DNA of 61,399 nucleotides, from the IMG/VR virus record IMGVR_UViG_3300035696_001272. One strand, 5' to 3'. The notes below the pieces were generated by a model. The model worked only from the letters and a program-made list of their open reading frames with translations. It made no database searches and was not told the DNA's origin. Source of the DNA: a virus (taxonomy: Duplodnaviria; Heunggongvirae; Uroviricota; Caudoviricetes). This document shows, piece after piece, positions 1 through 61,399 of the stretch. Within the stretch, counting starts at the first letter, position 1. Each line of letters begins with the position of its first letter. The position numbers and the translations under genes were made by a program.

Positions 1-7789: not shown

Positions 7790-8329
7790 ATGGGAACCAA
7801 ATTAGAAATTGAAAGGAAGTTTTTGGTCAGATTTCCTTCCTCCTGGTCAGATTTAGCAGAACTTTTTGATGGCATCGTGGATGTAAAACGCATCAATCAA
7901 ACCTACTTAACTCCTCGAAAGGGAGAGCCAGCCGCTAGAATCAGAAAAACAGTTGAGGGACTAAGTGGCGACACCGATACTGTCTATCACTTCAATCAGA
8001 AAAAGCCAACTGGTGACACTGGCGTCCACGAAGAGACTGAGCATGAGATTACCGAAAAGGAATATCAAAAGTCTCTGAAAAATGCAAATCCAGATAAATG
8101 TGCCGTGGAAAAAACCAGATTCGTTTTCAAATGGCATGACCAAGTTTTTGAATTGGATTTGTTCAAGGGTCATCTCAAAGGACTGGCTATCTTAGAAATT
8201 GAGCTTGATGACAAAGACGGCAAAGTGGAGTTGCCACCGTTTCTTAAGATGATTAAAGATGTGACCGGTGACAAACGTTTCACAAACTTTGCCTTGGCTG
8301 ACAAGAAACTTAAAAATGGAAAAGTTTAA
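7790..8329 (+). CDS. CYTH-domain protein
   Basis: LEIERKFLV N-terminal ExExK motif; ILEIEL. Confidence 0.85.
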   Translation: MGTKLEIERKFLVRFPSSWSDLAELFDGIVDVKRINQTYLTPRKGEPAARIRKTVEGLSGDTDTVYHFNQKKPTGDTGVHEETEHEITEKEYQKSLKNANPDKCAVEKTRFVFKWHDQVFELDLFKGHLKGLAILEIELDDKDGKVELPPFLKMIKDVTGDKRFTNFALADKKLKNGKV

Positions 8330-8576
8330 TATTCATTCTGATATTCGTAAATTTTGGGAAGACCAGGGATATGGTGTCAAGACTTCCGATATGATTCATT
8401 TCGATGTTGATGGCGGCAATCCTGATGACTGGTCCAATCAATTATTTTACGCCTGGACAGATGAGACTCACTATTTTTTGATAGCTGATATCAACTCTAA
8501 GAAAAGTTATTATTTCTTTGAGTGGAGCAGGTACTCTGAAGAAGAGATGTTAAAATTAATTAAATCAAGGCAATAA
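8316..8576 (+). CDS. hypothetical protein
   Basis: ATG 8316 overlaps the CYTH stop region; 86 aa. Confidence 0.6.
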   Translation: MEKFNIHSDIRKFWEDQGYGVKTSDMIHFDVDGGNPDDWSNQLFYAWTDETHYFLIADINSKKSYYFFEWSRYSEEEMLKLIKSRQ

Positions 8577-8597
8577 TACGATATATACATACGCTAG

Positions 8598-8674
8598 GTC
8601 GTGGACCCCAAAACGGTCTTGGGCACTGTCTGCAAAACAGTTGGTTGTCAGTTCGAATCTGACCCACGACTCCA
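8598..8674 (+). tRNA. tRNA-Cys(GCA)
   Basis: ACTGT-CTGCAAA-ACAGT, U73, CCA. Confidence 0.92.
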
Positions 8675-8769
8675 ATGAACAAGCTGAATCTGACTTTAGG
8701 ATATGTACCAGGATTGCACAAGAATGGTGCAAATACTTCTTACGGAACGATTAGTAAGTTCTAAATCAC

Positions 8770-8859
8770 GGAGATTTGCGTGAGTGGTTTAAACGGCAAC
8801 CCTGGAAAGGTTGTGGGCTCGCAAGGGTTCCGAGGGTTCGAATCCCTCAGTCTCCTCCA
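8770..8859 (+). tRNA. tRNA-Ser(GGA)
   Basis: Long variable arm, loop CT-GGA-AA; discriminator T rather than G. Confidence 0.92.
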
Positions 8860-8876
8860 TAACCAAAAGGTGCAAT

Positions 8877-9062
8877 ATGTGTCTTCTATGCTTGAAAGAT
8901 TTTGAGTTCGAATTCGAAGCCGAACCAACTATCGAGAGAAAAAAGAAGAGACTTTTACACATCAAATCTCTTTTGGCATTAGCTCTAGAAATAGAAGATG
9001 TGTGTGAAGATGAAGTTCTTCTTCTAAAAGAAGAACAATACCTTCTAAGTAGAGAGTTCTAA
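8877..9062 (+). CDS. small hypothetical protein between tRNA-Ser genes
   Basis: AAGG SD, ATG 8877, 61 aa. Confidence 0.55.
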   Translation: MCLLCLKDFEFEFEAEPTIERKKKRLLHIKSLLALALEIEDVCEDEVLLLKEEQYLLSREF

Positions 9063-9067
9063 AGTAC

Positions 9068-9158
9068 GGAACAGTGGCCGAGTGGATTAAGGCGCTGGTC
9101 TTGAAAATCAGTGAGGGTTAACAGCCCTCCGTGGGTTCGAATCCTACCTGTTCCGCCA
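9068..9158 (+). tRNA. tRNA-Ser(TGA)
   Basis: Long variable arm, loop CT-TGA-AA, G73, CCA. Confidence 0.95.
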
Positions 9159-9181
9159 ATCAATTAATTAGGTAAGACATT

Positions 9182-9415
9182 ATGGAAAATCCTGCAACTT
9201 GGACTCCACTTCATTGGGAAATTCACAACGCATTTTATCACACCATAGATGGTGCAACATCAATCCTTAAGGTATTGCATGCCCATAACTATCGAGTAAC
9301 TCTTGATCAAGTTCAAGCAGTTATCAATCGACACAATGAAAATGAACAACTTCAAATTGCTGGATTGTCTCTGCCATCCATGATCGTTAACGCTTTAGCA
9401 CAGATAGAGGGCTAA
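9182..9415 (+). CDS. hypothetical protein
   Basis: 77-aa ORF coupled to the next gene. Confidence 0.65.
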   Translation: MENPATWTPLHWEIHNAFYHTIDGATSILKVLHAHNYRVTLDQVQAVINRHNENEQLQIAGLSLPSMIVNALAQIEG

Positions 9416-9825
9416 TGAAACGTATAGGTGTTGCTGGCCTTATCAAAAGTGATAGGTACGATATTCTTTTAGGTCGTCGTGGCAAAGATCCTAACCGTGG
9501 CATGTATGTCATGCCTGGTGGTGGGGTCAATGATGGTGAATCGCTAGAAGAGGCTTTTAGGCGAGAAATATTGGAAGAAACAGGGCTGGAGGTTGAGTCA
9601 ACAGTTGGATATTCACGCTGGGAACTTCCGCATCTAATTGAGCTACCCGATCGTATTATACTGGTAGCTCAAGCATCAGTTAAAGGTGATACTACTCCAA
9701 AGAGTGGAAGCGATCTCTATGATGTGGCTTGGTTTGATTACTTCAATTTGCCGCATGATATATCTCCCGTAATCGCACCGACCCTAGCCATGTATGGTTA
9801 CCGCCCAGGGAAGAGACATGAATAA
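9415..9825 (+). CDS. NUDIX hydrolase
   Basis: Nudix box GGGVNDGESLEEAFRREILEETGL. Confidence 0.92.
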   Translation: MKRIGVAGLIKSDRYDILLGRRGKDPNRGMYVMPGGGVNDGESLEEAFRREILEETGLEVESTVGYSRWELPHLIELPDRIILVAQASVKGDTTPKSGSDLYDVAWFDYFNLPHDISPVIAPTLAMYGYRPGKRHE

Positions 9826-10594
9826 TATCGTCATTTTTGCTCTTTATTTGCCATCTTTAGACAAGAAATTTGTTTTAGATGAAATAGCAGATTACTTTTG
9901 TAAGTACTGCCCCAATGCCAAAATTTATGTTGGTATTCAGGGAAATAGTATTCCAGAAGCAGAAGATTTGCTTGATGGCATGAAAGATCGTCTTTCTATC
10001 AAATATAAGAGAGTTATACCATCGATGGTTATTAACTCAGATGCGTCTGCTTTCTTGGCGGGACTCGAAGCTTATAAAAATGATGGTTGTCCTGAAAACG
10101 ATCTTTGTTATTTCGTTCACTCAAAAGGAATAACATCAAACAATGATCCTCTTCGTAAAGAGATGTATGATTTATTGTTCTCAGATTTGGGAGTAAAGGC
10201 TTTTGACGACCCTCAAGTAGGCTCCTATGGTCCCTATATTACATTTACGGATGTATTGATCGATATCAAAAAACTTCAATGCATGGGTATTTTTAATGCC
10301 AATTTGAAATATAAGCCAATGCATTATTACTACATAAATACTTTTTTCATTGTGCGCGGCTCAATAGTTAAAAGCTTCATGGAAACAGTATCTGAGAAGT
10401 TATTTACGACTCCAATTCATTTGTATTCAGATCGTTGGCTCTTTGAAAGAGACTTTTCGCACATAGCGGATATGATGGGGTACTTGCCCTCGTATCAAAT
10501 GTACCATGGAAACTATTCTACAAACTATAAAACTCCAACAAGAGACGATTTTGATAAGAAATTATCACTCTTCAAAAAGGTAAACGGATTATGA
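9818..10594 (+). CDS. glycan-synthesis-like protein (RgpF-like)
   Basis: CYFVHSKG motif; ATG 9818. Confidence 0.5.
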   Translation: MNNIVIFALYLPSLDKKFVLDEIADYFCKYCPNAKIYVGIQGNSIPEAEDLLDGMKDRLSIKYKRVIPSMVINSDASAFLAGLEAYKNDGCPENDLCYFVHSKGITSNNDPLRKEMYDLLFSDLGVKAFDDPQVGSYGPYITFTDVLIDIKKLQCMGIFNANLKYKPMHYYYINTFFIVRGSIVKSFMETVSEKLFTTPIHLYSDRWLFERDFSHIADMMGYLPSYQMYHGNYSTNYKTPTRDDFDKKLSLFKKVNGL

Positions 10595-11514
10595 ACAAGA
10601 TTGCTACATTAGTTGGCTGTGCTATTGGTGATGCCCTAGGTAATCCTTTTGAAATGAAACCTGCCATCAGCCCTTTACTCAAACAGTGGGATGGTCAGTT
10701 CAAAGAGGGAGGAACCTTCTGGAAAGGTCAGCCAGGTCAATACACAGACGATACTCTAATGAGCATTGCTCTCTCAGCCTCTTTAATAGAGAAGGCCGGA
10801 TTTGACCCAGAAGATGTCTCTATGAAGTACTTAGCCTGGATGGAATCGGGTAATACCCGTGGTATTGGCGGAACTACCGCCGCAGCTTTAACTAACATCA
10901 AGTTTGGTGCTACCTATCTTGAGAGTGGTCTTAAGCTCAATCCAGACGGTTTACCAGTTGGTGGTAATGGTACGGCCATGAGAGCGTCACCTATTGGGTT
11001 ATACTACCGCAGTGACTTCGTTAAGTTGATGGAATGTGCTATGATGGATGCCACTATCACCCATAACTCTCATGAGCCTAAGATGGGTTCAGTGGCGGTT
11101 GCATTGGCAACGGGCTTCTTAGCCAACGGAACTCATTCTAATGTTGGTGTTCTAGCTGAAGTTAGAGACATCATTTCTGATTCTATAGTGAAAGATAAGC
11201 TGACTCTGGCTGAAAAATTATGGGAGGACAATCTAGACCCGGTGCAGGCCCTTGCGCAGATCGGGACGGCTGGTTATGTTCCCGAAACTGTTGGGGCAGC
11301 TTTCTATTGTTTGGTTGCCACCAATAATTTCAAGGATGCTGTAGTGATGGCTGTTAAAGGTGGTGGTGATACTGATACTACTGCTGCAATAGTTGGAGCT
11401 ATGGCAGGAACTTATTATGGCCTTGAAGGAATTCCATCTGAATATAAAGATCAAGTCGAAAACTTCCAATTATTGCAAGATTTGACTGATGAACTTGCTA
11501 ATAACGGGATATAA
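10591..11514 (+). CDS. ADP-ribosylglycohydrolase (DraG/ARH family)
   Basis: GDALG, YTDDT, GNGTAMR, GGDTDTTAAIVGA. Confidence 0.95.
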   Translation: MNKIATLVGCAIGDALGNPFEMKPAISPLLKQWDGQFKEGGTFWKGQPGQYTDDTLMSIALSASLIEKAGFDPEDVSMKYLAWMESGNTRGIGGTTAAALTNIKFGATYLESGLKLNPDGLPVGGNGTAMRASPIGLYYRSDFVKLMECAMMDATITHNSHEPKMGSVAVALATGFLANGTHSNVGVLAEVRDIISDSIVKDKLTLAEKLWEDNLDPVQALAQIGTAGYVPETVGAAFYCLVATNNFKDAVVMAVKGGGDTDTTAAIVGAMAGTYYGLEGIPSEYKDQVENFQLLQDLTDELANNGI

Positions 11515-11526
11515 TATATACGATAC

Positions 11527-11618
11527 GGAAGGTTGGCCGAGAGGCTGATGGCGCTTGTTTGCTAAACAAGAGATCCTGTAAAAGGGGTCCACAGGTTCGA
11601 ATCCTGTACCTTCCGCCA
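11527..11618 (+). tRNA. tRNA-Ser(GCT)
   Basis: Long variable arm, loop TT-GCT-AA, CCA. Confidence 0.95.
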
Positions 11619-11708
11619 GGAATAGTGCGAGAGAGGATTATTCGGTCTGTCTCGAAAACAGATGATCCTTAATTGGGTCCAAAGGTTCGAATCCTTTCTA
11701 TTCCGCCA
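11619..11708 (+). tRNA. tRNA-Ser(CGA)
   Basis: Abuts the previous tRNA with no spacer; loop CT-CGA-AA. Confidence 0.95.
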
Positions 11709-11711
11709 TAC

Positions 11712-11786
11712 AGGAGTATCGTACAACGGCTAGTACGCGGGCCTCCAAAACCCGTTATCTCGGTTCGAATCCGAGTGCTCCTGCCA
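11712..11786 (+). tRNA. tRNA-Trp(CCA)
   Basis: Loop CT-CCA-AA, G73, CCA. Confidence 0.92.
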
Positions 11787-11787
11787 C

Positions 11788-11878
11788 TGTAAAAGTAATC
11801 ATAGTCAGGCGACTATGCCGCCCGAGCAGGGTTTGGGTGTCTGATAAGGACATGAGGTTCGAGTCCTCTGCATTTACA
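11788..11878 (+). ncRNA. tRNA(Sec)/allo-tRNA-like fold with non-canonical anticodon loop
   Basis: 7-bp D stem CATAGTC/GACTATG with 4-nt loop, variable arm TGTC/GACA, 4-bp T stem GAGG-TTCGAGT-CCTC, long acceptor TGTAAAAGTA/TGCATTTACA; no CCA. Confidence 0.55.
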
Positions 11879-11886
11879 GGTTTCAC

Positions 11887-11960
11887 GGCAGTATCGTCTA
11901 ATGGTAAGACAGTCGCCTCCAAAACGACTTATGTGGGTTCGATTCCTACTGCTGTCGCCA
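11887..11960 (+). tRNA. tRNA-Trp(CCA), second copy
   Basis: GGCAGTA/TGCTGTC acceptor, loop CT-CCA-AA, CCA. Confidence 0.9.
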
Positions 11961-11992
11961 ATTTATTCATTCATTATTCACGGAGATTTATT

Positions 11993-12514
11993 ATGGATTT
12001 CAATGAAGGCATGAGCCAGCTTAGCCAAATGTGTAAAGGCAAAGATTGGTTCTATGATATTGGTACGGACTCTTATGGCCGGTATGTTGTGTACGTCAAG
12101 TTCATGAGTCTTGAGGTTCTCAAGAGCGTTCCTGATACTATGGCGGGTAAGCAGGTCATGGTTCATTTTGCTGGAAGTAAAACGGCAAACAAGGAAAAGT
12201 TTGTCAATCAACTCCAGACGGGAGTCTCAGTTGCAATGCCTGTGGTAGCGCCACCTGCTTTGCCACTTGACATTGTGGAAGAGGCCGTTGGCCCCGACCC
12301 CGATGAACAAAGCATGAGACACTTGCAAAATGAGCTGGACAGACTGGAAAAGATCTGTGGTAGCTATACACTTCAGGATATTTTCTATGAAGTGCAAGAT
12401 GGTAAGAACGCAGTAACTAACATGTCAGCTCGTTATACTGATGTCCGTAAGTCGATGGAAAAACTTTTGGACCAATACGGCTTCGATATTATCTATGAAG
12501 AGTTGGACGGATGA
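11993..12514 (+). CDS. hypothetical protein
   Basis: GGAG SD then ATG 11993; the ORF-track start lies in tRNAs. Confidence 0.75.
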   Translation: MDFNEGMSQLSQMCKGKDWFYDIGTDSYGRYVVYVKFMSLEVLKSVPDTMAGKQVMVHFAGSKTANKEKFVNQLQTGVSVAMPVVAPPALPLDIVEEAVGPDPDEQSMRHLQNELDRLEKICGSYTLQDIFYEVQDGKNAVTNMSARYTDVRKSMEKLLDQYGFDIIYEELDG

Positions 12515-12843
12515 GTTCAGAGAAAAAAGCAATCAGAAAAGCCTTTAGAGACGCTGTTTATAAGCGAGACGGCTATAGGTGTGCCATGTGCGGCATGAAA
12601 TCTTCCAAGGAACAAGCCCAGGAAGAATTGGACGCTCACCACATCACTGATCGCAATCTTCTCCCAAATGGCGGTTATGTAAGGGAAAACGGCATTTCTT
12701 TGTGTCCGACATGCCACGAGAAAGCCGAAGTTTTCCATTCCACAGGTATAGCAGCAGAAGGATATTCTCCAGAGGATTTATACAAAAAGATTAATTCGGA
12801 TTTACAAAAAGCTATTGAGGCTAGTGAGAAATTGAGTTCTTGA
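12511..12843 (+). CDS. HNH endonuclease
   Basis: CAMC...LDAHHI...NGISLCPTCH. Confidence 0.85.
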   Translation: MSSEKKAIRKAFRDAVYKRDGYRCAMCGMKSSKEQAQEELDAHHITDRNLLPNGGYVRENGISLCPTCHEKAEVFHSTGIAAEGYSPEDLYKKINSDLQKAIEASEKLSS

Positions 12844-12971
12844 TATATGCTATAATGAGGTTCTTCTTCTAATAAGAAGGCATATACTCATTAGCTACAA
12901 GCATATAGGAGGTGCTCCGATTCACTAAATTCACTTAACGCTTTAACTTTTTGTAATATGGAGTTGTCATC

Positions 12972-13328
12972 ATGACTCTTACCGAATTTGAAACAATCGC
13001 ATTAACAACAGTAAACTCTGACCAACAGGATGACGAATTTAGCATCCCAATCGATATCTCTGATATCATCAGCATCTGCAAAGATTTTAATAATTTAGGC
13101 TGGAAGATTCAGAATCAGATAGAAAATATACTAGAAGTTGGTGTTGAAGAATCCATTAGAAGCGGATTTGTGAAACAGGAATCGTTGCCCCACATTAAGT
13201 ATTTTTTGTATAAAATCTGCAAAAATGCTTACTTTGGTGACGCCGTAAGTCAAGCTCAAGACTGTATTAAACTCATTCATCAATATGAGGACAAGTACAA
13301 AGTATCGTACGCCTCCACAGCAAGTTAA
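12972..13328 (+). CDS. hypothetical protein
   Basis: 118 aa, GGAG SD. Confidence 0.7.
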   Translation: MTLTEFETIALTTVNSDQQDDEFSIPIDISDIISICKDFNNLGWKIQNQIENILEVGVEESIRSGFVKQESLPHIKYFLYKICKNAYFGDAVSQAQDCIKLIHQYEDKYKVSYASTAS

Positions 13329-13336
13329 GATTTAGC

Positions 13337-13756
13337 ATGGATACAACATTAGATAAAGAAGAGAACGCTAAAAACATTTATGTTATTAGACGTAAGCTGG
13401 CCTCTATTCAAAGAGTGCCTGGTCGCTCTCATTATGAGTTTGATGTAGGTAATTTTACCGTGTTTATCTACACTTCTGGCGTTCAAGATATCAAACCAGA
13501 GGGTCCTCACAAGTACCTAACGGACTACAAAGTTGTAGATGTTGTACTCAATGAGTCCACTAAAAAAGGTTCAACGTCCAGCATCTCATTAATTGAGGAT
13601 GCTCGTTTCAAAAATTACGAACCTATCAGGTATAACACGACCACCACTCCAAATGGAGTAATTAATTTGAGTGATGGGCGAAATATGCCAATGTTACAGC
13701 TATGCGAACTGATTCGTTACCTTTATCGTTTGAGTAATTTGACTGCATTTATTTAA
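13337..13756 (+). CDS. hypothetical protein
   Basis: 139-aa ORF in operon. Confidence 0.7.
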   Translation: MDTTLDKEENAKNIYVIRRKLASIQRVPGRSHYEFDVGNFTVFIYTSGVQDIKPEGPHKYLTDYKVVDVVLNESTKKGSTSSISLIEDARFKNYEPIRYNTTTTPNGVINLSDGRNMPMLQLCELIRYLYRLSNLTAFI

Positions 13757-13766
13757 AGAGGTTGTC

Positions 13767-13967
13767 ATGGATATCTTTTCCGCGCAGAATATGAGGCTTC
13801 TCATCAAGGATTACGGCGCCAGTGAAGTCTTGAAGGAGATGATTAAGGCACTAAAGGATTGTGCTGACGATTATTCAGACTTGGGCCTCAAGGACAAGGC
13901 AATTGAGGCGTCTGAAATGTCAGAAATGCTAGAAGGTGCATTAACTACTTACACAATCGAGGAATGA
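13767..13967 (+). CDS. hypothetical protein
   Basis: GAGG SD, 66 aa. Confidence 0.65.
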   Translation: MDIFSAQNMRLLIKDYGASEVLKEMIKALKDCADDYSDLGLKDKAIEASEMSEMLEGALTTYTIEE

Positions 13968-13981
13968 TATAGCATATTTAT

Positions 13982-14482
13982 ATGCTGGCCATTCTCCTCA
14001 CTGCTCTGATTACCTTCTTCGTATCAACCTTGTTCGGTTATGTCGTCCATCGATCCTTGCACCAGACTTGGACCGGACGACTTAACCGGGCTCATATGAC
14101 TCATCACTTAAAACTGTATCCTCCAACCGATTATCTATCGGATACCTACAGGTATGCTGGCAAGGATAATACCTTCAGAATTTTTGCTATATTTGCAATT
14201 CCGATAGTTGCAACGCCAATTGTATTAGGAATACTAGGAATATTGCCTTTAGCCTTAGTCATAACTGCTTTATTGATGATGGGGTTAATGACTTTCCTTC
14301 ATGACTATTTACATGATGCTTTTCATATTAAGAACCACTTTTTGACGCGTATTCCTGGGGTCAGGGTTATATTTTCTCACTGGGGTGACTTGCATTATCT
14401 GCATCATGTAGATATGCAAAAGAATTTTGGGATCTTCACGTTTCATTGGGATCGCATATTCAGAACTTTTTGGAAGGTATAA
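13982..14482 (+). CDS. fatty acid hydroxylase / sterol desaturase family membrane protein
   Basis: His boxes HRSLH, HMTHH, HDYLH, HYLHH plus TM segments. Confidence 0.85.
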   Translation: MLAILLTALITFFVSTLFGYVVHRSLHQTWTGRLNRAHMTHHLKLYPPTDYLSDTYRYAGKDNTFRIFAIFAIPIVATPIVLGILGILPLALVITALLMMGLMTFLHDYLHDAFHIKNHFLTRIPGVRVIFSHWGDLHYLHHVDMQKNFGIFTFHWDRIFRTFWKV

Positions 14483-14484
14483 AC

Positions 14485-14811
14485 ATGGCAACTTGGATTG
14501 TTCCAGACTTGTGTATTAACTGCGGGGCTTGTGAGCCAGAATGTCCAAACAACGCCATTTCTGATGGCTCAGCCGTTGGTTCAGAGGTCTATTACATAGA
14601 TCCTAACCTTTGCAATGAGTGTGTTGGGTTCTATGATAGAGAGTCTTGTCAAGTAGTTTGTCCCGTTGAGTGCTGCCTCCCCGACCCCAAACACCTGGAA
14701 GACGAAGCTACCTTAGTCCATCGTGCACTTCAGATTCATCCAAATGACGATTCGCTCAAAAAGAGAATTGAATCAGGTAACTTCCCTTCTTTGAAGCGAA
14801 AAGATACCTAA
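14485..14811 (+). CDS. 4Fe-4S dicluster ferredoxin (YfhL-like)
   Basis: CINCGACEPECP and CNECVGF...CQVVCP. Confidence 0.92.
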   Translation: MATWIVPDLCINCGACEPECPNNAISDGSAVGSEVYYIDPNLCNECVGFYDRESCQVVCPVECCLPDPKHLEDEATLVHRALQIHPNDDSLKKRIESGNFPSLKRKDT

Positions 14812-14856
14812 CACCTATTGTATCATCAAAATTAGATTTCATATTTAGGGACGCCC

Positions 14857-14884
14857 TTGACAGGAGGCGTTCCGTGATTAGATT
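14857..14884 (+). promoter_or_regulatory. sigma70-like promoter
   Basis: TTGACA-N16-TAGATT. Confidence 0.65.
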
Positions 14885-14907
14885 GGAAGTAAGAGGTAAT
14901 TCTCTAC

Positions 14908-15906
14908 ATGAAAGACATTGATCCGTATAAGACCCTTGAAGTAAACAACAGGGCAAGTTCTGTTGTCATTAAAGCAGCTTATCAAGCCCTCATTAAACAA
15001 TTCCATCCAGATCATGGTGGAAGTGAGGCTAAAGCTAAAGAGATTAATGCAGCATACGAAATTCTTTCTGATCCAACCAAAAGAAAGAAGTACGATCGTG
15101 AGTCCCAGGATAAGACTGGTACCATCATTGGCAACTATCGAGTTCTCGAATCGATTGCCGAAGGTGGTTTTGGTAGCACCTACAAAGGTGAACACATCAT
15201 TACCAAAGACCCAGTATGTATCAAGCATTGTTCCATGGTTTCAGCCGCCCATGATGCAATTTTGATCCAAGAAACCAAATCCATTTGGGATTTGCGCCAC
15301 TATGCTTTGCCTGTCATGCGTGACTTGCAACGATTGGATGATGGCTCTTTGGCTCTTGTTATGAGCTACATTCCAGGTTATACCTTGGAAAAGATTGTAG
15401 AGAAGGCTGGTAGAATTGAGCCTGAGACTACGGCCTGGATTACGGAGCGTATCCTCAATGGTCTTCTATATTTGCATCATCATGGCGTAATCCACGGTGA
15501 TATTAAGCCCCAGAATGTTATCATTCAACCAAGTACTCATTCAGTGGTGTTGGTTGACTTCGGTCTTGCCATGGTCAAGCCTGGGAGTTCAGCCAAGTCT
15601 ATCGGCTATACGCCAGTCTTTGCATCTCCCGAACAGATTAAGGGAAAGGTTCTATTGCCAGCTTCCGATTATTATAGTGTAGGCATGTTAATGGTCTATG
15701 CTTTGAATGGCGGCAAGCGGATGGATAAGAAACAGGTGCCAGCAGCGGTACCCGATCCAATGGTGGACTTCATTGCCAAGCTCACTAAGGAAGATATTTT
15801 ATCTCGTCCACAGGGAGATTTATTTGATGATTTTGTAAAGGTTCGTCGAGATTCATTCGGTCGAACCAGATCCGGAATGAGTAACATCCCAGGATTCAAT
15901 AGTTAA
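14908..15906 (+). CDS. J-domain (DnaJ) fused to Ser/Thr protein kinase
   Basis: DPYKTL...FHPD J domain; EGGFG, HGDIKPQN, DFG, SPE kinase motifs. Confidence 0.92.
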   Translation: MKDIDPYKTLEVNNRASSVVIKAAYQALIKQFHPDHGGSEAKAKEINAAYEILSDPTKRKKYDRESQDKTGTIIGNYRVLESIAEGGFGSTYKGEHIITKDPVCIKHCSMVSAAHDAILIQETKSIWDLRHYALPVMRDLQRLDDGSLALVMSYIPGYTLEKIVEKAGRIEPETTAWITERILNGLLYLHHHGVIHGDIKPQNVIIQPSTHSVVLVDFGLAMVKPGSSAKSIGYTPVFASPEQIKGKVLLPASDYYSVGMLMVYALNGGKRMDKKQVPAAVPDPMVDFIAKLTKEDILSRPQGDLFDDFVKVRRDSFGRTRSGMSNIPGFNS

Positions 15907-15913
15907 GGAAAGC

Positions 15914-16105
15914 ATGTCTACGCATTATCTTATCTTAGATGAAGAAAAATTAGATGTCAATATTCGAAATAACAAGACTACTTTTGAAGAAGTAGTTTCT
16001 CATTATATTGAAGAAGGATGGCATCCCATTGGTGGCGGAATTCGTACCAATGGTTTGGATAGATTCGGATACCGTGCGTGGAATTGGGCTCACTTGTATA
16101 GATAG
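15914..16105 (+). CDS. small hypothetical protein
   Basis: AAGGA SD, 63 aa, EEGWHPIGG. Confidence 0.5.
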   Translation: MSTHYLILDEEKLDVNIRNNKTTFEEVVSHYIEEGWHPIGGGIRTNGLDRFGYRAWNWAHLYR

Positions 16106-16115
16106 GAGAAAGAAT

Positions 16116-17063
16116 ATGTCAGAAACAGCAGATTATAGTCCGGGAGATTGGAAAGGTTATGACTTCGATGCGGCTCGTAAAACTTACGATAAGCATGTAG
16201 GTCGAGCATATGATGCGGCTCAAGCAGCCAACAAAAAAGCCAAGGATATGGCTCCCAAGAAACTCAAGACTGACGCCAAGACACCAATTGTTATTTTGTG
16301 CGATGTAACTGGTTCAATGGGCGATTGGCCGGCAACTATCTTCTCCAAACTTCCTTATCTCGACAATGAGGCCAAGGAATACTTTGGAGATGATTATGAG
16401 ATCAGTTTTGCTGCTACTACTGACGAAGATGACAGCTATCCATTGCAGGTTAGAGAGTTCGTCAAAGGCCGCAAGATGGAAGAAGAACTCAAGCAGTTCA
16501 TTGTTGGCGGTGGCTCTGGACCGGTAGAAGTTCATGAAGCCTACGAACTATCAGCCTTATATTACGCTCGTAATGTCGAGATGCCCAAAGCTAACAAGCC
16601 ACTTTTGATTTACATCTGTGACGAGCACTTCCATGATCATGTCAATCTAGAGCTAGCCAAGAAGGTTGCTCACGTTGATGTGGATGACAAGCTTTCTAGC
16701 AAGAAAGTTTTCGAAGAACTCAAAGAGAAGTTTTCTGTCTATGCCATTCGTAAGAGCTATAGTGGCAGGGATAGAGAAATTACCCACCAGTGGGCATCCG
16801 TTTTGGGCGAGGATCATATGGCCGAGTTACCAAGTGCCGACCGAGTGGTGGACGTTATCTTTGGTATTTTTGCCAAAGAGACTGGCAAGATCGATTATTT
16901 CAAAGATGAGATTGAAGATAGACAACGACCTGACCAGGTTGATACTGTTTACAAGTCTCTGAAAACCATTCATGCCCTGCCTGCTGAAGTTAAGGATAGT
17001 GGCGGTAAGTCTGTGCTACATACCCACATGAAGGGTAATAAAACCAAACGTTTGCTCCCATAA
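16116..17063 (+). CDS. von Willebrand factor A (MIDAS) domain protein
   Basis: AGGAG SD, ATG 16116; CDVTGSMG MIDAS, EAYE, ICDE. Confidence 0.85.
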   Translation: MSETADYSPGDWKGYDFDAARKTYDKHVGRAYDAAQAANKKAKDMAPKKLKTDAKTPIVILCDVTGSMGDWPATIFSKLPYLDNEAKEYFGDDYEISFAATTDEDDSYPLQVREFVKGRKMEEELKQFIVGGGSGPVEVHEAYELSALYYARNVEMPKANKPLLIYICDEHFHDHVNLELAKKVAHVDVDDKLSSKKVFEELKEKFSVYAIRKSYSGRDREITHQWASVLGEDHMAELPSADRVVDVIFGIFAKETGKIDYFKDEIEDRQRPDQVDTVYKSLKTIHALPAEVKDSGGKSVLHTHMKGNKTKRLLP

Positions 17064-17075
17064 AGGAGAAAGCCT

Positions 17076-18026
17076 ATGACTGAGCTTGATAAAAAGGTTG
17101 ATGAACTCTTGGTCACTATGTGTCCAAGTTTCACTCACTTCAATCGTTTTGCTCATGATGATAGAGTAAGTGGCATTCGTTTCAACAGTGCAATGATTAC
17201 TCTAGACGAATTAGACAGGGAACTTGATCTGTTGGCAAAAAATCCACCAGATGTTCCTGTCTACTATGATGTTAAGAGCCGACAGATGAGAATCATTGAG
17301 GTGGGAACTCAGGACGGCAATCTGGTGTTGACACTCAACCACCCCATTGCTGTAGATACTCCATGTGTTGTGCTTTTCAAAGCAGGTGCAGATGTGGCTT
17401 TACTGAACCGTATTGAGAACGGTAACCGCTTGGTTTTCAAGGGTGGCCCCACATATAAACTTGTTCCAGGTGAATCCTTACACATTAGGGATAAGAGCTT
17501 TAGAAATCTTCGTGGAGAGACCCGTGAGGACAACGTCTTTACGCCACTGGAACAAAAGAAGATTGAGAAAGTCAAGGCGGCTGGTTTCAATAAATTCTTT
17601 CTCTCTTATGTAGAGAAGCAATCAGACGTAGATATCTTCCAAGAAATGGTTGGCAAGGATGCAGAAATCTGGTTAAAGATTGAAAGCATTCCTGGAATGC
17701 AATACGTTCAAGAGCATTTCAAAAAGAGGGATAATTTGGTATTGGTAGCAGCTCGTGGAGACTTATTTGTGGAGCTTGAGCAGCCCCACCATATGATTGA
17801 GGCGTTACGCCAAATTATACAAAAAGATCCAGAAGCCTGTGTTGGTTCACGCCTTCTTCTATCTGTTATAGATAGCCCTGTGCCATCTTGCTCAGATCTA
17901 TTAGAGATCTCATGGTTGCACGATGTCGGGTATCGTCGCATGATGTTGTGTGACGAAATCTGTCTGAAGGAGAACCTTTTAGCAAGCGCCGTGGCCGTAT
18001 TCGACGGCATCAAGCGCGATTTGTGA
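17076..18026 (+). CDS. pyruvate kinase-like protein lacking the C-terminal domain
   Basis: IRFNS, LSYVE, KIES, AARGDLFVE correspond to PK barrel motifs. Confidence 0.75.
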   Translation: MTELDKKVDELLVTMCPSFTHFNRFAHDDRVSGIRFNSAMITLDELDRELDLLAKNPPDVPVYYDVKSRQMRIIEVGTQDGNLVLTLNHPIAVDTPCVVLFKAGADVALLNRIENGNRLVFKGGPTYKLVPGESLHIRDKSFRNLRGETREDNVFTPLEQKKIEKVKAAGFNKFFLSYVEKQSDVDIFQEMVGKDAEIWLKIESIPGMQYVQEHFKKRDNLVLVAARGDLFVELEQPHHMIEALRQIIQKDPEACVGSRLLLSVIDSPVPSCSDLLEISWLHDVGYRRMMLCDEICLKENLLASAVAVFDGIKRDL

Positions 18027-18033
18027 GTTAGTT

Positions 18034-20118
18034 ATGAAAACAGTTAGCATTGAGAGATATCGTAATATAGGAATCATGGCGCACATTGACGCCGGTAAGA
18101 CCACTGTATCCGAGCGTATTCTCTTCTATGCTGGTCGCATCCACGTCATGGGTGAAGTCCATGACGGGGATACCATTATGGATGATGACCCCCGCGAACG
18201 CGCTCGTGGTATAACTATCAACTCAGCCGCCACTACTGTCTATTGGCCACCTGAATCCGTTAGCCTTAATACTCATCGTATTAATCTAATCGATACTCCT
18301 GGTCACATTGACTTCACTGTAGAAGTGGAAAGGTCTCTTCGTGTCCTAGACGGAGCTGTCTGCGTATTGGACGGTTCCCAAGGCGTAGAACCTCAGACTG
18401 AACAGGTATGGCGTCAAGCCGATCGTTATAATGTAGCCCGCATCTGCTTCATCAACAAGATGGATAAGGCTGGCGCTAACTTCCAAATGTCATTGGACTC
18501 TATCAAAGAGAAACTGGGTGTCCACGCTGTTCCCATTCAATTGCCATTGGGCGAAGAGGAACAGTTCAAAGGTATTATTGATCTCATCAATATGAGGCTC
18601 ATTACTTTTGATGACACTTCAAAGGGTAAAAAGTTCAATCTAACTTCAATTCCCGAAGACATGTTGGCCACGGCCCAAAAGGCTCGTGACAATATGATTG
18701 AAGCCCTAGCAGATGTTAGTGATGCTATCCTAGAGAAATTCCTGGCTGGTGATCTGTCCAAAGTCTCGATTGATGAGATTCAGGCAGCTCTCCGTAAGGG
18801 AACCATCTCGCGCACTCTGTTCCCTGTTCTTTGTGGCTCTGCCCTTAAGAACAAGGGAGTTCAGATGCTCTTGGATGCAGTACTGGCTTATCTACCAGCT
18901 CCAACTGACTTGCCTGCTGTTACTGGTGTTCATCCTCGTGATGGCAATGCGCTTACTCGTAAGCTGCAAGATGATGAACCCTTGTCGGCTTTAGCCTTCA
19001 AGATTGTCAGCGAGAAGACTGGTAACCTAACTTTCATTCGAGTTTACTCAGGCGTTCTCCGTTCTGGTAGTTACGTGTACAATGCTACACGTGATGAAAC
19101 AGAACGAGTCTCTAGACTTATGCTTATGCATGCTGGAGACAGGGAGAACATTGATGTAGCCACTGCTGGCACTATTGTGGCAGCTATGGGCTTGAAGTCC
19201 AGCTACACTGGAGACTCACTTTGTGATCAAAAGAACCCCATTCTTCTAGAAAAGATGGAGTTTCCCGATCCTGTTGTGGAACTTTCAGTGGAGCCCAAGA
19301 CTCAAGAAGACTTGGACAAGTTGGCCATTGGTCTACAGAAAATGCTGCTTGAAGACCCGTCTCTCAAGTCCTACACTGATCCAGACACCTCTCAAACTAT
19401 TTTGAAGGGTATGGGTGAGTTACATCTTGAGATCGTTGTTGACAAGCTTCGTACCAACCACAACGTCAATGTTAACACTGGTCAGCCTCGCGTGTCTTAT
19501 CGTGAGACTATTACCAAGGTTGGCTTTGGAAATCATAAGCACCAAGCCCAAAATGGTGGTAAAGGTGTCTATGGTCACGTGGTCTTGGATGTCAAACCAG
19601 GCGAAAGAGGTTCTGGCTTTGTCTTCAAGTCTGAAGTGGTTGGTGGTTCTATTCCAAAGGAATTCATCTCCTCTGTTGAAAAAGGTATCAAAAATACCAT
19701 GCAACGAGGAGTTATTTCCGGCAACCCAATGGTTGATGTGGAAGTAACTGTCACTGATGGTAGCACACATTCAGTTGATGGATGCGCTTTGGGATTTGAA
19801 TTGGCAGGCTCTAAAGCCTTCCAAGAAGCCGTCAAGGCAGCCAAGCCAGTTATCTTAGAACCTCTCATGGCAGTAGAGGTAGTGACTCCGGAAGATTATT
19901 TGGGACCAATTATTGGCACCATTAGTGCTCGTAGCGGTCAACTTCGCAATCAATCTTCACGAGGTAATGCTCGTGTGGTTGAGGCATTGGTGCCGTTGCG
20001 CAATCTCTTTGGATTTACCACAGAGCTTCGAGGACAATCGCAAGGTCGTGCTCAAGGCTCTATGAAGTTTTCTCATTATGAGATTAGTTCTCTTAAGCCA
20101 GAGGAAATTAAAGATTGA
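18034..20118 (+). CDS. fusA: elongation factor G
   Basis: AHIDAGKTT, RGITI, DTPGHIDF, NKMD, GSAL, GMGELHLEI; 694 aa with domains I-V. Confidence 0.96.
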   Translation: MKTVSIERYRNIGIMAHIDAGKTTVSERILFYAGRIHVMGEVHDGDTIMDDDPRERARGITINSAATTVYWPPESVSLNTHRINLIDTPGHIDFTVEVERSLRVLDGAVCVLDGSQGVEPQTEQVWRQADRYNVARICFINKMDKAGANFQMSLDSIKEKLGVHAVPIQLPLGEEEQFKGIIDLINMRLITFDDTSKGKKFNLTSIPEDMLATAQKARDNMIEALADVSDAILEKFLAGDLSKVSIDEIQAALRKGTISRTLFPVLCGSALKNKGVQMLLDAVLAYLPAPTDLPAVTGVHPRDGNALTRKLQDDEPLSALAFKIVSEKTGNLTFIRVYSGVLRSGSYVYNATRDETERVSRLMLMHAGDRENIDVATAGTIVAAMGLKSSYTGDSLCDQKNPILLEKMEFPDPVVELSVEPKTQEDLDKLAIGLQKMLLEDPSLKSYTDPDTSQTILKGMGELHLEIVVDKLRTNHNVNVNTGQPRVSYRETITKVGFGNHKHQAQNGGKGVYGHVVLDVKPGERGSGFVFKSEVVGGSIPKEFISSVEKGIKNTMQRGVISGNPMVDVEVTVTDGSTHSVDGCALGFELAGSKAFQEAVKAAKPVILEPLMAVEVVTPEDYLGPIIGTISARSGQLRNQSSRGNARVVEALVPLRNLFGFTTELRGQSQGRAQGSMKFSHYEISSLKPEEIKD

Positions 20119-20121
20119 ATA

Positions 20122-20152
20122 GGGGGTCGGTTTATACCGACCCTTTATTTTT
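20122..20152 (+). terminator. intrinsic terminator
   Basis: GGGTCGG/CCGACCC hairpin then TTTATTTTT. Confidence 0.75.
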
Positions 20153-20164
20153 GAAGGCTGTAAT

Positions 20165-20857
20165 ATGAAAGAATTTTTAGATACTTTATACAAAGCTTGT
20201 GTTGCTCCCAATGACGATAGCATGGGCTTAATTTTCGATGTTCTTCCTAAATTAGGTGGTCAGAGGAAGTTTGATGTTATGAATCAACTTTTAGTTGATA
20301 TTGACATTAGTAGGCTAGACACTTCTGCCATGTATGGAATAGTTCATTGTATCAGCCATTACATTAATCAGCTGCCACAATATAGGACTTTTTATCAAAA
20401 TGTAAGGGAAGAATTTGCTCGTCGTGGTGAACCATCTGCTCGGATTAAGGATCTCTTTGATCGGTACGAGAATGGTTGGAGAGGTGATTTGTATGATCCC
20501 AACAAGCCACCTTATAAGTCGCCTGATGAAAAATTTGAAGAGACTTTGGAAGCTAAGATTGCTTGGGCCCAAGAGATAGGCGACAAGGACTTGGTTGATA
20601 TGCTGACCTACTATCGCTCATATAGGTTAGGCTCTCAGGAACGTGACCGAAAGTTCCAGAAGATGAGAATGGATATGGGCGATGAAGAATTGCGTAAGCG
20701 AACCGTTGAATCTCTCAGAGAGGTCGCAGACAAATTAGATAAAAGTGCTGGCAGTTGGCCAGGTATTTACTATTGTGATTTGCCAGAAGATCCACTCATG
20801 AAAAACACTTTCATCGATGGTATCACCGTTGTAATCTCTTACCCTTGGCCAGGATAA
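20165..20857 (+). CDS. hypothetical protein
   Basis: 230-aa ORF. Confidence 0.75.
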   Translation: MKEFLDTLYKACVAPNDDSMGLIFDVLPKLGGQRKFDVMNQLLVDIDISRLDTSAMYGIVHCISHYINQLPQYRTFYQNVREEFARRGEPSARIKDLFDRYENGWRGDLYDPNKPPYKSPDEKFEETLEAKIAWAQEIGDKDLVDMLTYYRSYRLGSQERDRKFQKMRMDMGDEELRKRTVESLREVADKLDKSAGSWPGIYYCDLPEDPLMKNTFIDGITVVISYPWPG

Positions 20858-21279
20858 TGAACAATAGCTCTGCCCTTCTAATTTTGTGTGTTTTCATTTG
20901 GGGACTGACAACTTTCATGCAAAAGCTGTCAGCTGATAAGATGTCCCCAATGCTCATGCAAATTATTATTGGCATTGCCTTCTTTATTGCTACACCTTTT
21001 ATCATTAGACTTCAAGGTGGAATTGGTAATCTCAAATGGAATGCTGTCAGCGTTGCTTTGACTTTTGGAGCAGCTTTCTTATCCATTACCGCCAATATAA
21101 TAATGTATACGGCATTGAGCAATAACAAACATACTGGCGCTTCAGCTATGTTGATATCGCTCTATCCAGCGGTAACATTAATCTTATCTGCCATTTTCCT
21201 CCACGAGCAATTCTCGTTCGGTAAGATTGTAGGATTCTTAGTTATGGTTGGAGGGGCTTGCCTCCTGACCTTTTGTTAA
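20857..21279 (+). CDS. EamA/DMT family single-domain transporter
   Basis: Five TM segments, SLYPAVTLILSAIFLHE. Confidence 0.85.
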   Translation: MNNSSALLILCVFIWGLTTFMQKLSADKMSPMLMQIIIGIAFFIATPFIIRLQGGIGNLKWNAVSVALTFGAAFLSITANIIMYTALSNNKHTGASAMLISLYPAVTLILSAIFLHEQFSFGKIVGFLVMVGGACLLTFC

Positions 21280-21515
21280 TGCGTAATGTTATGTTGAAAG
21301 CCGCATTTTACAAAGCATGGATAGGCGAAGATGGGCCTGCCTTTAATGAAGATAGAAGTCGTTGGGAAGTTTGGGATGATAATGTTCATTTAATGACCAT
21401 CTCTGTCGAAGAAATCAAACGAAGTAATCCAATTACCAATTATAAATTAATAGCTACCAAAGAATTTGGAGAGGCCCTTTTAGAAAGAGTTAAAAAGAAT
21501 AAAGCCTTTATCTAA
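21279..21515 (+). CDS. hypothetical protein
   Basis: TAATG coupling, 78 aa. Confidence 0.55.
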   Translation: MRNVMLKAAFYKAWIGEDGPAFNEDRSRWEVWDDNVHLMTISVEEIKRSNPITNYKLIATKEFGEALLERVKKNKAFI

Positions 21516-21851
21516 TTACTTTTTCTTTTTCTTGGACTTTTTCTTTGGTTTGCCGCCCATCTTACGATAGACATCATAGACTACGGCCCAAGGCTCATCG
21601 TACTTTTTCCAGTACTTCTTGACGGCTTTCTTGGCCTTATTCCAAGTTTTTTCGCTAGCAATGGCGCCCGGTGGATTATGAGGCTTAAACTCAGGGTCAG
21701 TACCGTTCTGTTTGATTAGCCATTTCTCTCCAGCAGAAATCCAATTGAGATCATCAGCTTTAACGTCTTCCGGAGCATTCTCCTCGAAATGACGTTCAGC
21801 GATTTTGATGTTGAAATCTTCTGCTAATTCAGCTACTTTTGCAAAGCTCAT
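21516..21851 (-). CDS. hypothetical protein with Lys-rich tail
   Basis: 111 aa on the minus strand; ends KKMGGKPKKKSKKKKK-like basic run. Confidence 0.75.
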   Translation of the reverse strand: MSFAKVAELAEDFNIKIAERHFEENAPEDVKADDLNWISAGEKWLIKQNGTDPEFKPHNPPGAIASEKTWNKAKKAVKKYWKKYDEPWAVVYDVYRKMGGKPKKKSKKKKK

Positions 21852-21873
21852 ATCTTAATGTAAGGATAGTAAT

Positions 21874-22530
21874 ATGTTAGATAAACCTATGATTATAGGC
21901 TGTGATGAGGTCGGTTACGGCTGTTTAGCCGGTCCATTGGTTGTGGCAGGTGTCAGGGCTCCCAAAGATTGGGCGCTAGAGGGCCTAAACGATTCTAAGA
22001 AATTGTCCGCCAAGAAACGTGAGGTCATGCGCGGTAAGCTCCACAAGCTCATCCAAGATAAGGTTATAACTTGGCACCTGGCTGAACGAAGCAACATCAT
22101 CATTGACAAACATGGAGTAGCGGTAGCTCTCAAGGATGCCTATGTAGAAGTTTTCCACGCTTTGTATCAGCCAGATTCTTTGATTATTAGCGATGGAATT
22201 TTAAAATTTGACAGCCTGGGCGTGGATGATTATGATAAGATGTCCGTCATCAAAGCCGACACCAAGTTCCCAACGGTAATGGCTGCTTCTATTTTAGCCA
22301 AGACATATCGTGATGAGAAGATGCACAAGCTCCATCAGGACTATCCTAATTATGGTTGGGACTCAAATGTAGGTTATGGCTCTAAGGATCACCTTGAGGC
22401 CATCGTGAAACATGGTCCTTGTTCATTACACCGATTCTCTTATGCCCCTATAAAGAATATGAAGTTGGCCGACACGAGGCAGCTAGGACTTCCCTTATTG
22501 GAAGATTATCTCAATGGAAAACCTGTATAA
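21874..22530 (+). CDS. rnhB: ribonuclease HII
   Basis: GCDEVGYGCLAGP, DSKKL, AASILAK, GYG, HR. Confidence 0.93.
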   Translation: MLDKPMIIGCDEVGYGCLAGPLVVAGVRAPKDWALEGLNDSKKLSAKKREVMRGKLHKLIQDKVITWHLAERSNIIIDKHGVAVALKDAYVEVFHALYQPDSLIISDGILKFDSLGVDDYDKMSVIKADTKFPTVMAASILAKTYRDEKMHKLHQDYPNYGWDSNVGYGSKDHLEAIVKHGPCSLHRFSYAPIKNMKLADTRQLGLPLLEDYLNGKPV

Positions 22531-23221
22531 TGTCAATGGACTTATCTTTTGGTCCGAAGAGGAAATTCGCTTGCGCGAAATGCTAAAGAACCATTTTGTA
22601 GCTGCAGTTTCCAATAATCTAAAGACTCAGAACCGAGGGTTTGAAATTATCCAGGTAGAAGCTCCTTTACTTACGCCTCATGAGTTTATTAACTCAAACT
22701 ATTCTGGACGAGATACATTTGGGTTGGATGAGGAAAACGAGATGGCAACTCATTGTCAATTTGTTTTACGTCCCGAGACAACGATGGGAACTTACAAGGC
22801 CATTGAGCATCTGCTTAGTAATTACAATGAACGTAAGGTTAAGCTACCAGCATGTGTTTGGCAACACGGAAAGAGCTTTAGGCGTGAGCAAGATCAGCCC
22901 ACCAAGTTTATGAGATTAAAGGAATTTTACCAGCTAGAGTTCCAGATTGCTTACAGTCCAACCACCGCTAACGATTATTCAATTAGTTTGATCCCGGCAG
23001 TGCAACAAGCTATTTCAGAAATGATCGGACCATGTCACGTGGAAGCAAGTGATCGATTGCCTGATTACTCTGAAATTACTGTGGATATAATATGCGACAA
23101 GACTAAGATGGAAGTTTGTTCCATTTCCAAGAGGAAAGACTTCCCACTTGCCAAAATTCTGGAAGTGGCTATTGGAACTGACCGCTGTGTATTTAATTTT
23201 CTAAATAAAGGACAACAATGA
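22514..23221 (+). CDS. minimal class II aminoacyl-tRNA synthetase core, GlyRS (alpha2)-like
   Basis: LRPET, GKSFRRE...RLKEFYQLE (motif 2), EVAIGTDR (motif 3); only 235 aa, no anticodon-binding domain. Confidence 0.75.
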   Translation: MENLYNVNGLIFWSEEEIRLREMLKNHFVAAVSNNLKTQNRGFEIIQVEAPLLTPHEFINSNYSGRDTFGLDEENEMATHCQFVLRPETTMGTYKAIEHLLSNYNERKVKLPACVWQHGKSFRREQDQPTKFMRLKEFYQLEFQIAYSPTTANDYSISLIPAVQQAISEMIGPCHVEASDRLPDYSEITVDIICDKTKMEVCSISKRKDFPLAKILEVAIGTDRCVFNFLNKGQQ

Positions 23222-23505
23222 AAAAGGATTTTGCTCAACTCATTAAGGAAATGCGAACGGCGCTTCGCCCCGAATTTCACTCAATCATTGCTTCGGACGG
23301 CAGCCAATTGACTTCTGAGCAATTAAGCCAATCTCTTATGGATTTGGAAACTAAAACTAACCAAATGATTGTTGATAATGGTTATACCAAACCAGAATTT
23401 GATCAGCTATGTAGAGAGCACTTCATGGACTTCTCTTCTAATAATCCAGATGAGTGGGTTATTAAACATGATCCTGAGAACGCTCAGATTATCTCTGGTA
23501 ATTAA
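23218..23505 (+). CDS. hypothetical protein
   Basis: 95 aa, ATGA coupling. Confidence 0.7.
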   Translation: MKKDFAQLIKEMRTALRPEFHSIIASDGSQLTSEQLSQSLMDLETKTNQMIVDNGYTKPEFDQLCREHFMDFSSNNPDEWVIKHDPENAQIISGN

Positions 23506-23538
23506 TCTATTAATAAGTTGATATATACAAATCAACAT

Positions 23539-23613
23539 CCTGGTGTAGCTCATTGGATGAGCGGCCGTTTCATACGCGGTACTGAGTGGGTTCGATTCCC
23601 ACCACCAGGACCA
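23539..23613 (+). tRNA. tRNA-Met(CAT), elongator Met or Ile2
   Basis: Paired C1:G72, loop TT-CAT-AC, CCA. Confidence 0.9.
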
Positions 23614-23615
23614 AA

Positions 23616-24002
23616 TTAGTATTGTAAAGTCACAGTGAAGTTATTGTAATCAATATACTCGCCATTTCTCTTATAAGGGTATATCTCAATATATTTTTCT
23701 AAGAAAGCTTTGATTTGCTCAGGGAGTGGCGCATACTTAGGTTCTAAATCAGGTGGATTAACGTTTGGTACTGAAACAGTGATAGTGTTACCATCTCTGG
23801 TTACGTTAATGTTCATAGTTGCCTGATCCTCTGCCAACATCTTTCTAAATGGAATGATGCCATAATGAGGACTGGTGGATGCATTACCTACATTGATTTC
23901 AAGGTCTCGTTTGATTTCATCTCTATAGGCTGAAGCGTCTATGGCGTACTTGTTCCTCAAGTAAGTGGCAGTTTTGAAGAGATTCTGGTAAGCTTTTTTC
24001 AT
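23616..24002 (-). CDS. hypothetical protein
   Basis: 128-aa minus-strand ORF between tRNAs. Confidence 0.7.
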   Translation of the reverse strand: MKKAYQNLFKTATYLRNKYAIDASAYRDEIKRDLEINVGNASTSPHYGIIPFRKMLAEDQATMNINVTRDGNTITVSVPNVNPPDLEPKYAPLPEQIKAFLEKYIEIYPYKRNGEYIDYNNFTVTLQY

Positions 24003-24035
24003 AAATGATATATGAATTTAGCCGTATATATGTAT

Positions 24036-24110
24036 CGGTGCTTAACTCAGCGGTAGAGTGCTAGCCTTACAAGCTGGAAGTCGAGGGTTCGAATCCCCCA
24101 GCACCGACCA
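24036..24110 (+). tRNA. tRNA-Val(TAC)
   Basis: Loop CT-TAC-AA, CCA. Confidence 0.94.
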
Positions 24111-24113
24111 TGT

Positions 24114-24187
24114 GGGAACTTAGTTCAATGGTAGAATGTCGGTTTTACATTCCGATGACACGGGTTCGATTCCCCTAGTTCCTACCA
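24114..24187 (+). tRNA. tRNA-Val(TAC), second copy
   Basis: Loop TT-TAC-AT, T:T at the base of the anticodon stem, CCA. Confidence 0.88.
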
Positions 24188-24192
24188 ACCAT

Positions 24193-24266
24193 GGGGGCTT
24201 AACTCAATGGTAGAGTGCTTGCTTGACTCGCAAGATACATGGGTTCGATTCCCTTAGCCCCTACCA
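24193..24266 (+). tRNA. tRNA-Val(GAC)
   Basis: CTTGC-TTGACTC-GCAAG (pyrimidine at 37), CCA. Confidence 0.88.
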
Positions 24267-24307
24267 GCCACAATATGTGGTTATTTTGAATTACAAGGAA
24301 GAATATT

Positions 24308-24511
24308 ATGAAGAAGTTTATCGTTGCAATTTTAGCTCTTGCCGCAGTCGTCGCCATTCTTGCTCCAAGCCAACCAGCTCAAGCTCAAGTTATTTATGGT
24401 AACTACTGTTGCGACGGTTTCGGCGTTCGTCGTTGTGTGTTAGTCAATCCTTTGCCAGTTGGCGCAGGTTGTTTCTGTGTCGGCCAAGGCTCTGGTTCTG
24501 TTTGCCTCTAA
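24308..24511 (+). CDS. secreted Cys-rich miniprotein
   Basis: Signal peptide ending AQA; 41-aa mature part with six Cys (CC, C, CxC, C). Confidence 0.75.
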   Translation: MKKFIVAILALAAVVAILAPSQPAQAQVIYGNYCCDGFGVRRCVLVNPLPVGAGCFCVGQGSGSVCL

Positions 24512-24521
24512 TGGAGATCGA

Positions 24522-24734
24522 ATGAGCAGCACTGAAAATTTTGACGGTTTATGTGGCATCATTGCCAACTTTGCTTCGTCCAAGAATCAGATTCGCTGCC
24601 ATTACGAGTTTGGGCATTATGGCCCGTGCTCGTTTGAAAAACTCAAACGCCACTTCAGGATTACGGTTGGGGCCATTTGCTCCCCCGATCCTGAACGTGG
24701 ATTTATTGATTCTGTTCTTTCACACATAAAATAA
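24522..24734 (+). CDS. hypothetical protein
   Basis: GGAG SD, ATG 24522. Confidence 0.55.
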   Translation: MSSTENFDGLCGIIANFASSKNQIRCHYEFGHYGPCSFEKLKRHFRITVGAICSPDPERGFIDSVLSHIK

Positions 24735-24759
24735 TTATAGAACGAATCATCGGAGAGAC

Positions 24760-25050
24760 ATGATTGATGAGAATAAATTTTGGGAATTGATTAATAAGTG
24801 GGAGTTTGATACAAGACATTCGTCAGAAGCTCGTGACATTCTTGGTCACCCCTCAGTAAGTGAAGTGATTCAGATGGGTCACGAAGTAATTCCACTAGTA
24901 CTAAGAGCTTTGAAAGAAAATTTCCATCTTGCTTTTGCTTTACATAAGTTAACTGGTGAATGGCCAGTTAAAGATGAATACGCTGGTAATGATGAAAAGA
25001 TTATTGATTGTTGGATGAAGTGGGCGCGAAAACGCGGATATCAAGTATGA
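24760..25050 (+). CDS. hypothetical protein
   Basis: GGAG SD, 96 aa. Confidence 0.7.
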   Translation: MIDENKFWELINKWEFDTRHSSEARDILGHPSVSEVIQMGHEVIPLVLRALKENFHLAFALHKLTGEWPVKDEYAGNDEKIIDCWMKWARKRGYQV

Positions 25051-25343
25051 AAACGGCTTATCCGCCAGATAAAGATACACCGATAGTGGATGGTATGCCA
25101 ACAGTTGGTTGGGGCCCATTTCGTTGTCAGTGGTATTCATTTTGTTCGGCTCACCAGAGATTTGATGTTAGTTGTTCACGATGCAGGGCGGGAAGCTGGC
25201 ATAACTGTTGGAGTCATGAAGTAGGGCATTTCATTTATGAGAATGATCCTACCCTTTGGCGTTGGTGGGCTAATCGACCAGAACTAATGGCATCATTCAG
25301 AAACTTAATTGAATCAGCCTTCAAAAACAAAAATGCGAAGTGA
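25047..25343 (+). CDS. hypothetical protein
   Basis: ATGA coupling at 25047. Confidence 0.6.
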   Translation: MKTAYPPDKDTPIVDGMPTVGWGPFRCQWYSFCSAHQRFDVSCSRCRAGSWHNCWSHEVGHFIYENDPTLWRWWANRPELMASFRNLIESAFKNKNAK

Positions 25344-25392
25344 TTTTTAGTCACTCCGCATTTACGTTTGATTCAATTAAGAAGATTAGTTA

Positions 25393-26346
25393 TTAGAGCT
25401 GAGTCCAGGTAGTTCCGTTCCAAGACCAGGTTTGGTTGGAAGGATAGTTGGTGGTTGCGCTTTGTCCACCGAACAAAAGAACTGTACCAGTTTGAGAGTC
25501 CCAACACATTTGGGTCCAAACCAATCCAGCTGGATAGTTGGTTGGATTCTGTTGTGTCCAGGTAGTACCGTTGAAGATCCAGGTCTCTGGAAGATAATTG
25601 TAGTAGTTCTTACCACCGAACATTACCCAAACGTTGTGAGTTTGATCGTAAGCCATAGAAGCGCCAGTTCTCACGGATGGTGAGGTTGCTGGGCTCAATT
25701 GACTCCAGTTTGTACCGTTGAAGGTCCAAGTGTCATTGTACATCGCATTGCCTGGAGCGTTTTGGCCACCAAACATTACTAAGTAAGAAGTTCCACCATC
25801 CATACAGTGACCAACTCTACCAGCAGGGGTTGCAGAAGTACCACCAGAAGAATCTAGTGTCCATACCTTAGTGCTGCCGTTCCAGTCCCAAGTCTCAGTT
25901 ATGATCTGACCATTACCAGCTCCACCGAAACCTCCGAACATAACAACGTGTCCAGAGCTAATGGTTAATTGGCAAGCTTCGGCAAGATAACGACCGAATG
26001 GTGGGTTAGCTGGGGATTGTTGAGTCCAAGCAGTACCATTCCAAGTCCAAGTATCTTCCAAAACTCCACCAGTAGAAGAACTAGACTGACCACCAAATAA
26101 CATGACGTTAGTTCCATCATAAGCCATGACGGAGTTGATACGTCCTGGTAGTGGGCCATTTGGATCAATTGACATGGCATTAGGGGATTGGCTGGCCCAG
26201 TCTGTACCGTTCCAAGTCCAAGTTTGGTTTAAATAGCTAGAAACACTTGGATATGAACCCGGATCTAGAAGAACGGTCTTCTGAGATGCGGTTGGTAGAC
26301 GAACCATACCAGAGTTTGAGCAACGAAGCGGTGAGTGAGTAGTCAT
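25393..26346 (-). CDS. Kelch-like beta-propeller protein
   Basis: Repeats of LFGG...TWTWNGTxW; GAGG SD on the minus strand. Confidence 0.9.
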   Translation of the reverse strand: MTTHSPLRCSNSGMVRLPTASQKTVLLDPGSYPSVSSYLNQTWTWNGTDWASQSPNAMSIDPNGPLPGRINSVMAYDGTNVMLFGGQSSSSTGGVLEDTWTWNGTAWTQQSPANPPFGRYLAEACQLTISSGHVVMFGGFGGAGNGQIITETWDWNGSTKVWTLDSSGGTSATPAGRVGHCMDGGTSYLVMFGGQNAPGNAMYNDTWTFNGTNWSQLSPATSPSVRTGASMAYDQTHNVWVMFGGKNYYNYLPETWIFNGTTWTQQNPTNYPAGLVWTQMCWDSQTGTVLLFGGQSATTNYPSNQTWSWNGTTWTQL

Positions 26347-26441
26347 ATTTTCCTCATTAAGTGAATCAAAACTTTATAAGCTTAATTGTATGACAGATAA
26401 GTAGTAGAATATTTCCCTGTTATTTTGCACATTATTTGGTC

Positions 26442-26469
26442 TTGACATCCGGGCATAAAGCGATATATT
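26442..26469 (+). promoter_or_regulatory. sigma70-like promoter for the tRNA-Gly cluster
   Basis: TTGACA-N16-TATATT. Confidence 0.7.
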
Positions 26470-26479
26470 AAAGAGATAC

Positions 26480-26554
26480 GCGGGTATGGTATAGGGGTTG
26501 TGCCCAAGCCTTCCAAGCTTGAGAGGACCGGTTCGATTCCGGCTACCCGCTCCA
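26480..26554 (+). tRNA. tRNA-Gly(TCC)
   Basis: GCGGGTA/TACCCGC, U73, loop CT-TCC-AA. Confidence 0.93.
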
Positions 26555-26740
26555 ATGAAGAAAACTGAATTAATGTTAGATGTTTTGGGTTGGGTGGAAG
26601 TTTGCCACAAAAATGGCGACACTTTTGCCACATCTGATTTTGGTGTTCTTTATACGTGTGAGCGATTAGTTTTAGAGGGGTTGATTGTTGAAACATACCT
26701 TTGTAAGGGTAGCAAAAATCGTAGTTTTGACTTAAAATAA
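26555..26740 (+). CDS. small hypothetical protein
   Basis: ATG immediately after the tRNA CCA; 61 aa. Confidence 0.5.
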   Translation: MKKTELMLDVLGWVEVCHKNGDTFATSDFGVLYTCERLVLEGLIVETYLCKGSKNRSFDLK

Positions 26741-26815
26741 GCGGATATAATTCAGTGGTAGAATGTCTGCTTGCCAAGCAGAATGTCGTGGGTTCGAGCC
26801 CCACTATCCGCTCCA
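26741..26815 (+). tRNA. tRNA-Gly(GCC)
   Basis: Canonical, loop TT-GCC-AA, U73. Confidence 0.96.
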
Positions 26816-26943
26816 GGACGAATGCAGATAGGATTACATGGTTAACGCGATTCTCGCAAGGGAATTATAGTTGGTTCAATCCCAACCTTCAGGTCGCAAG
26901 ATTTGATGTGGCGAATAAAAGATCTTATCGACTCTTGTCGTCT
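26816..26943 (+). ncRNA. Y-RNA (YrlA)-like tRNA mimic candidate
   Basis: 5'/3' ends pair (GGACGA/TCGTCT; GATAGGAT/ATCTTATC); GACGAATG fits GNCGAAN-G; internal T arm GTTGG-TTCAATC-CCAAC and GCAA-capped hairpins. Confidence 0.55.
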
Positions 26944-26947
26944 ATTT

Positions 26948-27023
26948 GCTGCCATAGTTCAATGGACTAGAACTTCTGTTTGCCGAACAGAGAATGTGGG
27001 TTCGATTCCCACTGGCCGCTCCA
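26948..27023 (+). tRNA. tRNA-Gly(GCC), atypical second copy
   Basis: Loop TT-GCC-GA, T3:C70 mismatch, U73, CCA. Confidence 0.85.
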
Positions 27024-27047
27024 GGTAAGTACGAAGCAGTTAAAAAT

Positions 27048-27125
27048 GCGGGTGTGGCTCAGTGGCGACGGCATCTGCCTTCCAAGCAGACATCATCATG
27101 GGTTCGAGTCCCATCACCCGCTCCA
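27048..27125 (+). tRNA. tRNA-Gly(TCC), second copy
   Basis: GCGGGTG/CACCCGC, loop CT-TCC-AA, irregular D arm. Confidence 0.88.
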
Positions 27126-27131
27126 TAATTC

Positions 27132-27434
27132 ATGATTAAAAACTGTAAGCTTTGTGAGAAAGAAATCCCTGTTCCCAAATATGGTGTAACATATTGGTGC
27201 TCTCACTGTCAGCAATATCAAGTCATTTGGCATGACAATGGGTACATAGAGTCTGAAGTATTAACGTCAGGTAATTACCATCTCATTTTCTTTCCATCCT
27301 ATCAAGAAGCTAATGTAGTAGAGAAAAATGATAATAGTAAAAAGATTATCAACACATTTGCTCTAAATGAATTAACCCACGAACTTGCGGTTCAGTGGGT
27401 TAATAAGCTTAAGACCTATGTTTTGTTTCAATAA
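27132..27434 (+). CDS. hypothetical protein with zinc ribbon
   Basis: CKLC...CSHC. Confidence 0.7.
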   Translation: MIKNCKLCEKEIPVPKYGVTYWCSHCQQYQVIWHDNGYIESEVLTSGNYHLIFFPSYQEANVVEKNDNSKKIINTFALNELTHELAVQWVNKLKTYVLFQ

Positions 27435-28160
27435 TTAACGACGATAGAATTCGCCTTTAACGTATTCTTTACGCCACTCAGGCATCTTTTCACCGAAGAC
27501 ATGTTGAGCTGTAACTTGACCTTCATTACTCAAGCTAGCAACGATCATGTAACCACCAGCGTCCATTGTGAATGGAGCGGTTAACTTGCCAAGATAATCG
27601 AATGGCTTGTTTTGTGGGACCTTGGCTTGTGGGTTGAACCAAGATGGAAAGACGAAGTTGCTAACAGCAACGAGAGTTGAACCGACTGTAATACCATAGG
27701 AATCGTTTTCTACAGGGTCACATAGCTCTTGGCAATATAGATTTCCTTGGGAAATTTGTGGGCCTTGGGAAAATCCACCAGCGAATCTGTCACCAATCAT
27801 TTCACAAACTTCGTGGCTTAGGGTTGCAGAAACAGTATACTGACCTGGGTTGGCCGGATTGAATACCATTGGAACACCACCATTGCTCAACACTGGTTCA
27901 GCAAAGATGAAAGCATCAACTTCATCATTGTCTTCTGAGTGATAACCTAAAGCTCCTGCTTGAGTTGAATTATCTAACATGCTTACGACCCAAGCATAAC
28001 CTGGAACCTTAGTGGCATCAGCATAGAACGTAATGGTAGCAGCTTTCATATTCCAAGCTGGCAACACATGCAGATTTAATTGGATTTGAATGGCTTGACA
28101 CATAGTATTAACTTGATCGTTAGTTACTAATTTAGATTGGTTAATTACTGCAATCAGCAT
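27435..28160 (-). CDS. putative zincin-like metalloprotein
   Basis: AGGAGG SD; ALGYH and SHEVCEMIGD (HExxE). Confidence 0.7.
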   Translation of the reverse strand: MLIAVINQSKLVTNDQVNTMCQAIQIQLNLHVLPAWNMKAATITFYADATKVPGYAWVVSMLDNSTQAGALGYHSEDNDEVDAFIFAEPVLSNGGVPMVFNPANPGQYTVSATLSHEVCEMIGDRFAGGFSQGPQISQGNLYCQELCDPVENDSYGITVGSTLVAVSNFVFPSWFNPQAKVPQNKPFDYLGKLTAPFTMDAGGYMIVASLSNEGQVTAQHVFGEKMPEWRKEYVKGEFYRR

Positions 28161-28290
28161 ATTTCCTCCTAGTTGAATCTTTCCACCTATATGGTGGATT
28201 ATTACTCAAAAATCAAAAATTAGGAAGCTGAACAGAAAAGTTATATGATTGAGAGATTTACGTCACCAATTTGTAAAAATAGGTGGCCCC

Positions 28291-28318
28291 TTGACTTGCT
28301 TTTTACAAGATTTATTTT
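28291..28318 (+). promoter_or_regulatory. sigma70-like promoter for tsf
   Basis: TTGACT-N16-TATTTT. Confidence 0.55.
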
Positions 28319-28338
28319 ATACATGAAGGGAAACTATT

Positions 28339-29298
28339 ATGAGCAACACTGACCTAATTAAAGAGCTGAGAGCACTAACCCAAGCGGGCATGAAGGACTG
28401 TAAGGATGCCCTTGAAGAAGCTAATTGGGATTTGCAGAAAGCTGTTGATATTGTTAAGGTCAAAGGTCTCAATATCGTTTCCGGTCGTGAAGGCAGAGTA
28501 GCTGCTGAAGGATTGGTGGACATTGCTCGTAATGGCGACACTTTGGCTGTCATGATTGAAGTCAATTGTCAAACCGATTTCGTGGCAAATAGCGAAGAAT
28601 TTGTTACTTTCGTCCATAACACCAAACACAAATTATATGAAGACACCGTTGCTGGTTTGCCATTCAGTGTTGATGAAGTAGAGGCTGAGCGCAAAGCTGT
28701 TGTATCTTCTACTAGAGAAAATATCGTAGTGCGTCGATGGTGGGCTGAACAATCGCAGCATCCATCCGTAAAGGTTTTTTGTTATCATCACTCTAATTCC
28801 AAGATTGGTGTTCTTGTTACCATGCGTGCACCTTCTGCACAAGCTGCTAACAATCCAGATTTCAAAGCTTTAGGCGAGGATTTGGCGATGCAAATTTGCG
28901 CCATGAATCCTTTGGCCGTCTCTCCAGATCGCATTGCTCCCGAAGAAATTGCGCGTCAGAAATCCATTTTCGAAACGCAACTCAAGGAAATGAATAAGCC
29001 AGAAGCGCAATGGGCCAGAATTCTGGAAGGCAAGTTCCGTAAGTGGAACACAGAAGTTTGTTTGCTAGAACAAGAGTCAGTGGTTATTCCAAAGACAACT
29101 GTTGGGCAAGTAATTAAAAATGTCGGAGCCAAACTAGGTGGAGAAGTTCACGTCGTGAATTTCGTTCGCTGTCAAGTTGGTGAAGGCATTGAAAAGAAAC
29201 AAGACAACCTCGCTGAGGAAGTCGCTAAGATGACTCGTGCAGAAACTCCTGAAGATGCATTTGTCAGACACTTAGTAGATAAAATGAAGGACGCATAA
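28339..29298 (+). CDS. tsf: elongation factor Ts
   Basis: IKELRALTQAGMKDCKDAL, EVNCQTDFVA, LLEQ, FVRCQVGEGIEK. Confidence 0.95.
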   Translation: MSNTDLIKELRALTQAGMKDCKDALEEANWDLQKAVDIVKVKGLNIVSGREGRVAAEGLVDIARNGDTLAVMIEVNCQTDFVANSEEFVTFVHNTKHKLYEDTVAGLPFSVDEVEAERKAVVSSTRENIVVRRWWAEQSQHPSVKVFCYHHSNSKIGVLVTMRAPSAQAANNPDFKALGEDLAMQICAMNPLAVSPDRIAPEEIARQKSIFETQLKEMNKPEAQWARILEGKFRKWNTEVCLLEQESVVIPKTTVGQVIKNVGAKLGGEVHVVNFVRCQVGEGIEKKQDNLAEEVAKMTRAETPEDAFVRHLVDKMKDA

Positions 29299-29594
29299 TG
29301 AATAACGTACAAGAATTAATTGACAAGTTGACCAACGCCATCTCTTTCAAATTCAAGGAAGACGCAACCTCTCCTAACCTAACCATCTCCAAGCTTCGCC
29401 ATGGCTACTATTGTTCAGTAGTTCGCTATGCCAAGGGCACGCCAGCTCCGAAGAACAAGGTCGTGGTTTGCAAGGCCGAATCTGATACTTTGGAAGGTGC
29501 AGTCAAAGGAGTCGTTGGTGAGTTCCTAAAGGTTGCCAAGCCACAACCAGATCCTTTGCAAGAGCTAGATAGCATTGCTAAGGCCATTAAATAA
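29298..29594 (+). CDS. hypothetical protein
   Basis: TAATG coupling, 98 aa. Confidence 0.75.
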   Translation: MNNVQELIDKLTNAISFKFKEDATSPNLTISKLRHGYYCSVVRYAKGTPAPKNKVVVCKAESDTLEGAVKGVVGEFLKVAKPQPDPLQELDSIAKAIK

Positions 29595-29622
29595 ACAAAC
29601 CAACCAAGAGTTTGGGAGAAAA

Positions 29623-29988
29623 ATGGATCGTAACTTGCTGTTAAAAGAAATGCGAGAAAGCATTGGTACTCAAGATCCTATTAAGTTTTTTGAGAAGATG
29701 GTAGATGTTTTCGCTCTTCTTTTTGATCATATCGAGGAATTAGAAGTGGATGTCAAAAAGGCAAACCTGAAAGCCGCATTGGCTATTCAGTGGGAACCAA
29801 AGATGGCATCCACCATGCTCTCCAAAATGATTGAAGAGTTGCGTGAGGATAAGGCGGATTACTACGAAGAAATCTCTCAGTTGAAAAAAGCTTTCATGGA
29901 AGATAAAGTAACGCAAAACTATAATGACTTCTGCCAATTCTGGCAAGAAGTTTTAGGTTGGCATCCCTTTTTGGATTATGACAAATGA
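29623..29988 (+). CDS. hypothetical protein
   Basis: GGGAG SD, ATG 29623. Confidence 0.7.
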   Translation: MDRNLLLKEMRESIGTQDPIKFFEKMVDVFALLFDHIEELEVDVKKANLKAALAIQWEPKMASTMLSKMIEELREDKADYYEEISQLKKAFMEDKVTQNYNDFCQFWQEVLGWHPFLDYDK

Positions 29989-30257
29989 TTAGCCCTATCG
30001 ACGCCCTTAGAAGAGCACTGTTCTATGTATCTGGTGTTTGTTCTAGTATAACCTTAAACAAACCGGGCGCAGTCATTGAGCGATTAAGTTCAGAGACGCG
30101 CGAGTCCCTCAAACAATTAAAGTCATCTGATATCGACGGTGGTTCCACTGCCGAAAGAATGGATGAACTTAAATATTATGTTGGTTCAGATGAATACTAT
30201 CAAAATAAAGAGTTCGAAAAAGACAAACTTGAATTCGACAAAAAAATTCTCAAGTGA
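29985..30257 (+). CDS. hypothetical protein
   Basis: ATGA coupling, 90 aa. Confidence 0.6.
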   Translation: MISPIDALRRALFYVSGVCSSITLNKPGAVIERLSSETRESLKQLKSSDIDGGSTAERMDELKYYVGSDEYYQNKEFEKDKLEFDKKILK

Positions 30258-30324
30258 GAAAAAGAAACTCACTGTAAGAATTTCTAAGAAGGATTTGTTA
30301 AAACTTCTTTCTGAAAATGAAGCT

Positions 30325-30585
30325 ATGAGTAAGCAAATCACCGAATTGCAAACTCGTATGAATGAGATGCTGGAAGAAATCAGAAATCTAAAAAGAGCCT
30401 CTCCAGAATTAGAATATGAAGAGTTGGAGAATGTGAAACTTTCCGAAATGGCTGAAAAGATTCGTGAAACGTTCACAAATAATAACCCACCTTTAGACCC
30501 ATATCATCACTCTCGATCCGATATTTTCTTTGATGGTGCAGGGGCCGCTCTTGCAAGAGGGCCAAGGTTTGGATCAGATGAGTAA
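30325..30585 (+). CDS. coiled-coil hypothetical protein (start uncertain)
   Basis: First non-overlapping ATG is 30325; the open frame extends upstream to 30139. Confidence 0.5.
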   Translation: MSKQITELQTRMNEMLEEIRNLKRASPELEYEELENVKLSEMAEKIRETFTNNNPPLDPYHHSRSDIFFDGAGAALARGPRFGSDE

Positions 30586-31084
30586 GGAAGAAAATTTCCC
30601 AAACGCAAATCCTCACTGTAACGACTATGACAGTGAAGGTAGATGCAATAATTGTGGCCAGTTCGATTGCTATGAATGTGATTGGGGGGTGCCATTCAAA
30701 GGGTGTAATTGTAGAAGATGTATAAGTGCACGAGAGGACATTCTTGAAGAGCTGTATCGTGCAGAGCAGCAAAAAGCTGCTGATCTGAGAAAAGAAAAAG
30801 CAAAGCAAACCGCTAAATTAAAGAAGGAAGAGCTGAAGAAGGGCATAGACGGAGATTTAGAGTCGATGACTTCTAAACAACTAAAGGAAGAAGTCAAAAA
30901 ACTTCGTGCCGGTATTCGTGCCCATCGAGACTCTTCAGGACATGACCTTTGCTGGTATCATCCTGAATTGTGGAATTTGTTGCCGGATAAAGTTGACCCG
31001 AAGCCAGCCATCCCTCCAACCGATGAATTTTTACATCATTGTAAATTGTACTGCGAATCTTTAAATAAAAAGCATAGCACTTGA
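30578..31084 (+). CDS. hypothetical protein, Cys-rich N-terminus
   Basis: ATG 30578 overlaps the upstream stop; HDLCWYHPELW. Confidence 0.7.
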   Translation: MSKEENFPNANPHCNDYDSEGRCNNCGQFDCYECDWGVPFKGCNCRRCISAREDILEELYRAEQQKAADLRKEKAKQTAKLKKEELKKGIDGDLESMTSKQLKEEVKKLRAGIRAHRDSSGHDLCWYHPELWNLLPDKVDPKPAIPPTDEFLHHCKLYCESLNKKHST

Positions 31085-31105
31085 GTGGTATATACTTGAT
31101 ATCAC

Positions 31106-31181
31106 TCAGGGTTCGACTAATGGTAGGTCGCCAGTTTCCGAAGCTGTTGAAATGAGGGTTCGAACCCCTCCCCCTGAACCA
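31106..31181 (+). tRNA. tRNA-Arg(CCG)
   Basis: Loop TT-CCG-AA, T arm GAGGG-TTCGAAC-CCCTC, CCA; two stem mismatches. Confidence 0.82.
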
Positions 31182-31199
31182 CAAGAAGCTAAAATCAAA

Positions 31200-31607
31200 A
31201 TGAAGTCCATTGGTAAGCTGGTGTATTCACCACGCACACATCTCTCGTCAAGCGATAGATGGTTAGTGTTGATGTGTGACGATGAAATCTCCAAGTATTA
31301 CAGGCACTTATATACTTTACAATATCCTTACCTGAATGGTGAGAAAACGGGGAAACTAACTCGTCCTGTATGGGGTACGCACATCTCCATCATTCGAGGT
31401 GAGTTCATTCCCAATTTCAAACTATGGCGCCTTGATGAAAACAAATTAATTGAATTCGAATATCAAGCAGGCGTTATAGACAACGGTGAATACTTTTGGT
31501 TGAAAGCCAGTTGCCCATATCTTTTGAATTTGAGAGAGAAGTATGGATTGCCACGCGAACCTAGATTTGGCTTGCACCTCACAATTGGGAGAACTACAGA
31601 AACATGA
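31200..31607 (+). CDS. putative 2H phosphoesterase
   Basis: Two Hx(S/T) motifs, THISI and LHLTI, about 60 aa apart. Confidence 0.65.
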   Translation: MKSIGKLVYSPRTHLSSSDRWLVLMCDDEISKYYRHLYTLQYPYLNGEKTGKLTRPVWGTHISIIRGEFIPNFKLWRLDENKLIEFEYQAGVIDNGEYFWLKASCPYLLNLREKYGLPREPRFGLHLTIGRTTET

Positions 31608-31681
31608 ATAGAAACGCTCAATACGTGGCAATCTTTATACTTATTGCTATAATAGTTTACCTGTTTATTAGGAATGTTTAA
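31604..31681 (+). CDS. 25-aa single-TM peptide (not in ORF track)
   Basis: MNRNAQYVAIFILIAIIVYLFIRNV; coupled by ATGA upstream and TAATG downstream. Confidence 0.5.
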   Translation: MNRNAQYVAIFILIAIIVYLFIRNV

Positions 31682-32361
31682 TGTTAGAGCACAATGAATT
31701 TTATTTGTATCTTATTCGTCACGGTCAAACAGAAATTAATGTATTACCAGATATGGTGGGGCAGCATGGCGAGTCCCGCTTGACCGAAAAAGGAAAACAA
31801 CAGGCCAAGATTTTGGGAGAAAGACTTGCGAAAGAAGATTTAGATCTGGATGTTATTTATTCTTCTGACTACATTAGGGCTTTAGACACAGCTAATATTG
31901 CTTTATCTCAGGTACCAGAAAATAAGAGAGTTGAACTTGTAACCACTGAAGCGCTGAGAGAATACAGCGCTGGTGATTGGACACACTCTTCTCGTAAAGA
32001 ATCTTATACTATGCCCGTTCTTCTACGTATGGCTGCTATGACCAATGCCTTCTTGCCACCCAATGGTGAATCGATGCACATGGTAGAGCGTCGTGCTTCT
32101 CAATGGTTAGAAGATAATGTTCTCTACAATAAACAAATGATTGATGAAGCTACTAACAGAATAGCTACTGGAGCTAAACCAATCAATGTTGTCGTGTTCT
32201 CTCATGGTATGACTATTAAATGCTTACTTCATTACATTATGGGATTCGATCAAAGCTTTACTTGGAAGTTGACATTAGAAAATACTTCTATCAGTAAACT
32301 ACACTTTGGATTACAGGGGTGGCGCTTACTTACTATTAATGATCACGCACATCTACTATAA
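31681..32361 (+). CDS. histidine phosphatase (phosphoglycerate mutase family)
   Basis: LIRHGQT, YSSDYIRA.DTA, LREY, VFSHG. Confidence 0.92.
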   Translation: MLEHNEFYLYLIRHGQTEINVLPDMVGQHGESRLTEKGKQQAKILGERLAKEDLDLDVIYSSDYIRALDTANIALSQVPENKRVELVTTEALREYSAGDWTHSSRKESYTMPVLLRMAAMTNAFLPPNGESMHMVERRASQWLEDNVLYNKQMIDEATNRIATGAKPINVVVFSHGMTIKCLLHYIMGFDQSFTWKLTLENTSISKLHFGLQGWRLLTINDHAHLL

Positions 32362-32372
32362 ACCGAGGAAAT

Positions 32373-32891
32373 ATGGGAGCGCAAGAACGAAAACGACAAA
32401 GGCGCATCAGGGACTACGTCATCAACCGTGACGGTTTGCTTTGCTGCTACTGTGATAAAGTATTAACAATCGAGACGGTTACCATGGAACATATTGTTCC
32501 AGATAGCAAAAGAGGAACCTTCAATACTACGAACTTAACTGTTTCATGTTCAGAGTGCAATAACAAAAGAGGAAATAAACCCTTTTTTGAATACTGCAAA
32601 CAATTTAATTGGTCAGAAGAAAAGGTAAACAAGTATAAGCAACTTTACTTTAGCAATCTAAGAATCAAGGTTCTTAACATTGCCAAAGAAGAATGTATGA
32701 AAGATGATCAAGTGGTCCCAACTACGCTCATCAAACATGCTTGTCAAATTCTAAAAATTAAGGGAATGGATTTCTCTGACTATGAGAAGGTGTATCAATT
32801 CGAAATTAAGTTCGACGAATTGTGTGACCGAAAAAAGATCAAATACTGCTTCGAGCAGTTAATTAGAATTATTGAAGCGGACAGCGTGTGA
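32373..32891 (+). CDS. HNH endonuclease domain protein
   Basis: CCYC...TMEHIVP...NLTVSCSECNNKRG. Confidence 0.85.
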   Translation: MGAQERKRQRRIRDYVINRDGLLCCYCDKVLTIETVTMEHIVPDSKRGTFNTTNLTVSCSECNNKRGNKPFFEYCKQFNWSEEKVNKYKQLYFSNLRIKVLNIAKEECMKDDQVVPTTLIKHACQILKIKGMDFSDYEKVYQFEIKFDELCDRKKIKYCFEQLIRIIEADSV

Positions 32892-32916
32892 TATATTCTC
32901 TCTCAAGGAGAATGTC

Positions 32917-33207
32917 ATGAGTTTGAAACCTTTGAGAGATTTTATCGTAGTATCCGTTGTCAAGGCTGATGAGAAGACCGAAAGTGGTCTATTGTACAAG
33001 CCTGGTATCGTTGATGAGAAGATTGTTACCGGAAGAGTTTTGGCTGTAGGTACTGGTTACTTAACCGACAATGGTTCTGTTGCACCACTAGAAGTCAAGC
33101 AAGGTGACTCTGTACTCTTCAACAAGCAGATGTCTGTTGAAGTTAAGCACAGTGGCGAGACAGTGTATCTTCTACGTGAAGAGCATGTTCTTAGCGTCAT
33201 CAGCTAA
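32917..33207 (+). CDS. groES: co-chaperonin GroES
   Basis: AAGGAG SD; LKPLRDFIVV, SGLL, GRVLAVGTG, VKQGDSVLF. Confidence 0.93.
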   Translation: MSLKPLRDFIVVSVVKADEKTESGLLYKPGIVDEKIVTGRVLAVGTGYLTDNGSVAPLEVKQGDSVLFNKQMSVEVKHSGETVYLLREEHVLSVIS

Positions 33208-33233
33208 CCTTTATCGAAACAAAATCATTTTAC

Positions 33234-33263
33234 AAAGCCGTCCTATCGGGCGGCTTTATTTTT
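33234..33263 (+). terminator. intrinsic terminator
   Basis: AAAGCCGTCC/GGGCGGCTTT hairpin then ATTTTT. Confidence 0.7.
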
Positions 33264-33266
33264 ATC

Positions 33267-33845
33267 ATGGAAAACAAACGTAAATATGTAAAGTGCATGC
33301 TATGTGCACACTGGTCAGAAGACACTCGACATGAACGACTCTGCGAGTATTGTAATAACACACAATTGGCACCCGATCCCGCAGAGATTTTTTGTAATAT
33401 GTGTGGTGGAACCATGTGCCCTATTGGCTCCATGAATGGGCAGATACCACACGGGCTTTACAATGCCAAAGTATCAGGTGGCTATGATTCGTATCATCTA
33501 TTGGATATGAACACGTATGTTTTCAGTTTTTGCGAGGAATGTCTAAGAAAATTGTTCATGCAGTGCAAAATTCCGCCTCTTGTCAATAATAATCCTGAAG
33601 AGTTTGCACATGACCAGACTCAGTATGAATATCGTGAATGGCAACGTACTGGCGGTTATCATCAAGCTTATTTGGATCGCAAGTGCAATTTTGTCAAAGA
33701 CTGCCCCAATAGAGCCGAATATACTCAGTTAATCAGTGACTCTTTTACTGAAAATTGTTGCTGCGAAGAACATAAACAGCTATGGGGCTATGGTAATAGC
33801 CGATTAACCAAATTCATCCCTAACGTATTGAAACCGTTCCTATGA
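33267..33845 (+). CDS. Cys-rich hypothetical protein
   Basis: Multiple CxxC pairs. Confidence 0.75.
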   Translation: MENKRKYVKCMLCAHWSEDTRHERLCEYCNNTQLAPDPAEIFCNMCGGTMCPIGSMNGQIPHGLYNAKVSGGYDSYHLLDMNTYVFSFCEECLRKLFMQCKIPPLVNNNPEEFAHDQTQYEYREWQRTGGYHQAYLDRKCNFVKDCPNRAEYTQLISDSFTENCCCEEHKQLWGYGNSRLTKFIPNVLKPFL

Positions 33846-34459
33846 AATCTTATCCATCCATAACTAAAGAAATTAGGCAAGACGTTTATATTTATGCCTT
33901 TGACAAGTTAGATGGGTCAAATATTCGTGCCGAATGGAATACTAAAAAGGGATTCTACAAATTTGGAACTCGTAATCAATTGACAGATGAGAAGACCATG
34001 CCTTTTGGGCGAGCTATTCCATTGATTAGAGAAAAATACGAAGAGGACTTGACTGCTATTTTTAAGGAACAAGATTGGAGAGACGCGCTGTGTTTCTTTG
34101 AATTTTGGGGGCCAGATTCTTTTGCGGGCAATCATAATTTCGAAAAAAAGATGGATATCACTTTGATCGACGTGAATCCCTATAAAGAGGGTATATTAGT
34201 TCCTACACAGTTCATTAAAATTTTTGGTCATTTAGATATTCCGAAAGTATGTTACGAAGGCCGCGTTACCACGGAACTGTTCGATAAAGTGAAACAGTCC
34301 ACGCTTGAAGGAATGACATTTGAAGGTGTGGTTTGTAAAGGCGCAAACGATAAATTAACAAAGATGCCCATCATGTTCAAGATCAAATCGAAAGCTTGGT
34401 TAGATAAGCTTAGAGAGTATTGCAAGGGCGACGAAAGACTATTTGAAAAATTATCATAA
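33842..34459 (+). CDS. Rnl2-like RNA ligase / nucleotidyltransferase (paralog)
   Basis: DKLDGSNIR, EFWG, EGVVCK, FKIK. Confidence 0.75.
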   Translation: MKSYPSITKEIRQDVYIYAFDKLDGSNIRAEWNTKKGFYKFGTRNQLTDEKTMPFGRAIPLIREKYEEDLTAIFKEQDWRDALCFFEFWGPDSFAGNHNFEKKMDITLIDVNPYKEGILVPTQFIKIFGHLDIPKVCYEGRVTTELFDKVKQSTLEGMTFEGVVCKGANDKLTKMPIMFKIKSKAWLDKLREYCKGDERLFEKLS

Positions 34460-34469
34460 GGAACGAAAT

Positions 34470-35639
34470 ATGGAATTATGGAAAGAATCAGAATTTGATG
34501 GGTCTAGACCCGATCTTACTGCACAATCTATTGGTGTCGTGCCGCTACTAAGAAGTCTCTTGGCGAAGAAGTATGGTCACCTATCTGAGTTTAGTGCTGA
34601 AGGTTATGTCAAAGTCGAGGCTGAGGGAGAGGATGAAGAGTTAGTGACCGTCACCCAAAAGTATTTTGATCTCATGGTTAAAAAAGGTGGACGCCTGATT
34701 CATCGCACCGTGGCTGATAGTGGTGATAGTGGAATTTTCCTTTGGGATAATGGTGTTGCTGAACTAGATTGTTCAACTAATTATGTAAGCGTTCATGCCT
34801 ATTCCACTGATGAAAAATTCATCCGTGATCTAAAAGACCACTTTGATACCCAATGGACTATTCCCGAAAGAACAGGCCATATCTACGCTATCGTCAAGCA
34901 AGGATTTGGACTTGGTTTGAGCAGCATCGGTAATGCCGGTATTGCTTTGGTGGATGGAAACTACACAGACAAAGTGTTGGAAGATTACAAATTTGCTATC
35001 CATGATCTGAAAACTGCGGCTCCTTCTGGACGAATCGTCATTATGAAGGGTCCTCCTGGCACAGGAAAGACTCACTTGATCCGAGCTATGTTACTGGAAG
35101 TTCCAGATGCCATGTTCGTTTTGATCGCTCCAGATGTGGTTGGCAACATAGCTGGACCTGACCTTCTTCCATTGTTAATGTCACATCGTGGTGGCACTAC
35201 TGGACCAATTGTGTTAATTTTGGAAGATGCTGACAAGTGCTTGGTCAGTCGTAACGAAGAATCTGAGAACATGAGCCTCATTCAATCTTTGTTGAATTTG
35301 GGCGATGGTATTTTAGGATCTCTGCTAGACTTGCGCATTGTAGCTACCACTAACGCTGATGAATTCAAAATGGATCCAGCAATTTTGCGTCCTGGTCGTT
35401 TGAGCAAAATGTTGGATGTCAGTCTTTTGGATTTCAAAACTGCCAAAGGCATTTTCACTAGATTGCTGCCGGACGCAAAACAGTTTCCTGAAAAATTACA
35501 ACGAGATAATTCACAGCATCCCCTGCAAATTACGCTAGCTGAGGTATACTCGCTTGCTCGTAAGGCTGGTTGGGAGCCGGGACTTCGAGAAGTGGAAGAT
35601 GAAGAATCCACTGAAGAATCTGAAGACTTCGATATTTGA
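34470..35639 (+). CDS. AAA+ ATPase
   Basis: GPPGTGKT, LILEDAD, TTN, AILRPGRL. Confidence 0.9.
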   Translation: MELWKESEFDGSRPDLTAQSIGVVPLLRSLLAKKYGHLSEFSAEGYVKVEAEGEDEELVTVTQKYFDLMVKKGGRLIHRTVADSGDSGIFLWDNGVAELDCSTNYVSVHAYSTDEKFIRDLKDHFDTQWTIPERTGHIYAIVKQGFGLGLSSIGNAGIALVDGNYTDKVLEDYKFAIHDLKTAAPSGRIVIMKGPPGTGKTHLIRAMLLEVPDAMFVLIAPDVVGNIAGPDLLPLLMSHRGGTTGPIVLILEDADKCLVSRNEESENMSLIQSLLNLGDGILGSLLDLRIVATTNADEFKMDPAILRPGRLSKMLDVSLLDFKTAKGIFTRLLPDAKQFPEKLQRDNSQHPLQITLAEVYSLARKAGWEPGLREVEDEESTEESEDFDI

Positions 35640-35693
35640 TGTGAATATTTTCGCATTGGTGTGTAGTCCATTCTGGATTACCAGGAGATACCT

Positions 35694-35927
35694 ATGCAAC
35701 AAGGTGAATTAATCGTAACTGGGAAAGATCAGGCAGTCATTCCACTTAACAGCTTTCCAAGTGAAGTTAAGGCTCACTTCATAGATGAACTGGAACTAGT
35801 GCCTTGCAATCCACATAACTCTGATACTTTAGAGTATGAAGTAACCTCTACAAGCCAAGGAGTTTCTTTGGTGATTCGCTGGAGCGTCACTGGCGTTCGC
35901 GAAATCAAATGGCACGCATCTTACTAA
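35694..35927 (+). CDS. small hypothetical protein (tandem paralog 1)
   Basis: MQ.G.L.VTG...VPCNPH...GVREI.W shared with the next ORF. Confidence 0.8.
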   Translation: MQQGELIVTGKDQAVIPLNSFPSEVKAHFIDELELVPCNPHNSDTLEYEVTSTSQGVSLVIRWSVTGVREIKWHASY

Positions 35928-35936
35928 GGACGATGT

Positions 35937-36215
35937 ATGCAATCAGGAAACTTAACCGTAACCGGAAATAATTCAGTTCGTATACCATTACTTGGTAGAC
36001 CGCGTGAAGTGTTCTGTCATTTCAGACATGAACATGAACCAGTTCCATGTAATCCACATCATCAAGATCACTTAGAGTACAAGGTTGAATCTGTAGATGA
36101 AGATTTACATATTCATATAAGAATTGATCATCATCACCATGATCGACAATTCGTTCTTGTTATAAAGTGGAATGTTGTTGGCGTGCGCGAAATCGAGTGG
36201 CTCGTAGTATATTAA
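35937..36215 (+). CDS. small His-rich hypothetical protein (tandem paralog 2)
   Basis: Same motifs as the previous ORF plus His runs. Confidence 0.8.
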   Translation: MQSGNLTVTGNNSVRIPLLGRPREVFCHFRHEHEPVPCNPHHQDHLEYKVESVDEDLHIHIRIDHHHHDRQFVLVIKWNVVGVREIEWLVVY

Positions 36216-36226
36216 GTGAATCATAA

Positions 36227-37192
36227 ATGAAAGTTCTAGTATATGGATGGTATAACCAATTAAATATTGGTGATGACTTCTTCGTTGAAGCATTTCAACA
36301 TCTATTTCCAGAATTTGAGTTTGTGTTCTATGATGCTATCAACTCAGAAAAATTACAGAATATTGATGCCGTCTTCTTCGGAGGCGGCTCTTTTCTTTTG
36401 AGCTGTCCCAATATCACTAATGATGCTCTAGAAAAGATCAAATCAAAGAAAATTTTCTATCTTGGAGTTGGTGTAGAAGCCGAAATTCATCCAGTTCATT
36501 TAGAACTAATGAGTATTGCACAACTGATTGCAACTCGTTCTCAAGATCAAGTTGATAGAGTAAAAGCAATAAACCCAAATACTATGTGGATTCCAGATCT
36601 GGTTTATTGTCTTCAATCCAAAGTTCAATCATCGCCCAAGTTGGATAACTCTGTTTTAGTAATACCTAATTGTCTGGTGATTCCTCAAAACTTGGATCCC
36701 TACTGGAGACATTCTGCTTGGTTGCATTTCAAATCAGAATTTAGTCAATTTTTGGATTGGCTTATCGAAAAAGAATACCAAGTCAATTTTTTGTCACTAT
36801 GCCACGGTCAAGAAACAGAAGATGATTGGGCTGCCAGTGAGTTGATTGGATCTATGAATCGACGAAATAAACATTTTTTAATCCAAGATCCAATTAAAAA
36901 TATTGAACAGGTTACATCGCTAATTTCACAATATAACTTTGTTGTAACACAAAGGTTTCATGGCATTATTTTATCCGAGATGACCAGGACACCTTACATC
37001 AATTTACACCACCATGACAAGCTTAAATTTTGCCAACCATGTGAAGGTCGTTTGATTTCTTATTACAATTGTTCTAAACAAAACTTCATTGATGTATTTC
37101 GTTTAACAATTAACATGAAATTCCACAATAGTCTACCAATAGAATCAGATATCTTTGAGACATTAAAGAAAGAGGTGTTAGGTCTCATATGA
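36227..37192 (+). CDS. polysaccharide pyruvyl transferase family protein
   Basis: GWYNQLNIGDD, GGGS, GVGV, TR...PDL, RFHGIIL. Confidence 0.85.
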   Translation: MKVLVYGWYNQLNIGDDFFVEAFQHLFPEFEFVFYDAINSEKLQNIDAVFFGGGSFLLSCPNITNDALEKIKSKKIFYLGVGVEAEIHPVHLELMSIAQLIATRSQDQVDRVKAINPNTMWIPDLVYCLQSKVQSSPKLDNSVLVIPNCLVIPQNLDPYWRHSAWLHFKSEFSQFLDWLIEKEYQVNFLSLCHGQETEDDWAASELIGSMNRRNKHFLIQDPIKNIEQVTSLISQYNFVVTQRFHGIILSEMTRTPYINLHHHDKLKFCQPCEGRLISYYNCSKQNFIDVFRLTINMKFHNSLPIESDIFETLKKEVLGLI

Positions 37193-37204
37193 TGGCTGGT
37201 GTTC

Positions 37205-38485
37205 ATGGCGCGATTTGTTGGAGTTAGACACAACCGTATTTGTGTGGTGTCAGATAATCAATTCAATAATGATGGGCTGGATATCATTGAAATTCCGCCC
37301 GAATTATCACATATTTCCCCTTCGGGACTTATCACGTCTTGTATTATCAAAGACGGCAAAGTATGTTGCAAAAATTCTAGAAAAGCAACCAGCCAGATTA
37401 AGTTAGCTCTCGTAGGCAATTGGAAGATGAGGTGTGGAATCGCTACCTATTCTGAGAGTCTGTGGCCACAAGTTGCTAAGCATGTCCAGGATTTCAAGCT
37501 CTTCATTGAGAAAAATGAAGTCAGTACTGGTGACATTCATCAATTCGGTTGCTGTACACTTTCTGACTCACAAGTAGTTACTTGTTGGGAACGTGGTAAG
37601 TCTTTACAAGATTTAGTCAAGGCTTTGAAAGAATACGACCCAGATGTCATTTGGTTTCAGCATGAGTTCGGTCTATGGCCCAATGCCAGTTACTGGTTGG
37701 CCATGATGAATCAACTTGCTGAGTACAGAGTTGTGGTTACGATGCATTCTGTCTTTCATCACCGAGACAAAACTATTGTGGAAGCAGCCATGCCAGAAAT
37801 TGTAGTTCATTTAGAGGGTGGACGCAAACTTTTGAAAGAAGAGAAGGGTGTCTCTGGTAAAGTGTATGTTATTCCTCATGGATGTGATGAGTTTAACAAA
37901 GAACGACTTTGGAACTTCTACAAGACGGAAAAAACTTTTATGCAGTTTGGTTTTGGTTTCCGTTACAAAGGTTGGGAAAATTCCATTAAGGCTGTTGGCA
38001 TTCTCAAAGAAAAATATCCCGATGTTTTCTTCACTGGACTTTTTTCAGAATCACCATACGCCAAAGTGGAGCATCAAGTTTACTACAACGAGCTGATGGA
38101 TCTTGTTGAGAAGCTCGGTCTGCAAGAAAATGTGTCCATACTGCGTGGATTTCAATCAGATGCTGTGATAGATAGTTTCTTGCGCACCAATCAAGCTACC
38201 CTCTTTCCATATGTTTCTCATCCAGAACACGAAGTGTTTGGTGCATCAGGCGCTGCCCGCATGGCTATGTCTAAAGGCTTGCCTGTAATCACCTCTTCCG
38301 TCAATCATTTCTCAGATTTGCCGACTATCAAGGCCGATACTCCTCAAGAAATTGCTGACGCTCTGGAAATGCTATTTACCAATTCTGATGCCAAGCAAAA
38401 ACAAATTCAGGCTCAAACTAGCTATCTATCGGATAATACTTGGGAAAAAATTGGTTTGCGCTATATTGACCTCTTCGAGAAATGA
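37205..38485 (+). CDS. GT-B (GT4-like) glycosyltransferase
   Basis: CGIATY, IWFQHEFG, VIPHG, FGFGFRYKGWE, SGAARMAM. Confidence 0.85.
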   Translation: MARFVGVRHNRICVVSDNQFNNDGLDIIEIPPELSHISPSGLITSCIIKDGKVCCKNSRKATSQIKLALVGNWKMRCGIATYSESLWPQVAKHVQDFKLFIEKNEVSTGDIHQFGCCTLSDSQVVTCWERGKSLQDLVKALKEYDPDVIWFQHEFGLWPNASYWLAMMNQLAEYRVVVTMHSVFHHRDKTIVEAAMPEIVVHLEGGRKLLKEEKGVSGKVYVIPHGCDEFNKERLWNFYKTEKTFMQFGFGFRYKGWENSIKAVGILKEKYPDVFFTGLFSESPYAKVEHQVYYNELMDLVEKLGLQENVSILRGFQSDAVIDSFLRTNQATLFPYVSHPEHEVFGASGAARMAMSKGLPVITSSVNHFSDLPTIKADTPQEIADALEMLFTNSDAKQKQIQAQTSYLSDNTWEKIGLRYIDLFEK

Positions 38486-38564
38486 AATTACTGATAAAAA
38501 ACGATATGATCTATGAAATTAATGATATATACGGTGTTGACAACCAATTTACGAGGAGCAAAGC

Positions 38565-39581
38565 ATGTCACACCAAAATTACACACTAGAAATCGTTAGT
38601 CACCACTCTCAATTCAATAACAAAACTCTACGCAAATATTATGTAGATGGAATTGACACAGTGGGCGTATGGGGCAACGAACCATTTGAAATTCGTTTCA
38701 AGAACAACACGTTCCAAAAGATTCAAGTCAAAATTACTCTAGATGGTACCGATATTCTTACCGGCAAGCCAGCCGACACTAAAGTTTCCAAAGATATGTG
38801 GGTAGTCAATGGATACGGCACACTCAATCTAAAAGCTTGGCCAGAAGACAACAACGGAGGAGCCGGATTTGTTTTTACAAGCGCTGATAACAGTGTAGCA
38901 GTTCATACTCATGGAGATTTGTCTAGCCGTGGAATTATCGCAGCTGCCGTCTTTACTGAAGGTCACGTGGAGCCATACAAGCCATCTCCGGTAATCCTTC
39001 GTGAAGAACATCATCACTGGCCGTCCTATCCAACGTACCCAGTTTATCCTGTTTATCCTGTCAACCCTTATAGCCCAATCTGGATTTACCAAAATGGCGT
39101 AAGTTACAATGCAGGCACCAATGTAGGTGGAACTAGATCACGACAAACATTGGGCGGCAACTCTATTGACAGCTCTACCATTACTAGCAGCATTTCCAAC
39201 ACAAGTACTTCTGGAACTTTCAGCTGCGATATAAATGACAGCAGCATAACTTGCAATTACTTGTCCGATGCACAACCAGTAAGCGCATCTTTAGAAAGTT
39301 TGGTTTCTGTTGGAGCTGGCGAGCATGTCGATCAAAAGATTACATATGTGGCAGGTTTGATTAAGCCAGTCTTTGCCGAAACAGTTAGAGTAAAGTATCT
39401 CTGGTGGGACGACTTGGTAACCAAGCTTCGCACTGAGACATCAGCTAAACCACAACCATCTGGTTTTCCAGGCAGTGACAATCAAAAGAATATAGATTTG
39501 AGAGGAACTCCACGTATTGGAGATAAGAAAGGTTCGTTCCGTAGAACAGAACAACCACAGCAAGTTTTTGACAGATTCTAA
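38565..39581 (+). CDS. hypothetical protein with low-complexity YPV and Ser/Thr linker
   Basis: GAGGAG SD, 338 aa. Confidence 0.8.
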   Translation: MSHQNYTLEIVSHHSQFNNKTLRKYYVDGIDTVGVWGNEPFEIRFKNNTFQKIQVKITLDGTDILTGKPADTKVSKDMWVVNGYGTLNLKAWPEDNNGGAGFVFTSADNSVAVHTHGDLSSRGIIAAAVFTEGHVEPYKPSPVILREEHHHWPSYPTYPVYPVYPVNPYSPIWIYQNGVSYNAGTNVGGTRSRQTLGGNSIDSSTITSSISNTSTSGTFSCDINDSSITCNYLSDAQPVSASLESLVSVGAGEHVDQKITYVAGLIKPVFAETVRVKYLWWDDLVTKLRTETSAKPQPSGFPGSDNQKNIDLRGTPRIGDKKGSFRRTEQPQQVFDRF

Positions 39582-39602
39582 ACGAATTGTCAGATTATTT
39601 TG

Positions 39603-39644
39603 AACGGAATGAGGAATTTACTTTCTCATTCCGTTTTTTGTTTT
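39603..39644 (+). terminator. intrinsic terminator
   Basis: AACGGAATGAG/CTCATTCCGTT 11-bp stem then T-run. Confidence 0.85.
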
Positions 39645-39655
39645 GGGGACGCCCC

Positions 39656-39683
39656 TTGACAAGCCTTTCGTAGAAATTACAAT
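39656..39683 (+). promoter_or_regulatory. sigma70-like promoter
   Basis: TTGACA-N16-TACAAT. Confidence 0.75.
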
Positions 39684-39704
39684 AGAGGCGACGAGGAAAG
39701 AACT

Positions 39705-39854
39705 ATGCTTTTTATGTGGATATTGCTAGCGGTTTTGAATGGTTATTTTGCCATGACTTCCTGGCCACAACCATTTGCGGTTATTAACCTTGTATTTTTT
39801 GGTTGGTCTGTTTATCGTGTTTGGCAAATTGTTGCTCCAAAACTAAAGAAGTAA
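39705..39854 (+). CDS. 49-aa two-TM membrane protein (not in ORF track)
   Basis: GAGG SD; MLFMWILLAVLNGYFAMTSWPQPFAVINLVFFGWSVYRVWQIVAPKLKK. Confidence 0.65.
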   Translation: MLFMWILLAVLNGYFAMTSWPQPFAVINLVFFGWSVYRVWQIVAPKLKK

Positions 39855-39859
39855 TACAA

Positions 39860-40510
39860 ATGGATCTTATGAAGCATTTCAAGGGAACCGGCCTCAAAGA
39901 AGGTGAAATTGCAGTCAGCCAAAATGATTTCGGTTGGTTGGTCGAATCCTATATTAGACAAGCGCTACGCCCACGATTCGGTTATGATTTAGAGCAGATT
40001 GTGGCTTCACTACGTAAGTGGTGGCCCAAGTTAGAAGGTTATTATCAGCGTCACATCATGTGTGATATTGAAGTGGCCATTCTGTTGGACGAGGATGGTC
40101 TTCCTGATCGCGAATTGGAGCGTAAAGATTTATGGGTGCAATTTGTCAAGGATTTTCGCCCACCTAAGGCTGCATTCACAGTTGATTATCATTGTCACAA
40201 ATGTAAACAACGAGATGTCAAGCTTTGGCGTGGTGTGCATGGATGTGCAGATAGTGAAGGCAATGAACTTCTTTGCGCCACTTGCCTTGCTCCTGATGTA
40301 AAAGTGGATGACGAAGGTAGATGGCAAGAGCCTCCCTATGAAACCAAGGATGCATACGGGAATGAGATACCTGGGCCTCGAACTGATCAAGTCAAAGGAT
40401 GGCTCCCTGCTATTCCTGTAGATGATACTTATTGGGGATACAGCAGTGTTCCGTCACAAGATGTCGAATGGTGGCGGGCGCTTCCAACTTATCCTGCCAA
40501 AAAGTTTTAG
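39860..40510 (+). CDS. hypothetical protein with Cys motifs
   Basis: ATG 39860; CHKC, CATC. Confidence 0.7.
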   Translation: MDLMKHFKGTGLKEGEIAVSQNDFGWLVESYIRQALRPRFGYDLEQIVASLRKWWPKLEGYYQRHIMCDIEVAILLDEDGLPDRELERKDLWVQFVKDFRPPKAAFTVDYHCHKCKQRDVKLWRGVHGCADSEGNELLCATCLAPDVKVDDEGRWQEPPYETKDAYGNEIPGPRTDQVKGWLPAIPVDDTYWGYSSVPSQDVEWWRALPTYPAKKF

Positions 40511-40577
40511 GCATAACGATATATGTAATTGTGAACCCAGAGAGGGTTCCTAAAAATTGACACACGGAGAGTGTAAT

Positions 40578-41594
40578 ATGAAATCATTTGATTTTTGTGT
40601 TTTTATTGGTCGTTTCCAACCATTCCATAATGCCCACAATATTTTGTTGCATGAGGCTTTAAATCAGGCAGATAACGTCATTGTTGTGCTCGGCGGTTTT
40701 AGAACTGCGTCCAACATTAAGAATCCCTGGCAAGCTGCTGATCGTGAAAAGATGATTCGAGATTCTCTCACTAGTGATGAGAACAAGCGCATCAAGTTTA
40801 TCACTGTGCGCGACTATTTGTACAACGATAACTTGTGGTTGACAGATTTACAAACGAAGGTAGACTTTCTCACCCAAAGTTCTGACAAGGTTGCTTTGAT
40901 TGGTCATGAGACTGATCGTAGTTCTTCGTACTTGAATCAATTTCCTCAATGGACACGAATTGATGTGAAGAACGTGGATAAGCATCCACATGCCACTGAT
41001 ATTCGTCAATTATATTTCACGCATGATGCGGCCTATAAGAAATATGTTCCCGATGGAACTGTCAAGTTCCTTGAAGATTTCAAGAAGAGTGAATCTTTCA
41101 AAAATCTGAAAGAAGAATATGATTTCTTACGAGCATATCGTGCTTCTTGGGATGGTGCTTCATTTGCTCCTACTTTCGTTACAGTAGATGCAGTGGTTAT
41201 CAAAAGTGGACATGTGTTAGCCGTTCGTCGTAAAGGAAATCCTGGTAAGGGTTTGATAGCTCTTCCTGGTGGATTTTTGAATCAATTTGAAAAGATTCAA
41301 GAAGGTATGCTGAGAGAGCTAAAAGAAGAAACGGCTATCAAGCTTTCCAAAGAAGAGCTACAAAAAGCTGTTCAAGATAGTCGAGTTTTCGATCATCCTG
41401 ACCGTTCTTTGAGAGGCAGAACTATTACTCATGCTTTCTTGGTAGACTTGAAAAGTGGTGCATTACCACAAGTTAAGGGCTCTGATGATGCTGATAAAGC
41501 ATGGTGGATGCCATTGAGCGAGTGTCATGATCGTGAAGAGGAGTTCTTCGAAGATCATTACCACATCATCTCTTACTTCGTCAATAAATTTTAA
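40578..41594 (+). CDS. nadM: bifunctional NMN adenylyltransferase / ADP-ribose pyrophosphatase (NadM-Nudix)
   Basis: FIGRFQPFHNAH plus Nudix box ALPGGF...RELKEET, FFEDH. Confidence 0.93.
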   Translation: MKSFDFCVFIGRFQPFHNAHNILLHEALNQADNVIVVLGGFRTASNIKNPWQAADREKMIRDSLTSDENKRIKFITVRDYLYNDNLWLTDLQTKVDFLTQSSDKVALIGHETDRSSSYLNQFPQWTRIDVKNVDKHPHATDIRQLYFTHDAAYKKYVPDGTVKFLEDFKKSESFKNLKEEYDFLRAYRASWDGASFAPTFVTVDAVVIKSGHVLAVRRKGNPGKGLIALPGGFLNQFEKIQEGMLRELKEETAIKLSKEELQKAVQDSRVFDHPDRSLRGRTITHAFLVDLKSGALPQVKGSDDADKAWWMPLSECHDREEEFFEDHYHIISYFVNKF

Positions 41595-41605
41595 TGGGGG
41601 TAATC

Positions 41606-41812
41606 ATGAGCAACTATGTATGTTCAGTTTGTGGTGCGGCTGCTTATTACGATGGACGTTGTGGTGACGGTCCAGTGTTATTGTGCAAGTGTGATGAGGG
41701 GCAATGGGTCAATGATGGACGAGGTGGTTACTACACCAATCCTAGAAATGCCCAACCAATTCTATCTGAAAATTATTCAGACCCCAATGGCGATTGGGAT
41801 GACAGGAGATAA
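41606..41812 (+). CDS. small Cys-containing hypothetical protein
   Basis: CSVC, CxC; GGGG upstream. Confidence 0.6.
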   Translation: MSNYVCSVCGAAAYYDGRCGDGPVLLCKCDEGQWVNDGRGGYYTNPRNAQPILSENYSDPNGDWDDRR

Positions 41813-41814
41813 CC

Positions 41815-42084
41815 ATGAATAAGGTAGAGGTTTACAGTAATTGGTGTTATGTAGATCAGTTAGATGGTAAAACGCTAGAGGACGGCGAAAAGATTAGAGT
41901 TCAATGGCCCAATGGCAAAAAAACTCAAGAAAGTGTTGTTGTTAAGAAACACAGCTACATGATAAGCGATATGGGGTCACCATGGGAAGTTTGGGTAAGC
42001 GAAGCCTATGTCAACGCCTCTATTCATGGAGCGCAGAGCTTGGTCCGTCTAACTGGTGACGGCATTTTGTGTGAAAGGGTTTAA
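41815..42084 (+). CDS. hypothetical protein
   Basis: AGGAG SD, 89 aa. Confidence 0.65.
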   Translation: MNKVEVYSNWCYVDQLDGKTLEDGEKIRVQWPNGKKTQESVVVKKHSYMISDMGSPWEVWVSEAYVNASIHGAQSLVRLTGDGILCERV

Positions 42085-42125
42085 CCTTCTCAGAGAGAGA
42101 AGTTAATTAATACGGAGAGTATATT

Positions 42126-43601
42126 ATGAAAACGGATATTGAAAACATCATTATTGATACAGACAGTTACAAGTCAAGTCACTATTTACAGTACCCGCCT
42201 GGTACAACGTCAATGTTTAGTTACATTGAATCCCGTGGTGGAGAGTACAACAAGACGGTCTTCTTTGGTTTGCAATACTACATCAAAAAGTATTTGACCC
42301 ACAAAGTTACTGTTAAAGAGGTCAAGGAAGCTAAGGAATTTTTCGAAGCTCATGGTGAGCCCTTCAACTATGAAGGATGGATGTACATTGCCAAGAAGCT
42401 CAAGGGAAAGATTCCGGTTCGTATTCGAGCTGTTCCTGAAGGTAGCGTTGTACCTACGCATAACATTTTAGTCAGTATTGAATCCACTGATCCCAAAGTC
42501 TTTTGGGTAGTTTCCTGGATTGAAACGATGCTACTTAGGGTCTGGTATCCTATCACAGTGGCAACCAGGAGTCACAAAATTAGACAGATCATTTTAGAAG
42601 CCTTGCAAGTCTCGGCAGATGATCCAGAAGCAGAAATCAATTTCAAACTGCATGACTTCGGAAGTCGAGGCGTTTCAAGCCAAGAGTCTGCAATGATTGG
42701 TGGAGCTGCTCATTTGGTAAACTTTATGGGTTCGGATACTGTAGTTGGTGTTCGCTGCGCCAACAAGTTCTACAATTCCAAGATGGCCGCTTTCAGTATT
42801 CCAGCAATGGAACACAGTTCAGTTACTTCTTGGGGTCGTGAGAATGAGGCGGAAGCCTACCGTAACATGCTCCAAAAGACCGGCAAGCCCGGTGGTTTGG
42901 TAGCCTGTGTCAGCGATTCTTACAACCTTTGGAATGCTTGTTCTCAACTATGGGGCGAGCAACTCAAAGAGGAAGTCATCAAGTCTGGAGCCACTGTGGT
43001 CATCCGACCTGACTCTGGAAATCCTCCTGCTGTTGTGTTACGTACTGCACAATTGCTTGAAGAAAAGTTTGGCGTCACTGTCAACAAAAAGGGATATAAA
43101 GTCCTTAACAACGTTAGGATTATCCAGGGAGATGGCATCAATGAACACTCTATTCAAGAAATTCTTAACAACTTGATGGATCATAACTACAGTGCTAGCA
43201 ACATTGCATTTGGTATGGGTGGAGCTTTGCTACAGCAACTCAATCGTGATACGCAAAAGTTTGCCATGAAGTGCAGCCACATCTATCGTCAAGTTGATGG
43301 TCGACGTATCTCCGTGGATGTTTACAAGGATCCAGTTACTGACCATGGAAAAGTTTCTAAGGCTGGTCGCTTGGATTTGATTCGGGACACTGCTGGCAAT
43401 TATCAAACTGTCTCTTTGGCACTCTTCAAGCCAGGAGATATCTCTGCGGCACAGCAAGCCCATTACGAAGCTTCTGGTACTCAGATGCATTTCGATTCTT
43501 CTGCTAGAAGCGTTATGCGAACAGTTTATGAGAATGGTAAGGTTTTGGTGGATGACGATTTGGATTCCATCCGAGCCCGAGCTAAGGGAGAATTAGTATG
43601 A
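42126..43601 (+). CDS. nadV: nicotinamide phosphoribosyltransferase (NAMPT)
   Basis: DTDSYKSSH, LHDFGSRG, IPAMEHS, VSDSY, IRPDSG, QGDG, FGMGGALLQ. Confidence 0.95.
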   Translation: MKTDIENIIIDTDSYKSSHYLQYPPGTTSMFSYIESRGGEYNKTVFFGLQYYIKKYLTHKVTVKEVKEAKEFFEAHGEPFNYEGWMYIAKKLKGKIPVRIRAVPEGSVVPTHNILVSIESTDPKVFWVVSWIETMLLRVWYPITVATRSHKIRQIILEALQVSADDPEAEINFKLHDFGSRGVSSQESAMIGGAAHLVNFMGSDTVVGVRCANKFYNSKMAAFSIPAMEHSSVTSWGRENEAEAYRNMLQKTGKPGGLVACVSDSYNLWNACSQLWGEQLKEEVIKSGATVVIRPDSGNPPAVVLRTAQLLEEKFGVTVNKKGYKVLNNVRIIQGDGINEHSIQEILNNLMDHNYSASNIAFGMGGALLQQLNRDTQKFAMKCSHIYRQVDGRRISVDVYKDPVTDHGKVSKAGRLDLIRDTAGNYQTVSLALFKPGDISAAQQAHYEASGTQMHFDSSARSVMRTVYENGKVLVDDDLDSIRARAKGELV

Positions 43602-43873
43602 AAATCATTAAGCAGATAGACACGTCTGGTTGGCGGTTTCATACTGTTTGTGATAAGTGCGAAACTGAATTAGAGGCCGACTCTAGTGATGTTGTTTACA
43701 ATCATTATGCTGGCGATCAAAGAGAGCCTTACTCATATGAGACTTATCACATTGTATGTCCAGTTTGTACTGGTCACATAACTGTCCCCAAAGACAAAAT
43801 GTCAAAGGCGTTGCAGCTTCAAATCCAAAAGAAAATGTCAAAACCTCCTTATGGTGGACCATTCGATAGATGA
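43598..43873 (+). CDS. zinc-ribbon hypothetical protein
   Basis: CDKC...CPVC. Confidence 0.7.
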   Translation: MKIIKQIDTSGWRFHTVCDKCETELEADSSDVVYNHYAGDQREPYSYETYHIVCPVCTGHITVPKDKMSKALQLQIQKKMSKPPYGGPFDR

Positions 43874-44436
43874 TTTATGCCGTAAGTTTCAAGCATAAAA
43901 TTCCTGATGGTGTTTTGTCCATGGATGTGACTTCTAGGTCTAGTACATGGGGAAGACATTTCAGTCCATTCAATTTGGGGCCGGTAGACCTCTACGATGG
44001 ATATGTAGCGAAAAACATTGAGAATGCTTTTCAGTTCTCTAGAGTATACGCCGAATATTCTACAGTAGATGAGCTGCCGGCTCCTCACTATTGGGAGTGG
44101 GCCAAGGCTGGTTGGGATAATCCAAAACCCATTAAGTATCCATTGGGCGCTTGGAATAAGCATTTGTACCATTGGTGGGATGGTAAGAAGCTTTCTAATT
44201 TAGAAGCCCAAAATCAAATATTCCTACCACTTTATAAGAAAGCAGTTCTGAAGACTCCAGCATTTGAGAAACTCAAGCTCTTTTATGAAAATTCGAAGCA
44301 AGATATCTATTTGATTGATTTTGAAGGATATGATCACCGATTTCTGGGTAAGACTTGGGATGATGTGATTAACAACATTGATATGCCAGTAGGGCAAGCT
44401 TTTGCTCTTTGCATGATTTTAGAGGGATATTTATGA
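43870..44436 (+). CDS. hypothetical protein, DUF6939-like (paralog A)
   Basis: DVTS...SPF...NIENAFQFSRVY; closely resembles 44720..45283. Confidence 0.7.
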   Translation: MIYAVSFKHKIPDGVLSMDVTSRSSTWGRHFSPFNLGPVDLYDGYVAKNIENAFQFSRVYAEYSTVDELPAPHYWEWAKAGWDNPKPIKYPLGAWNKHLYHWWDGKKLSNLEAQNQIFLPLYKKAVLKTPAFEKLKLFYENSKQDIYLIDFEGYDHRFLGKTWDDVINNIDMPVGQAFALCMILEGYL

Positions 44437-44717
44437 GACCAAAATTATATATTGCTACCAAAAATTTGAGTGTTATGTTTCTTCTCGAAGATGGAAAAAA
44501 TTTAGAACGCGAGGCTCGTCATTTTCTACATGAAGAAGATAAAAATTGTGTTCCTGGTCGAATAGTGATAAAGGAAGTGACATCGTTGGATGATGTTCCT
44601 ACAGAGTGGATGAATGCTTGTCTTTGGGGAACTGACGATGAAATTACTCCAGAACAATTCTTGGGAGACGATGAGTACAAAGAATATTTGCGCCTCAAGA
44701 AAAAGTTCGAGGCATAA
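44433..44717 (+). CDS. hypothetical protein
   Basis: ATGA coupling, ends EYLRLKKKFE. Confidence 0.7.
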   Translation: MRPKLYIATKNLSVMFLLEDGKNLEREARHFLHEEDKNCVPGRIVIKEVTSLDDVPTEWMNACLWGTDDEITPEQFLGDDEYKEYLRLKKKFEA

Positions 44718-44719
44718 GT

Positions 44720-45283
44720 ATGATTCACGTAACTGGGCCAGGATATAAAACTCCTGCTGATGTAGTTGTTGTTAATACGACCTCCAGATCAGATAACTGG
44801 AGTAAATCACTGAGTCCATTTTTTCTGGGCCCGACCGATCTGTATGCTGGATACAAATCTGTCAATATAGAAAATGCCTGGCAGTTTTCTAAGGTTTATG
44901 AATACTATCTTGAAGAAGATGGTTCAGTCGGTGAGCGATATTTCAAATGGGCTCAAGATGGCTGGAATGATACCAGGGCCCATCGATATCCTATGGGAAA
45001 AGGAGCGGTTCCGCTCTATTCTTATTGGGATGGTGAAAAGCTCTCTTACATAGAAGCTCGCAAGAAAATCTATATTCCACTGTATTCCAAAGCTGTTCAG
45101 CAAACTTCTGCATTTGGAAAATTGAAAAAGATGCATGAAGAAGGCCAAGACCTTTACTTATGGGATTTCGATGGTTACGATCACAAGGCTATAAATTTGA
45201 CCTATGATCAAGTGATCAATGATCCTAATAAGAAAATGGGTCATGCCTTCGTGATTGCTATGCTGTTAGAGGGTCATCTATGA
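44720..45283 (+). CDS. hypothetical protein, DUF6939-like (paralog B)
   Basis: NTTS...SPF...NIENAWQFSKVY, WDFDGYDH. Confidence 0.7.
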   Translation: MIHVTGPGYKTPADVVVVNTTSRSDNWSKSLSPFFLGPTDLYAGYKSVNIENAWQFSKVYEYYLEEDGSVGERYFKWAQDGWNDTRAHRYPMGKGAVPLYSYWDGEKLSYIEARKKIYIPLYSKAVQQTSAFGKLKKMHEEGQDLYLWDFDGYDHKAINLTYDQVINDPNKKMGHAFVIAMLLEGHL

Positions 45284-45933
45284 AAACATACAATTTTGAT
45301 TCTAGAATTGTGGTTAGAGGAAAGTTTCATCCCTTCTTCACTACAGAACAAATCAAGAACGAACCAATGTTTTTCAACTGTGATTTGCAATTTTGCAGGA
45401 AACATGGCAATTTGATTACACAATCTTTTTTAGAATATTTGCCTGATGATTGGAAAAATTGCAATCCGGTTATAGATTCTAGAGTGCATATGCTAATGCC
45501 AGGCTGGTGTCCAGCAATTCCAGGATTTCATCACGATGATGTGCCGCGTTCTACTCCAACTGGTCAACCCAATTATGACAACCCTGAATATTACAGCGAG
45601 CATTTGACTGGAATTGTGAATGGAGAAATTGCTCCGACTTTGTTTGCGTTGGGCAAACACACTCTTCCTCAAGTTGATGGCATAATCTACAGAGTTTGGC
45701 ACCCGATGGTAGAAGAACAGATTAGGGATGGAATTTTGAAACCTTTTGTGCTTGAATCTGGAGAGTATGTTCAGTTTGATTGGCAAAGCATGCACACAGC
45801 ACAAAAAGCCAATAGCAGTGGCTGGCGTTGGTTTATCAGACTATCTCGAAAAACAGACCGCCAAAATCATGTGACGAATGAGATTAGACGGCAAGTTCAA
45901 GTGTATTTAGAAAATCCAACAGATGGATGGTAA
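45280..45933 (+). CDS. 2OG-Fe(II) dioxygenase-like protein
   Basis: GFHHDD (HxD), distal MH, RWFIR. Confidence 0.65.
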   Translation: MKTYNFDSRIVVRGKFHPFFTTEQIKNEPMFFNCDLQFCRKHGNLITQSFLEYLPDDWKNCNPVIDSRVHMLMPGWCPAIPGFHHDDVPRSTPTGQPNYDNPEYYSEHLTGIVNGEIAPTLFALGKHTLPQVDGIIYRVWHPMVEEQIRDGILKPFVLESGEYVQFDWQSMHTAQKANSSGWRWFIRLSRKTDRQNHVTNEIRRQVQVYLENPTDGW

Positions 45934-45934
45934 A

Positions 45935-46150
45935 ATGAAAGTCATAGCGAATTCTCAATCTGCCGAATGTTTAGTCAAATATCTTTCCATTTGTAATGAG
46001 CCACTTAAATCCCAACTTATTGTTGAAACCGGTTATATTTCCAAAATCGGAATGGATGAAAGCGCCTGGGAAGCTTTATCAGAATTGTGGCAAAAAGTAA
46101 TTTGGGCTAGAACTCAAGGATTTATTGACGGTTGGGAAATGTCGAAATGA
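45935..46150 (+). CDS. hypothetical protein
   Basis: 71 aa in operon. Confidence 0.55.
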   Translation: MKVIANSQSAECLVKYLSICNEPLKSQLIVETGYISKIGMDESAWEALSELWQKVIWARTQGFIDGWEMSK

Positions 46151-46431
46151 TAACTATTGAAGAAGAAATAGAACACGTGATCCAGTTTTTGTCTCATCCT
46201 TGCGGATTTGAGGTGAGCTTATATGCTGTATTATCGATGAGGCCCATAAGTGAGGACATTAATCCTTCCAATTGGGAAGTGACTTGGATAGAAGTTTTAG
46301 ATGGTCTCGAAATTGAGTCTTACAAAGAATTTTCCTCTTTACAAGAAGCCGCTCAATTCTTTGTAGAAAAACGTCGTTACATGCTTTTGGGCGCAGATTT
46401 TGAAAACATAAAGGATAATATTGATGAGTAA
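46147..46431 (+). CDS. hypothetical protein
   Basis: ATGA coupling. Confidence 0.6.
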   Translation: MITIEEEIEHVIQFLSHPCGFEVSLYAVLSMRPISEDINPSNWEVTWIEVLDGLEIESYKEFSSLQEAAQFFVEKRRYMLLGADFENIKDNIDE

Positions 46432-47347
46432 CGTATTACTTGGAACAGCGGTTGCAGATGCTCTTGGTGTCCCCTTTGAAACTAAGTTGGCCAATTATGA
46501 ACCATTAGTTGCTTGGGATGGCAAAAGCTTTTTGGGTAGCGAGCATCACAAACTCCAACCCGGTCAATACTCTGATGATACTCAGATGAGTTTGATGGTT
46601 GCAGAATCATTGCTTGAAAAACGCGGATTCGATCCAGAAGACTTATCTAAGCGCTATGTGGATTGGATGGTCTCAGGCCGTGCTAGAGGTTATGGCAAGA
46701 CCACTTTGATGGCCGTACAGAATCTGATTCAGGGAAAGCATTGGAGTGAATCTGGTGTTCCTGGTTCCTACGGAAACGGGACGGCTATGCGTGCCGCTCC
46801 ATTTGGCGTCTATTTCCGCAACGATTTGCCGACGCTAATCAAGATTTGCAAAATTGATAGTGCTATCACCCACGCCTCTGAAGAGGCTGAAGCTGGCTCC
46901 ATCGCTATTGCCTTGGCAGCTGCTTATGCTGTCAATAACGATACGGATGATTTGCTGGAAAAGATCTGGCAAGCTCTACCATATAGCAAAGTGAGAAGCA
47001 CCATTTTCAATTTAGACTCTTTGGTTGACTCTCCATTCATCACGGCCGAACAAGCCCTGCGAGTAATTGGGACTAAGGGAGATGTGAGGCAGACTGCGCC
47101 AGCAGCGCTATATTGCTTTCTCAAGTTCGATAATTACCACGAAGCAGTGATAGCATCTATTAAGGCTGGTGGCGACACAGATACTACAGCGGCTATTGTT
47201 GGGGCGCTATTTGGTGCCCAATTAGGAATACGAGGGATTGATCCTACTCTAGCTCAAGTAGTAGAGGACTCTGATCGGTTGATCAAGTTAGACAGTCAAC
47301 TTTACAATAGATCTACCGGCTCTTTCTTAAAAGAAGGTGTATCATGA
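46424..47347 (+). CDS. ADP-ribosylglycohydrolase (second copy)
   Basis: ADALG, YSDDT, GNGTAMR, GGDTDTTAAIVGA. Confidence 0.95.
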   Translation: MSNVLLGTAVADALGVPFETKLANYEPLVAWDGKSFLGSEHHKLQPGQYSDDTQMSLMVAESLLEKRGFDPEDLSKRYVDWMVSGRARGYGKTTLMAVQNLIQGKHWSESGVPGSYGNGTAMRAAPFGVYFRNDLPTLIKICKIDSAITHASEEAEAGSIAIALAAAYAVNNDTDDLLEKIWQALPYSKVRSTIFNLDSLVDSPFITAEQALRVIGTKGDVRQTAPAALYCFLKFDNYHEAVIASIKAGGDTDTTAAIVGALFGAQLGIRGIDPTLAQVVEDSDRLIKLDSQLYNRSTGSFLKEGVS

Positions 47348-47637
47348 GTCAGGGTAGAAAAGTTGAAGATACTGATCTCGTAATCAAGTTTCCTAGCAAA
47401 GAATCCGCTGAGCATTTTGCATTATGGTTATGTGAGTCTGGTGAACAGCAGTATTGGGATTGGATGGAAACTGCTGAAGAAGACTGGCCGGGAGATATTA
47501 CTGCTACCAGTTTCCATTATCATGGTGAAGAGGATGAAACCAAAGAACTGACTGATCCTGCTCGCTATAAAGAATTTATGTGCGATAATACGATCAGAAC
47601 TACAATGGGGCGTTTGAGTAATGAACAAGAAGGTTAG
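47344..47637 (+). CDS. hypothetical protein
   Basis: 97 aa, WLCESGEQQYWDWM. Confidence 0.7.
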   Translation: MSQGRKVEDTDLVIKFPSKESAEHFALWLCESGEQQYWDWMETAEEDWPGDITATSFHYHGEEDETKELTDPARYKEFMCDNTIRTTMGRLSNEQEG

Positions 47638-49111
47638 TAAGTTTCCGCCCAAGAAACCAAATAATTCTCATATTCGCATTGCACAGCCTAAGAGAAACTG
47701 GTCAAGTTACCAGAAGGATATCTTCCGAGATATTGCCAAAGGTATTGGCCACACAGTCGTAATTGCACGAGCTGGTAGTGGAAAAACCTCGACTATCGTG
47801 GAGGGATTCAAATATCTTCCCAAGGGCAAAAAGACTTTAATGGTGGCTTTTAATAAGGCCATTGCAGAAGAACTCAAACAACGCGCTCCGTCCTATGTTG
47901 ACGTGATGACTCTTCATTCTTTGGGTTTTCGTGCCATCAAGCAGAGCTTTGGTGAAGTTGTTTTAGAAAATGACAAGGCCCATCACCTCATCGCTACTCT
48001 TATTGGTGACGACAGAGATATGTGGGAAGTTAACCAAAGTATTGCTAAATGTGTTTCTTTATGCAAGGGATTTTTGGTTGATACTCCAGCCAAGATTGGT
48101 GACTTGATAGATAGATTTGGTATTGAGATATTTGACTATTCTCGTGACAAATTTATTGAATTGGTTATTAAGACTTTGGGGCTTTGCAAAAATACCAAGA
48201 AGGTTGTCGATTTTGACGACATGATTTGGTTCCCATTCGTCTATCGTTTGAATGTCGGAAAATTCGATGTAGTCTTTGTGGATGAGGCTCAAGACCTGAA
48301 TCAAGCTCAAATTGCTATGGTTCTTTCGGCTTGCAAGATAGATGGCAGAATTATTGCAGTAGGTGATCCGGCTCAGAGCATTTATCAGTTCCGTGGAGCT
48401 GATAGTGAGGCAATTCCGAACTTTGTCCATAAATTGAGTGCCAAGACGCTGCCTTTGTCGGTGACTTATCGTTGCCCCAAGAAGGTTGTGGAACTAGCTC
48501 AGGAAATTGTACCTGACATCGTAGCGGCCGAGGACGCCAAGGACGGGACAGTGGAGGATGTACCCGTGGAACAAATTCTTAAATTAGTTAAAGCGGGGGA
48601 TTTCGTCCTTTCTAGGACTAACGCCCCTTTGGTTAAATACTGTATGGCATTGCTTCGTGCAGGTATCCCAGCCAATATTCAAGGACGTGATGTTGGCTCT
48701 AATCTACTCTATTTTATCAAAAAGTCTAAAGCTAAAACCATTAATGCTTTCATTGATTATGTAAATTCCTGGAGAGAAATAGAGGTTAAAAGACTTCTTT
48801 CTGAAAAGAAAGATACAATGGTAGCTATCGATAAATCGGAATGTTTATTGAACCTCTGTGAAGGTACTTTAACCATTAAAGACCTAAAAGAGACAATAGA
48901 GAAACTATTTAACGATGTTGATGATTCTTCTAAAGTTATTTTTTCAACAACGCATAAGGCCAAAGGTCTGGAACGCAATCGTGTCTTTATTCTCACGAAC
49001 ACCTACCGATACGGACCAGGAGTCGAAGGAGAAGAAGCCAACCTCTGGTATGTTGCCGTAACTCGTAGTAAATCAGAGCTATATTTAGTTAGAAGAAACT
49101 TGCAGCAATAA
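47621..49111 (+). CDS. UvrD/Rep-like SF1 helicase
   Basis: ARAGSGKT, VDEAQD, VGDPAQSIYQFRGA, YRCP, THKAKGLE, YVAVTR. Confidence 0.93.
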   Translation: MNKKVSKFPPKKPNNSHIRIAQPKRNWSSYQKDIFRDIAKGIGHTVVIARAGSGKTSTIVEGFKYLPKGKKTLMVAFNKAIAEELKQRAPSYVDVMTLHSLGFRAIKQSFGEVVLENDKAHHLIATLIGDDRDMWEVNQSIAKCVSLCKGFLVDTPAKIGDLIDRFGIEIFDYSRDKFIELVIKTLGLCKNTKKVVDFDDMIWFPFVYRLNVGKFDVVFVDEAQDLNQAQIAMVLSACKIDGRIIAVGDPAQSIYQFRGADSEAIPNFVHKLSAKTLPLSVTYRCPKKVVELAQEIVPDIVAAEDAKDGTVEDVPVEQILKLVKAGDFVLSRTNAPLVKYCMALLRAGIPANIQGRDVGSNLLYFIKKSKAKTINAFIDYVNSWREIEVKRLLSEKKDTMVAIDKSECLLNLCEGTLTIKDLKETIEKLFNDVDDSSKVIFSTTHKAKGLERNRVFILTNTYRYGPGVEGEEANLWYVAVTRSKSELYLVRRNLQQ

Positions 49112-49128
49112 TTTTGCATTTAGTGGAG

Positions 49129-50379
49129 ATGCTCCGCTTTAAAATGCTGGCTAGAGACATAAACTCTAACCCTACACAATATCGAACTTGGGTAGTTCCA
49201 AACACACCAGATTTCACTGGCCAATTCTACACTGGCTACAAATCCGGCGCAAATGCCTTTGTAGACGTTGTGGCTTATGCTATTAACGACGATAGTGTTA
49301 TAGCCGATTTTGACCTTCCAACACCTAGTATGTGGAATCCTGTTCCTGGAGATTACACTAAAGATTATCCAATCCAGAAGAACCTGCCATTTCCAATAGA
49401 AGACTCCCAACTAGCCATCATTGATGGTTATGGCTACATGTTTGGTGGCAAGGTCACCAACAAGATATTTAAGGCAGAACTCAATAATCCAGCCGACTGG
49501 TTCGATACTGGAGCCGTTTTACCAACACCATTGTATGGTAGTTCTTTTGCCGTTGTTGACGGCTACATGTATTTATTTGGCGGGCATGACGGCTATGATG
49601 GTTATGATGGCTATTCCTCATTTGGCAGTTCTATCTTTTCAGCTCCAGTCAGCAATCCATTAAATTGGACTGACACTGGCGCCACTTTGCCAATCAAACT
49701 AGCTTATTCTAGTTTGGGCATGTATGATGGATACCTCTATTTGTTTGGTGGTCAACAAGGCAGTGGAGGTGGCGCCACCAATGTCATACTAACTGCTTCA
49801 GCGTCTAATCCATTGGTTTGGACTAATACGGGCCAGACAATTCCAAGTCCAGTTTATGGTTCTGTTTTGGCGCAAGTAGATGGTTATTGGATGTTGTACG
49901 GTGGACTGTTAAATCCAAATACACCAACTCAACAAATCTGGGATGCGCCAGTTACTTCACCAACATCGTGGATGTTAGATGGTTACTTACCATATCCAAC
50001 AGCTCACGGTCAGTTCATTACGATGGGCAATGATGGCTACCTGATTGCACCAGTTGTAGGTGCAGCGCCCACAGGATTCACTCCTATACTACAATGTCAT
50101 CTGGGCCAACCAAGCATGTTCATGGACACTCAACAAGTAGTACGTGGTGTTATTTCTCACTCTCAGGTTGCTATTATCTATGATAGAGTTTGGTTCTTCG
50201 GAGGCAGCGGTTCGACCTCCATGTTTGCATGCAATCAAATATTGAAGTATCCTTTGAATAGTCCAGTGGTTCAAGCTTATGGACAAATAACTCGTGTACT
50301 ATTACCGGCAACTGATAATTTAGATAATCCATACCAAGCACTATGTTTTCCTTATTGGAAGACAGATTACGTCTTGTAA
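49129..50379 (+). CDS. Kelch-like beta-propeller protein (start uncertain)
   Basis: Repeated DGY.Y.FGG...W..TG..LP blades. Confidence 0.8.
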   Translation: MLRFKMLARDINSNPTQYRTWVVPNTPDFTGQFYTGYKSGANAFVDVVAYAINDDSVIADFDLPTPSMWNPVPGDYTKDYPIQKNLPFPIEDSQLAIIDGYGYMFGGKVTNKIFKAELNNPADWFDTGAVLPTPLYGSSFAVVDGYMYLFGGHDGYDGYDGYSSFGSSIFSAPVSNPLNWTDTGATLPIKLAYSSLGMYDGYLYLFGGQQGSGGGATNVILTASASNPLVWTNTGQTIPSPVYGSVLAQVDGYWMLYGGLLNPNTPTQQIWDAPVTSPTSWMLDGYLPYPTAHGQFITMGNDGYLIAPVVGAAPTGFTPILQCHLGQPSMFMDTQQVVRGVISHSQVAIIYDRVWFFGGSGSTSMFACNQILKYPLNSPVVQAYGQITRVLLPATDNLDNPYQALCFPYWKTDYVL

Positions 50380-50398
50380 TTTTACAAATACGGCAGAC

Positions 50399-50426
50399 TT
50401 GACTTTCTGCCCACAATGATTAGGCT
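50399..50426 (+). promoter_or_regulatory. sigma70-like promoter
   Basis: TTGACT-N16-TAGGCT; ATG 50433 lies at the expected start site. Confidence 0.6.
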
Positions 50427-50432
50427 TTTAAT

Positions 50433-50945
50433 ATGAGAGACCACGAAATGAAAGAGGCGGCTGAAGCCCGTGCCTCCCAAGAAGACCCTATTGTAATGTA
50501 CCTGATTGTTCATGAATCGCTGAACATGAGTATAGGTAAAACGGCTGCACAATGTGCCCACGCATCTTCGATGTTGATGATAGAGTACTTTGATTTAAAA
50601 ACCGATTCTTCCAAACTTCATAAAAAAATTGTGTCTGATGTTTCTTATCAATGCGAAGAAGGAGTATATCCAGAGTGCGATCTTGATAAGAAAAATTACG
50701 CAGAAATGTCTCGCAAACTTTCCATTTATGGTGAGTGGATGAAATCTTCTTTCCGTAAAGTTGTGCTTCGAGCCTCTGACAAAGAGTGGGAAAGGCTCAA
50801 GGAAGAATTCAAAGATTCATCTTTAATAGTGAGAGACGCGGGTTTGACAGAAGTTGCACAAGGCAGCGAGACGGTTATAGGTCTTTGGCCAATGCGCAAA
50901 AGCCAAGTTTCCAAAACTGTCAGGCGTTTGCAAGTTCTCAAATAA
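50433..50945 (+). CDS. peptidyl-tRNA hydrolase, Pth2 type
   Basis: LNMSIGKTAAQCAHA, RKVVLR, VRDAGLTEV...T.IGLWP. Confidence 0.88.
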   Translation: MRDHEMKEAAEARASQEDPIVMYLIVHESLNMSIGKTAAQCAHASSMLMIEYFDLKTDSSKLHKKIVSDVSYQCEEGVYPECDLDKKNYAEMSRKLSIYGEWMKSSFRKVVLRASDKEWERLKEEFKDSSLIVRDAGLTEVAQGSETVIGLWPMRKSQVSKTVRRLQVLK

Positions 50946-50954
50946 TCTGAAATT

Positions 50955-51326
50955 ATGATTGTAGTCAGAAAGACCAAAAATCGAGGGCTAGGAGTCTTCG
51001 CCACCCAAACAATTAACAAGGGTACTCTTATCGAATGTTGCCGCGTTATTGTTGTACCTCGCACCGAAATCATCATAAATGGTACTGCCTCTGTTATGAG
51101 GCACTACGTTGTTGAGTGGGAAAGCAAAATTGCTGTTCCAACTGGATTTGGTTGTTTCTACAATCACTCTTACTCACCAAATGCTATTCACATCAAGCAC
51201 ATTAATTTATCGGAAATGCATTTTCACGCACTGAAAGACATTTTACCGAATGAAGAAATCACCATCAATTATGGTGGGGTTCCAAGCTATACGGACCCTT
51301 TATGGTTTGAGGTAAAGGATTCATGA
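50955..51326 (+). CDS. SET-domain methyltransferase
   Basis: GLGVFA, FYNHSYSPN, EEITINY. Confidence 0.9.
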   Translation: MIVVRKTKNRGLGVFATQTINKGTLIECCRVIVVPRTEIIINGTASVMRHYVVEWESKIAVPTGFGCFYNHSYSPNAIHIKHINLSEMHFHALKDILPNEEITINYGGVPSYTDPLWFEVKDS

Positions 51327-51973
51327 GTAAGCCATTTAAGATCAAAGAAATCAAGCCAAGAATATTTTTGTTTGAATTCAAAAGTCACTATGATATGTGC
51401 ATGTATTTCTTGCGCTATCAAGAATTTTATGAAAGTCCATCTCCAAAATTCAGAAATAAAAGTTTCACCATCTTTGAATTCATGAGATGGTATTCTTTAA
51501 AGTACGGCAAGGGTTCTTTTACCTACCCTTACGATTGGGATGGGTTCAATATTCCAGGCGAAATCATTGGCAAAGTTTGGGATCTTGGAATTGAAGACAA
51601 GAACTTTTATGACGTTGAAATGCATGAGGCTTGGCAGGAATGTAAAGCCAAAGCCGATGGAAAGAAGTTCTATATTATTGGCGTGGTTCGTGGCAATAAG
51701 GCCCTCAGTCACGAAATTGCCCACGGCCTCTTCTATTTACATTCTGAGTACAAAAAAGAAATGACTCGTCTAGTTAAGGATATGGATCCGATAATTAGGC
51801 ACACAGTCAACGTAAACTTGAAGAGGTTAGGATATACTCCAAAGGTTTATATTGACGAGGCTCAAGCTTACATGGCAACTGGTCTCTCGGAATCTTTTGG
51901 CCAAGACAAATGGGCTGAACATCGCAAACCTTTCAAAGAATTTTTCAAAGCCTTTTCGAGGAAAGTAAAATGA
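51323..51973 (+). CDS. hypothetical protein with HExxH
   Basis: LSHEIAHG. Confidence 0.75.
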   Translation: MSKPFKIKEIKPRIFLFEFKSHYDMCMYFLRYQEFYESPSPKFRNKSFTIFEFMRWYSLKYGKGSFTYPYDWDGFNIPGEIIGKVWDLGIEDKNFYDVEMHEAWQECKAKADGKKFYIIGVVRGNKALSHEIAHGLFYLHSEYKKEMTRLVKDMDPIIRHTVNVNLKRLGYTPKVYIDEAQAYMATGLSESFGQDKWAEHRKPFKEFFKAFSRKVK

Positions 51974-52284
51974 CAAAGACACAAAAATTACAACAGAAAA
52001 TGCAAGATATGGAAGCCAAAGAAAAGCGGCTCTTTAATGTTTTAGGGGAGGATCAGGCCCTTACTTACCTAATTTCTGAGGCGGAAAGAGATATCAAAAA
52101 TCTCGATAAAGAAATTCAAGATGAAACAAATTTTGCTAATGAGAACAGGACTGGCGCTTATCAATCAGCTGGGCAAGAGGCTCGCAGAACGGCTAAGCAT
52201 CTGAAGAAAGACAGGCTGCCGCTTGTCAAAATATTGAAGCTTCTCAAACAAGTAGAAGCGATGAGGAAAAAGTTTAGAGGATAA
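51970..52284 (+). CDS. hypothetical coiled-coil protein
   Basis: 104 aa, ATGA coupling. Confidence 0.65.
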   Translation: MTKTQKLQQKMQDMEAKEKRLFNVLGEDQALTYLISEAERDIKNLDKEIQDETNFANENRTGAYQSAGQEARRTAKHLKKDRLPLVKILKLLKQVEAMRKKFRG

Positions 52285-52288
52285 TCAA

Positions 52289-53086
52289 ATGAGCAACGAT
52301 AGTTTGGGCGATAGAATGAAGTCTTATGAGGATTCTTATAGGACTCACCTCCCTATTAGAATGCCAGTTATCCTTCGTGTTGATGGCAAAGCTTTTCACA
52401 CCTACACCAAGAACAAGAAAATCGATGGCAGTTCAATTGGATTTCCAGTTGATGAAGGTTTGGTAAAGTGTATGAACGAAACCGCTATAGCCCTATGTGA
52501 AGAAGTTCAGGGCTGTCAGATTGCTTATGTTCAATCAGATGAGATTTCCTTGCTATTGAATGATTACAAGGAGCTTGCAACTCAACCATGGTTTGATAAC
52601 AATCTTCAGAAAATGGTCAGCATTTCTGCCGCTATAGCTTCAGTTACTTTTACTGATCGTTCTTGGCAAATTTGGGGAATCGATTATTCTGAGGAACTTC
52701 CTCAGTATTTCACTGTTCCGGCCTTCTTCGATGCCCGAGCTTTTATTCTCCCTAAAGAGGAAGTGGTTAATTACTTTCTATGGCGTCAACAAGATGCCAC
52801 TCGAAATTCAGTACAAATGTTAGCTCGTTCATTATATTCCCACAAAGAATGCACTGACAAGAATAATGCCGAGCTTCAGGAAATGTGTTTCCAAAAGGGT
52901 GTCAATTGGAATAATTGTCCAACCTCTCAAAAACGAGGTCGTTGCATTGTAAAAACTAAAACTATGAAAAAGGGACGCAATCCCAAGACTGGTGAAGTTT
53001 TTACAGCGGAGCGAAATGAGTGGGTGGTAGACAACGAAATTCCAATTTTCTCACAAGACAGGCAATACATTGAACAACTTATCTAA
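52289..53086 (+). CDS. tRNA(His) guanylyltransferase Thg1-like protein
   Basis: RVDGKAFH, YVQSDEISL, FDAR, WRQQDATRNS. Confidence 0.92.
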   Translation: MSNDSLGDRMKSYEDSYRTHLPIRMPVILRVDGKAFHTYTKNKKIDGSSIGFPVDEGLVKCMNETAIALCEEVQGCQIAYVQSDEISLLLNDYKELATQPWFDNNLQKMVSISAAIASVTFTDRSWQIWGIDYSEELPQYFTVPAFFDARAFILPKEEVVNYFLWRQQDATRNSVQMLARSLYSHKECTDKNNAELQEMCFQKGVNWNNCPTSQKRGRCIVKTKTMKKGRNPKTGEVFTAERNEWVVDNEIPIFSQDRQYIEQLI

Positions 53087-53381
53087 GAGTCAGATTAGAC
53101 GAGAGAGAAAACAAAGGCGCAGTAAACAGCGAAATCTTAATAGACAACTTAAGAAAAAGCTATTTGGACATTTGCATATTGCGCCCTGTTATTATTGCAG
53201 GTTAATTTTTCTGATAGATGAATTAACTATAGAGCACATAATTCCACTATGTTTAGGTGGAACCAATGAGCACTCCAATATAGCACTAGCTTGTCAGCCG
53301 TGTAATAATGCACGTGGCAAAGAAGCCTGGTTCCAAAAACAAGAAATCAATAAGAAGAATTATGAACAATATCACGCCTAA
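53070..53381 (+). CDS. HNH endonuclease
   Basis: CYYC...TIEHIIP...GGTN...NIALACQPCN. Confidence 0.85.
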   Translation: MNNLSKSQIRRERKQRRSKQRNLNRQLKKKLFGHLHIAPCYYCRLIFLIDELTIEHIIPLCLGGTNEHSNIALACQPCNNARGKEAWFQKQEINKKNYEQYHA

Positions 53382-54429
53382 TGTCATATCTAAAATTGGC
53401 AAAGAGCTATACAAGAACAATGCGCACCCTTTGTGTATTGTCAAAGAAAGAGTTTTCGACTATTTCGATGATTTGGCCAGGATCGAGATCGAAAGTCCCT
53501 ACGTTCCTATCGAGTATAATTTCGATAGGCTACGTGTACCTCAAGACCATCCTTCTAGACGTCCCACAGACACATACTACAAAGATGAAAAGACTTGTTT
53601 GCGCACTCATATGACTTGTTATCTATACCCTCTTGGTAAGTCTGAAACGGGCCAAAGTAAGCTCAAGTATATTACCTGTGGTGACGTCTATAGGAAAGAC
53701 GCTATCGATGCGACTCACTATCCTGTTTTCCATCAAATGGACGCCTTCTGTATTGTGAGAGATGAAGTAGATGTTAAGAAAGATCTAAGAAATAGGCTAG
53801 CTGGGCTGGTAAAATATCTGTTCGGTGACAAAGTAGAATACAAATTCTTAGAAGACTCTGAACACAAGGACATTTATTTTCCATTCACTGTAGATTCCCT
53901 AGAAGTAGTTGTTAAGTTCAAGCCAGAAGATGGTGAGGAAAAAGAGTTAGAAATCCTGGGTGCGGGCACCGTCCATCCAGATATAATGAAAGATTTGGGG
54001 CTTCCTAACAAAAAGGCTTGGGCTTTTGGTTTAGGAGTAGAAAGATTGGCTATGGTTCTATTCGATATTCCAGACATTAGATTGTTTTGGAGTACGGATG
54101 ATCGTTTCTTAAGTCAATTCCAACCGGGCAAGATTACCAAGTTCGTACCATATTCGAAGTATGCGCCCTGTTACAAGGATATTTCATTCTTTACTAGTGA
54201 TAAGTTCTCGTATAACGATATGTGCTCTATCGTCAGGGACGAAGATAAGCTCAACTTTGTTGAGTCCATCACCCTGATTGATGAGTTCAAAAACAAAGGA
54301 CGCACATCACAGTGCTACAGAATCATGTATCGCTCGATGGACAGCACTTTGAAAAATTCCGAAATTAACAAAATACAAAAATCTATTCGTGAAAGATTGA
54401 AAAAAGAATTAGAAGTTGAGATTAGATAA
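53362..54429 (+). CDS. monomeric mitochondrial-type phenylalanyl-tRNA synthetase
   Basis: NFDRL..PQDHPSR, LRTHMT, YRKDAIDATHYPVFHQ, FPFT, GLGVERLAM, then FDX-ACB domain (YKDISF...YRSMDSTL). Confidence 0.9.
   Translation: MNNITPNVISKIGKELYKNNAHPLCIVKERVFDYFDDLARIEIESPYVPIEYNFDRLRVPQDHPSRRPTDTYYKDEKTCLRTHMTCYLYPLGKSETGQSKLKYITCGDVYRKDAIDATHYPVFHQMDAFCIVRDEVDVKKDLRNRLAGLVKYLFGDKVEYKFLEDSEHKDIYFPFTVDSLEVVVKFKPEDGEEKELEILGAGTVHPDIMKDLGLPNKKAWAFGLGVERLAMVLFDIPDIRLFWSTDDRFLSQFQPGKITKFVPYSKYAPCYKDISFFTSDKFSYNDMCSIVRDEDKLNFVESITLIDEFKNKGRTSQCYRIMYRSMDSTLKNSEINKIQKSIRERLKKELEVEIR

Positions 54430-61399: not shown

What the first reader, a model, noticed from the sequence alone, without database searches (positions are those of the whole stretch)
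22514..23221. Stand-alone 235-aa GlyRS-like catalytic core without an anticodon-binding domain
Seen: class II motifs 1-3 with GlyRS-type LRPET and GKSFR, ending a few residues after motif 3. Four tRNA-Gly genes with U73 lie 3-4 kb away. Known: alpha2 GlyRS normally has insertion and anticodon domains; truncated aaRS paralogs often do other chemistry. Inferred: either an anticodon-blind minimal synthetase or a repurposed adenylating ligase.
Basis: partly seen in the sequence, partly recalled or inferred. Interest (0 to 1): 0.7.

Follow-up and report, generated by a model that had tools for sequence, protein, structure and literature searches.

The report
Miniature glycine-tRNA enzyme without anticodon reader
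A giant phage carries an intact, half-size glycyl-tRNA synthetase that has lost the part that reads the anticodon; bacteria that captured the same gene control it with glycine-sensing switches, and two of them seem to have no other glycyl-tRNA synthetase, so it probably still loads glycine onto tRNA.

Summary
Observation confirmed. 22514-23221 is a complete 235-aa gene, identical in 8 contigs from independent assemblies. It is the catalytic core of dimeric (alpha2) GlyRS: all glycine-pocket and ATP residues are kept; the anticodon domain and most of two insertions are gone. It belongs to a large family (1570 hits, typically 220-250 aa) found mostly in jumbo phages, including cultured ones. This scan found the family before on other DNA (e1-1600574, e1-1776302); I found no paper on it.

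New here: (1) about 75 alphaproteobacterial chromosomal copies follow a leader peptide ending (G)G-R-G plus a covarying hairpin; (2) a separate lineage, and one distant phage copy, follow Gly-codon leaders with intrinsic terminators; (3) both genomes of one small-genome alphaproteobacterial order have this gene but no GlyQ, GlyS or full GlyRS-1, while 12 of 12 other synthetases tested are present.

Best reading (0.72): an anticodon-blind GlyRS that charges tRNA-Gly on its own. Activity is inferred, not shown, and the two genomes are incomplete MAGs. Nearness of tRNA-Gly genes is not significant (p about 0.15).

The parts
22514..23221 (+). Mini-GlyRS gene, 235 aa: catalytic core of alpha2 GlyRS (GlyRS-1), no anticodon-binding domain
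22538..22678 (+). Motif 1 region (residues 9-55; conserved R21, E49, P51); forms most of the predicted homodimer interface
22766..22783 (+). LRPETT; E88 corresponds to human GlyRS E245 (glycine amino group)
   Evidence: PMC4938167
22862..22945 (+). Motif 2 (residues 117-144): R123, E125, R134, F138 (ATP, from established class II knowledge); E142 corresponds to human E296; loop has the same length as in GlyRS-1
23057..23086 (+). Amino-acid loop LPDYSEITVD (GlyRS-1 LAHYS..TxD); Y185 corresponds to human Y386
23111..23140 (+). E200..S205-x-R207-x-D209; R207 corresponds to the conserved human R410, S205 to position 408 (Ala/His/Ser)
23162..23185 (+). Motif 3 EVAIGTDR; E217 corresponds to human E522, A219 to Ser/Ala524 (alanine exclusion), R224 is the motif 3 arginine; stop 11 codons later
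26480..26554 (+). tRNA-Gly(UCC): G1-C72, C2-G71, G3-C70, U73; likely substrate (inferred)
26741..26815 (+). tRNA-Gly(GCC): G1-C72, C2-G71, G3-C70, U73; likely substrate (inferred)
26948..27023 (+). tRNA-Gly(GCC) with U73 and a U3.C70 mismatch in the acceptor stem
27048..27125 (+). tRNA-Gly(UCC): G1-C72, C2-G71, G3-C70, U73; likely substrate (inferred)

Best explanation
The protein is a reduced, homodimeric glycyl-tRNA synthetase derived from alpha2 GlyRS. It binds ATP and glycine in an unchanged pocket, forms glycyl-AMP and transfers glycine to tRNA-Gly. It recognises the acceptor end (U73, G1-C72, C2-G71, probably G3-C70) and does not read the anticodon. In the phage it helps keep Gly-tRNA-Gly supplied during infection, beside its own tRNAs, EF-G, EF-Ts, Pth2 and a single-chain PheRS. 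Bacteria captured it more than once. Most keep it as a backup that is switched on when ribosomes slow at Gly codons; one small-genome lineage appears to use it as its only GlyRS. Shown: intact gene, fold, conserved pocket residues, conserved leaders, gene inventories. Inferred: glycine activation, tRNA charging, acceptor-stem recognition, attenuation, and the benefit to the phage.
For: (1) Pocket: every glycine-site residue listed for alpha2 GlyRS in PMC4938167 (E245, E296, E522, R410, Y386, Ser/Ala524, Ala/His/Ser408) maps to E88, E142, E217, R207, Y185, A219, S205. The first five are invariant or >=90% conserved in 111 diverse members. (2) Closest relatives are GlyRS-1 by profile (E 1e-20 against 6e-7 for the next family; 110 of 111 members hit PRK04173) and by fold (Z 22.1, rmsd 2.5 A over 226 residues to N. 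equitans GlyRS 5z5e; model pLDDT 94). (3) Homodimer model: score 0.83, best control 0.00; the mark was reached by 20 of 30 proteins solved as pairs and 1 of 23 solved as single chains; runs agree in >=96% of contacts, pLDDT >=87; the interface is the motif 1 region. The pass may be from memory of solved class II dimers. (4) Rhizobial/caulobacterial copies follow a leader ORF. Gly sits before the R-G anchor in 68 of 74 rows with synonymous variation (GGC 41, GGA 24), and a further Gly two codons before it in 42 of 74. The downstream hairpin is 98% paired with 62 two-sided changes; 0 of 500 shuffles reach this and slid controls give <=45%. These cells also have GlyQ. (5) A separate clade (L423-L427, L440) and distant phage copy L075 have unrelated leaders (..VGGGRQT..GFGGY....GFGGG....NGGG....RAFGG..) followed by intrinsic terminators, with alternative pairings shown for L424-L427. 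All 7 terminator-bearing upstream regions that have a leader ORF carry two or more Gly codons. By the established logic of attenuation, such leaders control genes that raise the cognate charged tRNA. (6) G671 and G804, the only two genomes of their order, carry the gene among housekeeping genes at 91% identity, as conserved as ThrRS 88%, ProRS 86% and SerRS 88%. They show no GlyQ, GlyS or GlyRS-1, and each has exactly three HGTP anticodon domains, in Thr-, Pro- and His-sized ORFs. Val, Ile, Leu, Asp, Tyr, Trp, Pro, Thr, Ser, Ala, His and Arg synthetases are found in both. Only 2 of 59 other alphaproteobacterial genomes lack a detectable GlyRS. (7) No conserved carrier-protein or partner gene lies beside it in about 75 bacterial loci or 62 independent phage groups.
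Against: No enzyme assay exists. C35 and C36 are identity elements for the microbial GlyRSs studied (PMC9976931), so losing the domain should cost activity and selectivity. No substitute RNA-binding extension is visible and the protein is net acidic (-6; family median -5). The G1-C72/C2-G71/U73 signature also occurs in 20 of 457 non-Gly tRNAs sampled (Thr, Cys, Arg; one is a register artefact), so more determinants are needed. G671 and G804 are fragmented, closely related MAGs (G671 lacks tRNA-Trp and tRNA-Gly(GCC)), and glyQ and glyS could be lost together on one missing contig. In the rhizobial leader, CGA-GGT is fixed at the nucleotide level and GGT pairs in the consensus structure, so part of the Gly signal may reflect RNA pairing. 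The leaders and the sole-GlyRS genomes belong to other branches of the family than the window's protein.
Confidence: 0.72

Rival explanations
1. It charges tRNA-Gly but only with a separate tRNA-binding subunit of another fold, as split PylRS or GlyQ/GlyS do, so the holoenzyme may still read the anticodon or elbow.
For: Anticodon bases are normal Gly identity elements (PMC9976931). The core is acidic and has no RNA-binding extension. The leader and gene-inventory evidence fits this reading equally well.
Against: No conserved neighbour in bacterial or phage loci. Bacterial copies stand alone behind their leader. No stand-alone HGTP domain in five phage genomes, in G671/G804, or near the gene in 246 loci; the hits found belong to ThrRS, ProRS or probably HisRS. 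Repeated single-gene capture argues for a self-sufficient enzyme.
Confidence: 0.11
2. It is a glycine-adenylating ligase with a non-tRNA acceptor (carrier protein, host or phage protein, small molecule), like amino acid:[carrier protein] ligases or EpmA.
For: Loss of the tRNA-binding domain is the usual mark of such paralogs (PMC9437257). The aa:CP ligase Bll0957 is among the near folds (Z 19.2, rmsd 3.0 A, 218 aligned). Most carriers also have, or can use, a canonical GlyRS.
Against: No carrier or target gene is linked. A glycine-consuming ligase would not be expected under leaders that respond to Gly-tRNA shortage. It does not explain the two genomes without another GlyRS. The GlyRS-length motif 2 loop is kept.
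Confidence: 0.11
3. It only activates glycine as a side step and works as an Ap4A synthase or as a non-catalytic regulator like HisZ or Pol-gamma B.
For: aaRS paralogs with non-charging roles exist; some alpha2 GlyRSs make Ap4A (my own knowledge, not checked here).
Against: The whole glycine pocket is under strong selection, which a regulator would not need. The Gly-codon leaders and the sole-GlyRS genomes are unexplained by it.
Confidence: 0.05
4. It is a sequencing artefact or a decaying fragment of a full GlyRS.
For: A few relatives are split or cut short (L019, L038, L084, L447, L449).
Against: Identical in 8 contigs from independent assemblies; 1570 relatives of like length and only one longer hit, an unrelated N-terminal extension; present in cultured phage genomes.
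Confidence: 0.01

Closest known systems
Dimeric alpha2 glycyl-tRNA synthetase (GlyRS-1 / GlyRS-A; T. thermophilus 1ATI/1B76, M. tuberculosis 8T5N, N. equitans 5Z5E; NCBIfam NF003211, TIGR00389)
   Same: Class IIa fold, motifs 1-3, LRPET, amino-acid loop, RxD strand, three-glutamate glycine pocket, predicted motif 1 dimer.
   Different: Half the length. No C-terminal HGTP anticodon domain (11 residues after motif 3 against 117-138). Insertion 1 shortened (36 residues from motif 1 to LRPET against 78-102) and the insertion before motif 3 removed (10 against 33-105). About 20% identity; far below the family cut-offs (44 bits against 312). Forms its own branch apart from the GlyRS-1 sample.
Tupanvirus mini-AlaRS (PMC10036535)
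   Same: A natural, virus-encoded, reduced class II synthetase that targets only the acceptor stem and can replace the host enzyme.
   Different: AlaRS never reads the anticodon and the mini form keeps a tRNA-recognition domain. The present protein comes from an enzyme that does read the anticodon and keeps only the catalytic domain.
GlyCA urzymes (PMC11602164)
   Same: Minimal glycine-activating class II cores without an anticodon domain.
   Different: GlyCA derives from the alpha chain of alpha2beta2 GlyRS-B, from one database record thought to be a bacterial contaminant. The present family derives from GlyRS-1 and is widespread and conserved.
Amino acid:[carrier protein] ligases (Bll0957) and EpmA
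   Same: Stand-alone class II cores that lost the tRNA-binding domain.
   Different: Those derive from atypical SerRS or LysRS (own knowledge) and need a carrier or EF-P target. Here the signature is GlyRS-1 and no carrier gene is linked.
Leader-peptide attenuators of aaRS and amino-acid operons (pheM/pheST, trpL, thrL; from established knowledge)
   Same: Short ORF with cognate codons, alternative hairpins and a U-rich terminator in L423-L427, L440 and L075.
   Different: The control codons are Gly. No Rfam family reaches its threshold (best: RcsR1, 29 bits against 60; none for the rhizobial leader). The rhizobial type has no U-tract terminator in the aligned region. These leaders are in relatives, not in this window.

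Membership tests
alpha2 GlyRS (GlyRS-1) | Class II fold with motifs 1-3 and ATP residues | tested here: met
alpha2 GlyRS (GlyRS-1) | Glycine pocket: three Glu, R410-type Arg, Y386-type Tyr, Ser/Ala at 524 | tested here: met
   E88, E142, E217, R207, Y185, A219; Ala at this position also occurs in full-length GlyRS-1 L211 and L296
alpha2 GlyRS (GlyRS-1) | C-terminal HGTP anticodon-binding domain | tested here: not met
   Ends 11 residues after motif 3; none in any frame of the window
alpha2 GlyRS (GlyRS-1) | Curated family score (NF003211 cut-off 312; TIGR00389 cut-off 243) | tested here: not met
   44.2 and 33.4 bits
alpha2 GlyRS (GlyRS-1) | Homodimer through motif 1 | tested here: inconclusive
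   Model supports it, 0.83 against best control 0.00 (20 of 30 pairs and 1 of 23 single chains reach the mark), but may reflect memory of solved dimers
alpha2 GlyRS (GlyRS-1) | Charges tRNA-Gly with glycine | not testable with these tools
   Indirect support only: leaders and gene inventories
alpha2beta2 GlyRS alpha chain (GlyQ) | PF02091 match and Trp/Gln/Thr-type glycine site | tested here: not met
   No PF02091 hit at E<=0.1; the pocket is of the three-Glu type
amino acid:[carrier protein] ligase | Linked carrier-protein gene | tested here: not met
   No recurrent carrier-type neighbour in bacterial or phage loci
amino acid:[carrier protein] ligase | SerRS-derived, zinc-dependent amino-acid site | tested here: not met
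   Best profile and fold matches are GlyRS-1; no Cys or His among invariant or nearly invariant columns
Ribosome-mediated attenuator (leaders of relatives) | Leader ORF with cognate codons, alternative stems and intrinsic terminator | tested here: met
   L424-L427; leader and terminator only for L423, L440, L075; rhizobial type has the ORF and a covarying stem but no U-tract
Ribosome-mediated attenuator (leaders of relatives) | Read-through responds to shortage of the cognate charged tRNA | not testable with these tools
   Needs reporter assays

The most novel reading that the evidence does not exclude
This family is a third natural form of glycyl-tRNA synthetase: a bare catalytic domain of about 230 aa that assigns glycine from the tRNA acceptor stem alone. 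It spread through jumbo phages, was captured by bacteria at least three times, and in one alphaproteobacterial order replaced the canonical enzyme, so that a living cell decodes Gly codons without any anticodon reading by its synthetase.
Probability: 0.5. Interest if true: 0.9.

Novelty: new variant of a known kind. Interest (0 to 1): 0.78.

Why it matters
[quoted passage not shown] A natural, selected, stand-alone GlyRS core would test it directly, in a subclass whose members normally read the anticodon. It is available in cultured hosts (Rhizobium, Phenylobacterium, Devosia) and cultured phages (CcrBL9, Bambus, XbC2, Phosso). It would also correct the view that bacteria have one of two GlyRS types, show phage-to-host capture of a core translation enzyme, add Gly-codon attenuators to the known set, and offer a small anticodon-independent scaffold for genetic-code engineering.

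Tried and rejected
Frameshift or hidden C-terminal domain: rejected. The downstream 95-aa ORF is not an anticodon domain.

Searches for longer fused forms gave one unrelated N-terminal extension (P0121) and nothing with the alignment; both searches are weak for long proteins.

tRNA-Gly nearness as evidence: not significant. Genome-wide co-occurrence (21 of 22 near-complete phage records by pattern) is uninformative, because the five genomes counted carry 52-59 tRNAs.

Charging of the amber tRNA(CUA) that lies upstream in the Phosso-like clade: not supported; these tRNAs mostly have G73 and no Gly acceptor signature, and the viral loci form one group of >=70% identity.

The window's tRNA(CAU) at 1469 was flagged as Gly-like, but reads better as U1.U72 mismatch with A73-CCA; rejected as a register artefact.

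The Ser-to-Ala change in motif 3 and the Glu-to-Gln change in motif 2 as signs of changed specificity: rejected; both occur in full-length GlyRS-1, and PMC4938167 lists Ser or Ala at 524.

The rhizobial leader as a general element: not found in front of other genes in five genomes.

My first pair count on the leader used the wrong columns; one search is the valid one.

A DALR search for a GlyS remnant was uninformative, since it missed GlyS in the control genome G001.

A close-relative survey of G671 gave only G804. The host of L424-L427 could not be searched.

PHROGs has no match. Nine literature searches and term look-ups in the jumbo-phage review PMC7824862 found no description of the family; the library lacks most subscription journals. 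Supply of Gly-tRNA to Mom-type DNA modification (PMC13219725) was considered as a use of the product but not tested.

Full report
The window looks like part of a jumbo phage. It has dense single-strand genes, 21 tRNAs, EF-G, EF-Ts, Pth2 and a single-chain PheRS, and the longest contig carrying this protein is 476,653 bases. The finding is a 235-aa ORF at 22514-23221 whose start overlaps an RNase HII gene and whose stop overlaps the next ATG.

OBSERVATION. All named motifs are present and the protein ends 11 residues after motif 3. The same sequence is called on 8 contigs from ENA, JGI and Logan assemblies, and no frame of the window matches an anticodon-domain profile. A frameshift is excluded. 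The four tRNA-Gly genes have G1-C72, C2-G71 and U73. Their nearness is not evidence: a label shuffle over 23 independent phage loci gives 6 observed against 4.1 expected within 500 nt (p=0.15).

FAMILY. There are 1570 relatives of 129-412 aa; the best 120 have a median length of 228. Representatives at 50% identity extend down to about 30% identity at the same size. Cultured phages carry it: Caulobacter CcrBL9, Brevundimonas Bambus, Xanthomonas XbC2 and Sinorhizobium Phosso, where it is annotated as hypothetical, generic aaRS or SerRS. Profile, family and fold searches all rank alpha2 GlyRS first (Z 22.1, rmsd 2.5 A, 226 residues to 5z5e). Against 15 full-length GlyRS-1 sequences it lacks the anticodon domain, most of insertion 1 and the insertion before motif 3.

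ACTIVE SITE. The glycine site described in PMC4938167 (human E245, E296, E522, R410, Y386, Ser/Ala524, Ala/His/Ser408) maps to E88, E142, E217, R207, Y185, A219 and S205. The mapping is by motif alignment through bacterial and archaeal GlyRS-1, with human numbering from the paper. These positions, and the ATP residues R123, E125, R134, F138 and R224, are invariant or nearly so in 111 members, except A219, which varies between Ala and Ser. The dimer model scores 0.83 against a best control of 0.00. The mark was reached by 20 of 30 solved pairs and 1 of 23 single chains; runs agree in at least 96% of contacts with pLDDT at least 87. The interface is motif 1, and the pass may come from likeness to solved class II dimers.

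BACTERIAL COPIES, TYPE 1. The family is also chromosomal in Rhizobium, Phenylobacterium, Devosia, Labrys and Shinella. It stands alone, with no neighbour shared across genera, and the five genomes tested also have GlyQ. It is rare overall: 3 of 401 sampled Alphaproteobacteria. About 90 nt upstream ends a leader ORF of roughly 21-35 codons with the tail (G)G-R-G-[LM]-R-V. The Gly before R is kept in 68 of 74 rows with synonymous variation, and the anchor uses codons that are rare in these genes, CGA and GGT, about 8% each (the R-G pair was the anchor used to pick rows). A following stem is 98% paired with 62 two-sided changes, above all 500 shuffles and all slid controls; relatedness inflates the shuffle test, but the slid control keeps it. 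The element was not found before other genes and has no Rfam match.

BACTERIAL COPIES, TYPE 2. A different branch (L423-L427, L440; one contig is 1.86 Mb, host unknown) has unrelated leaders such as MNHIIISNIVGGGRQT and MNILIQSAKKGFGGYSLKE. These are followed by mutually exclusive stems (folded for L424-L427) and a U-rich terminator. A distant phage copy, L075, has ..RAFGG.. plus a terminator. Among 125 unique non-rhizobial upstream regions, 10 have a terminator; 7 of these have a leader ORF ending before it, and all 7 carry two or more Gly codons. Six of the 7 are kin, so this is two or three events, not seven. By the established logic of attenuation, such leaders control genes that restore the cognate charged tRNA. 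That fits a GlyRS and fits poorly with a glycine-consuming ligase. A caveat is that G-rich leader segments may also be held by pairing.

GENOMES WITH NO OTHER GlyRS. G671 (0.9 Mb) and G804 (1.0 Mb, GCA_023259685.1) are the only genomes of their order. Both carry the gene on contigs with housekeeping genes (recA, rpoA, secY in G671; an rbfA-like and an rpmB-like gene in G804, named from their sequences). It is 91% identical between them, like their ThrRS, ProRS and SerRS (86-88%). My leader scan listed none for G671. Neither shows GlyQ, GlyS or full GlyRS-1, and each has just three HGTP domains, in ORFs of ThrRS, ProRS and HisRS size. Twelve of twelve other synthetases sought were found in both, and their tRNA-Gly genes are ordinary U73 types. 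Among 59 other alphaproteobacterial genomes, 49 have GlyQ, 8 have GlyRS-1 and 2 show neither. One of the 8, G557, is marked unpublished; only this tally uses it, and without it the figures are 7 and 2 of 58. Both genomes are fragmented MAGs of close kin, so this is strong but not closed evidence.

PHYLOGENY. In quick trees (134-246 columns, no AU test) the family is one branch apart from GlyRS-1. The rhizobial group, the G671/G804 pair and the terminator-leader group sit in different places among phage sequences. This suggests several phage-to-cell captures, but direction was not tested. The window's protein lies in a further, mostly phage branch, 44-49% identical to the type 1 bacterial copies, with the same pocket.

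MECHANISM. Most likely (0.72), a homodimer forms glycyl-AMP and transfers glycine to tRNA-Gly recognised at the acceptor end. U73, G1-C72 and C2-G71 are known bacterial Gly determinants, but so are C35 and C36 (PMC9976931). The three-element signature also appears in 20 of 457 non-Gly tRNAs, so G3-C70 or other features must contribute. The precedent for a viral, acceptor-only enzyme is Tupanvirus mini-AlaRS (PMC10036535). Rivals are a hidden partner subunit (0.11), a non-tRNA glycine ligase (0.11), Ap4A synthesis or regulation (0.05) and artefact (0.01). No partner is linked: the commonest neighbour, NADAR, occurs in 9 of 62 phage groups, and anticodon domains in carrier phage genomes belong to ThrRS or ProRS. 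Why phages want it is not shown; securing Gly-tRNA when host charging is limited or attacked is my inference.

NOVELTY. It works like GlyRS-1 but fails membership on the anticodon domain and the curated scores, so I class it as a new variant of a known kind. A survey of bacterial proteomes states that species have one of the two known types (10.1101/2023.05.29.542759), and I found no paper on this family in the searchable library. This scan has noted the family on other genomes, with the target left open. The Gly-codon leaders and the mini-only genomes were not found among earlier notes. Interest 0.78.

Noticed in passing
L088-L164, 60-200 nt upstream of the gene (e.g. L113:9874-9957): Conserved leader ORF ending (G)G-R-G-[LM]-R-V with near-fixed CGA-GGT and a covarying hairpin closed by GACGTAAAGCCC; no Rfam match; candidate Gly-sensing attenuator of Alphaproteobacteria.
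   Followed up: yes
L424:5835-5950; also L423, L425, L426, L427, L440, L075: Classic attenuator anatomy with Gly codons: leader ORF, alternative stems, U-rich terminator; unrelated in sequence to the rhizobial leader.
   Followed up: yes
L305:1501-2265 (G671) and L306:1465-2232 (G804, GCA_023259685.1): Two small alphaproteobacterial MAGs with the mini gene and no detectable GlyQ, GlyS or GlyRS-1.
   Followed up: yes
window:53308-54429: 373-aa single-chain, mitochondrial-type PheRS (TIGR00469 above cut-off): a second compact synthetase in this phage.
   Followed up: partly
window:18034-20118, 28339-29298, 50433-50945, 54429-55058: Phage-encoded EF-G, EF-Ts, a Pth2-like hydrolase and a stand-alone SpoT-like N-terminal domain.
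   Followed up: partly
window:26948-27023: One tRNA-Gly(GCC) has a U3.C70 mismatch in the acceptor stem; the same variant occurs in L065.
   Followed up: no
window:8770-8859: tRNA-Ser(GGA) has U73 instead of the G73 seen in the window's other tRNA-Ser genes.
   Followed up: no
L008:9594-9669; L029-L031, L037, L039, L041, L042, L044, L417: A lone amber tRNA(CUA) lies 50-1900 nt upstream of the gene, far from the main tRNA arrays, near CysRS, RNA ligase and Pth2 genes in Phosso-like phages.
   Followed up: partly
L426:6783-7883 and L427:6808-7902: The gene is followed, on the opposite strand, by the PheS-related 'mystery ligase' SrmL (NF051887 above cut-off for L426; L427 similar by sequence).
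   Followed up: partly
P0098, P0101, P0103, P0132, P0134, P0143, P0151: Members of 290-350 aa; in the three inspected, 60-75 extra residues sit between motif 1 and LRPET, the site of GlyRS insertion 1.
   Followed up: no
L447:5989-6710, L449:5989-6709, L019, L038, L084: Copies split or cut short by stops or frameshifts; decay or assembly error not resolved.
   Followed up: no
L276:6001-6702 (P0208): A divergent member with LAHYS sits beside ERF, SSB and Cro in what looks like a small phage, so the family may not be confined to jumbo phages.
   Followed up: partly
L069:9013-10245 and L206:1465-2583: Other shortened phage synthetases: a 410-aa ThrRS-like protein without the N-terminal domains and a 373-aa ProRS.
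   Followed up: partly
L086:10001-10708: A copy in a 3.2-Mb Phycisphaerae chromosome beside LPS genes; that genome also has a full GlyRS-1, and a Gly-rich short ORF lies upstream.
   Followed up: partly
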